From the NCBI GenBank assembly GCA_943704425.1, contig CALSCP010002736.1, positions 1 to 64,000 of the forward strand: a stretch of 64,000 bases of DNA, read 5' to 3'. Below are positions 1 through 64,000 of the stretch, one piece after another; within the stretch, counting starts at the first letter, position 1; each line of letters opens with the position of its first letter. Under the pieces are notes generated by a model. That model was given only the letters and a program-made list of their open reading frames with translations, was not told where the DNA came from and made no database searches. The position numbers and the translations under genes are program-made. The DNA comes from Ministeria vibrans ATCC 50519 (lineage: Eukaryota > Protista > Filasterea).

Positions 1-588
1 TGGCATAGTTTGATAATAATTTTGAAATGTGTGCCCACTCCTCCTCCGCCTGCAACGCCTCCTCCTTGCCTCCTTTGCTCTCATTAGCGCTCCACTCTCA
101 TCTCAAATCCGTTTTTTCTTATTCTTTCTCCCTCTCCACTCTCTCTTCCGCCCCAAACAACCGCCTCCTTTCCATACCACATCTCCACTACCCTTTTTGA
201 TTCCTCTCCCACTTCCATGTCAACACAATCAGCTTTTTGTGTGTGTCTCTCTTTTTTTTCTTCTTTTTTTGTTACGTTTCTCGTTTCTTTTTTTGCCTTT
301 TTGCCACGTTTTGGCTGAACTTGGTTTGTCGCATGGTCTTGAATGTGTATCCATCTTCTGTGTGACACCGAGCATAGACTGTGTCAGCTGGGTTTTCTGG
401 ACGATTTTCAACGTTGAAAGTCTGAAACAGCTTTTGCACTCTTTGCTCGTCCACCACGCCAAATCCATGCCTTGCTAGCACCGCGCGATGGCCGTCTGCG
501 GGCCGCTGTAGCCAATGGACCGGTGTGCAGCGACTAATGGGTGTATTACTGTCTCTTCTTTGTGTCTCGGTCGTTTTTTTTGCAATAG

Positions 589-1945
<1,357 letters not shown>

Positions 1946-2090
1946 GCACTCCACTCACATATACACACACTTTGTTTTTTCCCCTTTCTTTTTATTCGTA
2001 TTTCGTATCATTGAAATTTGAATGTACCGAACCAAATTTTAGTTGATCACAATAATTAAAAGTTCAGAAACTCATTTTCGTGCTAAAATC

Positions 2091-6842
<4,752 letters not shown>

Positions 6843-7337
6843 ATGATCGAGTGAGTGTGTGAGAGAGAGTGCGAGGGAGTTCAAAGTTTCGCTAGTACTT
6901 ATTGCAGTTGTGTGAAATAGGTTTGTACAAAAATACAAGAATGTCTGTTTGCAGAATGTTGTAAATCTTTTGCTCCTTTTTTGTCTGTGCATATTATTGA
7001 CAATTTGACTTCGTGGAGACGAATTTTTTTGGACGAAAAATCTAACCTAGGACGAAAGAAAATAATACTTTCCAATTTCCGACTGTCATTTCTCTGTCAG
7101 CTGTGTTCGTGATCAATTGCACTGGGGCAGCCAAGGCTGTTAACATTGACAGCAGGGTGTTATATAAATAATATAATAGATATATGTTTGAGAGGAAGAG
7201 ACCGCGCGGGTTCTTTTGAGGAGAGAGTCGAGTCACAGTCGACGGACGAAACGTGCTTTTTATTCAAACCAATATTACCACTTTTTCTTCTTCTCTTTCT
7301 CTCTCTCACTTTCTCAAATATATACTTTTGTGATCAA

Positions 7338-10215
7338 ATGGTCGAATGCTACGGACTTCAACACACGACTGCCGATGGAACTACCCACCCGGTACCACTC
7401 ACAAGGGTGGATATTGCAGGTTGAATGAATAGAGTTCGTCCGAAAGATTGCAAAAAACGTTGAATGGTACATTTTTTTCTGTATAATCAGCCGTAACAGT
7501 GAGCGAATGCGCTCAAGTGCTCATTGAACAGACGTACAAGAATCCTCTGACTCAGGCTATTGAAGCAGAGTAAGTTGTAATATCAAAGTCGAAAAATTGA
7601 CCCTCTAACCAATTTATCCAGATACTCTTTTCCTTTGGACGAATCGGCCGCTCTGTGCGAATTCTCGTGCGATTTTGACGGTGTTCGTATTGTGGGTGAG
7701 GTGCAAGAAAAGCAGAGTGCAGCACACGTAAGAATTCGAAACAGTCAAATCCACTTTTGGGGGTTGATTTAAACTTGGCGCTTGGTGGTCGCTTGGCGGC
7801 ATTTTTTTCTTTTTTTTTTTTTGAATATAGTCTTACAAAAAAGCTACAAGTGAAGGTCGCAGTGCCGTTCTTGTGGTACAAACAAGACAGGATGTTTTCA
7901 AGGCCAAAGTTGGAAACGTGCAGCCCGGCTCAACAGTGATTGTGCGGCTAAAATACGTCGCGCCATTGAAGCTGGTCGGTCGCGACATCCGCTTTGTTCT
8001 GCCCACCGTCGTAGCTCAACGATACACCCCCACCGGCACTCGTGCAATTGTGTCCCCGCCTATTGCCTCCGAAGAGAGCACACTGTACAAGATGACTTTC
8101 ACAATGGAATGTCAGATGGACTCTCACATTGACAAGATTGTGTCACCGACTCATGGCCATGCGATGTCTGCCTTTGTCCATGGTTCAAAGGCAACCTGTC
8201 AGCTGCTGGAGCATGTTGACGCTGTCATGGATCAGGATTTGGTGGTGCTGATCACACCATCTCAACCGCGAATGGTGCAGGGGTGCATTGAGCGTGACCC
8301 TGCCACTGGCTCGCACGCCGCCATGCTCACCATTTGTCCAAACTTTGAGATGGCCGACAAGCGAGGCGAATATGTCTTTGTGGTGGACCGCAGTGGCTCG
8401 ATGGCCGGCTCGCAGATGCGTCAGGCATGTGCTGCTCTGTTGGTCTTCCTGCGCTCCCTGCCTGCCGACTGCTACTTCAACATTGTTGGATTTGGCTCAC
8501 GCATGGAAATGTTCGAACGACAATCAGTGCGCTACACTGAAGCGTCCATGCGCAATGCCACGACACACGTCGAACGCATGAGCGCCAATCTGGGTGGTAC
8601 AGAGATTCTGTCGCCTCTGCGCGCAGTCATGGGCGCAGCGCTCATTCCGGGCTATGCACGGCAGGTGTTTGTGCTGACGGACGGCCAGGTGTCAAACACC
8701 GCTGCTGTGGTGGAGTACGTGAGCTCACAGAGCCAGCACGCGCGTGTCTTCAGTCTGGGCATTGGCTCGGCTGTGTCGCGTGCGCTGGTGGAAGGGATTG
8801 CGCGTGCAGGCAATGGCACTGCCAAGTTTGCTGTGGAGAGCACGGGTCTGGACGAGCTTGTGGTGCCCCAGCTCAAGCAGGCGATGCAGCCGGCGCTGCG
8901 GGGGATCAACGTGGACTGGGGCGTGAGTGGCGTTGTGCAGTCGGCCGTCACACATCATTCCTCTCCTATGCAGATTCATGGCAATCCCCATCACACCCAC
9001 AACTACAACAACAACACGAACAATGGGACAGTGATTGCCTATCGTCAGGCTCCCTACAAACTGCGCCAAATTTTCAATGGTGAGCGCTTTCAAGCGTTCT
9101 GCCTGATCGAACGAGGTCATCCGTTGCCCACAAGCATCCGCGTGACAGCCTTGACGCCCGATGGACCCGTTGAAGCTTGCGTAGACCTTACGGAGGAGTG
9201 CTTTGTTGATGGGCTGTTGGTGCACCGGATGGCTGCGCGTGCGCTCATTCGTGATCTTGACGATGGAGTCAGTTGGCTGCATGCGGCCAGCAGCGGATTT
9301 GATTCGGTGCACGCACGCGACGAGTCTGTGAAAGAGGAGATGGTGTTCCTCGCCAAGCAATTCAATCTGGCAAGCACACACACGTCGTTTGTTGCTGTTG
9401 ATGTGAGTCCCTTGGGCGATCGTGTGATGTGCGGTGGTGCAGTAAAACACATTGATGTGCCAGTGATGCTCCCGCGCTCTCAGGCAGCAGCAGCTGCGCC
9501 GGTCGTTGCGACTTCGGCGGCGGCAATGAGCTGCAGTGCAGATACAGGAGTGATGGCTATGGGTGCGTGTCCACAGCGAATGGGAGCCATGCCTGTGGCC
9601 ATGGGAGCCAGGCGGCCTGTGGCCATGGGAGCCAGGCGGCCTGTGGCCATGGGAGCACGCGGGCCTCGTCTGGCCACGGCGCGCTTCACCCCAATGGGGC
9701 CGAGTATGAGAGGCAGTCGCGGAAAAGGCGGTGCAGTGGCAATGGGAAGCGAGAGTGAGAGTGAGAGCGACGATGATCATGAGGATGAGGATGAGGATGA
9801 GGATGAGGATGAGGATGAGGATGAGGATGAGGGCGATGATTCGTCGGATGAAGACGATGACGACTCGCTCGTGATGCGGCCCGCTATCTCCAAACCGGTC
9901 GTTGACAATAGCGCTGTGACCACCATTGCAACGCTGCAGGCGCAAGACGGCTCTTTTGCACTTGAGGACCGTCTCGTGCACCTCTGCGGTGTCCCTCGAG
10001 AAGACATAGTGCGCACGTGTGCTCGCGCAGCCAACGCAGTGACTCCGGCACGCGTCACGGCCACTGCCCTCGCCATTGCCTTTCTCTCAGTGCGTCTGCC
10101 TCATCGCGTGGACGCCTGGGAGCTTATGGCCGATAAGGCTCGAGACTTCCTTCTCTCTCACTTGTCCTCTGCTTCTGTCGATTCCGTCATTTCCGCTCTC
10201 AAACTTCTTCTCTAA
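7338..10215 (+). CDS. VIT + von Willebrand A domain protein (VWA5A-like); 4 exons
   Basis: VIT exons (PVPLTRVDIA|...EQTYKNPLTQAIEAE|YSFPLDESAALCEF...IVGEVQEK); vWA MIDAS motifs VVDRSGSM, ANLGGTEI, VFVLTDG, LGIG...GIARAGNG; C-terminal LQAQDGSF...WELMADKA; internal PVAMGARR repeats and a D/E tract. Confidence 0.9.
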
Positions 10216-10625
10216 CTCCTTCTTTTTATTTTGTGTGTGCATGTATGAATGGCTGCGTGTGTGTGTGTGTGTATGTGTGTGTGTGTGTGATTAGAAGAGT
10301 GCAAGAGCGGAAAATATTAGTGGAAAAACGATGAAGTGGAAAAAACGGAAACGGAAAAAAAACAAAACAAAAAAAAAACAAAACGGAAATACGAGAAAAA
10401 AAAAACAATAAAAAACAAAAAACAAAACGACTTGGTTTGGAAGGACTTATGCCAGAGAGAAGATTATAATTTATTGTGCTTGAGGAGCGATGTAGTTTGA
10501 ACGAGAAGAATGCGAATATGAGCGGGTGAAGTCACTTTTTATAATCATACAAACATGGTTCATTAATGTACAGAAAAAATGGTACTGTAGTATACTAATA
10601 ATAGCAAAGATTATTATTATTATAC

Positions 10626-12235
10626 TTAGAGGCGGTGTTGTTTGAGAGGGGAGATTGCGCGTTCGAGGGGATCGCCCGGACCGTATTTGCGCTGATCGAG
10701 ATGGAAATCGTTTGCTTGGGAGTGGGAGACATTGTGCGCTGCCCAAAGACGCAAGAGGAAGCCAAGGGAGAGTTTGAGAGCGAGGAGAGCGGTAAAGAGG
10801 ATTGGGAGAAAGTGAGAGAGGGGGAACGGAATGTGGAGGGAAGGAAGAGCCGTGAACAGAAGGATACGAAGGACAACACAGAGAATGGGAAGAGCGCTAA
10901 AGCCCAAACGAGAGGACGCCAAGTGTGCAGAGTCGAGAAAACGAGTGGGACGCAAGAGGTCACGGCTGAGAATGGATAAGTAGCGAGTGTAGACGCGCGC
11001 ACTAATGCGATTGAATTTGGTAATGAAGGAGTGTTTGATGCAGTCGAGGAAGATCTCCGAGAGAAGCATGGTCGCAATCAGGACCACCATGTGGTCGCGG
11101 AAGTACGAGCCGTCCCACCCTACTTCCGCCATATTCAGCACGGAGACCAACGAGAGCGACGTCAGCACTGCGAATCGTTCAACCATGTCGGAGGAGGTCA
11201 CGTGGAACAAAGTGGATTCAGAGAAACTTTTGAAAACGGAACTTTTCAGTTCGATGAATTGGTTCGAGAGAATCAGCGCAGTGATGGAGTTGTTGTGCGA
11301 CAAAAACGCCACGTTGAGCGTCAGAATCTATAAAGAAGATGTTAAAAAAAAAGGTACGTTCCACTCGATCGATTAATTGATCTGAGTACTACCTGTGAGA
11401 ACTTTGTGACTGCGTGGAAGAGAACGTACGTGGTGGCCAGGAGGAAGTAGAGGAAGAGGTAGAAGGGGTCACGACGACGACGGGTTTGGACACTGCAGGC
11501 GAGCCAGTAGAGGGTGTCCATGATGTCCTGGCCCACCGACGAGAAGAGGCGGTCGACCACCTCAAGCATGTTGTAGATAACGTAGAGCTTGATGGAGGAC
11601 TGGCCGCGAATGGCGTGGTAAAGGCGTGAGAGGTCGAGACGTGAGAGGACAAGAGTGACAGCGACGATCATGAGCAAGCGCATAACGTCGCACAGTGCTG
11701 CGCCTCTGTCGCGCTTCTCCTGGTCTGTGTTGTTTCGGTTGGCGTTGAAGAGGCGCCGGACGAACGTGAAGAGGTGGCGGGGCAGAGAGAAGAGAATGCG
11801 GAGGGGCAGCACAGTGATCATGAAGAGAAAGGAGTCGAGGCAGAGAATGAGGCCGAACCAGAGGAGCTGCTCGAGCACGGGCGGCACCTGGAACACCGTG
11901 ACAACACGGCGGTGCTTCTCGCTTGAGATGGGGTCGTTTTCGTCGGCGAGTGGAGCGGTGAGAACGAACTCGCGCGAGAGAAACCCAAAGAGCGACGGTG
12001 CGCGCAATTGTGAGGGAAGAGAGGAGGTGCGCCGCGCCGGGGGGGTCGACGGAGGAGTGGCGTCAGCACAGGCGGCGTCCTCCTCGGCGTCCGCATCGCT
12101 AGCAGTGTCAAATGAAGAGCGAGCGTCGACCGAACGCGAATGTGAGTTGCCACGCAAGTTGGAGCGCCGGCTGGGACTCGTCGGAGCGTCGCTGGAGGAC
12201 TCCTCAGTTGGCAGTGATCTCTTCCCCGAGGACAT
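10626..12235 (-). CDS. TAPT1: TAPT1/Emp65 ER membrane protein; 2 exons (intron 11392-11328)
   Basis: LEQLLWFGLILCLDSFLFMITVLPLR, YHAIRGQSSIKLYVIYNMLEV, LNVAFLSHNN...SNQFIELKSSVFK, SDMVERF, DCIKHSFITKFN. Confidence 0.93.
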
Positions 12236-12350
12236 GCGATGGCTGTGAAGAAGCGTGAAGTCACTCAAGTCAGGTCAGACTGTCAGAGAAATCTGAAAAA
12301 ATCTGTCTTTTGACTAAAACATTAAATTTTATATATATTTCATTTCTGTG

Positions 12351-13210
12351 ATGAGCAGCGAGCCAACACCATCGCCGTGGGGTGCGCGCGTCCCCGATCT
12401 GGAGGAGGTGGACCCGTCCGACCGCTGTGGGGTTCTTGAGGCGCGCGAACAGGCGTTCAGAGACCGTGCCGTGTACCAGATGAGACTGAGTATGTGCACA
12501 TGTGCATGTGTGGTGTGTGCGCGAGAGCGTCGTAGTGTGCGGGCGCTTGTGAGGCGAAGAGAGAGTGAGAGAGAGAGAAAATAGTTTTCTCTCTCTGCTT
12601 TGCGCTCCTTCTCGCTCTCTGTTGCACCTCTACATCCAGGTTGGAGGGTGGAGGGGGCACGGGCGCCTGCATTGGGCAGCGACGCGGGTCGCTTATGTTT
12701 CTGGACGAATGAGCAAACGACCTTTTTAGTTCTTTTTTTTTGGTTTTGGTTTTGCCGTTTATGTCTCCTTTGGGGACTCTTTTCTGCTGCTCTACGGTGC
12801 ATTCTGCCTCCTATGCAGTGTTTCTGCTGATGGGAGGTGGGCGCAAGTCAGTTTGGTGCGCTGTTGGAGTTTGTTTTTGAGTTTTTGAGTTTTGATTAAT
12901 CGTTTGAGTGTTGCAGAATAAGAACCTGATGGCAATAATTTTTATGATTGATAAAATTAATAATAATTTGTAACAATTTATGTCATTGGCGCTGATGTTT
13001 GTTTTGCTTCCTTCTCTTTTCTTCTTAGTGGTGTTGCGTGACGAGATGCAAACGTGCTACATGCACCATCCAATGGACCACAAGAAGCACTGCCGAGAGA
13101 TCGCCGAGGACTACATGGAGTCGTTCCGCAACCCACCGCCTACTTACCACGCCATTGCGAAGCGTAGAGGGCTTCCCAATGGCGCAGGGCCGGTTAAGGG
13201 GGACGAGTGA
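12351..13210 (+). CDS. NDUFB10: Complex I accessory subunit NDUFB10 (PDSW)-like; 2 exons (12351-12489, 13029-13210)
   Basis: EEVDPSD..GVLEAREQAFRDRAV...MVLRDEMQTCYMHHPMDHKKHCREIAEDY resembles the fungal/plant pattern LRE...CY..EGVNH..KC..L...Y; phase-1 intron in frame. Confidence 0.75.
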
Positions 13211-13407
13211 GAGTGAGTCGTGTGTGTCTAGTGAAGCAAATGTGACAATCTTGATTTTTAACGAGTATCTAGTGTGTAAGGGAGGGGTTATTAGGTGTAA
13301 TAAGAAAAATAATGGAAAATAATAAAAATAGGGGTGCAGAAGAGTTGAGACTGAGGGTTTGAGAAAGAGAGCCGAGAGCAATGCGCAGACTGGAGAGCAG
13401 AAAGCAC

Positions 13408-13510
13408 TCAATAACCAGATTTTGATGGAATTCGGTTGCTCTCACGTTCCTTCTTCGCGAGTTTGCGCAGCATTGGAGCTTTGTTCTTGTGTGTCTATAC
13501 AAAAAGAGGA

Positions 13511-13601
<91 letters not shown>

Positions 13602-16316
13602 AAGATACAAAGTGATAGAGAGAGAGAGGAGAAAGATACAAAGTGATAGAGAGAGAGAGGAGAAAGATACAAAGCGATAGAGAGAGAGAGAGGAGAAAGA
13701 TACAAAGTGATAGAGAGAGAGAGGAGAAAGATACAAAGTGATAGAGAGAGAGAGGAGAAAGATACAAAGTGATAGAGAGAGAGAGAGAGAGGAGAAAGAT
13801 ACAAAGTGATAGAGAGTGAGGGGAGAAAGATACAAAGTGATAGACAGAGAAGAAAGATACAAAGTGATAGAGAGAGGAGAAAGATACAAAGTGATAGAGA
13901 GAGAAGAAAGAAACAGAAGAGAAACGAATAGAGAACAAAGTGATAGAGAGGGTTAAAGGATGTCAATTAGAGATAGTGGACCTTACGAGTTCAATAACAC
14001 CCGGTCGTTGCATCCATGGCTCGCCATCCACCTGCATAGGCAGTGTGTCTATACATAATAATAAGAATAACAATAAACAAACATAGTATCAGAGAGGCAA
14101 GTCATTACAAATAATAGTATCTCATTTACCGACTGTTGTGATTCGGATGACAGAACCTTGACAGATTCGATGAGCCCCAGACGAGATTCCAGTTGTCAGT
14201 CGGCCCTATAATAGAAAAAAAAGATTGAGCACACACACACAAACAAAATCAAACCTAGATTGATTACTAGGAGTGCAAGAGAGGCCTGCTTGACTCACAA
14301 TCACCGACTCACTCTCTCTTTCACTTACCACATGCACTGAGCTGTAGAGACCAACAACTTCAAGACGGCCATCGCCCATGTCCTGCTGGCCAAACTTGGT
14401 GTCGTTCTTGGACGGAGTGCCCCATAGGTCAGCACCACCGTACATCGACGTGATGTTCACCACTGCGATCCCTTCTAGTTTATGCCCCTCACTGCAGCAA
14501 CAAAAACGTGAGTGAATGAGTGAGTGGTCATATATATACATATATATATGTGTGTGTGTGTGTGTGATGATGATGATGATGATGATACGTGATGCGCGCG
14601 ATAGTGTGAATAGTCATACACAACTGATGACTTGAATACGACTTTATGTGGCGGTTCATACCCCAAATCAAGCTTGACTCCATCGCATTCAAGTGAGACG
14701 GACTGATGGACATTCTTGAACTTGTGCTGCAGTGCGTCCTGTGTACCAAACTGTGCGTACCACAATTTATTGCGTGCTCGTGAGCTAAACTATAACCATA
14801 ATGCGAGTGTGAGAGAGCTGTTTTGTGCTCTACTTTGCTACCTTTTGTGGATGTTTCTCTCGCATCAAGTGGAACTTGCGTGCAATGTGAGCATCAACAC
14901 CAATGCTAAAGTAGTTGTTGACAATATCCAAAGGTGCATCGTCGCCCTCAGAGTCCTCGCTGCTAACACTCTCCGTAATGTCTAATCGCCACCTGTAAAA
15001 AACACAAGATGCACACAGAGAATTGAGTTGGCATTGTCTGATAATACCAAAATAAGTTTCTTATTATTATTCTTCTTCTTACCGATCAAGATATTTAATT
15101 TCCGTGTCGTACAGCTCAAGAAGACGCTTCATTGGCTCACCCGTGTAACCACCACCCCAATTGAGGGCACGTGCAAGGTCATTCCCAGTGCCGAGAGGCA
15201 CAATACCAATCGGTGGCCATGACGACGGGTTGAGCTTGTCGAGCACAGAGAGCACCCAACCCACTGTACCGTCGCCACCGCAGCATAACACTTGATACCC
15301 AGGGACCTTTTGAAACATCTCAAGACTGCGCATGAAGAAAAAAATAAAAAGTGCAAACCAGACTTTTGTGAGTGACTGAATGTGTATGTTGTAGAGTGTT
15401 TTACCCTCTGGCAGGTCCCCCGTCGTTGAGATCAAACAACTGACGTGGGTTGAGAAGAAACTGTAGTTGACGCATAAGCTATGTAAAGAGAAGGAGGGAG
15501 CGAGGATAAGTGTCCGTTCCCAGAGTAAGCGAGAGGGTTTCTGCGTTGTGTTGTACCTTTGCGCCTTGATTTCCGCCTGATTTGGGGTTGATGAAGACAA
15601 CCAAGGGAGTCGTTTCGGGAAGGGGGACAATCTACAAGGAGTAAGTACACGTGAATGAGTGTGGGTGAGGAAGAGAAGGAGAAAATATGACGACTGTATA
15701 CGTACGTTGAGTTTGTTGCTGAGAGAGATTGAGGCAGAGGGGTCAAATGGCGAAGGAGAGCTCGGAATGCTCGCAACAGAGTCAACTGAAGAGGCATGAA
15801 CAAGTTTGGGAGAAGATGAAGCAGTGACAGTGGCAATTGAAGCGAGAGCAGTAGTAGTGGTGGTGGTTGTGGTTGATGATGTTGAGGGTGTTTCAGGATC
15901 TGATGCGTGTGCAAGTGCGAGTGAATGTACGTCCAGTTGCAACTGGCTTCCAAACTACATGCGCGCAACATCACAATATTAGCGTGTGTGAAAATATCTC
16001 TGTGTGTGTGAATTTGATAGAAAGAGAGAGAAAGGAAGAGAAACAAAGTGATAGAGAAACAAAGGGATAGACAAAGTGATGGAGAGAGAGAGGAAAGATA
16101 ATGTGTGTGTGGTGTTACATCTGATTTGAGGCGGAATGCAGTGGACGGAAGAATGAGATCTCTGAGAGCACCGAGATTGCATCGTGGAGGAACAGATCCT
16201 TGACACTTTGCATGACACTATAAACAAGCGCGAAAATGTTAAGAGGAGACATCAATTAAAAGAAGGTTAGGAGACGCAACGTATTCACTCTAAAACTCAA
16301 AGAAGTACACACAAAT

Positions 16317-16374
<58 letters not shown>

Positions 16375-17713
16375 GCCCTATCTATTCACACGCACATATC
16401 CACATCCGTTTTTTTTTACCGATCTCTTGCACCATGCACATCTCCACCCATCCAACGACTTTGTCTTGCCACAGTCCTTGCGACACACCATACATGGCTC
16501 CTGCCCAAAGTTGCCCAATACCCAATGGTGTAAGGGTGTCTCATCACCATTTCCTTTCACATTAAAGCTCTGTGAAAGAAAAGAATCAGAAGATTTACAC
16601 AAAAGCCTTTTAGTGCGTGTGAAAATAAAGTTACCTTGACAAACGTTGGACGACAGGGTGATTCCATCCGATAAGCACATTCCTCGTGACTGCACACTTT
16701 GCACACTAGAGTTGTATCAGCACGCACAAACACCACAATTAACACCATTAGTTTTGCTTTGAATATCATTGTGTGCGTGTGGGTGTCTCTGTCTATCTAA
16801 AGTGGCTACCTTGGCAACGCAGTCCTTGTTTCCCCAGATTATTCAGACGTTTCTCGCACACATTGCAATATGCTCCAAACACAAACGTTTTTAAATACCA
16901 CTTGTGTTTCCCTATTGAACAAAAACAACAAAACGTCACGTCAGTTGCGTTGTTCAATGCGTATTTGTGCGGGAGTGCATAGAGAGAATACTCTATAATG
17001 ATTTTTTTTTAGTAAAAGGTACCTTCGCGCACAAAGGACGACGCATCAAGTCCCAGTGCGGCGAGGAGAGGCGCTGCTCGTGTTCCGCCTTCGACCCATT
17101 CCTGCAGTGAGATCCTGCCCGATTCGTGCGAGCTCAAGTCCACTAGCATCTTGCGAAGAAGCTGAATCAAAAAGAGACAAACAGAGTGTTTGTGATGACT
17201 ATTATTCCAACGTGGTGTGGTTTCGTACGGGAAGCGCTTCGGTGTGGTTGTGCCCAAGACCCGTCACTGTTTTAATCATTTGCTTGAGAAGGTTCTCCAG
17301 TTCGCCATCTTCCAGAAAGCCAGAGTTGTCTTCGTCGTATACCTTGAACATGACTACGCGAAAAACAAAACAGTCAGTGAGACGAGAAAGGGAAGCGCGT
17401 CGGGAGAGTGTGAGTGCCGGTGCATGTCAATGCGTACATTCCAGCTTCTGTTCGGGCGTGCCAGCCTCGAGAATGGATGCGGACAGGAGAAACTCCTTGA
17501 ACGAGATGGTCTGGCTCTTGTCTGCGTCAAACGTCTCAAAGAGCCGCTGCACAAGGCTCTCGTCCGCCTTGATTTGCAGTCGTTCGAGCAGAAACATTTT
17601 GAACTCGTCGTAGTTGAGTTCGCCCGAAGGATGTTCCGAATTGGCATCGCCAACGCCCGTCCGGCGCACTGCCGCGTACTCCTTGAACACACGACTGAGC
17701 TCCACCTTGGACA
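13408..17713 (-). CDS. Diacylglycerol kinase, type I architecture (EF-hands, two C1 domains, catalytic and accessory domains); first exon unresolved
   Basis: EF loops [12 protein letters not shown] and [12 protein letters not shown]; C1 domains HKW...CNVC...GLRC..C...H..C and HHWVLGN...CMVC...WRCAWC..CH..C; catalytic motifs [52 protein letters not shown]. Confidence 0.92.
13513..13950 (+). repeat. (GA)n followed by tandem GGAGAAAGATACAAAGTGATAGAGAG minisatellite in the last DGK intron
   Basis: Directly visible; more than 10 copies. Confidence 0.92.
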
Positions 17714-17936
17714 CTGTGCATCGTGGGGTAAAATCAAAAAAAGAGGGAGAGACAGAGAGAGAGGTGAGAAAAAAAAACAAAGAAAACAATAGTTTTGATG
17801 ACGATTGAAGATTGGTTCGAAAAAAAGAGAAAAAATACAATAGCGCGTCGACGGGCTTCAGAGGGGCAGGCACGAGCAGCAGAAAGCCATGAGGTTGGCG
17901 GGGCACGGTGGAAACGGGCGAAGGGAGGCGTGGGAG

Positions 17937-17981
<45 letters not shown>

Positions 17982-18139
17982 CGCGAACTCGTCACATCAG
18001 TGGGGTGTGAAAACGTCCTTGGAGCGCCCACACACGCATGCGATGTGCTAGGTGGTCGCGCGAAAGCCGCATACGGCGCCACGCCACCGTCGTATGGCGC
18101 GAAACAAGCGGAGATGGACATAACGGGAATCCGTTTTTG

Positions 18140-18178
<39 letters not shown>
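18140..18178. repeat. A39 homopolymer about 14 nt inside the intron following the last visible TOR exon
   Basis: Directly visible. Confidence 0.95.
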
Positions 18179-18183
<5 letters not shown>

Positions 18184-18192
18184 GTATCTTAC

Positions 18193-21100
18193 CTGGATCG
18201 GATCCTAAGAGAGTGTTAACGAGCCCAAACAGCTGCATCACTCGCTCGTCCTGACGCAAATCCTCGTGGCCCTTTAGCAAGAATTGATAACGCTTTCCGT
18301 CGCTACCCATCACCGTCAGCTTGCGCGGTCGCTGTTTGCTCGTAATGACATTGAGAGAGGCAACAAACGACTGGATCTTCACGACTGAGCTGCGCGCCGC
18401 CTCGACCGTGTACATACCAGGCATGGCCAGCTCCATGTCACGCGCCTCAAGCAGCTTGGGCGACACATACTGTAGCTCGAGCGACGTCAGCTGCGGCAGC
18501 TGCTTGCTGATGCGTCGGAACACATGGTAGTACAGGTCCCACGCCTGGTTGAGATCCTTGACTGCTCCCGATCGCTGGTACTTGCGACACCACTCGAGCG
18601 CCTCCTGCAGGTCCCGTCCAAACGCCTGGTTGAAACTCACCTCCCGCAGCGTCTCCGGTCCGCGCTCCAGCATTTTGTGAAGCGGCGCGAGCTTGGCCAG
18701 CATCCCTTCGACGTTGTGCTCGCCAAAGTACAGACGTGACGCCTCCTCAAGTCCCTCGTGCCACATCTCGTGCCACAGAATCGCCACACGAATCAGCTCC
18801 TGACTCACCAGCAACGCCTGCTCCACAAGCAAAGCAGAGTGCTGTCGCATGTTGTCCATGATGCTCGCCGCAGCATCGCGTCGATCAGGCATCTCGCTCT
18901 TGCTCGCCACCGTCACAGGGTACACCAGCGCCTGAGGGTGCTCACGCCCAATGCTCGTCAACAGCGTGTGCACCAGCCCACCCACCTTGGCCGAAGGCGT
19001 GTGGATGCGCGCAATGAGCTGCGGAATTACCTGAAGCCATGTGTCGATGCTCAGACTCGCAATGCCCTCCACAATGGTCGCGCACACCTCCTCCTGGTGA
19101 CCATACTTGAACCAGAGCGTCAACAAACGCAACGTGTCCTGCAACGACTTGCCCTCTTCGCTCAACGCCACGCTTCGGAAGAAACCCCGCAACGACGGGA
19201 TCACATAGCGCGACACAAGGTCGTCCGCACGCAACGAGTTGGTCTTCTCGTAGTGCGCCACCGCCTCAAAGTAGGCAAGCGAAAGCGCGTGCCACGCATG
19301 GTACCAGTCCTCGTCGTAGGTGGTCGCCTGAAGGAAGGCCGACAGGATCGCGGGAAAGGCTTCGTCGGCCTGCTCGCTTGCCGCCGACGCACCGCCACGC
19401 TGACCCATCACACCATCGTTGCTCATTTGCAACTGCCACTGGCCCAGCTTAAGATAGCAGCGCGCCAACAGACGGTTGCGCTCCTCGGGCGACATCACCG
19501 CTGTGCCACGCGACGCCAACGACGACCCGGGTACCGATCCAGATGCCGACGACAACATGGCGGGAACGGCCATCGCCGACATGGACGCCGACGAGGGAAC
19601 CGATGCCGTAGCCGACGACGCTGCGAGCATGATGAACGCTGGCGAGGAGGAACGGCCACTCGACATAAGATTGCTCAGGTGCGCTGCGGGGTTCGCGGGC
19701 TGTCCAGGGCCCTCGTGGAGCGTGTCCACAAACTCGCGAAGACGCTGCAGTGCCAGCGGTCCCTCGCCCACATGCCACATGTGCTGCAGATAGGCAAACG
19801 TCACTTGTGGATGAGCGTCCTTGGGCACTCGGCCACCGGGTAGCCGCGCCGGATCCGCACCCAACAGGTCCACGAGTGTCTTCTGGCTCAATTGCGCACG
19901 TCCCGAGCGCCGACACAGCGACGCAAACTCAAGCCAGGCTTCGCGATTCTCCTCAATGGTCACGACGAGCGAACGCATCTCGAGCACTCGTTGCCACACC
20001 TCGACGTTGCGCTGGCACCAGCGCAGACGCTCGTCCCATGTCTTACGCATACTCATACGTCGCGCGTCATCGTCCGGACCCGGCGACAGCTGCTTGTACT
20101 GCGCAATCTCTTCAAGCTCGGCAAGCATTTGCACCTGCACGGTCACACGGTAAGCACGCTGGTACGACTCGCCGGTAAGTGCCGTCATTTCCGCGTCAAG
20201 CAAATCGCGTGCCGTATCAATGTGCTGCTGGGCGGCGACAAAGCTGTTCTCGTGAATCGCAAGGACCGCGCGATAAAACTCAAAATCGGGCGAGTCGCCG
20301 CGCATCACCGACAGATACGTCTCCATCCATTCCCACTGACTGAGACCCCAGGCGGCCGCGGCAGCCATGGGCGCAATTGCACGCTTATTCTCCTTGGAGG
20401 CGGTACGCCAACGCTCCTGTGCCAGCAGCTGCAACTGTTCCCAGCCACCGAGGGCGTGCAAACATCGCATGCGCCCCAGCATTATGTCCATGTCAAGTGG
20501 ATTCGCCGCTTGCTTCTTCTCGTAGCTGCCCAACGCCTCGTCCCACTGCTGCAATTTCTCATAGATGCTATCCTCGATCTTCACCTCCATGTCTCGCTTG
20601 TTCTCCGCGTACTTGAGCATGCCCGCAGCCGCCTCGGGCTTCTCCAGCTTGTTGTTAATTGTGATGAGTGCCTCGACCGCCTCGGCCGTCGCCTTCTGGT
20701 GAAACTCCAGCTCCTTGTAGTGCAGCGCCTTGGCGTAGGCTTGGCAGCGCGCCGCGTGCTCGCCGAGCGTCTTCGACTCAATGGGCAGTGCCTTGTCGTC
20801 GTGCTCCATAAACTCCGAGAGATTCAACAGTGTCTGCAAAATCTTTGTGGGAATGGTAGTGGAGCGCAGCGCCGAGTCAATGGTCGTGGCAAGATCTGCT
20901 TGCATGCGCTCAAACAGTTCGCTCCAGCACGACACAAAGGCCGCATTGAAGAGCTCCTGTGCCAACGGTTCGTACACGTGCGCCAGTGCCGAGCACGATC
21001 GCAACGACGGACTCGGCGACTCGCGCAGCAACTCGACGGAAAACTGCCGCATCCACTGCACCCAATCTTCCTTGGTCGACTGCTCCGTCGATTCCCACGT

Positions 21101-23530
21101 CTTGCGCAAGTTAGCCTGATTCACCGCAAGCTTCTTCAGCGTGCCCGTTACCACACCACCGTCCGAGCCTGCACCACCACCAATCGCGCCACCACCCACA
21201 CCACCACCGCCACCCACGCCACCCACGCCGCCACCCACGCCGCCGAGACCCCCGAGTCCGCCACCACCCGTGGTCGCACCACCAGCCGTGCCGTTGGCCA
21301 TGGCCTCGCCCAGCATATCGCCGCCACCGCCCAACATGGTCGACTGGTTGCCCGCTCCCAGTGTTGGTCCGGTGACACCGACAAGTCCCAAACCGCCGCC
21401 AACCGGACCGCCCATTTGGCTGCTGCCCATCAGCGAAGCGTTGTCGCTGTTGAGCGCACTCTGCAGGAAGATGTCCGTCTCGGGGGCGTGTCCAGCCGCA
21501 ATGCGCGACGCAATCGTGTTGAAGAGCGGATGTTGAATGCGGTTGCGAATAAGCAGGGGACGCACAAGCGGCAGAAATACCGCAAAGTCGTTGCCCATCT
21601 GCATGGCAATGGCCGATAGCGCCGACATGGCGACGGGACGCAATTCGGGCGAACTGTTGAGCACGCGCGCAATAGGATGCACTACACGACTAGCATAGTC
21701 GGTGAGGTCGAGGCGACGGCACATGCGAGCAACGGTGCGCAACGCAGCGTCCTTCACCGACAGTTCGGCGTCGGTCGCCTCGAACAGCTTCACGATGGCC
21801 GGCAACACCAGGTGAAGGTAGTCGTCGAGGTTGGCACCAAACTTTTCGAGTGCATCCAGCATTTTGATGGTCGCCTGCTGGTCGTCGCGCTGAACGCGAC
21901 GTGCAAGCACACGCAGAATGCAGGGTAGCAGTTGTGGCAGGTAGACCTTGAATTCGGAGCCGATGGCAAGCGAGATGCTCTCGACAAGTGCAATAATGGT
22001 CATCTGAATGACATTCCAGTAGGTGTTGATCAAATCGAAGATGTCCTCGAGATAGGGACGCACATGTTGACGCACAATGGAGACAAGTGTACCGAGTTCG
22101 CGAAAGAGAAACTCGCGAAAAGACGGCTCGTGACGGTGTCGCATGACTTGCAAAAGCGGTGCCATAATCTTGGGAAGGTAGGGCACGCACTTGAGGCCGA
22201 GCGACTTGACAATAAACATAAGTGCCTGCACGGCAAGCGTGTGGTGAGCACTCAGGGTGGGGTCGCGCATGATGCGCACGAGAGCCTCCACCGATACGGT
22301 CGGGTAGTAGTCCTCGGACGACGGACTGAGCGTCGTCGATGACGAAGCCGAGTCGTTGGCGTTGGCCTCGTCGAGGGTCGCGTCCACGTCGCGCACCTTC
22401 TGCTGATTGACCTTGTAGTGATAAGGATCGAGAGCACCAAAGATACCAATAAGCTTGAGAACCTCACGACGAATGGAAGGAGTCGGCTCCGTCTTCAAGA
22501 AGTTCAAGAGAATCGGCAAGAGAGACGCGTGGTCGAGGTAAGGGCGCATGACATAGCCAGTCGACACGGCCAGCTGGCCCATGGTGCGCAGGGCAACTTC
22601 ACGCTTGGCAACCGACCCCTGATCGCGGAGCTGATCGATGAGGATGGGAAAGAGCTCATCGAGTTCCTTGGACAGCTCGTCGCTGCCAACCTTGGCGAGC
22701 TCGCCGAGAGCCGAGAGCACCGAACAGGCGACAGCGGGATTGCGGTCGCGCATTTTGGAAACGAGCACGCGTAGCACAGGCTCGACGTAGGGTTTAACAA
22801 GACGCGGTGCGTTTGCAATGAGACGGCAAAGCAGGCGGGCGCTCTCTTCCTTGTTCATGCTGACGCCCGAGAACTCGAGTTCCGTCAGGAGTTGCACAAG
22901 TGTCTTGCGCAATGGAGGCATTACATGGGCCGGATTGAGTGTGGTGAGACGACCAATAACGCTGACGGCAAGTTCGCGAATCTCAAAGACCTCGTCATTG
23001 AGTGCAGTAAAGAGCGAGCGAAGGTTCTCCGCTTGCGCAAGATACACGTCAAAGCAAGGATCGAGGGAGTTGAGCACAGAAAGACGAATGGACGGCTCTG
23101 GATCGGCAATGCCCACAATGAGTAGACGCTCAAGGACCTCACCGACCACGGCGGAACTGGCGCTCTGTTTGGCACGCGCCGTCATGTTGTCCAACGCCGA
23201 TGTCTCCGCTTGCAGCATATGGTTGATGCCCGGCGGTGAGTTTGGAACGTAAAAACTCGTGTTGTTGCTTGTGGTCGGAGTCGGATGAGGCTCGGATGGC
23301 AACGGGTTGGTCGAAGCCGACGATGGTGATGCCAGTGAGAGGGTTGAGTCGTCAGTGCCGGAAGGAATACCGACCGAAGCGGAGGTGGGGAGCGCTGCAA
23401 AAGAAGTCGATGGAGCAGCAGCACCACCACCACCACCACCAGCACCACCAGCAGCAGCAGCACCAGCGGAGGCACCAGCGGAGGCAGAGATGCTCGATGA
23501 AGACGACCCTGTAGCATTCGTAGCAGCAAC

Positions 23531-23567
<37 letters not shown>

Positions 23568-25658
23568 CTACCTCCAACAGCACCACCACCACTTGAAAAG
23601 GTTGTGACGGGAGGTGGGACAGGTGCGCCTGAGGAGGCGGTAGAGAGCGATGATGCGGCAGGATGAATCTTCTTTTTGCTGCTCTTGTCGGTCTTGGCGG
23701 AGACAGGACGTTCGGCATTGGCAAGAATGCGCAAACACGTAATGGCGGCCTCCTTGCGAATGCCAGCCGAGTCATCCTCGAGACACACGACGACCCATTC
23801 ACGCAGGAAGACGGTGAGATCATGACTGCTGAGGTCAAATCTACCGAGGGTGCGCAGTGCAAGCATGATGGTCTCGTTGTCAAACGTCTCGGAGGTAGTG
23901 CCACCAGCACCACTGCTGGAAGAAAGCAAGAGATTGGCAGTGCGCGAGTCTGAGCCTCGCAGACCAATGGCGGAGGCGGGGCCTGAGCGGACGGCACGGG
24001 CACTTGCGTTCACAACGGCACTGACAACATTCGTGGCGGACGAGACGGGCATGCGACCAGACGTGGCGGGCCGACCGCCACTGCCGGTGCCGTTGGGCGG
24101 GATGGAGAGTCCCGGAAAGCGGTAGGGAAGACGCGAGAGAACCTTGGAGAGGATCTCGAGCAGACGTGCCTGAATGTTAGGCACCATGGCCTCGATGTTG
24201 TGTGCGAGGTCGCGCAGGGCCACAACGAGTGGCTCGCTGAGACCACTGGCAAACATGAGGTCGAGCAGGTCGTACATGCTGGTGGAGAGGCAAGGGACGG
24301 AGGGGACGGCACGCGCGAGCATGGAGACGCAGGCGAAGACGGGACCCTCGTTGGCAAGCTTGCTGCTGCCACGTTTCGGCGTGAGGCCGTCGCGCACGTT
24401 ATTGAGGATGCGTTCGTAGTAGGGAGGAGTGATGTCGGCGCCCAAGGCGAGAGCCATTTCGCCAAGAGCGTGGAAGGCGGAGGCGCGATGGGGTTCGCGG
24501 CGCACCACGTTGAGCAAGTGTTCCATGCACGAGTCGAGGTGGCCCGAAGCGACAAAGCCCTCGGGACTAAAGCTCGCCAGGGATGGAAGCAATGAGATGA
24601 CGGTGCGTTGCACAAGCGAGCTACGATGGTCCTTGTACTTCATGATGGTCTCGCAAGTGAACGCAAACTGCTCCATCATAAACTCGTCCTGGTGCAGCAA
24701 CAGTTCGCCCAGGGCCAGCAGCGAGCCGTGCACTGGATCGTCCTTGTTCGACTTGAGGCCTGTCAGAGCCTCCTCGTAGACGATTTTGGTCCATTGTGCG
24801 CGGATGCGCGGCTCGCGCTTTGCCGTGAGGGCCAGAGCAGCGCGCAACGCTGCAATGGCCCCCTCGCGCACCGTGTTCTTTTGGTCGCGCACGGCGACAA
24901 AGATACTCTTGAAGAACTGGCCGATGATGGTGTAGAAGAGGGTGGGGGCATTGGTCGCGAGCTGGTCGAGGACGAGCACCGCAGCGTACCGCTTCATCTC
25001 GTTACGATCGCCCTGCAGCCACTCGAGCGCCTCACGCGCCTCAAACTCGATAAACTCGGCCGTGAGCGTGCCGCCTACAAGGGCAAGGCGACCGACCGCC
25101 TTGGAGGCGACGACCATGACCTGTGCGTCGTTGCCAGGCAGCACATAGCGCAACTGGTTGGTAAAGCGAGCGATTTTTGTGGCGTTCTCTTCGCCCTCAA
25201 AGTCTATGAGCTCGTTGATGGCAAGCAGGCCGCCAATGCGCTCCGCAGTGTCTGTGCAGTGCACCATGTCGCTGATGCCGCGGTCAACGGCCTTCATAAA
25301 GGTCACAGCGTCGCCTGGATTTTCTCGGACGTGCGACGCAACATAGGCGCGCAGTTCCTGGGCTGCACGGACGCGCGCGTCCTCGTTGCTGTCGACAGAG
25401 AGGGCGGGGGTGAGCAGGGGGGTGTGGGGCGCGCGGCAGACGGGGGAGAGAGGGCCCAGGGGGGCCGGGGGAGAGGCGGGAAGCGATGCGGCTGCTCACA
25501 GCATCGAAAATACCCAAGAGAAAAAAAAGAAAAAAAAGGGAAAAAAAGAAGAAAAAAAGGGAGAGCGGAAGGGAAAGGGGGAGAAGTGGAACACACAGGT
25601 GTGAAGAGAAGACATACCGGCTCTTGAGCTCGCCGAGTAGGCGAGCAAGTTCTGCCAT
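18193..25658 (-). CDS. TOR: TOR kinase (HEAT repeats, FAT, FRB, kinase N-lobe); kinase C-lobe and FATC not found in window
   Basis: Exon 1 MAELARLLGELKSR (25658-25618) and exon 2 (25388-18193) with LRESPSPSLRSC, YAKALHYKELEF, WLQVIPQLIARI, FRB ILWHEMWHEGLEEASRLYFG...AWDLYYHVF, SKQRPRKL, FLLKGHEDLRQDERVMQLFGLVNTLL, then donor CAG|GTAAGA. No DRHPSN, DFG or FATC sequence seen downstream. Confidence 0.95.
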
Positions 25659-26077
25659 TCACGAGAAGAGAATAGAAACAAAAAAAAATAATGATCATTG
25701 ATTATCAGTAGAAGTTCGATGTGACCGCCAGAACTGTAAGATGAGCGCAGGCTGATGGTCGAGGTGACAAGTGTAGAGTCACTGGACACTGAGGGATCAG
25801 GGATGAGTGTGTGAGTGAAAAGGATCGGTTGGATGGGTTGTTGTTATTATATTCCTTTGGTCTATTAATTATTCATTCGATATTCAATATCATCAGTCGA
25901 GTGAGAGTCGACTCGACACTCGACAGTCGACAGTCATCAGTTTCTCACTCAGTGAGTGACACTCACTCATCACTGATCCTGAATAATAATATAAAAAATC
26001 GACATCTTTAGTGCTCTTTACTCTGACTCAGATCACTCATCACTCAGATCACTCAGTCTTTTTTTTGTTCATTTGCA
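25659..26077. promoter_or_regulatory. Putative bidirectional promoter (TOR/NADK) rich in GTCGAC, GAGTC and TCACTCA motifs
   Basis: Lies between divergent start codons; dense short repeats such as GAGTCGACTCGACACTCGACAGTCGACAGTC and GATCACTCATCACTCAGATCACTCAG. Confidence 0.5.
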
Positions 26078-27959
26078 ATGGCTGATCACAAGCGCGACAA
26101 AGCTTGCGATGAACTCCAGCCCGAAGGGTTTGCCTCGCCTCGCCGCCTGTCGGCCATGAAACGCTCGGGCAGCAGTGGGATCAAGGATGAGCATAGGTAC
26201 GTGAGTCGTGTGTTGAGACTGTTCTTTTGGGGTATTGTTGGACGATAACAATTTCAAAACCGACAAGGGTCGACACCCGCTGAGCCCAAAACGCCTTTTT
26301 GCTGCCTTCCCTGCAGGTCGCAGAGCGCCAACTCGATCCTACTGACCTGGACGGTGCCTCCCAGAAACGTGCTGGTCATCAAGAAGCACCGTGACAGCCG
26401 TGCGACCGACAAGTTTTTTGAGATTGTGTTGTGGCTGCTCGACGAGAAAGTGAGATGATAATTATTATCATAATTATTATAACAATGTTTCTTTTTTTGT
26501 TGTTGTTGTTGGCTCACACGTCTATGTTGTATGATTAGAAAATGATTGTGTATGCGGAAAATGGAGTCACGGAAGACGCGACGTTGCGCGACGACGGACG
26601 ATTTTCGGGTCTGATCAGTCGTCTGGAGATTCTCGACACTGCAAACATTCCGAAATCGGACGAAAAGGTGCGACAACGAGTGAACGTGTGTGTGAAAGAG
26701 AGGAAACGGGAAGAGAACGATCAGAGACGAGGTGGATAATAATGATTGTGGTGTGTAGGACATTGACATTGACTTTATCATTTGCATTGGGGGCGACGGA
26801 ACCATTCTGTATGCGTCGTCGCTGTTTCAAGCGGAAGTACCGCCCGTCATTAGTTTCCATATGGGTTCGTTGGGATTCCTGATGAACTTTGACGCGAGTT
26901 CGTTTCAGACGCCCATTGAGCGGATGATTGCGGGTCGAGCGAGCGCGACACTGCGCTCACGACTCGAATGTGAGTTCATCAAAGCACGACAGGTATCCTA
27001 TCGTACTAGTCAGACACAATGACGAATTGAGTATCCATGTATGCATTTGTATGTCTTTTATATGTGTTAGTCTGTGCACTGCGTTTCGCCATCACAGCAG
27101 CAATCACGTCGCGACAGCTTCTCCTCCTCTGCTCACGATACCATTTCCGCTCTTCCCTCGACGGAAAATGTCTTTCGCATTCTCAATGAGATTGTCATTG
27201 ATCGTGGCTCATCGTCCTATCTCAGTGATTTGGAAGTGTACTGTAACGGACGGCACATCACCACTGTCCAAGTAACTCGAAAAAAATCAATAGATTGACA
27301 GTGAGAAAATTGACAATGCGTAGGGTGATGGGTTGATTATTGCCTCATCGACTGGCTCGACGGCGTACTCGCTGTCCGCCGGCGGGCCTATGGTCCATCC
27401 CACTGGTAACTCATTTGCACTGTGTGTCGTGAGAATTCAATGAGTATTGCGCTACTTTTTTTCTTCATTCTTCTCTTTGTGCGTGTTACGTTTTTTTTTG
27501 TGTGCTTTGTGTTTTTCTTTCGTATTCTTTTCTTTTACATGACAAAATCGAAGAAAGAAAGAGGAGAATCTAGTGATGTGATTTACGCAATTGACTTATT
27601 CCTGTGTACGCACTCACTCTCACTACATCACTCACTGCTTACACTTTGGCGCAGTGAATGCGATTCTGCTGACCCCCGTGTGTGCGCACTCATTGTCGTT
27701 CCGGCCGATTGTGATGCCCGACACAGTGATTCTGCTTTTGGTGGTGTCGCCGCACAGTCGCGAGAGCGTGTGGGTGTCGCTAGACGGACGCAACCGTCAT
27801 GAACTCAACAAGGGCGACGCTATTCGCGTGCGCATGAGCAACTCGTATGTGCCAACCATGAACGACATTGATGACTCTGCCGACTGGTTCCACTCCCTCT
27901 CTTCCTGTCTCAATTGGAACACGCGCGTGCACCAGAGACCTTTTGAAGGCAAACTCTAA
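26078..27959 (+). CDS. NADK: NAD+ kinase; multi-exon
   Basis: [100 protein letters not shown]. Confidence 0.95.
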
Positions 27960-28369
27960 CATTGTACATTAACAAAAGAAGACGGTTTTTCATGTTCACA
28001 CATCCACAGTGTCTCGTTTTGCCAAAAGAGATTTTTGGTTTAAAGCGCCCGCTTCAACATAAATTACGTGTGCAGAATCCTTGTAGGCTTCGTCGAATCG
28101 ACATCGGGAGACAATGTTGGTGATCTTGCTGTGTTCTCGTGCTGACGTAGTTGCAAGACGCAGTTGCAGGTTCAGGATTGTTAAAGCGATCATATGTGCA
28201 TCCTGCAGCAAAACTACAAGAAAAACATTCTCTCCTATCACTCAACAACGTTCATGCGCAGATATAAATAATTATTTTAATTTTAATAATAATAATAAAA
28301 AAATATAATGATTAATAATAATAATAATTTAAGAAACAATAATAATAATAATAATAATAATATAATTAA

Positions 28370-28406
<37 letters not shown>

Positions 28407-28475
28407 TTATTATTATTATTAATTATTATACAGAAACAAATATTAATTTATAATAAATATTTTTTAACATTATCG

Positions 28476-29732
28476 TTATGATACGGTAGTATTGACAGTG
28501 GTTTGAAGGGAAAGCTCTCGAAAGGAAGAGTGAGGAGGGGGAGAGGGGAGGAGAGGCCAGTGGGGAGAGCGAGCCCATTGAGGAGTGTTGTGGAGCCAGA
28601 GGGAGGGCAGGGCGGAGATAAAGGCGTGCTGGGGCGCATGTGTATCACTGGTACTGCCAGTGGGGTCGTCGGCACGAGCAAATTTACGGGCGATGAGGAA
28701 ACAGTGAGTTGGAGTGCAGGGGAGTGAGTCGGTGTAGGCGAAGGAGGTGGCGTTCCGGAAGGAGGCTGCGTCGGCACCAAACTCAAAGGGATGCTGGTTG
28801 CTTGTTTTGCTCCAGCCCCAACGCGCGTAGGTGAGCGAAGCTTTCACGCGGAAGAATGACCCGAGGGGCATGGGAAAGGCGGCAAAAAAGTTTTGAAAGA
28901 TGTGCTCGGGTGTGGAGACGGAGAAGGACACGCCAAACTCAAAGAGCCACGACCGGTGCTCGCGCATAGCAATCTGTTGAGCATGAGTGCGTGTGAGGGC
29001 CGTCCACGAGCTGCCCTTGAGGAATTCGTGACGAGGTACGGGGGGGTTGAGATGATTTCCAAAGTAGCGCACGGCCCAGTCGAAGTTGCGCTGTTTGCCT
29101 GAGACAGGGTCCTCTGTGCCGGGCCCAAAGCTCTCGAGGAAGGAGGTGTTTCGATGGTAGATGAGAAGGTAGCGGTAGATGAAGGCAAACGACTGGAGCG
29201 GCAAACAGGACTCGGTGACGGTGAGAAACATCTGGTTGTGCGCATCGTCGGCCAGCGCCAGCTCAAGCAGCAGAAAGATGGCATTGGCCATGTCGCGGGT
29301 CTTGTAGCGCGTCTTGATGGGCTTCGGGTGGTTCACGACGGGGTTGTCGTCGCTGAGGCGCGACGCAAAGGGGACGTTGGGCGCCGTGTGGGCGTACAGA
29401 GTGTACAGCTCGCGTGGGACGCCGCGGAAGAAGGCGCGCCACGCATGCGGCAGTTTGTGCGTGCCGTTCTTGGCCAGAAACACAAATGCGATTTTGCCAT
29501 AGCGGCGCGCAAAGTCGGCCGTGAGCGCCTCCTCGGTGGGCGTCAGGGCAGCATCAGCAGCAGCAGCAGCGGGGGTGGGGGCGGCGGGGGGCTCCCGTGG
29601 CAGCGATCGCAGAGCGACTGTCACCGGACGAAGTGTGGACGGCGCTGGCGGCTGACTCCACCACAAGACGCCCCCGACGAGTAAGATGCACACGGTGGCG
29701 GCAAGTATCCTACTGACATGAAGGCGGATCAT
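28476..29732 (-). CDS. Core-2/I-branching (GT14-like, DUF266/BC10-type) glycosyltransferase, type II membrane protein, apparently single exon
   Basis: N-terminal TM anchor and Pro/Ala stem; KIAFVFL, W..FF...LYTLYAH, LLELALAD..NQMFLTVTESCLPLQSF..IYRYL, KGSSWTALTRTHA, PEHIF, LTYARW, HPFEF, FLIARKF. Confidence 0.85.
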   Translation of the reverse strand: MIRLHVSRILAATVCILLVGGVLWWSQPPAPSTLRPVTVALRSLPREPPAAPTPAAAAADAALTPTEEALTADFARRYGKIAFVFLAKNGTHKLPHAWRAFFRGVPRELYTLYAHTAPNVPFASRLSDDNPVVNHPKPIKTRYKTRDMANAIFLLLELALADDAHNQMFLTVTESCLPLQSFAFIYRYLLIYHRNTSFLESFGPGTEDPVSGKQRNFDWAVRYFGNHLNPPVPRHEFLKGSSWTALTRTHAQQIAMREHRSWLFEFGVSFSVSTPEHIFQNFFAAFPMPLGSFFRVKASLTYARWGWSKTSNQHPFEFGADAASFRNATSFAYTDSLPCTPTHCFLIARKFARADDPTGSTSDTHAPQHAFISALPSLWLHNTPQWARSPHWPLLPSPPPHSSFRELSLQTTVNTTVS

Positions 29733-29797
29733 AATAAAAATTTGAATTGAATGAGTAGGAAAATTGAATGAGTAAGTTTACAAATCAAATATTTGTC

Positions 29798-30386
29798 ATG
29801 TCGTTCAAGCGATCCAGAAGTGATTCCAGTGGTTCAGCCTCGTGCAAAGCTGGGGGTAGCGAGGAGCCCGGAATGCTGCAGGTGGCTGAAAAACACTGTC
29901 GCCGGTACGAAAAGTGCTCTGATCACTCTGGCGACTGTCGTTTCTCTCGCTGACCGTCTTGCTGGGGGTGTGTTTGTTTGGCGGGTGGGCGTGGGCGCTG
30001 GGGGTGCTTAGGTTCATTCAAGGGTGGAACCGGGCGCGTCGCACGGACGGCATTCGGTGTTCGCAAATGACGTACGTGTCATCTCTGTCTCTCTCTCTCT
30101 TACTCTAACGTTCCTTCTCAACTCTCACCATTTACAATAATAATAGAGGAGGCCTGACTAACGTGCTCATTAAATGTGATTTGGTTGATGAGGACCTGGC
30201 TGACGTGACAGAGCGGCGCGTGCTGGTGCGTCTGTACGGCAAGAACGTCGAAGTCTTCTTCGACCGAAATCTCGACCAAGTGCTGTTTGTGACGCTTGCC
30301 GAGCGCGGCTTTGGCCCTAGGCTGTACGGGCTCTTTCCAGAAGGACGCATTGAGCGTAAGATGTCCACGCGAGTCCTCTCGTGCAG

Positions 30387-30417
<31 letters not shown>

Positions 30418-31706
30418 GCCCTTGACTGTTATGTGTGTGGCTTTTGACTGTTATGTGTGTGGCCCTTGACTGTTATGTGTGTGGCTCTTGACTGTTATGT
30501 GTGTGGCTCTTGACTGTTATGTGTGTGGCTCTTGACTGCTATGTGTGTGGCTCTTGACTGATATGTGTGTGGCTCCTGACTACTTTGTGTGTGGCTCTTG
30601 ACTGCTATGTGTGTGGCTTTTAACTGCTGTGTGTGTGGCTCTTAACTGCTGTGTGTAGAGTTCATTGACGGCCGAACGCTTTGCACCAATGACCTTTGCC
30701 AGCCCGCCATAAGCACAGCCATTGCGCAAATGGCTGCTCGAATCCACGCACTGGTCGTGCCGCTTGACAAACGACCCAATGTCGAGCGTGACATTCTCCG
30801 GTGGATGCAACTCGCAAAGGAAACGGTAAGACTTGCGAAAGCCAGCACAAGTGCACCATTGTGTAACGTTTCATTAGGGTTCTTCCCTTGCGAGTGAATT
30901 TCTGAGTGATTCTGACGATATTATGCGATTTGTGCGGGAAATTGTCTCTTTGGCACACACTAAAACGGTCTTTTCTCACAATGATCTTCAAGAGGGTAAA
31001 ACAATCACAAAGTGTTTGCACATGAGAGTCACGCTTCTTTTGGTTTGTTTTGTTGTTAGGAAATATTATATTGACGTCGGATGAAACGTCAGAAGAAGTT
31101 CAATTGACAGTCATTGACTATGAATACGGGTAAAAAGAAACGCACGATCAAACAATACTCTAAACTACTTAATGTCGGTCTATTATCGTTTGTTTTATTC
31201 AGCCGGTACAACTTTGCGGGTTTTGACATTGCAAATCACTTTTGCGAATGGACTTATGACTATTCCCACTCTGAATATCCCTTTTTCACATTCTCTCCCG
31301 ATCAATATCCCACTTTGGAACAGGTAACGTCGAAAACCAAGGTTCAAATTGAAACGCATTGTCAAACAGCAAAAGCGGTTCATTGAAACGTACCTGAACG
31401 AGAGCCAAGAGTTAAGGGGAGAGGAGGAGAGGGAGCAAGTGAGCACCGATGAGATTGCCTTGACTGTGAGTGATGTGATGCGCTTTCGCATTCTCTTGGA
31501 ACTCTTTTGGGGCATATGGGGCATTTTACAGGTATTCAAGCTGATTGATAATCACGCTTACTTGTCCAAACTCCACTCCATTGTTCTTCTCTTGTTGTTG
31601 TTTAGGCCCAGAGTTCAGTGATTGTGTTTGGGTATAAGAGTATGCTCAGACGCGATTGAGCAACTATGTCCGATTGAGAAGAGAGTTCGAAGAGAGTGAC
31701 AAATAA
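29798..31706 (+). CDS. Choline/ethanolamine kinase; multi-exon, apparent 1-nt frameshift in last exon
   Basis: GGLTN, [30 protein letters not shown], Brenner motif FSHNDLQEGNII, IDYEY, FDIANHFCEW, YPTLEQQ, LFWGIWGILQ. Confidence 0.9.
30410..30656 (+). repeat. 22-bp tandem minisatellite (TTGACTGTTATGTGTGTGGCTC) x ~11 filling a choline kinase intron
   Basis: Directly visible head-to-tail copies with point variants and no spacers. Confidence 0.92.
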
Positions 31707-32000
31707 TGAATGAAAAATTGTGCAATTTTATTTCTTTTTCTGAAAAATAGACACAAAACTCAGAAATTCCAATGAGAGAGCAAACGTGTTATAATGTAAT
31801 AATCATAATAATCATAATAATTATTAATAATAATTATTGTTATTCTTATTATTATTATTATTATTATTAATAATTATTGTTATTATTGCTATTATTGTTA
31901 TTATTAGTATTATTATTATTATTATTATTACTATTATTATTATTATTATTATTATTATCATTATGTTAATGTGTGTGAAAAAAAAACACAATGTATTGTT

Positions 32001-34037
32001 CTACTTGAGCTCAAAGAGCCCCCAAGTAAGAGGACCATCGGGAGAGCGCAGGAGCTTCAGGGCCTCCTCAAAGGAGTATTCCTTCTGCTCGGACTGGTCT
32101 TGCTTCTTGACCGTCTTCTTGGCATAGCGGAAGAACTTGGCGTTGGCCTTGGTGTCCTCGTCAAGCGCCGCCAGAAAGGCCTCCACCGAGAAGGGGTCGT
32201 CGAACTCGCCGCCGTCGTCATTGCCGTCGATCACGGCGCACTTGCGTACCTCCTTGACAATAACGTCGAGCGTGATTTCGTCGAGTTCGTGCGCGAAGAT
32301 GGTGCATGAGAACGGCTCAACCTTCTTAATCGACTCGCCCTATACACCCACAAGTGTCACTCACTCCCTCTCAAAACCCCAACCCCAAACTCAAACTCAA
32401 CCCAAATCGACTTACCTGCAGCGACACCAGCTTACTGCGCTTCATTGGGTTGACGTTGTCGCCACGCCACCACGTCGCAATGTACTTTGTGCGGCGGAAC
32501 TGCCCAGTCCCAAAGCCCATGCGCACAATCCCGTACAAAATCTCATCGTCTTTGAGCCATTCGCGCATCTCCTCCACCGACAGTGTTCCACCATTAAAGA
32601 AGTCCATTTTGTTGTCGGGCGTCGGCTTGAACAACGCCCAGTTAAACGGCCCCCGTGGCTTGCGGATCTGCTCCATACACTGGTCCGCCGTAATGTCGCC
32701 CATCTCAATCGCGGTCAGTCGGTGTCCATCGCCCGCCTCAATCGACGCGCCCGCTGCCGCCGAAGATGATTGCACCATCTGTACGCATAAAATAGATGAG
32801 TAAAAATAAGCAGAGTGAGGCAAAGTAATGCATACTAATACAATGATAGAGAAAGTGAAACAAAGTGATACATACAGAGAGAAGCAAAGTGATACATAGA
32901 GCGAGTGAAGCAAAGTAATACATACAGAGAGAAGCAAAGTGATACATAGAGAGAGTGAATCAAAGTAATACATAGAGAGAAGCAAAGTGATACATAGAGC
33001 GAGTGAAGCAAAGTATTACATACAGAGAGAAGCAAAGTGATACATAGAGAGAGAAGCAAAGTGATACATAGAGAGAGTGAAGCAAAGTAATACATAGAGA
33101 GAGAAGCAAAGTGATACATAGAGAGAGTGAAGCAAAGTAATACATAGAGAGAGAAGCAAAGTGATACATGGAGCGAGTGAAGCAAAGTAATACATAGAGA
33201 GAGAAGCAAAGTGATACATGGAGCGAGTGAAACAAAGTGATACAGTGAGAGAGAAGCAAAGTAATAAATCAAAAATACATATAGAGAGAGTGAAGTAAAG
33301 TGATACATAGAGAGAGTGAAACCAAAGTGATAGAGAGCATATGTGTGTATATATGTGTATGAGTGCACATAAGACGTGCGCCATCGCATCCGCCCACCCC
33401 CCACGCCATCTGACCTTCTGATAGTCTCTCTTGAGGCTCTCAATGGAGAACTCTCCGTTGTCCGACACAAACACTGTCTTGAGCTCCGTCAGAACATGCT
33501 CGATTGAGCAGTCCTCGCGGTCGTCAATGGTCACCTGGCCGTTCACGTCGCCCACAGCACTCTTGACAGCACCTGTGGACGTCCGTGTCAGTGTGTGCGG
33601 TTTCAATCACAAAATCAAACCAGAAAAACCAAAAACACAAAAGAAAAAAGAGCCAAATGGGACAATAAGAGACGGACATACGGCAGAAGAGGCGCTTACC
33701 CAGGTTTGTGTTGACACGGGCCTTCTTGATGCCCGACACATTGGCCCCTTTGAAGACAACCTAACAACAACACATCCAATCAATTATTATTATGGTTATT
33801 GTTATCACATTCCATAATTATTGTGTGATTCGGACCATCAGGAGCTTTGTGCGCTGAAACGTGCCGGAGCCAAGAGTAAACCGCAACAGTCCAAACTGAA
33901 CGGCGTCGTCGCTGAGACGGAGCAGTTGACGTGCACAACATGAGATCACAAATCAGATCTTTTTTTGGTTCTTACTTGAGGTGTCCGCGCATCTCATCGA
34001 TGCCGCCCGAGCCCGTTCCAATAACTTTCATAGCCAT
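32001..34037 (-). CDS. Tandem ADF-H (coactosin/drebrin-like) actin-binding protein, circularly permuted; 6 exons
   Basis: Unit 1 starts mid-domain: MKVIGTGSGGIDEMRGHLNDDAVQFGLLRF..G....RTKLLMVVFKGANVSGIKKARV. Unit 2 is complete: QIRKPRGPFNWALF...EEMREWLKDDEILYGIVRM..G....RTKYIATWWRGDNVNPMKRSK. The C-terminus EEALKLLRSPDGPLTWGLFELK* corresponds to the domain start. Confidence 0.85.
32805..33340 (+). repeat. Intronic minisatellite GAAGCAAAGT(G/A)ATACATAGAGAG with alternating subunits
   Basis: About 20 copies; variant of the CAAAGTGATA family. Confidence 0.9.
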
Positions 34038-34444
34038 AGTAGAATAAGTCGTGAGAGTGGGAATGCGCTAGTTGAAATGGGAATATCAAAATTTTATTGT
34101 TTGGAATAATTTGATTTTGCCATTTTGGAAGATATGAATAAATAAGCCAAAACAATTACAGCTCTTGATCCTCTATTTATTTTTTCTTAATACAAATTTT
34201 ACAACAATACAACATCACACTGCTTCCGCGGACTGCCATTAACTTGAAAACTCGCTCAAACTCGTATTACGGGAATGATTGGAAAATAATGCCCAAGAAA
34301 AAAATACTTCGAATGATTGTCTTACTCGTTCATACAACAACGGAAACACATTGAATACAAGTACAACAATACGTTGGTTTTGATCGCTGTACAACAACAA
34401 ACAACTCTCTTCTAGACATTCCACTCGGCAAACTCGACATGGCT

Positions 34445-35353
34445 TCACTCGGCGTGCGGGACTCTGCGCCTCAGCACAAACCCGTGTGCGGTCCGCCGCA
34501 CATCAGGATCACCCGGATCCCGCGGAAACACCGGTGGTCGGTTCATATCCGTAAACAGTCGCTCAGCAAAGAAATAGTGTGGAGCTAACTCGGCCAACGG
34601 AAAAAACGCCTATAGAGGGAAGACAAAACCCAATTCTTCAGTCCATATTTCACGCACATTCTATAGCATTACCAAATCTCGATCAATATGCTTCACTGTG
34701 TGATGACAATACCCAAACAGAATGATTCCTCCCTCTGCCAAGAGCCCACTCATCGACTCCAGAAAGTACTCTACAACACGAATACAATACAATGAGTGCG
34801 CACTTTCTCCATTCATCCTCTCTCCTCTTATTCCTACTGTGCTGATTGTGGTTGAAAACCAAATCACTCATAATAATCACATCAAACCGACCGTGCTTGC
34901 TGCGAAGCTCTTCAATATCGCGACCACATCGATGCGCCTAAGTCGATTAAGGGTTGTATTAATAATAATAATAACATTATTATTATTAACTGATAGTGCA
35001 CTATGACTGCTGTGTATACCTCAACAAAAATGCGCGACTTGTAAGGCTCCTCTGTCACAACCTGTGCCATGTTTTCTTTCACGGCATTTACCAGTAACTC
35101 CTCGGGATATTCTGCTGCCACCACCTTTTGCGCTGCAACGAGAGTGATCGGTAGTTAGTGCATCTGACTCATATCCGACTCGCGTTCGACTCTCTCCTCT
35201 TACCACCGGAAAAGAGCGCCACCAAGCTTGGAAGAGCTGCCCCAGCTCCAATTTCAATCACACTCTTGCCCAATACCAACTCTTTGTGGGCATCAATCCA
35301 TTCGGCGAGTGAGTAGGATGAGTTTGAGATGGTGCTAAAATGATCAATGTCAT

Positions 35354-35389
<36 letters not shown>

Positions 35390-35606
35390 ACACCGCATTG
35401 CTCACGCTGCCCTCTTACTGTGCATAAAGAGGATGCCACTGTGCCAGGGTGAAGGTGAAGCTAGCGGGCGTGCCCTCGCTCACGTCGCGCGTCTGTCGTG
35501 TGAACACGCGTGTGATCGCCGGCGCCCACGGCACCTCCACCTCTCCGGCAAACAGCCCGGCAATGCCGTCCTCTGCACCCTCCTCCCCGCCAGTCTCGTC
35601 AGCCAT
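34445..35606 (-). CDS. EFM7/NNT1-like protein methyltransferase (methyltransferase family 16); multi-exon
   Basis: HPLYAQ, LVLGKSVIEIGAGAALPSLVA (SAM motif I), VVAAEYPEELL, DLVFNH, and C-terminal FPRDPGDPDVRRTAHGFVL resembling Nnt1/Efm7. Confidence 0.75.
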
Positions 35607-36001
35607 GGTCCGCCCAATTCACAGAATACCAACAATGAACAAATATCTAATGACTAATTATAAGTAATTGTGAGATGTGAGTTCGGAAGTGATCAAAATA
35701 CATCGGTTTAATTCATTAATGAATTATACATTCTTCTTCTTTTTCTTCTTCAATACAAACGTATACAATCATTATCTCTATCTATTCAACTTGCCACCAC
35801 TAAAATATTAAAATAATAATAATTATTATCGAAATCAGTCAATCACCAAATTCAAACTCTATCACGTCACGAGTCACTTTATCACAGTCTTGACAATTGG
35901 CACGAAAAGAAGAAACGAAGGTGACACATTGAAAATACTATTATTCAACGTCATGATAAAAAAAATTACTATTACGATTATACAATAACGCGCTGTTTTC
36001 T

Positions 36002-36451
36002 TTAGTGGTCTGCTTTGGAATCGTAGAACGAACGCGCATTTCGCTTCCGTGCGTTGAAGCGTTCACGGTCCGTCTTGAATGAGAGGGACGCTGTAAATGG
36101 TTGGTTGTGGGAGTCGGGTGAGAGCGGAGCAAGGACAGCGACGGCTGGAAGAGAGAAACGCAACTGACGATCGGGTGGCTGAACAGAGTCTGGAAGAGAA
36201 TTGGTTTGGGATGGCGGGAGGGCACTACGTGGTGCGGTGGGGTGGTGGGGTGGCGGTGCAGTGGGTTGGATCGTGACGGGTGCATTTGCTTGGTTGATTG
36301 CGTTGACTAGTCGTCGCGTGAGTTTCTTGTGGAGAATTACCTATACATACATTTCAAGACCAGAACAATTTAGTACTCTCTATCACTTTGATTCTCCTCT
36401 CTATCACTTTGTTTGTTCTCTCTATCACTATTTTTCTTCTCTCTTTACTCC

Positions 36452-36496
<45 letters not shown>

Positions 36497-37293
36497 CTTG
36501 TTCGATCTCTCTCTTTTCTCCCTCCTCTCTCTCTGAATAATTTGCTTCTTCCCCCCCTCTCTGCTCTCATTGTGTTTACTTCGTCTTCCGTCCAAGGTGT
36601 AGACCCAAAGCGAGCACGCTCATAGTTACTGATGAATGTGTCTGCGTCGTACCGGAGGGCCTTGAACCCCGCTCCCGAGTTGAACACAGACAGCCTACAC
36701 CTCATTCAGCAAACGTCCCTTTTGTCTCGATGACCACCACCCACGACCCCCCACCACTCAGACAACACATACCTTGAGACAAGGGCAAGCATGTAGCCGC
36801 GCAGTGACTGCGTGCGGGGCAGCGACGCCGCAAAGTGCCGGTCGTAGTCGTAGACGGTCGACAGAAGCAGATCCGCCGTGTCCAGCACCTCGTCGACAAA
36901 CGACCGCTCCGTGCCGCGACTCGTCATCTTCCAATTGCGTATCCGCTCGACCGTCTGCGGCGCCGGCTGCAGCCGTAACCGAGCATTGCTGGCAAGCTGT
37001 TCGCGGATGGGCACACACTTCTGCCCTAACGCCCCCATGTCGCCCCATGCCAGCGGCATACACTCCGTCGTCTTGCGCCGAAACATCTTGAACATGCGAC
37101 GCTCCCGTGCACCAAAAATGAGAAACAGAATCCCCCCCTGGACGAGCGTAGACGCGAGACAAGAGGGAGAAGCGTCGCTCGTTGAGTTTTCACAAATATA
37201 AAACAAAGTATTATTATTATTGTCGTGTAGCAATACCGTCACGCCGTAGACGATGACAACCAAAAGGATCTCAGCGGTCTCAAAGCTAGCCAT
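36002..37293 (-). CDS. NICE-3 / C1orf43-like protein; multi-exon
   Basis: N-terminal TM ILLVVIVYGVT|GGILFLIFGARE, followed by a basic stretch, SLRGYMLAL and FISNYERARFGSTPWTEDE; parallels human C1orf43 (VLVMAYGSLVFVLLFIF..., FRSYLLDL, YETARYG) as recalled. Confidence 0.65.
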
Positions 37294-38365
37294 AGCCAAG
37301 AAAACAAAAAAAAAATTGAAATGACTAATTTCGGATCTAATGTAAATGAACAAGCAAACCTTCGAAGTTTGAAAAGTAGTCAGTGGTCACTGGTCAATTC
37401 TCAAAACTACTTAAATAGTTGATAGTGCGACTCCACCCATCCATTCGCCATGTCGGACCATAGAGCATCGCAGAAGACCGTCGTCGTCGTGCAGGAGCAC
37501 AGAGGGTTCTGCCAGCGCCACCATCTGTGCATGCTCTCGCGTGGCGCCAAGCGGGTATGTAGCGCGCCCTCGCCCACCGCCCCTCCTTGTGCCCCACCCC
37601 CAGCGCGCCACCCGCCGTCCACTCACTCACCAGAATTCTTTTTGTCACTCACAAACTTATTTTTCGAACAAAAGTCGCAAGAAAAATAGCTTTAACTCCT
37701 TCTTTCTCGCTTCGCCGTTCCCTACACACGTGCAGTTCAACGTCGCCCTCCCCACCTCCTCCCTGTCGCGTTCCGCAACAGTGTCCGTTGGACTTTTGCG
37801 CTTTCATCTATTTCAAGAAAAACACTCCCCGTTCCCCTCCTCACCGCCTGCGCCGCCCCCCGGCCTGCCTTGTCTTGTCTAGTGTGCTGGAGGCGATGTT
37901 GGTGGCAACAACTGGTACTTCTTTGCCTGGATTCTCACGGTATGGCCAAATGGAGAGAGAGAGAGAGTGAGAGTGAGAGTGAGAGTGTGAGAGTGTGAGA
38001 GTGTCGCGATTGCCCATCTAAGCGGATTTGTGCTCTCATTTAGGTGCCGCTTGATCTCGTTCTCTTCCTCCTCATGATGCTTTTCTGGATGTTCTACTAC
38101 CTGTTTAAGGGCATCCACAACTGCTGCGTAAGACCATGCTCGCTCCCACTCCCAGTCCTAACCTCACACACTACACACACTCTATGCTTATAGTCAAACA
38201 AGGAAGTTGCGCGTGCGTCCGGTCCCGGTCCCTAGGCAACCACCTTTCTCTCATCCGAACCTGTATCCACCCCGCCACCCAAAACTCCCTCTCCTTTTAG
38301 TACAACAAGCTCGTTACAATAATAATTATTATTATATCCTCCTGTCAAAGCCCCTGTTCTGTCTG

Positions 38366-38659
38366 TTACCGTTGCATCTTGCGTCCCATAAACTCGCCCG
38401 TTCCCCCCACATCCACAGTGCTCACCTGCACTTGCATCTTCCTCTCCAGCTTGGAAAACAGCTGTTGCTCAAACGGGTGTGATGTGACGACATAGCGGAT
38501 CGTCACATCGTTCGTCTGGCCAATGCGGTGCGCCCGATCTTCAGCTTGAATCAACTAACAAAGAGAGACAAATTGCTGTTCAGCGACTCTCACAGTCACG
38601 AAATCCGCACTCAATCACACTAAAAACACACTGAACCCCATTCAATCACACTCAATATC

Positions 38660-38702
<43 letters not shown>

Positions 38703-40812
38703 CCTCTCAATCATTTTGTTCCTTTCTCCCCCCGCTCTCCCTCTCTCTCTTTGTTTCTTTCTCCTCTCTCTCAGACCTGTCCAACGTTCCAATAGGCCTC
38801 AGCAAAGAACACACTGGCAGCCGCATGCAAAGTCAGTCCCACACCGGCCGCAGTCAATCCCAACAGCCCCACTCGAACCCCACTCACACTACTCACACTC
38901 CCCTCCGTCTTCTCCTTCTTCTTCTTCTCCTTCTTCTTCTTATTCTTCTTCTGAGACGTGTCCTCCGAGCTTTCTTGTAGTGGCGTTTGAAACTCATCAC
39001 AGAGCGCCTGTCGTTCCTGTGCGGGTGTTGAGCCGTCAATCCGAATGTACCCAATCTTTTTTTTTTCTAAATGTGCTCCAATCGCATCCAAAACCTTACA
39101 ACAAAACAGCAACGACAACAATACAAAACTCAATACAATAGCATCTTCTTCTTGTTCTCATCTTTTTGATTCTTACAGACTTGTGGTGGGCAAAAATCAA
39201 ATGCTTTCGGGTATCGTCCGGATCAACAAAAACAACTTCATCGAGATAGCGGGTAAACGCAGGTAGCTTGACCTTCCCCAGCGTAGCATAAAGATGTGTT
39301 AGGGCGGTGTAGAGGGTCTGCTGGGCGGGTGAGAGAGACGCTTTGGCGGACGAGAGCAGAGAAAAGTCGGAGTCGGAGAAGAAGAGTTCGCCCACAGCGG
39401 AAGCGGGAGGGGACGTAGACGAGCGACCCGATTCGATTGTGAGCTGTTTGCGCGCCTTGTCGATGGCTTCGGAGCATTTCTCAAGAACCTTCTTGTCCGA
39501 TTTGCGCTCGACGTCCACAAACAGGGGCACGCGGGTCTTTGCGGGGAGTTGAGATAGCACCCGGGACTTTTGGCGGCGGATCATGACAGCGCTACGGAGA
39601 ATCCACTGGAGTTCGTGGAGGTGAGAGGCACCAGCGAAGGACCAGGGCCCCTGGTAGAAGTGTTTGGTGTAGTGAAAGGCAGGAAGACGGGTGCCGGCGC
39701 AGTAGTGAACGCCAAAAGCAATGCGGTCGGAAAACAGCTGTGGCTGGACGGCATGCACGAGGTTAAAGAGTTCAATGGGGCGCGAGAGGACGGGAGTCCC
39801 CGTAAGGAGGATGCGATGGAGGGCGTGCTCGGTGAGACGCAGGATGGCACGGGTGCGCTGCGCCGTCGCCGACTTAATATAATGTGCTTCGTCGATGATG
39901 AGCGTGCGTCGTTGGGCCTCGCACAGTGCTTCAATGTTGTTCACTGCCAGGCCGTACGTGATGATGCAGACGGGCCGTGTCAGGTCCAGCTTTGACGATG
40001 AGCTCACCACTGCAATGTCACTCTCAGGAATGCCCAGAACCGCCATGAGCTCGTGCTTCCACGTCGCCGACAGCGACATGGGCGTCACAATCAGCAGCGG
40101 CCAGTCCGAGTGAAAATGCTGCGCAATCATGGCCGCCTGGCGCGTCTTGCCCAGTCCCATCTCGTCGCCCAGCAACACACAGCCGTTGGCACGGATGCCC
40201 CGAAGCACGCCCACTCGCTGAAAGGGCATCAACGAGCTTAAGAGTGTCTCATCCATGCCCAGCGCTCTCAGACCGGCCGTTGCCGCCCCGCCGTCCTCGT
40301 CGTCACTGCCGTCCAGCAACGGCACCGACAGACCCGTCAGCACTTCCAGTGGCGTCGCTGCCGGCCCCACCTCGGAGACAGGGCGAAACGCCGAGGCGAC
40401 AAGGTCGCTGTGGCCAAGTCTCATGAGCTCCTGCGACGCCATGACGCGCAGCGACGTCGGATGCGGCAGGATGAAGTCAGCGTAGTGATCGGCAAGCATT
40501 GCCATCGCGGGCACTACCGACTGGGCCGTCAGCGTCGACCCTGCCGCCACGCTGCTGTGCTGCGCAAACAGCCGGTGCACCGTGGCTGCTGCTGCCCCTC
40601 GGCCCACGTTGGACAGCCGCCATCCGCTCGAGTCCTTCAGCAGACCAAAGCGTATTCGACCTCGTCTGTCGATTGCAATGACTGTTATGATATATTTACC
40701 GCTCAACAACAGTGTCGTACTTTTGGCCCGTGTGCACAACGGCTATCGAACGAGAGTACAAACTTCGAGCGGCACGCGCCCACTCGAACAGTTTGGCGTT
40801 GTGCTGAGCCAT
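38366..40812 (-). CDS. SMARCAL1/ZRANB3-family SNF2 annealing helicase; multi-exon
   Basis: LMPFQRVGV, LLGDEMGLGKT, WPLLIVTP, IIDEAHYIKS, LLTGTPVLSRPIELF, MIRRQKSRVLSQLP, LIFAHH, IRIDGST, GVGLTL, QAEDRAHRIGQ. First exon joined by a 34-nt GT-AG intron; the 3' end could extend further. Confidence 0.88.
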
Positions 40813-40933
40813 AAACACAGAAAATATTTACTTTTGAGTTTTGGGATTGGGTTTGGATCAAAAATATAAACTATTTGTTTTCATGGTGGTGTACTGTCAC
40901 ATATGAATTTATCACTCTATCGTCACCATACAA

Positions 40934-42462
40934 TCAGACTCCCGTAACGCGCGAAATCATCTTGGTCAGCGCGGCCATTTGAAAACCAATCTTGGACGCA
41001 TAGTCTACGCCAGTGTAGCCCCACCAGTCAAAACACGCTAAATGAGAGAGGGGGAGGGAGAGGGAGGGAGAGAGAAAGAGACGGTTAGGCATTATGTACG
41101 ATTCTTGATTGGGTTCACTGCATAAGTGAGTGTACCTTTTGGATTGAGGGTGGTTGAGTGTGCCTACAAAGCGATAAAGTGTGAGTGCAACCGTATTCGT
41201 TTTTGTTGTTTAGCTGACCTGCGGGTAAAGGATAATGAGATGGTTTGCCTCTGCAATTTCATTGTAACCGGCATGAGCAGTGAAAGAGTCGTTGATAAGC
41301 GAATAGGTCATAAGACAACCGTGAAAGGCAAGGTGGAGACGACACTCAACTAAGAGAAGAGAGAGGAGAAAGAGAATAAGAGGAGAGAATTTCTTTATTC
41401 TTCTTAATTTAACTCTTTGGTTACCTTGCCCGGACTTGCAATCGGTTGGAACGTAGATTGAACCGGTAAAGTCAAACCCATATTCCGTTGGTTCCTAAAA
41501 CGAACAATATAATAATAATAATAACTTTTTACTATTTTTCTGTTGTTATTATTATTATTCTTACGCTCAATGCAAAAAACTCCGACTGATCAAAGTACAT
41601 CAACTACAAAAGACGCCATGAACGCAACATACAAGTGATACAGCCCGCAACTGGCAATGAGTCCATTTACACACACACACACAGGCACAAACACACATGC
41701 ACCACACACACACACACACACACTCAGTCATGTTTACGTTTTCGGGCTTGGACGGAACGGACGGATCCATCTGACCGTAAATCGTCGTTAAAAGCGCATA
41801 CGCTGCGTCGTAATCGCAGTTGTTGATATAAGGAGAGCCCAGATAGTTGCAGGGATTGCCAAAAGACGCAGTGATGAAGGCGTGCTCGGATGCGATGGAG
41901 AATTCACTCGTGACATTGGCCGAGAAGGCTTCGTAGTACTTGACGAGCTTCTTACCGACTCCCTGGTGGACAACCGAGTCCTGCGTGCCCGAGAAGACAT
42001 ACACCGGGGCGTTCTTGAGATGCTCGACGGGGTCAATGGTGCGTGTGGTCGATGCGGTTGTGCGTGTGACGCTCGCAAGATAATCAACATCAATTTGCGC
42101 CGGCTTGCTCATGCACGCGCCCAGGGCGATCTCCACGTTCGCCTGCGCACAGTAGTAGGGGCCCCCTGCACACGTCGACAAGGTGCGCAGCAAACAAGGC
42201 CGTTAGAATTGCGTTGTGGAAACCCATTCAAAGAAAGAGACGATCACAAAAACTTTTTCGCACCTGCAATAACTCCTGCACCATAAACAGACGCCGAATT
42301 CGCCACATGGTACTGCACAGCCATGTACGCACCCGCTGAGATCCCAGACACGCTTGTTTTCGCAGCATCAACAAAATATTTTTCCAGCGGCGGCGCAGTT
42401 GCGTCCACTACCGCTCCAAGCACAGCGCATAGTAACAACAAACGACTGAGACGAGCGACCAT
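40934..42462 (-). CDS. Secreted poly(3-hydroxybutyrate) depolymerase-like esterase (type II catalytic domain); multi-exon
   Basis: Signal peptide; early lipase box VSGISAGAYMA, GVIAGGPYYCA, Asp in GTQDSVV, His in SEHAF, PYINNCDYD, IYVPTDC, LHLAFHGC, AGYNEIAEANHLIILYPQ, CFDWWGY. Confidence 0.88.
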
Positions 42463-42572
42463 GCGACAACCAAAGCTTGAAACAATATAATTTATTTTTT
42501 AATTTTTTTATCGCTGATTTTCCTTTTGATCTCAAGCAACAACAATTTCACTTCACTTTTTTCACGATTAAT

Positions 42573-45500
42573 ATGAACTTCTCGTGGGACGCCGGTCCAG
42601 CTTTACGGCGCCTCCGAGATGTCCTCCCGGACCTCGCAACGCCCTTATTAGGTCCTATTTTCAAGGCCCTTGACGGCGCAGGGGAATCGTCGGCGCGTGT
42701 GTCGGACCACGCGGCTCACGACACTCTTGTGGGAGTCGCGCGCGTCTTTGTGATCGCGTCGCAGCAGGACATGCGCGATCCAATCGCGCCCGCTTCCCTT
42801 GCAGCCGTTGCGTCGCTGCAGGCTGCGGTCGATGCACGCTTGCCCACCAGAGTGCTGCTCGTCGCGAGACTGTTCCGTCCACTTCTCCTCGAGATTGTGT
42901 CGCTTGCCATTCAGTCTTGCGATCCTCACGATCCCCACAGTCAACTCGCCATCGCGTACGCCCTTGCAGCAACCCTCCCCGTTTATCCCGATGCCATTGG
43001 ACCCACCGTACTCGTCAGATTCGCCTCAAACGAACGTCTCGCTGAGCATTTGCATCGTCTGGTCGACGACTGCGACACCGCCGATCCCACTCAACGCGCG
43101 ACGTCGTCTCTTCTGGCCGCACGCACACTCGCCTTTGTCGCGCACTCCTTTGTCTCCTTCAATGTGAACGCCTTCCGCGACGCCTGGGACTGGTCGTCGC
43201 TCTTGGCTCTGCTCCACGAGACACCCTCCACCGATCCCTTTGTGCGTCGTCACGTCGTACCCACCGCACGCCTCTTGCTGGGCGCCTCCGAAGCACAGGC
43301 GTCTGCCTGGACCTCCGTTGCCGGCGCACTCGACGACACACTCGCCGACAGCGCCGTCTACAGCGACTGGCTCGTCGAGGCTCACCAGTCCCTCGAACTG
43401 GCGCTCCTCCAAACGTGCAACGACAACGACGACAACACCAATGACGATGGACACGCATGGAGCCTCCCCATTGAAGCACGTCATCTCAGTGATACTCTTG
43501 TGGACTTGTGCGGTGTTCTTGTGCCCACCACGGCAGCAGAGGCAACACCAGCACACGACGACAACGACGCGCCGCACACCTCATTGCTTTACGCACTCAC
43601 GCCCTCAGCCGCAGACAACATGCACCGACTTGCAATGGCGCTGCTGCAGCCGCAACAGGCCATTCTGCTGACGGGCCCCACCAGTGCTGGCAAGACAGCG
43701 ACACTCGAGCACGCAACGCACCTGATCCACCGTCGTGCGCTCATCTCCATCCACATTGGCGACCAAACTGACAGCAAGACGCTTCTTGGCGGTTATGTCT
43801 GCACCGACACGCCCGGCGAGTTCCGCTGGCGTCCCGGTGCCCTCACGCGTGCCGTCACCGAAGGCCGTTGGCTTTGCATCGACGGCATTGACCGCGCCCC
43901 CTCAGACGTCATTGCCATTCTCATTCCCCTCATCGAACATGGTCAGTTGCCTATTGCCAGTCGCGGCGACACAGTGCGCGCTCACCCGCAGTTCCGCCTC
44001 TTTGCGACCGCCCGCGACGACGCCGACACCTTCCACGCTCACCATGCGCTTTGGACACGCGTGCGCATTACACCACTGCCTGACTCAGAGTACCACAATG
44101 CCCTCACTAGCGCCCTCCCTTCCCTCCGTGACCACCTCGCCACGCTCATTGCCGCCCACGTCGCTGTCCGTGACGCCATCACGCGGCGCCGCGGGCGCTG
44201 TCCGCAGTCACGCGACCTCATCAAGTGGTGCGCGCGTCTTGCTCAGACTTCTACCGCAGATTCAAGTGCCTTTGCCGAGTCGGCTCTCGCCGAGGGCATC
44301 GACTGCCTCTGCGGTGCCCTTCCGCCCGCCACCGAGGCGTTTGGTGAAGCCGCACTGGCTCTGGCCGACGCCCTTGCCGTACCCCGTCACCGTGTCGACT
44401 TTTTCCTCAACACCTACCGCCCTCGCGTCGCACTCTCACCCGACCAGCGTCAGCTCACCTTTGGACGAACCATCCTGCCCATCACACGCGCACCCGAGCA
44501 ACTCGACGAGCTCACCAGCGCTCCTCCGCCCCCCTTTGGCCACACACGGCACGCACTCGTGCTCATGGAACGCCTTGCCGCCTGCATCGCCCGAACCGAA
44601 CCCGTTCTGCTTTGCGGCGAGACGGGCGCCGGCAAGACTACCGTGATCCAGCACATGGCATCACAGCTTGGTCAGCAACTTGTCGTCGTCAACATGAGCC
44701 AACAAAGCGACTCGGCCGATCTTCTGGGCGGCTACAAACCCGTCAACATGCGTCTGTTGGCCGCTCCTCTCTTGCCCCACTTCCACGAGCTCTTTGGCGC
44801 CACCTTTAGTCGTCGCCACAACGCAAAATTCCTCCAGACCATCGACGACAAGTTTCGTCGTCGCAAGTGGGACCACCTCATCAAGTTGTTTCGCTCGGCC
44901 ATTCAAATGGTCCGTGACAAAATCGAAAAGGGCAAAGCAGCAGCAGCAAATGCAGAGACGTCAGCCGTGGCAGCAGCAGCAGCAGCAGTTGAGCCTGCTC
45001 TGAGTGACACACTCGTTGCAGGTTGGAATGAATTTGAGGAGTGTGTCGATCGGTTCTTCCAGCAACGATCGCGCGCTCAACATGGGTTTGCATTTGACTT
45101 TGTCGAGGGTGTCCTTGTACGTGCGCTGCGTCGCGGCCACTGGATTCTCCTCGATGAAATCAACTTGGCATCGCCCGAGACGCTCGACTGTCTGACGGGT
45201 CTGCTTGAGTCGTCGCATGGCTCGCTTGCTGTGACGGAACGTGGCGATCTCGACACCGTGACGCGTCACCCCAACTTCCGTCTCTTTTCCTGCATGAACC
45301 CCAGTACGGACTTTGGCAAGCGCGAACTGCCCACGGGCATCCGCTCGCGCTTTACCGAATTCTACGTGGCCGAACCCGACTCGGCCGAGGATCTCTCTAT
45401 CATTGTGCGTCAGGTGCTCAGCGGTGGGAGTGGCGCGTCGAATCAATCGTCCGATGTCGCTACAGCGCAGCCGGCCGATTCGCTGCGTCCCATGGTCGAC

Positions 45501-48500
45501 GCGTGTGTCTCCGTCTACCAGACGGCCAAGGCGGCCGCTAACGAGGCGCACCTGGCCGACGGCGAAGGGCGCCGCCCTCACTTCAGCTTGCGCTCTATGT
45601 GTCGCGCCGTCGCCTTTGGACGTCGTTGCGCGCGTCTCTGTGGCGGAGTTCGACGGGCTCTTGTCGAGGGTTATCTCATGTCGTTCACCACGCAGCTCAA
45701 CAGTGCCTCACGCGCAACTCTCTCCCGCCTCATTGTACAACAGATCGCACCCAACATGCAACAGCACGACCTTGTCAATGTGCCCCCACTTCCGGCCAAT
45801 GTCGCCTCGGACGAATACACATGCGTCGAGCGATTTTGGTTGCGCAAGGGGGCGCTGTTTGACGCCGACCGTGTCGCCAAGGCACGCGCCGCATCCGTCG
45901 CCAACGCCGACACTGAAGCTGTTATTGCCGCCGGCGGTGACGCTTACATCCTCACTGCGTCTGTGCGAGCCAACCTCGTCGCCATTGCACGGGCAGCGGC
46001 CGCAGGAGCTCAGCCTGTGCTGCTGCAAGGACCCACGTCAGCAGGCAAGACCTCCATGGTGCGTCATCTGGCGCTACTCACGGGACATCGCTTCACACGC
46101 GTCAACAACCACGAACACACTGACTTACAAGAGTACCTGGGCACCTATGTCAGTGACGAACAGGGCCGCCTAGTCTTCCAGGAGGGTGTCCTTGTCACGG
46201 CTGTGCGCGAGGGCCACTGGATTGTTCTCGACGAGCTTAACCTTGCACCGACAGATGTGCTCGAGGCGCTCAACCGACTGCTCGACGACAACCGCGAACT
46301 GTTCATCCCGGAGACACAGGAGACGGTCAAGCCCCATCGCGACTTTCTGCTTTTTGCCACCCAGAACCCGGCGGGTGCGTACGCCGGCCGAAAGCAACTC
46401 TCGCGTGCCTTTCGCAACCGTTTCGCCGAAATTCACTTTGACGACATTCCCTTGGACGAGCTCCAGTGCATCCTTGAGCGCCGCTGTCTCATTGCCCCGT
46501 CCTACTGTCAACGTCTCGTCAATGTGCTCAACGAGTTGCGCGCGCGTCGCCAAGACACGCGCGTCTTTGCCGGCAAGGAAGGGTTCATCACGTTGCGCGA
46601 CCTCTTTCGGTGGGCCGGACGTCGTCCCGACTCGTACCAGCAGCTCGCCGAAGATGGTTATATGCTGCTTGCCGAGCGATGCAGACGGGCCGACGAGCGT
46701 GAGACGGTGCGTGCGGCCATTGAAAAGCACATTCCACGCACCTCCATCAACGTCGAGCAGATGTACACGGGTCAGGCATTGCTAGACACGCTCGCAGCCA
46801 TGCCCCGCGACCAACTTGCACCGCAGCTGCACGATGTGGTCGCCACCAAGAGCCTGCGCCGTTTGCTCACCATTGTGTCACGCTCGCTCGAGAACCACGA
46901 GCCTGTGCTGCTCGTGGGCGACACGGGTTGTGGCAAAACGACTGTGTGCGAACTGCTTGCGGCATTGCGCCAACGTCCTCTGCGCGTCGTTGCTTGTCAC
47001 CAGCACACCGAGACGAGTGACTTCCTTGGCAGCATGCGACCTGTTCGGTCCCTTGGCGAAAGCGCAATGGAGGAACAGGAGCAGGAGAAACAGCGCAAGT
47101 GGTTTGCGTGGCAAGACGGTCCCCTCGTCGAGGCGATGCGCGACGGCTCACTCTTGCTCGTCGACGAGATCTCTCTTGCGGAAGACTCGGTGCTCGAGCG
47201 TCTCAACCCGGTGCTTGAGACACCCGCGACACTGGTGCTTGCTGAGAAGGTCGGTGCAGCCATTGAGCATGTGCGTGCCTCGAGTGACTTTGCCGTGCTT
47301 GCTACAATGAATCCAGGCGGTGATTTTGGCAAGAAGGAGCTCAGTCTGGCGTTGCGCAACCGTTTCACGGAGGTGTGGGTGCCGCCGGTGACGGACCTCG
47401 ACGACATGCGTCTCATCATTGACCACGAACTCGCCAAGTGTTCCTTACCCGAGCCCCTACCCGCCTACATACCCTCGGGTATTCTTGCGTTTGTCTCGCA
47501 CTGCCGTGAATCGGCACTCGCCGCGCGTGCCAAGGCGACCACCGTCTCGCTTCGTGATGTCCTTGCCTGGGCTCGCTTTGTCGCGACCACAGCGCCTCGC
47601 GTAGGACCCGCCGCCGCCTTTGCGCACGGCGCCGCGCTGACTTTCATCGACGCCATGGAGCCATCGCCGTGGCGCTCCGCCTGCGTTGAGGTGGTGCTCG
47701 CGCAGCTGCCGCCTGCCCACGCGAGCGAGCATGCCGTCTCGAGTGCCTTTGACGAGACAGCTGGTGCGCAGGTGACGCTCGAAGCAAACGCAGCGACCCG
47801 CACATTTGCGCTGGGTCCCTTCGCAGTCGAGTACGGCGGCGAGAGTGACGCTTTTGCGAGTGTGTATACACTTGACGCGCCCACCACGCGCCGCAATGCG
47901 TTGCGTTGCATGCGTGCGCTGCAGTCGCGCAAACCTATTCTGCTTGAGGGAAGTCCCGGCGTGGGCAAAACCTCACTGGTATCTGCCATTGCTCGCTGTG
48001 CTCAGCGCAAACTCGTGCGCATCAACTTGAGCGAACAAAGCGATATTGCCGATCTGTTTGGCTCGGATTTGCCCGTCGACGGCGGTGCACCCGGCGAGTT
48101 TGCCTGGCGTGACGGACCCTTTCTGCAGGCGGCGCGTGCCGGCGACTGGGTTCTGCTTGACGAGCTCAATCTTGCGTCGCAGCAGGTTCTGGAAGGTCTC
48201 AATCCGTGTCTGGACCACCGCAGCACTGTTTTTGTGCCCGAACTCAATTTGCAGTTTGCCTGTCCAGCCTCCTTCCGCGTGTTTGCCGCGCAAAACCCTG
48301 CCGTGCAGGGCGGCGGTCGCAAGGGATTGCCTCGCTCCTTCCTCAACCGCTTCACGCAGGTGCACGTCTCACCCCTCGGCGCCGCCGACTACGTCGCCAT
48401 TGCATCGGCCGCGCATCCGCAGCTGTCACCCTCTACCATTGAACGTATGGTCCAGTTTAACGCCCAGGTGCACACGCTGAGCGCTCGTCTCCCCGGCGGG

Positions 48501-51500
48501 CCCTGGGAGTACAACCTGCGTGACGTGCTTCGCTGGTGCGACTGTCTTGTGTCGCGTCCCGACGCCGCTCAGGACCCCGCACGTTTTGTGGATTTCATTT
48601 ATGCCCAACGTTTGCGCTCGATCGACGACCGCGAACTTGTCTGGCGTGCGTTCACGTCTGTCTTCCAAGACGTCATTCCCGCCGAGCAACTTAGCCGATG
48701 CCACGAAGACCTTGGTCGTGATCGTTCGCGTCCCTTCTTTCGCCTCAGCGAATCCTTTGTACAGTTTGGCGACGCGTGGGCCCTGCGTCGCACCAACGAC
48801 ACGTCCACCTCAACCACCCTGCCCGTCGCTTCGTCGTCCTCCTCCTCATCGTCGGCGTCACTGTTGCTGGGCACGGCACTGCGTCCCCTGGAGCACCTGC
48901 TCAAGTGTGTCGAGATGAACTGGATGGCCATTCTTGTGGGCCCCGCTGCTTCGGGAAAGACTTCGCTTGTACGTCTTTTGGCCGACGTGCTCGGACGTCC
49001 ACTGCGCGAGCTTGCTGTCAACGGTAGCACCGACACCAGCGAACTGTTGGGCGGCTTCGAGCAGACCGATGCAGCGCTGGCGGCTCGTGAAGCCAAGGGA
49101 GCGGGACGCCACGCCATGGACGCTGTGTGCTCGTTGCTGCTCACACAGGGTCGCATTGACGAGGCATGTGCTCTGCTCCACGAGTGGAACACCGTTGGCG
49201 GCGCACACGACCATGCGTCGTCACTTGTTGCAATTGCTCAAGTCATGGACCGACTCACGAGTGCACTTCAGAAGAGTGCCAACGACGATGACGACAAGAG
49301 CACCGACGACGCGTCAGTTGACATGCTTGTGCAAGTCATTGAGCAGTGTCGTATGTTATTGGAGCACGCCACCGAAGTGGCCACGCACGGCGCAGGGCGC
49401 TTCGAGTGGACCGACGGTGCGTTGGTGCATGCCCTTCAACGTGGCGAATGGCTTCTCATTGATGGTGCTAATCGATGCAGTGCCGCCGTACTGGACCGTC
49501 TCAATGCTCTGCTTGAACCCGGCGGTGTGCTGGAGCTGAGCGAGCAAGGTGTGGTCGACGGAAAGATTCGTCGCATTGCCGCTCACCCTGATTTCCGTCT
49601 GTTTCTCACGGTTGACCCGCGCGACGGCGAACTCAGTCGTGCCATGCGTAATCGTGGCATTGAGTTGCACGTGGACGCCGTTAACACGTCACACTCGCAC
49701 GACCTTGCGTCGCTTGTGCGCGCTCAGGGTGTTGCCGATCCGTCTCTCGTTGCCTCTCTCGTCGCCCATCACTGTGCGCAGTTTCGTCCGCATCGTGCTG
49801 CGCCGTCGCTTCGCTTGCTCTTGCGCGCCGCCGCCTGGACTGCCTCGGCGGTGTACCAGGGTGTCGCGCCCAAGCAGGCGCTCATCAACGCGTGTGATCA
49901 GGTGTACGCGTCGCACAGCGACTTTGTGCCCGCCGACGCAGCACATCAACTGCGTGGTCTCACTCCTTGGCATGTGTCGCGCGCCACGCTCAACCGTGGC
50001 ACAGCCGCGACACAGACGGTCCTCCGTGACGCTTCTGTGCTCGTCGACATTGTGGTGGCGTCCCACGAGAGACCCGCGCACAGTGATGACGACGTGACAC
50101 GGTCATCGGTGCTTCGTCGCGTCCGTGCCGCCGTGGAGTTTTTCTGCTCGCTGGCGTCGCTCAGTGACTGGCGATGCCGCGCCACACTGCTGGATCGTCT
50201 TGCGGCCGCGACTTATGTGGCCAACGATGACGATGACGAGGCTCGCTCGAACGCTCTACTCATTCGGGATGCACTTGAGTTTGGGTGCACGTGGTTGCGC
50301 CGAGCCGCCACCGAACACACACTCTTGCCACAGGCACAGGCGCACCTGGCACGCGTGCTGGCGTCTCATCCAGCGTTTGCCACGACAAAGTCTGTGCAGA
50401 CGCATTTTCTGTGCGAACAGCCCCTTGACGTACAGGTGAACGGACCCGTATCGCGCTACATTGCTGCGGGTGTGGTGGACGCGACGACTGCTGACGCATT
50501 TACACAGTATGTTCAGTTGAGCTTGCGCACTCACACACTGCGGTCGCTCGAGGCTATGCTTGCCCAGCAACAAGTCAACGATGCGCGTGCTCGTGAAGGA
50601 TCGCTGTGGTGGCAGGCGCTGCGCTGCGACGAGGCGGGTGTGGGTGCAGTGGAGTTGGCGCACCCTGTTGCCGAATGGCTTGTGCCCGCTGTGCGCTCGG
50701 TACGCACACTGGTGCTCACCGCCGTCTCCAATTGCGCTGCTGAGGACTGGTCGTCTGAGCTGGCGCGCGACAGTTTTACCACGATGCACGCGTGCCTTGC
50801 TCTTCAGTCGAGCTGCAACTCGACTGGCGCGGAGATTGCATTGGACGCGCTTGCAGTCTGCTGGCGTCTCCTGTGCGACGCCATTGAGTCACTCGTGGGA
50901 AATCGTTCCTCGCTTGTGCTTGACAGCCACCTAGTGGTGGTGGCCGAAAAGCTCGATGCAAGTCTCGGGGGTGTGCGTCATGCGGCACTGTGGCGCCCCT
51001 TCTGGCTGCACGGCGGCCACCCTCGCGGCTTCCGCAGTGTCCAAGCAGCTGAGACCCTGCGTACGCTGGTCGAGGCGAGTGAGCGATTGCACACACACGC
51101 ACGCGCCGCCGACGAACGCACGCGAGTCACGGTGAGTCAGTTGCGTGGGAGTCTATGTGACGCCGCTGTGACTGTGTTGCTGTTGAACGAGCGAGGCGAG
51201 GACACGGGCGACGGCTCGGCCTCCCATTTGTTGAGTGAGCTTGCGAGTGTCGCGTCGCTTGTCGATCGTCATTTGGAGCAGCGTGCAGTTGCGCCCACCA
51301 TTCTTACGTCGCAACAGGAACAACGACTTAAACAACAGCAACAGCAACAACAAACTGGTTCGGTGACAGCTTTGCGTGGACTTGGCAGTGACAATCTCAA
51401 CGACCGAGCGGCAGCCTATGCAGCAGCTCACATTGACGGTGTGCCGGGCAACGCGGACGACGACGACGACGACAATGGTCTCGCATCGATGGCGGCCGTC

Positions 51501-54500
51501 GCTGAGCGTCTGCGTCAGGTGGCGTACGACGAGGCGGAGCGGTTGCGCCATCTGGTGTTGACACTTGACGAGCGTGCGTTGCACGCCGATCTGCTCGCGT
51601 GTGTGCTGGAGGCAGGTAAAACTCAGGACGAAGCGTGTCGTGGTGACGGCGGTCCTGTGTTGTTTGGCGATGCCCTTGAGCAACGACTGCTTGCCATTGG
51701 CGCGCGTGTGCTTACCTGTGTTGAACGACCCGCCCACAGCGCTGCTCCCTACCGACAACTCGAGTGGCGACTCGCGAGTGGACGACAGAACACTCGTGAT
51801 GCCGTGGTGCGCACTAGCACAGCGCTCGAGTGTACCATGGGCGACCAGCACTGGCGTGTGGGCGGACCTCAGGTGGCGACGAGTGCGTCACAGACGACGC
51901 ACTTGTTGCCACTCTGTGTGAATGCTCTGGCCGTGCCTCTGGGCGAGCTTCAAGCGAAGAAGATTCAGCTGGAGCAGGTGGTCGAGCATCTTGAGCGTGC
52001 GGCGCCTTCGCTTGTTGCCTGGCGTGTTGACAAGGCCGAGTGGCGCATTCTTGGCGTGTGTTTTGCGCGTGTTCTTCTAGCGTACGCTGGCGAGGCAGTT
52101 GACGAGACGCTGGCCGAGCAACTGACCGCACTTGCGCGTGGCGATGCGACGCATTTCGACGGTGCTTCGCTTCACCGTGTTCTTCCCGTCTCGCCCGATT
52201 TGAGTGGCAGCGACAGTGTTGCCCAGTGCATTGAGCTCTTTTCGCAACAGATTCACGATGTATCGCTGGAGGAGCACACAAGCACGCGTCGTCGTGGACA
52301 CGTGGGCGTTCATCTTGGGCTGCTTCGATGTGCCCTTGTGCGTCCCGCCAGTGCCGTTGATCCGGCCGTGTTGAACGCGGTGAAGTTGGCGACGGTCTGT
52401 GAGCGCACCGAAGACCTGGAGGCCGAGATTGACGTGCGTCGATGGCACGAGCAGGTCGTTTCGGGTGGCGCATCGAGCACTGCGGCGATTCGGGAGCGAC
52501 AAGAGTCGTTGGCCGTGATGCAAGTGGCGCAAAAGGAGTACGAGGAGGACACGACGGTGCGCCCAAATCCGCCAGCCTTCACTCAGTTGCACCAAACGCT
52601 GTCGGTGCACTTGGGCCAGGGTGGCATTGGATCGCTGGAGCGTGCTTGTGCGCTTATGGCGTTGCTCGAGGAAGTCTCTCAGCTGGTGGTGGCGGAGGAT
52701 GCGCGCGCGCTCACCGAGGCACTTGCCAAGGAGCGCGTGTGGCAAGATGCACAGGCGGCGCTCATTGTGCGTCTGCGTGATTCATTTGCGCTCTATGTGG
52801 ACATTGTAGAGCCGATTGTGGCGGGACTGGAGCAAGCGCGTGTTGGTATGCGTCTGGTGGCTGCTGTGGCCGCTGCACAGTGTTTGCGCACGCCCACAAC
52901 GGCCGCGCTCCTTGGCGAACTGCTCACCGTGGGCTCGTCGTGTCTGTGCAACTCGCGTGCGTCCATTGGGCTGCTCTGCGAAGCAGCCGTGTCTTTGCTG
53001 CACGCCAAGAAACCCGATGCGAGCAGCGGCAAGAAGAACCCGAATCAATATCGCACGCACGAATGTGCGATGTTGCTACTGCGCACGGCGCTGGAGCGCG
53101 CCATGTGGGTGGCTGGACAGCGCGGTCGTGACGACGAGGAGGCTCGCGAGACGCTGGCGGCCGTCATGACTGTGTACATGGACTACTGGCGTGCGTACGA
53201 GGCGCAACGACTGGAGCGCGAGGCACGCGAGAGCGAGTTGTACAAGTACACGTCGGGTGGACGCAAGAAGGTGTACGAAGGGGACACGGAGGAGGCGGAC
53301 ATTGAGGCGGAGCTGCGTGTGCTTTTTCCGTTGTTTGACGCCGATCTGGCGGAGAACCCGGAGCAGCAGCAGCAAGAGGAGGAGGAGGCGGCAGCGGCAG
53401 ACGCAGCGGCCACTTCTGTGATGGACGATGTTGAAGGACGACTGCAGCCACTGGACGACTTTGATGTGGGATTGTTAGTGAATGCACATGCTCGAGTGTA
53501 CGGCGATGCGTCTTCCGCTCACGTTGTGAGCCGACCGGACCGTGTGGCGATGCTGGGTACGAGCTACGAGGCGGCCGAGTGTGTGCAGGCGTGTGCGACC
53601 CGTGGCAACACAACAGCCACAACAACCACAATGAGTGAGACGGCGAGTGACTGGTGGCAGTCACCACTGCTGGCATGTGCACATCTTGACGACGATGCTT
53701 TGCCGGCGCATGCAGTGGCTGCGGCAACGCTGTCGCGTACACTGGACGGTGACGATCTAACCAATGGTTCGGCGTTGCGCTCGTTGTCAATTCGTCGTGA
53801 TGAGCACAACAAGAGCGGAGAGTTCAGCTCGAGCGTCGATGTGTATCGGGAGGCGGCGCTGCACGAGGTGCGACGCGCGCGTGCCGTGCTCTCATCGTTG
53901 CGCGAAGGAGCCAACCGGGTGCTGGGCGAGTTTCCCGGTCAGCCACTGGTGCTACGACTGCGCGAAGTCTGCGAACGAGTGGAGTCGTTTCCCGTTGCAA
54001 GTCCTCTCATGCGATTTCTTTTGGGTCTCGAGGCGGTGCTGCGTGCGGGACAAGAGTGGGAAGAGTTTGCGGCGAAGCACGTGTCGTTGGCGCCCATTAT
54101 TGCCGACGTAACGGCGATTGTGATGCGCTGGCGACGCTTGGAGCTGCACAGCTGGGCTCTGTTGCTGGACAATCGCGAGACGGAGTGTCGACGGGCCGCA
54201 CAACAGCACTGGTTTAATTTGTACATGGCACTTGTGGTGCGTGCGCGCGAGGCAGACGACGTTGGCGAGGCCGATGCGCATGTGGTGCAGCTCTTTGAGA
54301 CCATCGAAGGCTTCCTGCGCAACGGCACCCTCGGCGAGTTTTCCATGCGCATGACGCTGGTGCGCTCATTCCACGGCCAGGTGAGCACGCTGGCACAGAG
54401 TCACGGTGTCACTACAACTGTGTGGGCGCGCATTGCGAGTGTGCTTGACAATGCGCTGCGTTTTTACGGACAGTACGCGACAACGGTGCGCGAGCGACTT

Positions 54501-57500
54501 GCTGCGTCACGCACTCCCATTGAGAAGGAGCTCAAGGGAGCGGTGCAATTGGCGCGATGGCGCGACGTGAACTATTGGTCGGTGCGCGACCATGCGGAAC
54601 GGACGCATCGCACGCTGCACAAGTGGTCGCGCAAGTACCTGACGGCCTTGCGACGTCCCATGGCCGAGGCACTCGGTGGCATGGGCACCATGAGTGACCT
54701 GTCACGTGCTGCCAAGGGAGCCGATGAGGTGAAGGAGGTCGAGGCGCAGCCAATTGTGGTTGTGGATGAGCTTGCGGAGAAGCTGCGTGAGCTAAAGCGC
54801 AAAAAGAAGGAACTCATGCAACGCCGCAAGAAGAAGAAAGAAAAGAAGCAAAAGAAGAAGAAGAAGAATGACGAAGGAAAGGATGATGATGAAGAAGAAG
54901 AAGAAGGGACCGTGGTGAGTGTGTTGGACACGATTGATGCGATTGTAGGACAATCGGAGCGTGTGCTGGGCCGACTCGAGTCGCTTGTGGCCTCGAGTGC
55001 ATCCTTGAACAATAGCGGTGACGATGGAGCTGGCGTGTTTTCCGTTGCTCATGTGATTGCCAAGGTGCAACGGTTGTGGCGCAACGACCGACTGCTCCCG
55101 GCGTGTCCTGAGGCCCATTTGGTGCAGGCCGGCGACATGGCGGAGGAGATTGGATTGCGTGTGCGCTACTTTTCGTCGTGGGTGTTCAAGGATCCACGGC
55201 CGACACCCGGTGTGAACATGAGCAATGTGGAGGAGGCGCGCACGGAGCGACGACGCGTGCGCAAGGTGCGCAAGACGGCCGAGCGGCATATGGACGCGCT
55301 CAAGCGCAAGGCACTGGCACATCTGTTGCGTCAGCTGCGTGCAATGGGTCTGTCGTGGCGGTCGCGTCAGGCGGTGTCGTTCCGAGACGCAGCACAATTG
55401 CGAGCGCCCGCACTGCACGATCCCACTGCTCCTGTGGCTCTGCGAGTGAGTCCCGAGCGCGCGCGTGAACTGTGCGAGTCGCACTCGAACGAGGCCGACA
55501 CCTTGTTCTATCGTGCGCTGGCGGGCACTGCGACCATGCGCGTGGCCTTTACACAGCCACACAGCGATATTTTGGCGAATGCTTTGTCGCAAAAGTGTCT
55601 CGGGTACGTCGAGGATATGCTTGCCATGATGCTGCAGCAGCGACGTCTTGTGTCGGACATGTCTGTGGCGGCGCGTGCGTCCGCTGCACGTCTTACTGCA
55701 TTGGAACATGCTGTAGATGATGGGAGTAGTGCGGTGTGCGACGCACCCTATGTGGTGCGCACGCACTGGGTGGATGCACGCAATGCTGTTGCGCGTGTCT
55801 ACGACGCCCTGGAGCAGGCGGCTGTGGTGGTGGAGACGGCACGACTTGCACCATTGGGTGTTGTGCTTGCGGCCCTGGGAGACGCAAGTGGACGCGTATC
55901 GCGTGTACTGCTGCAGCCGATGCCCACCCAGCTGATTATGGTTGCGCACCATGGACTCACGCGTCTCTGCGGCGCATTGGACGAGGCTGTGGCTACGTGT
56001 GTACAGCTTGAGGCGACGCTTGGCGCTGGTGTGGTGGCTACGGGGAGTCTTGCAGCGCGTGTGCTCGGTGACATTGTTGCGGCGGCTCAAGATTGTGTCA
56101 GTGTGCGTGCTCGTGTGACTGCGGCCCTGCAACAGCAGCAGCAGGAAGAGGAGGAAGGGGAGGAGGAGGAAGTGGAGCAGCTTCAACGTGCTGTGGTGGA
56201 GCAAGTGATGGTTGCGCATCAGCGAGTGCAGAGCATTATGCAGGCGCGTGTCAGAGAGGAGAAGGAGCGTGTGGCCAAGGAAGCCAAGCTTACACGCGAC
56301 GATGGTGACAAACCTGACGCTGAGGCTGAGGCCGAGGCTGAGGCTGAGCGAGTGGTGTCGTTGCGGAAGACCCAGGCGCATTTTGCCGCGTTGTGGCGTG
56401 GAGTGCGATCGAGTGTGGTTGCGGAGCGCATTGAGGCCTTTGCGCGTGGCGTCGAGAAGAAGAGACACACGAAGAAGGACATGAGCGTGTCGATTGTGCG
56501 TGTGCGTGCGGTTGCAGAACAGCATGCGTTGCTTGTGGAGCGCGTCCTGTGTGAGTTTGTGGCGCACCATGTGGGCTGTTGTCGACTGGCACGAGTGATG
56601 CTGGGGGTATTCACTGAGCTGGCACACAAGGGGTTCTGTCGAGCGGAGGCGGAGGCAGACGAGAGTGGCGATGAGGAGGAGGGAGCCGGTGGGAAGGGAC
56701 AGCTTGAGGTGGATGGCACCGGGATGGGAGAAGGGACGGGCAAGAAGGATGTGAGTGACGAGATTGACAATGAGGGACAGGTCGAAGGGCTCGAAGGCGA
56801 TGAGAAGCAGGACGGTGATGAGGAGGAGCAGGAGCAGGAGGAGCAGAGCAAGGAGGATAAGGAAAAAGGGTTGGACATGACGAATGACTTTGAAGGCGAT
56901 TTGTTTGATATGGATGGCAATGATGAGCAGGAGGAGCGAGACGAAGAGGCGTCGGAGGACGAGCTGGATGAGCAGATGGCGGAGGATGGACTTGATGAGG
57001 AGACTGCGGATGCCGTGGATGAGAAGATGTGGGGCGACGACAGTGACGATGAGCAAATGGATGTGGAGGAGGAAAACCGGGAGTTGGGCAAGGGAGTGGA
57101 TGATGAGAAGAGAGATGTTGAGATGGGAGCAAAGCCGGAGGAGGAAGAAGAGGAGGAAGGGAAGAGGAAGAAGGAGGAGGAGAAGGAAGAGGAGGGAGCG
57201 ATGGACAAGGATGATACGCGCAAGGGGGAGGAGCATGGCAAACCGGAGGAGAAGAATGAGGAAGGGGAAGAGGAGGATGAGGAGCGGGTGAAGGAGGAGG
57301 AGTATGATGAAGATCGGTACTTGAATCCGGAAGACAAGGGAATGGCGTTGGAGGATGAAGAGGATGTGGAGGCGAAGGAGGGAGAGGAGGAGAAGGAAGA
57401 GGAGGAGGGAGAGGGAGAGGGAGAGGGAGAGGACATGGAGCTTGAGGATGCAATGGACGTGGATGGAGAGGAGAAGGAAGGTGGTGAAGGAGAGGCAGAA

Positions 57501-59612
57501 GAGGAGGAGCAAGAGGGAGGGGAGGAGGAGGATGAGGAGGAAGCGGCGGGTGAGGGGGAGATGCATGCGGAGCGAGAGGAGAATGGGGATGATGTGGAGA
57601 TGGAAGATGGGGAAGGAGGGGAGGAAGAGAAGGAGTTGGGAGTGAATGATGACAACGTTGCTGCTGCAGAGGAGGAAGAGGCTGCCGCAGAGGCTGCCCC
57701 TGAGGATGTGGTGGGCTCTCGTGGGGCTGATGCGACAGACGACGCCGTGCAAGGAATGGCGGACGAGGAGGAGAATGCGGAGGCGGAGACGGGTGAACGA
57801 CATGAGCAGCAGGCGCAGGAGATGGAAGAGGATGCGCACAAGGAGCGAGGAGGGACACAGCAGCAACAGCAACAGCAGCAGGACAATCAACGGGAGGGAG
57901 ACACGGACGCCAAGTGGAAGGCGCAGGATCAGGGGAGTCAGTCGGAGCGCAAGCACGATGAGGAGAAGCGACAGCGGGAGCAGCAGGAGGAGCGTCGACT
58001 GGAGCGCAAGGCGAACCCAATGCGGAGTGTTGGCGATGCGAGTAAGCGGTGGCGAGAGCGCCTGAAGATGCTCGAGGAGACTGTCAATGAGGATGAGGAG
58101 AAGAAGGGGAAGGACACAAAGGAGACAAAGGAGAAGGAAGAAGAAGAGGAAATGGATGAGAATGCGGATGTGGAAGCAGATGCGTATGAGTATGTGAAAA
58201 ACGACGATGCGTCGGCTGGACACGACGCGCAAGTGTTGGGGGCACGACCGATGGAGGAGGATGCTCCGGAGGAGGAGAAGGAGGGAGAGGAGGAGGAGGA
58301 GGCAGTGCGCAAGCGCAAGTTGGATGAGGAGAAGGAGGAAGAGCCAAGTGGTGTGCGCCCGATGGCGGAGGAAGAGGAGAAGGAGAAGGAGGGAGAGGTG
58401 GAGAAGGAGGAGGAAGAGGAAGAGCCTGCTGTGAAACGACGCAAGTTGGACGAGAGCGGACGACGGGAGATGCGACGGAACAAGCAGAAGGAAAAGAAGA
58501 GTGAGGAGGAGGAGGAGGAGGAGGAAGGAGAGGGAGCACGGGATATGGAAGATGTGCTGATGGGAAGAGAGGAGGAAGGAAGGGAGGACTTGCGGGAAGA
58601 GACGGAGGAAGATGGAGAGCGGATGCGGGCACAGGTGGCAAAGATGGCAGCACTGGAGATGATGGACGAAGAGAGTGCAATTGCGCAGTGGCAGGGCGAG
58701 CAGAACGCGGACCATGGTGCAGGCAGTGAGGAGGGGAGTGTGTCGCGGGAGACGAGTGGTCGAGTGTGGCGGGTGCACGAGCGCAAGACACACCAGTTGG
58801 CGGCGGAGCTGTGTGAGCAACTGCGGCTGATTATGGAGCCACAGCTGGCAGCGAAGATGCAGGGGGACTATCGGACGGGAAAGCGCCTGAACATGAAGAA
58901 GGTGATTCCGTATGTGGCGAGTCAGTTCAAGAAAGACAAGATATGGCTGCGCCGCACACGCCCGTCCAAGCGCGACTATCAGATTCTGCTGTGCATTGAC
59001 GATAGTACGTCGATGAGTGCGCTGCAAACAGTGCAGTTGGCGTTTGAGTCGCTTGCGCTTGTGGGCACTGCAATGGCGCGACTGGAAGCGGGTCAGTTGG
59101 CTGTGATGAGTTTTGGACGGACCGTGCGACTGCTGCATCCGTTTGAGCGGCCGTTTACGGACGAGAGTGGCGTGGAGTGTGTGCGGCAGTTTACATTTGC
59201 GCAGGAGGCGACCGACTTTGGGCTGCTGATGGAGTCGTCGGTGGCGCTGTTTGAGCAGCAGCGGAGAAGCAATCGCGCAAGCAATGCGCGCGAGTGCTCG
59301 CAAATCCAGTTTGTCATTTCGGACGGACGTGTGCTCGACGGGGGTGAGCGTGTGGAGCGGTGGATGCGGCATGCGCGCGAGACGGGCATTCTGCCAGTGT
59401 TTATTGTGCTTGACTCACCCGAGAGCGACCACTCGTTGCTCGACGTCAAGTCGGTGCAGATTGGCGACGATGGCAAGATTAAAATGACGCGCTACCTCGA
59501 CACCTTCCCCTTTCCGTACTACGTTCTCTTGCGCGACATTGAGCGCCTTCCCGAGCTCCTTAGCGATGCGCTCAGGCAGTGGTTTGAGCTGTTGCGAGAG
59601 GAGGAGGTTTGA
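42573..59612 (+). CDS. MDN1: Midasin (MDN1/Rea1), 5679 aa, intronless
   Basis: Six AAA+ Walker A motifs (GPTSAGKT, GETGAGKT, GPTSAGKT, GDTGCGKT, GSPGVGKT, GPAASGKT), long linker, D/E-rich tail starting GTGMGEGTGKKDVS, and MIDAS region GDYRTGKRLNMKKVIPY...IDDSTSM...ISDG; first ATG at 42573. Confidence 0.97.
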   Translation: MNFSWDAGPALRRLRDVLPDLATPLLGPIFKALDGAGESSARVSDHAAHDTLVGVARVFVIASQQDMRDPIAPASLAAVASLQAAVDARLPTRVLLVARLFRPLLLEIVSLAIQSCDPHDPHSQLAIAYALAATLPVYPDAIGPTVLVRFASNERLAEHLHRLVDDCDTADPTQRATSSLLAARTLAFVAHSFVSFNVNAFRDAWDWSSLLALLHETPSTDPFVRRHVVPTARLLLGASEAQASAWTSVAGALDDTLADSAVYSDWLVEAHQSLELALLQTCNDNDDNTNDDGHAWSLPIEARHLSDTLVDLCGVLVPTTAAEATPAHDDNDAPHTSLLYALTPSAADNMHRLAMALLQPQQAILLTGPTSAGKTATLEHATHLIHRRALISIHIGDQTDSKTLLGGYVCTDTPGEFRWRPGALTRAVTEGRWLCIDGIDRAPSDVIAILIPLIEHGQLPIASRGDTVRAHPQFRLFATARDDADTFHAHHALWTRVRITPLPDSEYHNALTSALPSLRDHLATLIAAHVAVRDAITRRRGRCPQSRDLIKWCARLAQTSTADSSAFAESALAEGIDCLCGALPPATEAFGEAALALADALAVPRHRVDFFLNTYRPRVALSPDQRQLTFGRTILPITRAPEQLDELTSAPPPPFGHTRHALVLMERLAACIARTEPVLLCGETGAGKTTVIQHMASQLGQQLVVVNMSQQSDSADLLGGYKPVNMRLLAAPLLPHFHELFGATFSRRHNAKFLQTIDDKFRRRKWDHLIKLFRSAIQMVRDKIEKGKAAAANAETSAVAAAAAAVEPALSDTLVAGWNEFEECVDRFFQQRSRAQHGFAFDFVEGVLVRALRRGHWILLDEINLASPETLDCLTGLLESSHGSLAVTERGDLDTVTRHPNFRLFSCMNPSTDFGKRELPTGIRSRFTEFYVAEPDSAEDLSIIVRQVLSGGSGASNQSSDVATAQPADSLRPMVDACVSVYQTAKAAANEAHLADGEGRRPHFSLRSMCRAVAFGRRCARLCGGVRRALVEGYLMSFTTQLNSASRATLSRLIVQQIAPNMQQHDLVNVPPLPANVASDEYTCVERFWLRKGALFDADRVAKARAASVANADTEAVIAAGGDAYILTASVRANLVAIARAAAAGAQPVLLQGPTSAGKTSMVRHLALLTGHRFTRVNNHEHTDLQEYLGTYVSDEQGRLVFQEGVLVTAVREGHWIVLDELNLAPTDVLEALNRLLDDNRELFIPETQETVKPHRDFLLFATQNPAGAYAGRKQLSRAFRNRFAEIHFDDIPLDELQCILERRCLIAPSYCQRLVNVLNELRARRQDTRVFAGKEGFITLRDLFRWAGRRPDSYQQLAEDGYMLLAERCRRADERETVRAAIEKHIPRTSINVEQMYTGQALLDTLAAMPRDQLAPQLHDVVATKSLRRLLTIVSRSLENHEPVLLVGDTGCGKTTVCELLAALRQRPLRVVACHQHTETSDFLGSMRPVRSLGESAMEEQEQEKQRKWFAWQDGPLVEAMRDGSLLLVDEISLAEDSVLERLNPVLETPATLVLAEKVGAAIEHVRASSDFAVLATMNPGGDFGKKELSLALRNRFTEVWVPPVTDLDDMRLIIDHELAKCSLPEPLPAYIPSGILAFVSHCRESALAARAKATTVSLRDVLAWARFVATTAPRVGPAAAFAHGAALTFIDAMEPSPWRSACVEVVLAQLPPAHASEHAVSSAFDETAGAQVTLEANAATRTFALGPFAVEYGGESDAFASVYTLDAPTTRRNALRCMRALQSRKPILLEGSPGVGKTSLVSAIARCAQRKLVRINLSEQSDIADLFGSDLPVDGGAPGEFAWRDGPFLQAARAGDWVLLDELNLASQQVLEGLNPCLDHRSTVFVPELNLQFACPASFRVFAAQNPAVQGGGRKGLPRSFLNRFTQVHVSPLGAADYVAIASAAHPQLSPSTIERMVQFNAQVHTLSARLPGGPWEYNLRDVLRWCDCLVSRPDAAQDPARFVDFIYAQRLRSIDDRELVWRAFTSVFQDVIPAEQLSRCHEDLGRDRSRPFFRLSESFVQFGDAWALRRTNDTSTSTTLPVASSSSSSSSASLLLGTALRPLEHLLKCVEMNWMAILVGPAASGKTSLVRLLADVLGRPLRELAVNGSTDTSELLGGFEQTDAALAAREAKGAGRHAMDAVCSLLLTQGRIDEACALLHEWNTVGGAHDHASSLVAIAQVMDRLTSALQKSANDDDDKSTDDASVDMLVQVIEQCRMLLEHATEVATHGAGRFEWTDGALVHALQRGEWLLIDGANRCSAAVLDRLNALLEPGGVLELSEQGVVDGKIRRIAAHPDFRLFLTVDPRDGELSRAMRNRGIELHVDAVNTSHSHDLASLVRAQGVADPSLVASLVAHHCAQFRPHRAAPSLRLLLRAAAWTASAVYQGVAPKQALINACDQVYASHSDFVPADAAHQLRGLTPWHVSRATLNRGTAATQTVLRDASVLVDIVVASHERPAHSDDDVTRSSVLRRVRAAVEFFCSLASLSDWRCRATLLDRLAAATYVANDDDDEARSNALLIRDALEFGCTWLRRAATEHTLLPQAQAHLARVLASHPAFATTKSVQTHFLCEQPLDVQVNGPVSRYIAAGVVDATTADAFTQYVQLSLRTHTLRSLEAMLAQQQVNDARAREGSLWWQALRCDEAGVGAVELAHPVAEWLVPAVRSVRTLVLTAVSNCAAEDWSSELARDSFTTMHACLALQSSCNSTGAEIALDALAVCWRLLCDAIESLVGNRSSLVLDSHLVVVAEKLDASLGGVRHAALWRPFWLHGGHPRGFRSVQAAETLRTLVEASERLHTHARAADERTRVTVSQLRGSLCDAAVTVLLLNERGEDTGDGSASHLLSELASVASLVDRHLEQRAVAPTILTSQQEQRLKQQQQQQQTGSVTALRGLGSDNLNDRAAAYAAAHIDGVPGNADDDDDDNGLASMAAVAERLRQVAYDEAERLRHLVLTLDERALHADLLACVLEAGKTQDEACRGDGGPVLFGDALEQRLLAIGARVLTCVERPAHSAAPYRQLEWRLASGRQNTRDAVVRTSTALECTMGDQHWRVGGPQVATSASQTTHLLPLCVNALAVPLGELQAKKIQLEQVVEHLERAAPSLVAWRVDKAEWRILGVCFARVLLAYAGEAVDETLAEQLTALARGDATHFDGASLHRVLPVSPDLSGSDSVAQCIELFSQQIHDVSLEEHTSTRRRGHVGVHLGLLRCALVRPASAVDPAVLNAVKLATVCERTEDLEAEIDVRRWHEQVVSGGASSTAAIRERQESLAVMQVAQKEYEEDTTVRPNPPAFTQLHQTLSVHLGQGGIGSLERACALMALLEEVSQLVVAEDARALTEALAKERVWQDAQAALIVRLRDSFALYVDIVEPIVAGLEQARVGMRLVAAVAAAQCLRTPTTAALLGELLTVGSSCLCNSRASIGLLCEAAVSLLHAKKPDASSGKKNPNQYRTHECAMLLLRTALERAMWVAGQRGRDDEEARETLAAVMTVYMDYWRAYEAQRLEREARESELYKYTSGGRKKVYEGDTEEADIEAELRVLFPLFDADLAENPEQQQQEEEEAAAADAAATSVMDDVEGRLQPLDDFDVGLLVNAHARVYGDASSAHVVSRPDRVAMLGTSYEAAECVQACATRGNTTATTTTMSETASDWWQSPLLACAHLDDDALPAHAVAAATLSRTLDGDDLTNGSALRSLSIRRDEHNKSGEFSSSVDVYREAALHEVRRARAVLSSLREGANRVLGEFPGQPLVLRLREVCERVESFPVASPLMRFLLGLEAVLRAGQEWEEFAAKHVSLAPIIADVTAIVMRWRRLELHSWALLLDNRETECRRAAQQHWFNLYMALVVRAREADDVGEADAHVVQLFETIEGFLRNGTLGEFSMRMTLVRSFHGQVSTLAQSHGVTTTVWARIASVLDNALRFYGQYATTVRERLAASRTPIEKELKGAVQLARWRDVNYWSVRDHAERTHRTLHKWSRKYLTALRRPMAEALGGMGTMSDLSRAAKGADEVKEVEAQPIVVVDELAEKLRELKRKKKELMQRRKKKKEKKQKKKKKNDEGKDDDEEEEEGTVVSVLDTIDAIVGQSERVLGRLESLVASSASLNNSGDDGAGVFSVAHVIAKVQRLWRNDRLLPACPEAHLVQAGDMAEEIGLRVRYFSSWVFKDPRPTPGVNMSNVEEARTERRRVRKVRKTAERHMDALKRKALAHLLRQLRAMGLSWRSRQAVSFRDAAQLRAPALHDPTAPVALRVSPERARELCESHSNEADTLFYRALAGTATMRVAFTQPHSDILANALSQKCLGYVEDMLAMMLQQRRLVSDMSVAARASAARLTALEHAVDDGSSAVCDAPYVVRTHWVDARNAVARVYDALEQAAVVVETARLAPLGVVLAALGDASGRVSRVLLQPMPTQLIMVAHHGLTRLCGALDEAVATCVQLEATLGAGVVATGSLAARVLGDIVAAAQDCVSVRARVTAALQQQQQEEEEGEEEEVEQLQRAVVEQVMVAHQRVQSIMQARVREEKERVAKEAKLTRDDGDKPDAEAEAEAEAERVVSLRKTQAHFAALWRGVRSSVVAERIEAFARGVEKKRHTKKDMSVSIVRVRAVAEQHALLVERVLCEFVAHHVGCCRLARVMLGVFTELAHKGFCRAEAEADESGDEEEGAGGKGQLEVDGTGMGEGTGKKDVSDEIDNEGQVEGLEGDEKQDGDEEEQEQEEQSKEDKEKGLDMTNDFEGDLFDMDGNDEQEERDEEASEDELDEQMAEDGLDEETADAVDEKMWGDDSDDEQMDVEEENRELGKGVDDEKRDVEMGAKPEEEEEEEGKRKKEEEKEEEGAMDKDDTRKGEEHGKPEEKNEEGEEEDEERVKEEEYDEDRYLNPEDKGMALEDEEDVEAKEGEEEKEEEEGEGEGEGEDMELEDAMDVDGEEKEGGEGEAEEEEQEGGEEEDEEEAAGEGEMHAEREENGDDVEMEDGEGGEEEKELGVNDDNVAAAEEEEAAAEAAPEDVVGSRGADATDDAVQGMADEEENAEAETGERHEQQAQEMEEDAHKERGGTQQQQQQQQDNQREGDTDAKWKAQDQGSQSERKHDEEKRQREQQEERRLERKANPMRSVGDASKRWRERLKMLEETVNEDEEKKGKDTKETKEKEEEEEMDENADVEADAYEYVKNDDASAGHDAQVLGARPMEEDAPEEEKEGEEEEEAVRKRKLDEEKEEEPSGVRPMAEEEEKEKEGEVEKEEEEEEPAVKRRKLDESGRREMRRNKQKEKKSEEEEEEEEGEGARDMEDVLMGREEEGREDLREETEEDGERMRAQVAKMAALEMMDEESAIAQWQGEQNADHGAGSEEGSVSRETSGRVWRVHERKTHQLAAELCEQLRLIMEPQLAAKMQGDYRTGKRLNMKKVIPYVASQFKKDKIWLRRTRPSKRDYQILLCIDDSTSMSALQTVQLAFESLALVGTAMARLEAGQLAVMSFGRTVRLLHPFERPFTDESGVECVRQFTFAQEATDFGLLMESSVALFEQQRRSNRASNARECSQIQFVISDGRVLDGGERVERWMRHARETGILPVFIVLDSPESDHSLLDVKSVQIGDDGKIKMTRYLDTFPFPYYVLLRDIERLPELLSDALRQWFELLREEEV

Positions 59613-59893
59613 GGGGTTTTTGATGAGAGAGAAAGAGAAAGAGAAAGAGAGAGAGAATATGTGTGTGTGGTGAGAGAGGCAGAGAGAGAGAGAAGGAGTA
59701 TTTTATTGTGTGAGAGAAGTGTGTGTGTGTGGTGTGTGAATCATGTCATATGAAACGGAATCCTTTGATGATTATCTTATTTTTATTGTCATCTATCGTA
59801 CGATTAAAAGAGTGTCTCGTTCGATGAGGCCCAAACGATTGATTGATGTTGATTGTATCGTATGGGAAGTAAGTTATATAACGTGCGAGTGCG

Positions 59894-60012
59894 AAAGCAC
59901 TCTGACAACTATATCACTTGCACCCTTTTCATTATAAACCATTGTAATTATATTATTTATATGTCAAAAGCACTCTGAAAACTATTTCACTTGCGCCCTT
60001 TTCATTACAAAA
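59894..60012 (+). repeat. Two imperfect ~45-bp direct repeats (AAAGCACTCTGA.AACTAT.TCACTTGC.CCCTTTTCATTA.AAA) between converging MDN1 and MIX23 3' ends
   Basis: Copies start near 59894 and 59967, separated by an AT-rich spacer. Confidence 0.8.
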
Positions 60013-60025
60013 CAATTTATATTCT

Positions 60026-60888
60026 CTACATTGCTGCGGTTCGCTGAGCGCGTGTGCATCGGTCTGAGTACACTTTGAGCGTCTGTGCGTGCGTCACTTC
60101 GTCGACAGTGAGCTCAGCCTCCATCAGACGTCGCTATAAGAGAGACAAAGATAGAAAAAGACAGAGAGAAGGAAGGGAGAAAGAAACAAAGTGATGAGAG
60201 AGAATAATGTGATATAGAGAAAGACGAAAGAAACAAAGTGATGAGAGAGAACAAAATGTGATAGAGGGAGAACAATGTGATAGAGAGAGAACAATGTGAT
60301 AGAGAGAGAGAAAGACGAAAGAAACAAAGTGATGAGAGAGAACAAATGTGATAGAGGGAGAACAATGTGATAGAGAGAGAACAATGTGATAGAGAGAGAG
60401 AAAGACGAAAGAAACAAAGTGATGAGAGAGAACAGTGATAGAGAGAAAGACAATAGAAACAAAGTGAATCAGAAATGAGTATAAGGTCAAAATCAGACAG
60501 TGACTCTCATCTGATTTTGTTTTTGATCCACTCACCGTGGTGCGAGCCTGCTTCAGAGCGCCAATATCGCCACTTTTGGCGGCTGTTTCAATCTTTTCGG
60601 TCCAAATGCCGACACATTTGTTGATGGCACTCACTCGCGTGCGGTGCGCCTGCTCGATCTCGGCAAGCACGCCATCGCATGCCTTCTTCACGTCTACGTC
60701 GTGTGAGAACGACGCAGTTGGAATCACACCGTTCAATCTGCGAAAATCGGTTCAAGAGAGGAAATGACAAAAAAATTTCTCTCTCTGTCTCTCTCTCTGT
60801 CACACTTGTTAGCAACGCGATCATCCACAAGGCGGAGCTCCTTCAGAGCTTGCTTGAACTCTCGAATGTCGTCGCAGGGGACAGACAT
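60026..60888 (-). CDS. MIX23: MIX23/CCDC58 mitochondrial intermembrane space protein; 3 exons
   Basis: MSVPCDDIREFKQALKELRLVDDRVANK|LNGVIPTASF...C...AHRTRVSAINKC...|MEAELTVDEV....LKVYSDRC, matching the CCDC58 pattern. Confidence 0.88.
60150..60470 (+). repeat. Intronic minisatellite (ACAAAGTGATGAGAG / ACAATGTGATAGAGAG) in MIX23
   Basis: Directly visible; same family as other intronic arrays. Confidence 0.88.
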
Positions 60889-61114
60889 GGAATGGGAAGG
60901 AGACTGAGTTGGGGAAAGGAGAAAAGACTGTCAAGTCACTCACGAGTCAAGTGATTTATGATTTCTATTAAAGAATTTCAGTTTGAATATTTTTCATCTC
61001 CCACAGTGCTGATATAACTGTGGGATAGCAGTGAAACTCAGAACCCACCCTCGAAAGAATACTCGAGTGAATTATTATGATTGTTTGAGTTGGAATAATG
61101 AAAATAATATCAAA

Positions 61115-61152
<38 letters not shown>

Positions 61153-61262
61153 ATTTTTTATTATTATAATGGGAATAATGAAGTAAAAGAATTATTATTA
61201 TTAATATTATTATTGTATTACAATCAATATGGGTAAATAGAATGAGGTTAGAAAGGGATTCT

Positions 61263-64000
61263 TTAGGTACGATCGCGCCAGAACAATCGTCCACTATGGA
61301 AAAACGGCATAGAATCAACGTATTGGATGGATTTAGCAGGTGTGAAGGTTGAAAATTCAGAGGAAGGAGAGGCGCTTTGTGAATGAGACGGAGCGTGAAG
61401 GTCCATTGGTTGAGGCTTGGATGAGATCGTGAGGTTGGAGAAGGATGTTGGGAGATCCATCTCGCTGCTGCCCTCGTGACGCTTGTTTGTCCCGTACCAA
61501 TCATAATACTCGAAGTGGGTAATTTCCACATACATTTGGAGTTCAGACGGAATAAGGTACCTCCAAAACTCACCATTCAACTGCTCGCGTGTGAACAATA
61601 TGAGACAAAAGGTCAAACACGCATCACTATGACCTTTGATCGGCGCGCGGTTTGAGATTGAACGGAGAGCACGAGAGATTGCATGACGAGAGTGCGCACC
61701 AATGAAGGGATTCCCAGAGACATCAATGAAGCATAGATATTCCTTTGCAAAATGGCGCGAATCCTTCACCAAAACAAAACATCAATGATAAAAAACGTTA
61801 CTGTATATAGCTTTGTAACGTACCTCAAGAGGAGTACCACTGCAGTAGAGTGATGGATCCCCAAAACTGAAACAGTCCCAGTCGGTCAGGTTGTTGTTGC
61901 TCAAATCAATAATTTCGTGTGCGTCTGGCTGAACCTCTTGGTGACGACGATAAAGAGGCAACGAAGAAGATGATTTTGATTCGTTCTGATTGACATTGAT
62001 TGAGTCATAGCCACAACCACGGTACGAATACAGAACACAGGGAAGGTAGTCGGATGGAATAGAATAGGAAGACAACAGTGTGGACCTCTCCCGCATGCGC
62101 TCAGCAAGCGGTGGAACATGCAGTACTTTGAGTGGGTACTCAGATCCGCCATGGTCGGACGTCTCCGAGGACTCATGAGCGGAGGCAGTATGCAGGGATG
62201 GCAATAGAGCGAAAAAAAGACAATCGCCAGGCCAGGTGTAGCGGGAAAGGCTTGCGCGATACTCGGCATGTCGCTGGATAAGTGAGGGACTGAGGAGAGC
62301 TACATCACACAAAACAAAAGTATTGATGTGAAAACCCTCGAGTGTGACTTTTGTGTTTTGTGTGATTATCCTGTACCTGAACTTGATCAAGCGAATCTTT
62401 CAGCGGAAGGTACTTGTCACTGAGTACCAGCTCTCCCAGCAAAGCGGAAGACGGTAACTTTGGCCAATCAGAAGGCGGCGTCTCGTCAAGCAATGCATTT
62501 GCATCGCCTCCTGCAATCAATTTCCACTCGTCGAAGAAGCGTATGTGAGATGCAAATACTCTCCTGCGGTGCTGCGGTGAGATGAGCACATGACACCAGG
62601 CGGGCAACTGGCCACGCGCATCAAACAAATACTCCGGGTGCACAAACAGCACATGATCAAGCACATACTCCGTGTGCGCTTCGATCAGGCGCGGTAGAGC
62701 GTTTTTGGAGCGGTGGACTGCAGCGTTGCCGGCCAGAGACACTGTCACACGGGAAGTGCGAGAGATCAACTCATCGACCAGCTTCCATATGTTATTCTAC
62801 AATAGAAAGAATTTAAGAGATGAGGGGAGCGTCTAAAGAGCATCTAAGTAGCGTTGAAGGAGCGTCGAAGTCGCGACTTTAGGTAGTATATTAAGAGAAA
62901 GACCAACACAGAGAAAAACAAAAAAAAAAAACAGAAACAGAGACAGAAAAAACAGAGTATGTTGTCAGTCGTACCTCTTTGCACTTGCTTTCGCTGTGGA
63001 AGAAGTTTTGGTTCAGATTGAGTATCCTCAAATTTGGAAACTTCTCCACAAATGTCGAAAGAAGTGGCACATCTGCGTCCTCAAGATGATTGAGGCTCAA
63101 GTCAAGATAGTAAACATCCTGCAGATCAATGTTATTCAAGAGCGCTTCCAGGGCAACGCTGAAGAAGGAAGCAGCGTCAGGCTTCGCATCGTGGGAGGAC
63201 ACCAGAGAGCGTAGTCCAATGCGCTCGCTCAAATTGAGCAGATGCTTCGTCACGACAAACTCTCCTTGTTGCGTCGATGCCGCCAACAATTCACGTTGCT
63301 CCTTGTCCCGACAGAGCTCCGCGTAATGAGGGTACAGGTGGGTGTAGTAAATGTCGTGAGGCGAAGGTGTCTCACTGGCCGCTTTCGCCATCGCCGCGAG
63401 AGAGAGTGGCGCTTGGGTTGTGCGACAGCACACCTCAAAGTCCCTGATCGACAGCCATTCCAAGTCGGAAACCTAAGCCAAAAAGAGGGGTTTTGAGTCC
63501 AAAATGTGACGAAAGATAAGCGAACCAAACAGAAAAGAAGAAAAAGATACCGTAAGATGCTTAACAGCGTTCTCAATACGCACGAAATACTCTTCCGAGA
63601 TTCCCTGGCATTTCAATTATTCCACGTATGTCGAAAGCTACAGACTCGTGGATTAGAAGTGGTATTCGAGCTCGTGGATTCTTTCTGGCTGGGGAACACA
63701 TGCAATGCAAAAAAAAGACATTAAAGTAGTGCGTATTCTGATATTTCCTCACCTGCTGCCTGCGTTGTAATCTTCTTTTCTTCAATTCTTGTAGTTGAGC
63801 CTTTGTCTCGTTTGACAGTGGACCAATTGGCATCCATCTCAATGAGCACTGCGGATTTTGTGTCAGACAAGCATTTGGCCAAGACCTCTCGAAATTCGCA
63901 CTGTCAGATTCAGAAATAGGACCAATAGTTTCAAAATGCACGCCATCTTCCTGAAACGACACCCCAAGAAGACCCTTTTTAGCAAAATGGGCCTTGTCAA
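61263..64000 (-). CDS. Uncharacterised protein with two short LRR modules; multi-exon, 5' end beyond the window
   Basis: LRR strands YLDLSLNHLEDADV, LRILNLNQNFF, VSLAGN, IIDLSNNNLTD, FIDVSGNPF in collinear minus-strand ORFs linked by plausible GT-AG introns. Confidence 0.6.

Follow-up and report, generated by a model that had tools for sequence, protein, structure and literature searches.

An ADF-H protein of Ministeria vibrans with a circularly permuted element order belongs to a widespread, uncharacterised family

Introduction

A gene in the filasterean Ministeria vibrans encodes a protein that opens in the middle of a putatively actin-binding ADF-H domain. Its chain consists of an ADF-H unit without helix 1 and strand 1 (unit 1), a complete ADF-H unit (unit 2) and a tail of 25 residues. 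Is the tail the piece that unit 1 lacks and, if so, would it complete unit 1 of its own chain, unit 1 of another molecule, or neither? Reviews of the ADF-H proteins distinguish five classes, namely cofilin, twinfilin, Abp1/drebrin, coactosin and GMF (PMC3499766, PMC5297645), and the placement of this protein among them is a second question. Here, the gene, its transcript, its relatives and the predicted structure of two homologs are analyzed.

Materials and Methods

The window is a stretch of 64,000 nucleotides from M. vibrans ATCC 50519 (assembly GCA_943704425.1, contig CALSCP010002736.1, positions 1 to 64,000), and all positions refer to it unless otherwise indicated. Contigs of four public sequencing runs (X1, X5, X6 and X17) were aligned to positions 31300-34900. 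Database searches were queried with single exons or with homologs, and the spliced protein of 352 amino acids was compared locally only.

A head-piece profile, representing helix 1 and strand 1, was built from the unit 2 heads and the tails of nine family members. A family profile made from nine full-length members was searched against 1.84 billion cluster representatives. Profile-profile comparisons were carried out with hhalign on columns of family alignment A3, with unit 2 as the reference.

AlphaFold models were made of the homologs P0097 and P0013, which are 45-46% identical to the window protein, using a family alignment of 93 sequences. In a complementation test, unit 1 (residues 1-125) and the tail (residues 322-358) of P0097 were modelled as two chains, alongside three controls.

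Results and Discussion

The gene is expressed and its ends are fixed by the transcript

The gene comprises six exons on the minus strand, from 34037 to 32001, with 352 codons and a stop. All introns run from GT to AG, and translation of this model yields the same protein as that read in the preliminary description of the locus. Its parts are as follows.

34038..34081, minus strand: 5′ UTR, where the X1 contig (covering 33976-34081 here) contains an in-frame TAG at 34070-34068
33976..34037, minus strand: coding exon 1, ATG at 34037-34035, encoding the first strand and a short helix of unit 1; joint 33911/33976 found in X1, X5 and X6
33836..33911, minus strand: coding exon 2, unit 1, with the conserved G-x-G-x-F-x-R-x-K motif, from the alignment and RNA joints
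33700..33760, minus strand: coding exon 3, unit 1, with the basic segment V-S-G-I-K-K-A-R, from the alignment and RNA joints
33415..33572, minus strand: coding exon 4, final part of unit 1 with its last helix (from FSIES onwards)
32779..33414, minus strand: intron 4, 636 nt; joint 32778/33415 found in three RNA runs
32416..32778, minus strand: coding exon 5, inter-domain linker and two thirds of the complete ADF-H unit 2, from its start
32623..32694, minus strand: head piece of unit 2 (helix 1 and strand 1), residues 148-171, ITADQC...NWALFKP, located with the head-piece profile
32001..32339, minus strand: coding exon 6, remainder of unit 2, variable linker (8-75 residues across the family), tail, and stop at 32003-32001
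32004..32078, minus strand: C-terminal tail, residues 328-352, YSFEEALKLLRSPDGPLTWGLFELK, matched by the head-piece profile (E 1.6e-7) and corresponding to the helix-1/strand-1 piece absent from unit 1

A tandem repeat with a unit of roughly 25/50 nt, at 32850-33266, fills intron 4.

All five splice joints are found at the exact positions in RNA contigs of X1, X5 and X6, which represent three studies and cover only the exonic half of the aligned stretch. By contrast, the DNA-like run X17 covers nearly the whole stretch and contains none of the five joints. The gene is thus real and expressed. A single X1 contig of 1155 letters spans the entire mRNA, from 34081 down to 31995. Downstream, it is collinear with the genome past the terminal TAG into the 3′ flank; upstream, its collinear part includes the in-frame TAG, which lies 11 codons ahead of the ATG. 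Because the contig is collinear through both in-frame stops, the open reading frame cannot extend at either end in that transcript. The preliminary description had seen no sign of extra domain exons. The X1 contig, collinear up to 34081 on one side and through the stop into the flank on the other, likewise shows neither an upstream exon supplying the missing helix and strand nor a downstream exon continuing a third domain. Splicing from the GT at the stop codon (CTCAA/GTAGAA), which resembles the exon 1 donor, was considered and rejected, as the transcript contig is collinear past this site. The short flanks noted earlier are real as well: the convergent plus-strand neighbour has its poly(A) site at 31747 and transcript contigs of the upstream minus-strand neighbour extend down to ~34311. 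With neighbouring transcripts so close on both sides, there is little space for extra exons.

At its 5′ end, beyond 34081, the X1 contig carries 34 unmatched letters, 28 of 30 of which match a GC-rich stretch on another contig, C978. No second such match occurs in the genome, and the junction lacks an AG acceptor. We rejected both a spliced leader and a 5′ exon as the source of these letters, since no acceptor is present and an in-frame stop follows downstream; the contig is probably chimeric.

The same 34 letters, with their likeness to C978, are what might suggest that the unusual ends reflect an artefact of the gene model or of the assembly, with a 5′ exon or a third domain overlooked or a tandem array collapsed. 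We consider this extremely improbable. An in-frame stop separates the junction from the ATG, the junction itself has no acceptor, and the transcript passes through the terminal stop. Moreover, the same ends recur in a paralog and in complete transcript reading frames of many species, and no further head piece is found across 18 kb around the gene (see below).

The diverged paralog lies in the same genome (G000:C1831, locus L003, about 292-2456, 2165 letters) and is roughly 40-60% identical to the window gene, exon by exon. It starts with MSALKVIGIGSGG, also given as MSALKVIGIGSGGVDEM, and ends in ...SVEEAVKLIRADNAYNWGLFAYE directly before the stop (...NWGLFAYE, stop), and so has the same ends as the window protein. 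Complete transcript reading frames with these ends were also retrieved from other organisms in the database searches.

The first unit lacks its head piece, which recurs at the C-terminus

Exon 5 matches the Pfam family Cofilin_ADF (PF00241) over profile positions 6-90 (E 1.1e-7, 32.1 bits against a cutoff of 22.4). The exons of unit 1 give no Pfam score singly because they are too short. In the homologs, two Cofilin_ADF stretches are found in each protein, scoring 64-96 bits and reaching the gathering score. For unit 1, the match begins at Pfam position 24-31 of 125 in every homolog with a reported match and ends at 104-125; for unit 2, it begins at position 2-5 and ends at 112-125 of 125. One set of full-length homologs gives 27-29 to 124-125 for unit 1 and 3-4 to 125 for unit 2, and others agree in the starts but in part end earlier. 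With the first strand and short helix of unit 1 encoded by exon 1, the chain begins where the second strand of an ADF-H domain would stand. The normal order of ADF-H elements is therefore seen in unit 2 and not in unit 1, for which helix 1 and strand 1 stand at the C-terminus.

Consistent with this order, the head-piece profile matches two places in the window protein and no others, residues 156-171 (E 1.4e-6) and residues 330-351 (E 1.6e-7). That the protein opens mid-domain, holds one complete ADF-H unit and ends in a tail resembling the start of unit 2, as first read from the letters, is thereby corroborated. One detail of that reading needs correction: the motif FSIES/FSVEA is indeed shared by both units, but it is not a linker and marks the start of the last helix of each domain.

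We also considered a head piece hidden in the introns or flanks, and rejected it on a scan of positions 24000-42000 with the head-piece profile in all six frames. Only 32623-32670 and 32007-32072 were matched and everything else had E > 1, so that no third head piece occurs within ~8-10 kb on either side of the gene.

The tail corresponds to the missing piece

When compared with unit 2 as homolog profiles, unit 1 alone aligns to columns 30-165 (E 3.7e-37) and the tail alone to columns 4-29 (E 4e-11). Placing the tail before unit 1 results in a full-length collinear match over columns 4-165 (157 columns, E 4.2e-44), in which the gaps close to the junction measure just one or two residues. The expectation that moving the tail to the front would restore a full-length match was thus borne out. 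In a comparison of the family profile with the PDB, tail positions 350-373 align to residues 18-41 of the drebrin-like protein 1x67, a match that is weak when the tail is taken by itself (4.6 bits), and unit 1 positions 8-108 align to residues 46-140 of the same protein; unit 2 aligns to residues 8-131 of coactosin-like protein. By these profile alignments, the tail and the helix-1/strand-1 piece missing from unit 1 are homologous.

The permuted order is conserved across a large family

The family profile retrieved 1757 representatives at E ≤ 1e-3, 307 of them at E ≤ 1e-30. The window gene is one member of this large, old family and one of two paralogs in its genome. A search of protists for the same permutation point had been proposed, and the point proves to be kept in hundreds of related proteins. 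Unit 1 is not preceded by a head piece in any of 116 full modules, those at the C-terminus of MyTH4 myosins included. In 93 of the 116, the number of head pieces is exactly two (the head of unit 2 and the tail), and 22 have one head-piece match at the threshold used. The permuted order is conserved across the family.

In an alignment of 93 members of at most 600 residues, about half have no more than 15 residues ahead of the first strand and about a third finish within 5 residues of the tail strand. A tryptophan in the tail (W351; W355) is conserved in at least 90% of these sequences. Linker 1 (L1), between the two units, has a minimum of 12 and a median of 26 residues across members, and linker 2 (L2), between unit 2 and the tail, a minimum of 8 and a median of 19, with the longest at 75.

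Two myosins that have motor and MyTH4 domains (P0108, 2407 aa; P0118, 2596 aa) also carry the module, at their extreme end. In these fusion members, unit 1 still begins at Pfam position 31, although the upstream sequence could have supplied the piece. Weak PH matches follow the module in some members and Calx-beta domains occur in one, while N-terminal extensions of 170-220 residues in some members contain no Pfam domain. An Atlas feature search returned generic Cofilin_ADF clusters only.

Members come from Opisthokonta, Stramenopila, Alveolata, Chloroplastida and Euglenozoa. Named sources are the choanoflagellates Codosiga hollandica and Didymoeca costata, the bicosoecid Cafeteria roenbergensis, Polarella glacialis together with other dinoflagellate-like transcripts, the prasinophyte Pyramimonas sp., and Flectonema neradi; one "EG_transcript" entry probably stems from Euglena. 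All members with a named source are annotated as hypothetical or carry a generic ADF-H label. The nearest relatives of the window protein are P0013 from Codosiga (45.8% identity) and P0097 (45.2%). A spread over five supergroup-level lineages suggests great age; gene transfer may be another source of this distribution.

The tail is predicted to pack on unit 1

The models of both homologs are of high predicted confidence. For P0097 (mean pLDDT 90.2, pTM 0.63), the tail forms a helix at 334-341 and a strand at 351-356, with block-mean pLDDT of 90-94; for P0013 (mean pLDDT 91.2, pTM 0.77), the helix lies at 339-347 and the strand at 355-360, with block-mean pLDDT of 90-97. Helix 1 and strand 1 of unit 2 have their counterpart in the tail of either model, and unit 1 has the element order of unit 2 minus its first helix and strand.

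Unit 2 is modelled as an ADF-H fold, matching coactosin, drebrin, Abp1 and cofilin at Z 12.7-14.2. Its residues 151-275 superpose on residues 8-131 of coactosin-like protein (Z 14.2, rmsd 2.6 Å, 124 residues), and it matches drebrin at Z 14.1 and HIP-55 at Z 13.8. The Foldseek and VIA-align matches fall almost wholly on unit 2 and hence have no bearing on unit 1 and the tail.

For the latter pair, the complementation test on P0097 gave a score of 0.70, against 0.03 for the best control, which is to be read as likeness to an ADF-H domain and not as binding, since the models may recall a memorised fold. At a partner pLDDT of 71-72, at least 95% of contacts are common to the runs. This mark is reached by 51 of 78 solved complexes and by 2 of 108 mismatched pairs. 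In the best-supported contacts, residues 351-355 of the tail are flanked by strands one and two of unit 1 (residues 5-10 and 27-31), and the tail helix lies against residues 62-74 and 121-122 of unit 1. These are the positions expected of strand 1 and helix 1 in an ADF-H domain. The tail is thus predicted to pack on unit 1, in line with what had been anticipated for the C-terminal peptide of the window protein.

Closure within one chain is the preferred reading

Denoting helix 1 and strand 1 of the ADF-H fold as A and the remainder as B, the chain can be written as B1 - linker - A2B2 - linker - A3. We favour, as rather probable, a reading in which A3 closes B1 in cis and the protein is a two-domain actin binder. 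A2B2 would fold as an ordinary ADF-H domain. The C-terminal A3 would fold back on B1, with its strand slotted in between strands one and two of B1 and its helix resting on the helical face, so that B1 and A3 together would form a second, circularly permuted ADF-H domain. Two flexible linkers would tie both domains into a closed two-domain unit, and the length of L1 and L2, always sufficient in the members examined, makes closure within one chain geometrically plausible.

Alternatively, completion may occur in trans, with the tail filling unit 1 of the next molecule and giving rise to swapped dimers or head-to-tail chains that could bundle actin filaments or template along them. As the complementation test used two separate chains, it supports this arrangement as well as closure in cis, and a monomer model, which can place the tail only in cis, does not discriminate between them. 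Both termini lie in one hairpin loop, a geometry that favours swapping; L2 counts only 8 residues in some members; and the module ends myosins, which may themselves pair. On the other hand, closure within a chain is entropically favoured with linkers of 8-75 residues, and the pTM of the P0013 monomer suggests a defined two-domain arrangement. On balance, completion in trans seems possible but rather unlikely, and closure in cis would be the expected state.

The homology of A2 and A3 and the similar length of the linkers make a different pairing possible in principle, in which A2 completes B1 across linker 1 and A3 completes B2 across linker 2. Each domain would then be permuted and contiguous, and the short A2-B2 hairpin would serve as an inter-domain hinge. 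Two features of the models make this pairing very unlikely. A2 and B2 together fit coactosin as one rigid body at the rmsd given above, and they are joined by a short loop between adjacent strands (E169-173/E180-185 in P0097, E185-189/E196-201 in P0013), as in the canonical hairpin.

Finally, the tail might be no structural part of unit 1, being instead the remnant of a lost third domain or a separate short motif, which would leave unit 1 a truncated and perhaps non-functional half domain. The shortness of the tails and the 22 members with one head-piece match at the threshold could be taken in its favour. Against it stand the conserved tail tryptophan, the fact that different supergroups and both paralogs have strictly retained the tail, which argues for selection, and the high predicted tail confidence and complementation score; besides, a six-strand fold without its inner strand is unlikely to be stable. 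We therefore regard this explanation as improbable, and retain closure of B1 by A3 as the preferred one.

Relation to known ADF-H proteins

All nine PDB sequence matches of the family profile at E ≤ 0.01 are drebrin-like protein, coactosin or drebrin, with no cofilin, twinfilin or GMF among them. Judged from these matches, the protein stands nearer to the coactosin/Abp1/drebrin branch than to cofilin, twinfilin and GMF.

With coactosin (COTL1), the protein shares the fold predicted for unit 2 of the homologs, where 124 of 130 residues superpose, profile matches to coactosin chains at E 3.8e-8 to 2e-7, and the motifs G-x-G-x-F-R-R-x-K and V-x-R-G. It differs in that coactosin is a single domain of ~140 residues in normal order whereas the window protein has two domains, one of them permuted, and identity is only about 18-20%. 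Within the Abp1/drebrin group (HIP-55, 1x67; 5y1z), 1x67 is the top PDB sequence match (E 1.4e-12), and the fold matches at Z 13.8-14.1. In those proteins, a single ADF-H domain with the usual element order sits at the N-terminus; helical or proline-rich regions come after it, along with an SH3 domain. No such regions or SH3 domain were found by Pfam in the window exons and the homologs.

Superficially, the chain resembles twinfilin in combining two ADF-H folds in ~350 residues with a short C-terminal tail, and Foldseek lists the twinfilin chain 7ccc_B. Both twinfilin domains are in normal order, though, and the twinfilin tail binds capping protein and is not a piece of the fold. Identity with twinfilin was accordingly rejected: there is no sequence match at E ≤ 0.01, the N-terminal part of unit 1 is missing, both domains together superpose poorly (rmsd 23 Å), and the tail is homologous to an ADF-H head piece.

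No paper describing a circular permutation of the ADF-H/cofilin domain itself was found in the searchable literature, outside which most subscription journals lie, and cofilin/ADF tails go unmentioned in two myosin surveys looked up in full text. The preliminary description knew of no ADF-H class of this kind, and within the same literature we found none either. The family is an uncharacterised ADF-H class, related to coactosin, Abp1 and drebrin.

Origin, possible function and significance

Natural circular permutations, for instance of swaposins relative to saposins, are thought to arise from tandem duplication followed by trimming of the ends. The near-seamless junction between tail and unit 1 is what would be expected of a tandem array cut in a loop. 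It suggests that such an array was cut at both ends with one intact copy left inside, and permutation by duplication, both cuts falling in the strand-1/strand-2 hairpin, is the most likely origin on the basis of the alignments. In contrast to swaposin-type proteins, a complete unpermuted copy stays inside the permuted one, and the chain hence resembles an intermediate (B-AB-A) that has been preserved, not a plain B-A permutant.

Coactosin and Abp1 bind the side of F-actin without severing it. By analogy, the protein may bind F-actin sideways through two coactosin-type heads held at a fixed spacing; both units retain a basic V-x-(K/R)-(G/A/S)-(K/R) segment. The fusion to myosin tails is a further hint at side-binding. 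The module would act by itself, or would give the end of a myosin tail an additional anchor on actin.

A bolder scenario, which we put forward as doubtful, holds that this sixth ADF-H class is possibly as old as LECA and that tail exchange is its working principle: closed in cis, the protein would be soluble, while in trans it would form head-to-tail chains. In this way the protein would polymerise between actin filaments or alongside them and serve as a bundler or ruler that can be switched, including when it is part of a myosin tail.

The family would add a widespread class to the five known ones, and it probably went unnoticed because of its apparent absence from the usual model organisms. 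It provides a clean natural circular permutation in which the intact copy is still nested, and so bears on how permutations arise. It also represents a new predicted actin-binding module, either free or fused to MyTH4 myosins, in lineages that are studied for the origin of animal filopodia and microvilli.

Transcript ends and intergenic space

The transcript contig of the RNA run X1 is collinear with the genome up to position 34081 and carries a further 34 letters that differ from the adjoining genomic sequence. This 5' extension can be matched at 28 of 30 letters to a GC-rich stretch on a different contig of the same genome (G000:C978:20383-20412), and the 34081/34082 junction lacks a splice acceptor. 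The transcript contig bearing this unmatched end is probably chimeric. On the 3' side, the gene faces a convergent neighbour, and most of the gap between the 3' ends of the two genes is occupied by a microsatellite:

31365-31747, + strand, convergent neighbour gene; its intron at 31530-31603 is 74 nt long, and its poly(A) site lies at 31747
31797-31964, (ATT)n microsatellite, about 48 copies

Intron repeats and a paralogous copy

Intron 4 of the ADF-H gene is filled by a tandem repeat. In the DNA-like run, the summed contig depth over this repeat reaches about 20,000, versus about 300 in its flanks, indicating that the motif is very abundant genome-wide. Runs resembling it are also present at L003, the locus that carries a diverged second copy of the ADF-H gene, of which the introns additionally contain GT-rich and GA-rich simple repeats:

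32850-33266, repeat array of intron 4, unit length about 25/50 nt (AGAGAGAAGCAAAGTGATACAT...)
G000:C1831 about 3276-5440 (L003 292-2456), + strand, paralog that begins and ends at the same points as the window gene
L003 about 2040-2200 and 3060-3126, AAAGTGATAGAGAG runs in an intron and the 3' flank of the paralog

Family members in other organisms

Two family proteins, P0021 and P0025, carry the labels Symbiodinium microadriaticum and Symbiodinium sp. KB8 and share 90%-identity clusters with Cafeteria roenbergensis proteins, which suggests that the assemblies bearing these labels are contaminated by Cafeteria. The source name of the 532-residue member P0092, 'flagellar biosynthesis GTPase FlhF', looks like a mis-annotation, since Cofilin_ADF is its only Pfam match.

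Cofilin or ADF tails on myosins are unmentioned in the two myosin surveys searched. P0108 and P0118, from other organisms, are myosins of 2400-2600 residues with a motor domain and MyTH4, one of them also with FKBP, and in both the extreme C-terminus consists of the entire permuted ADF-H module.
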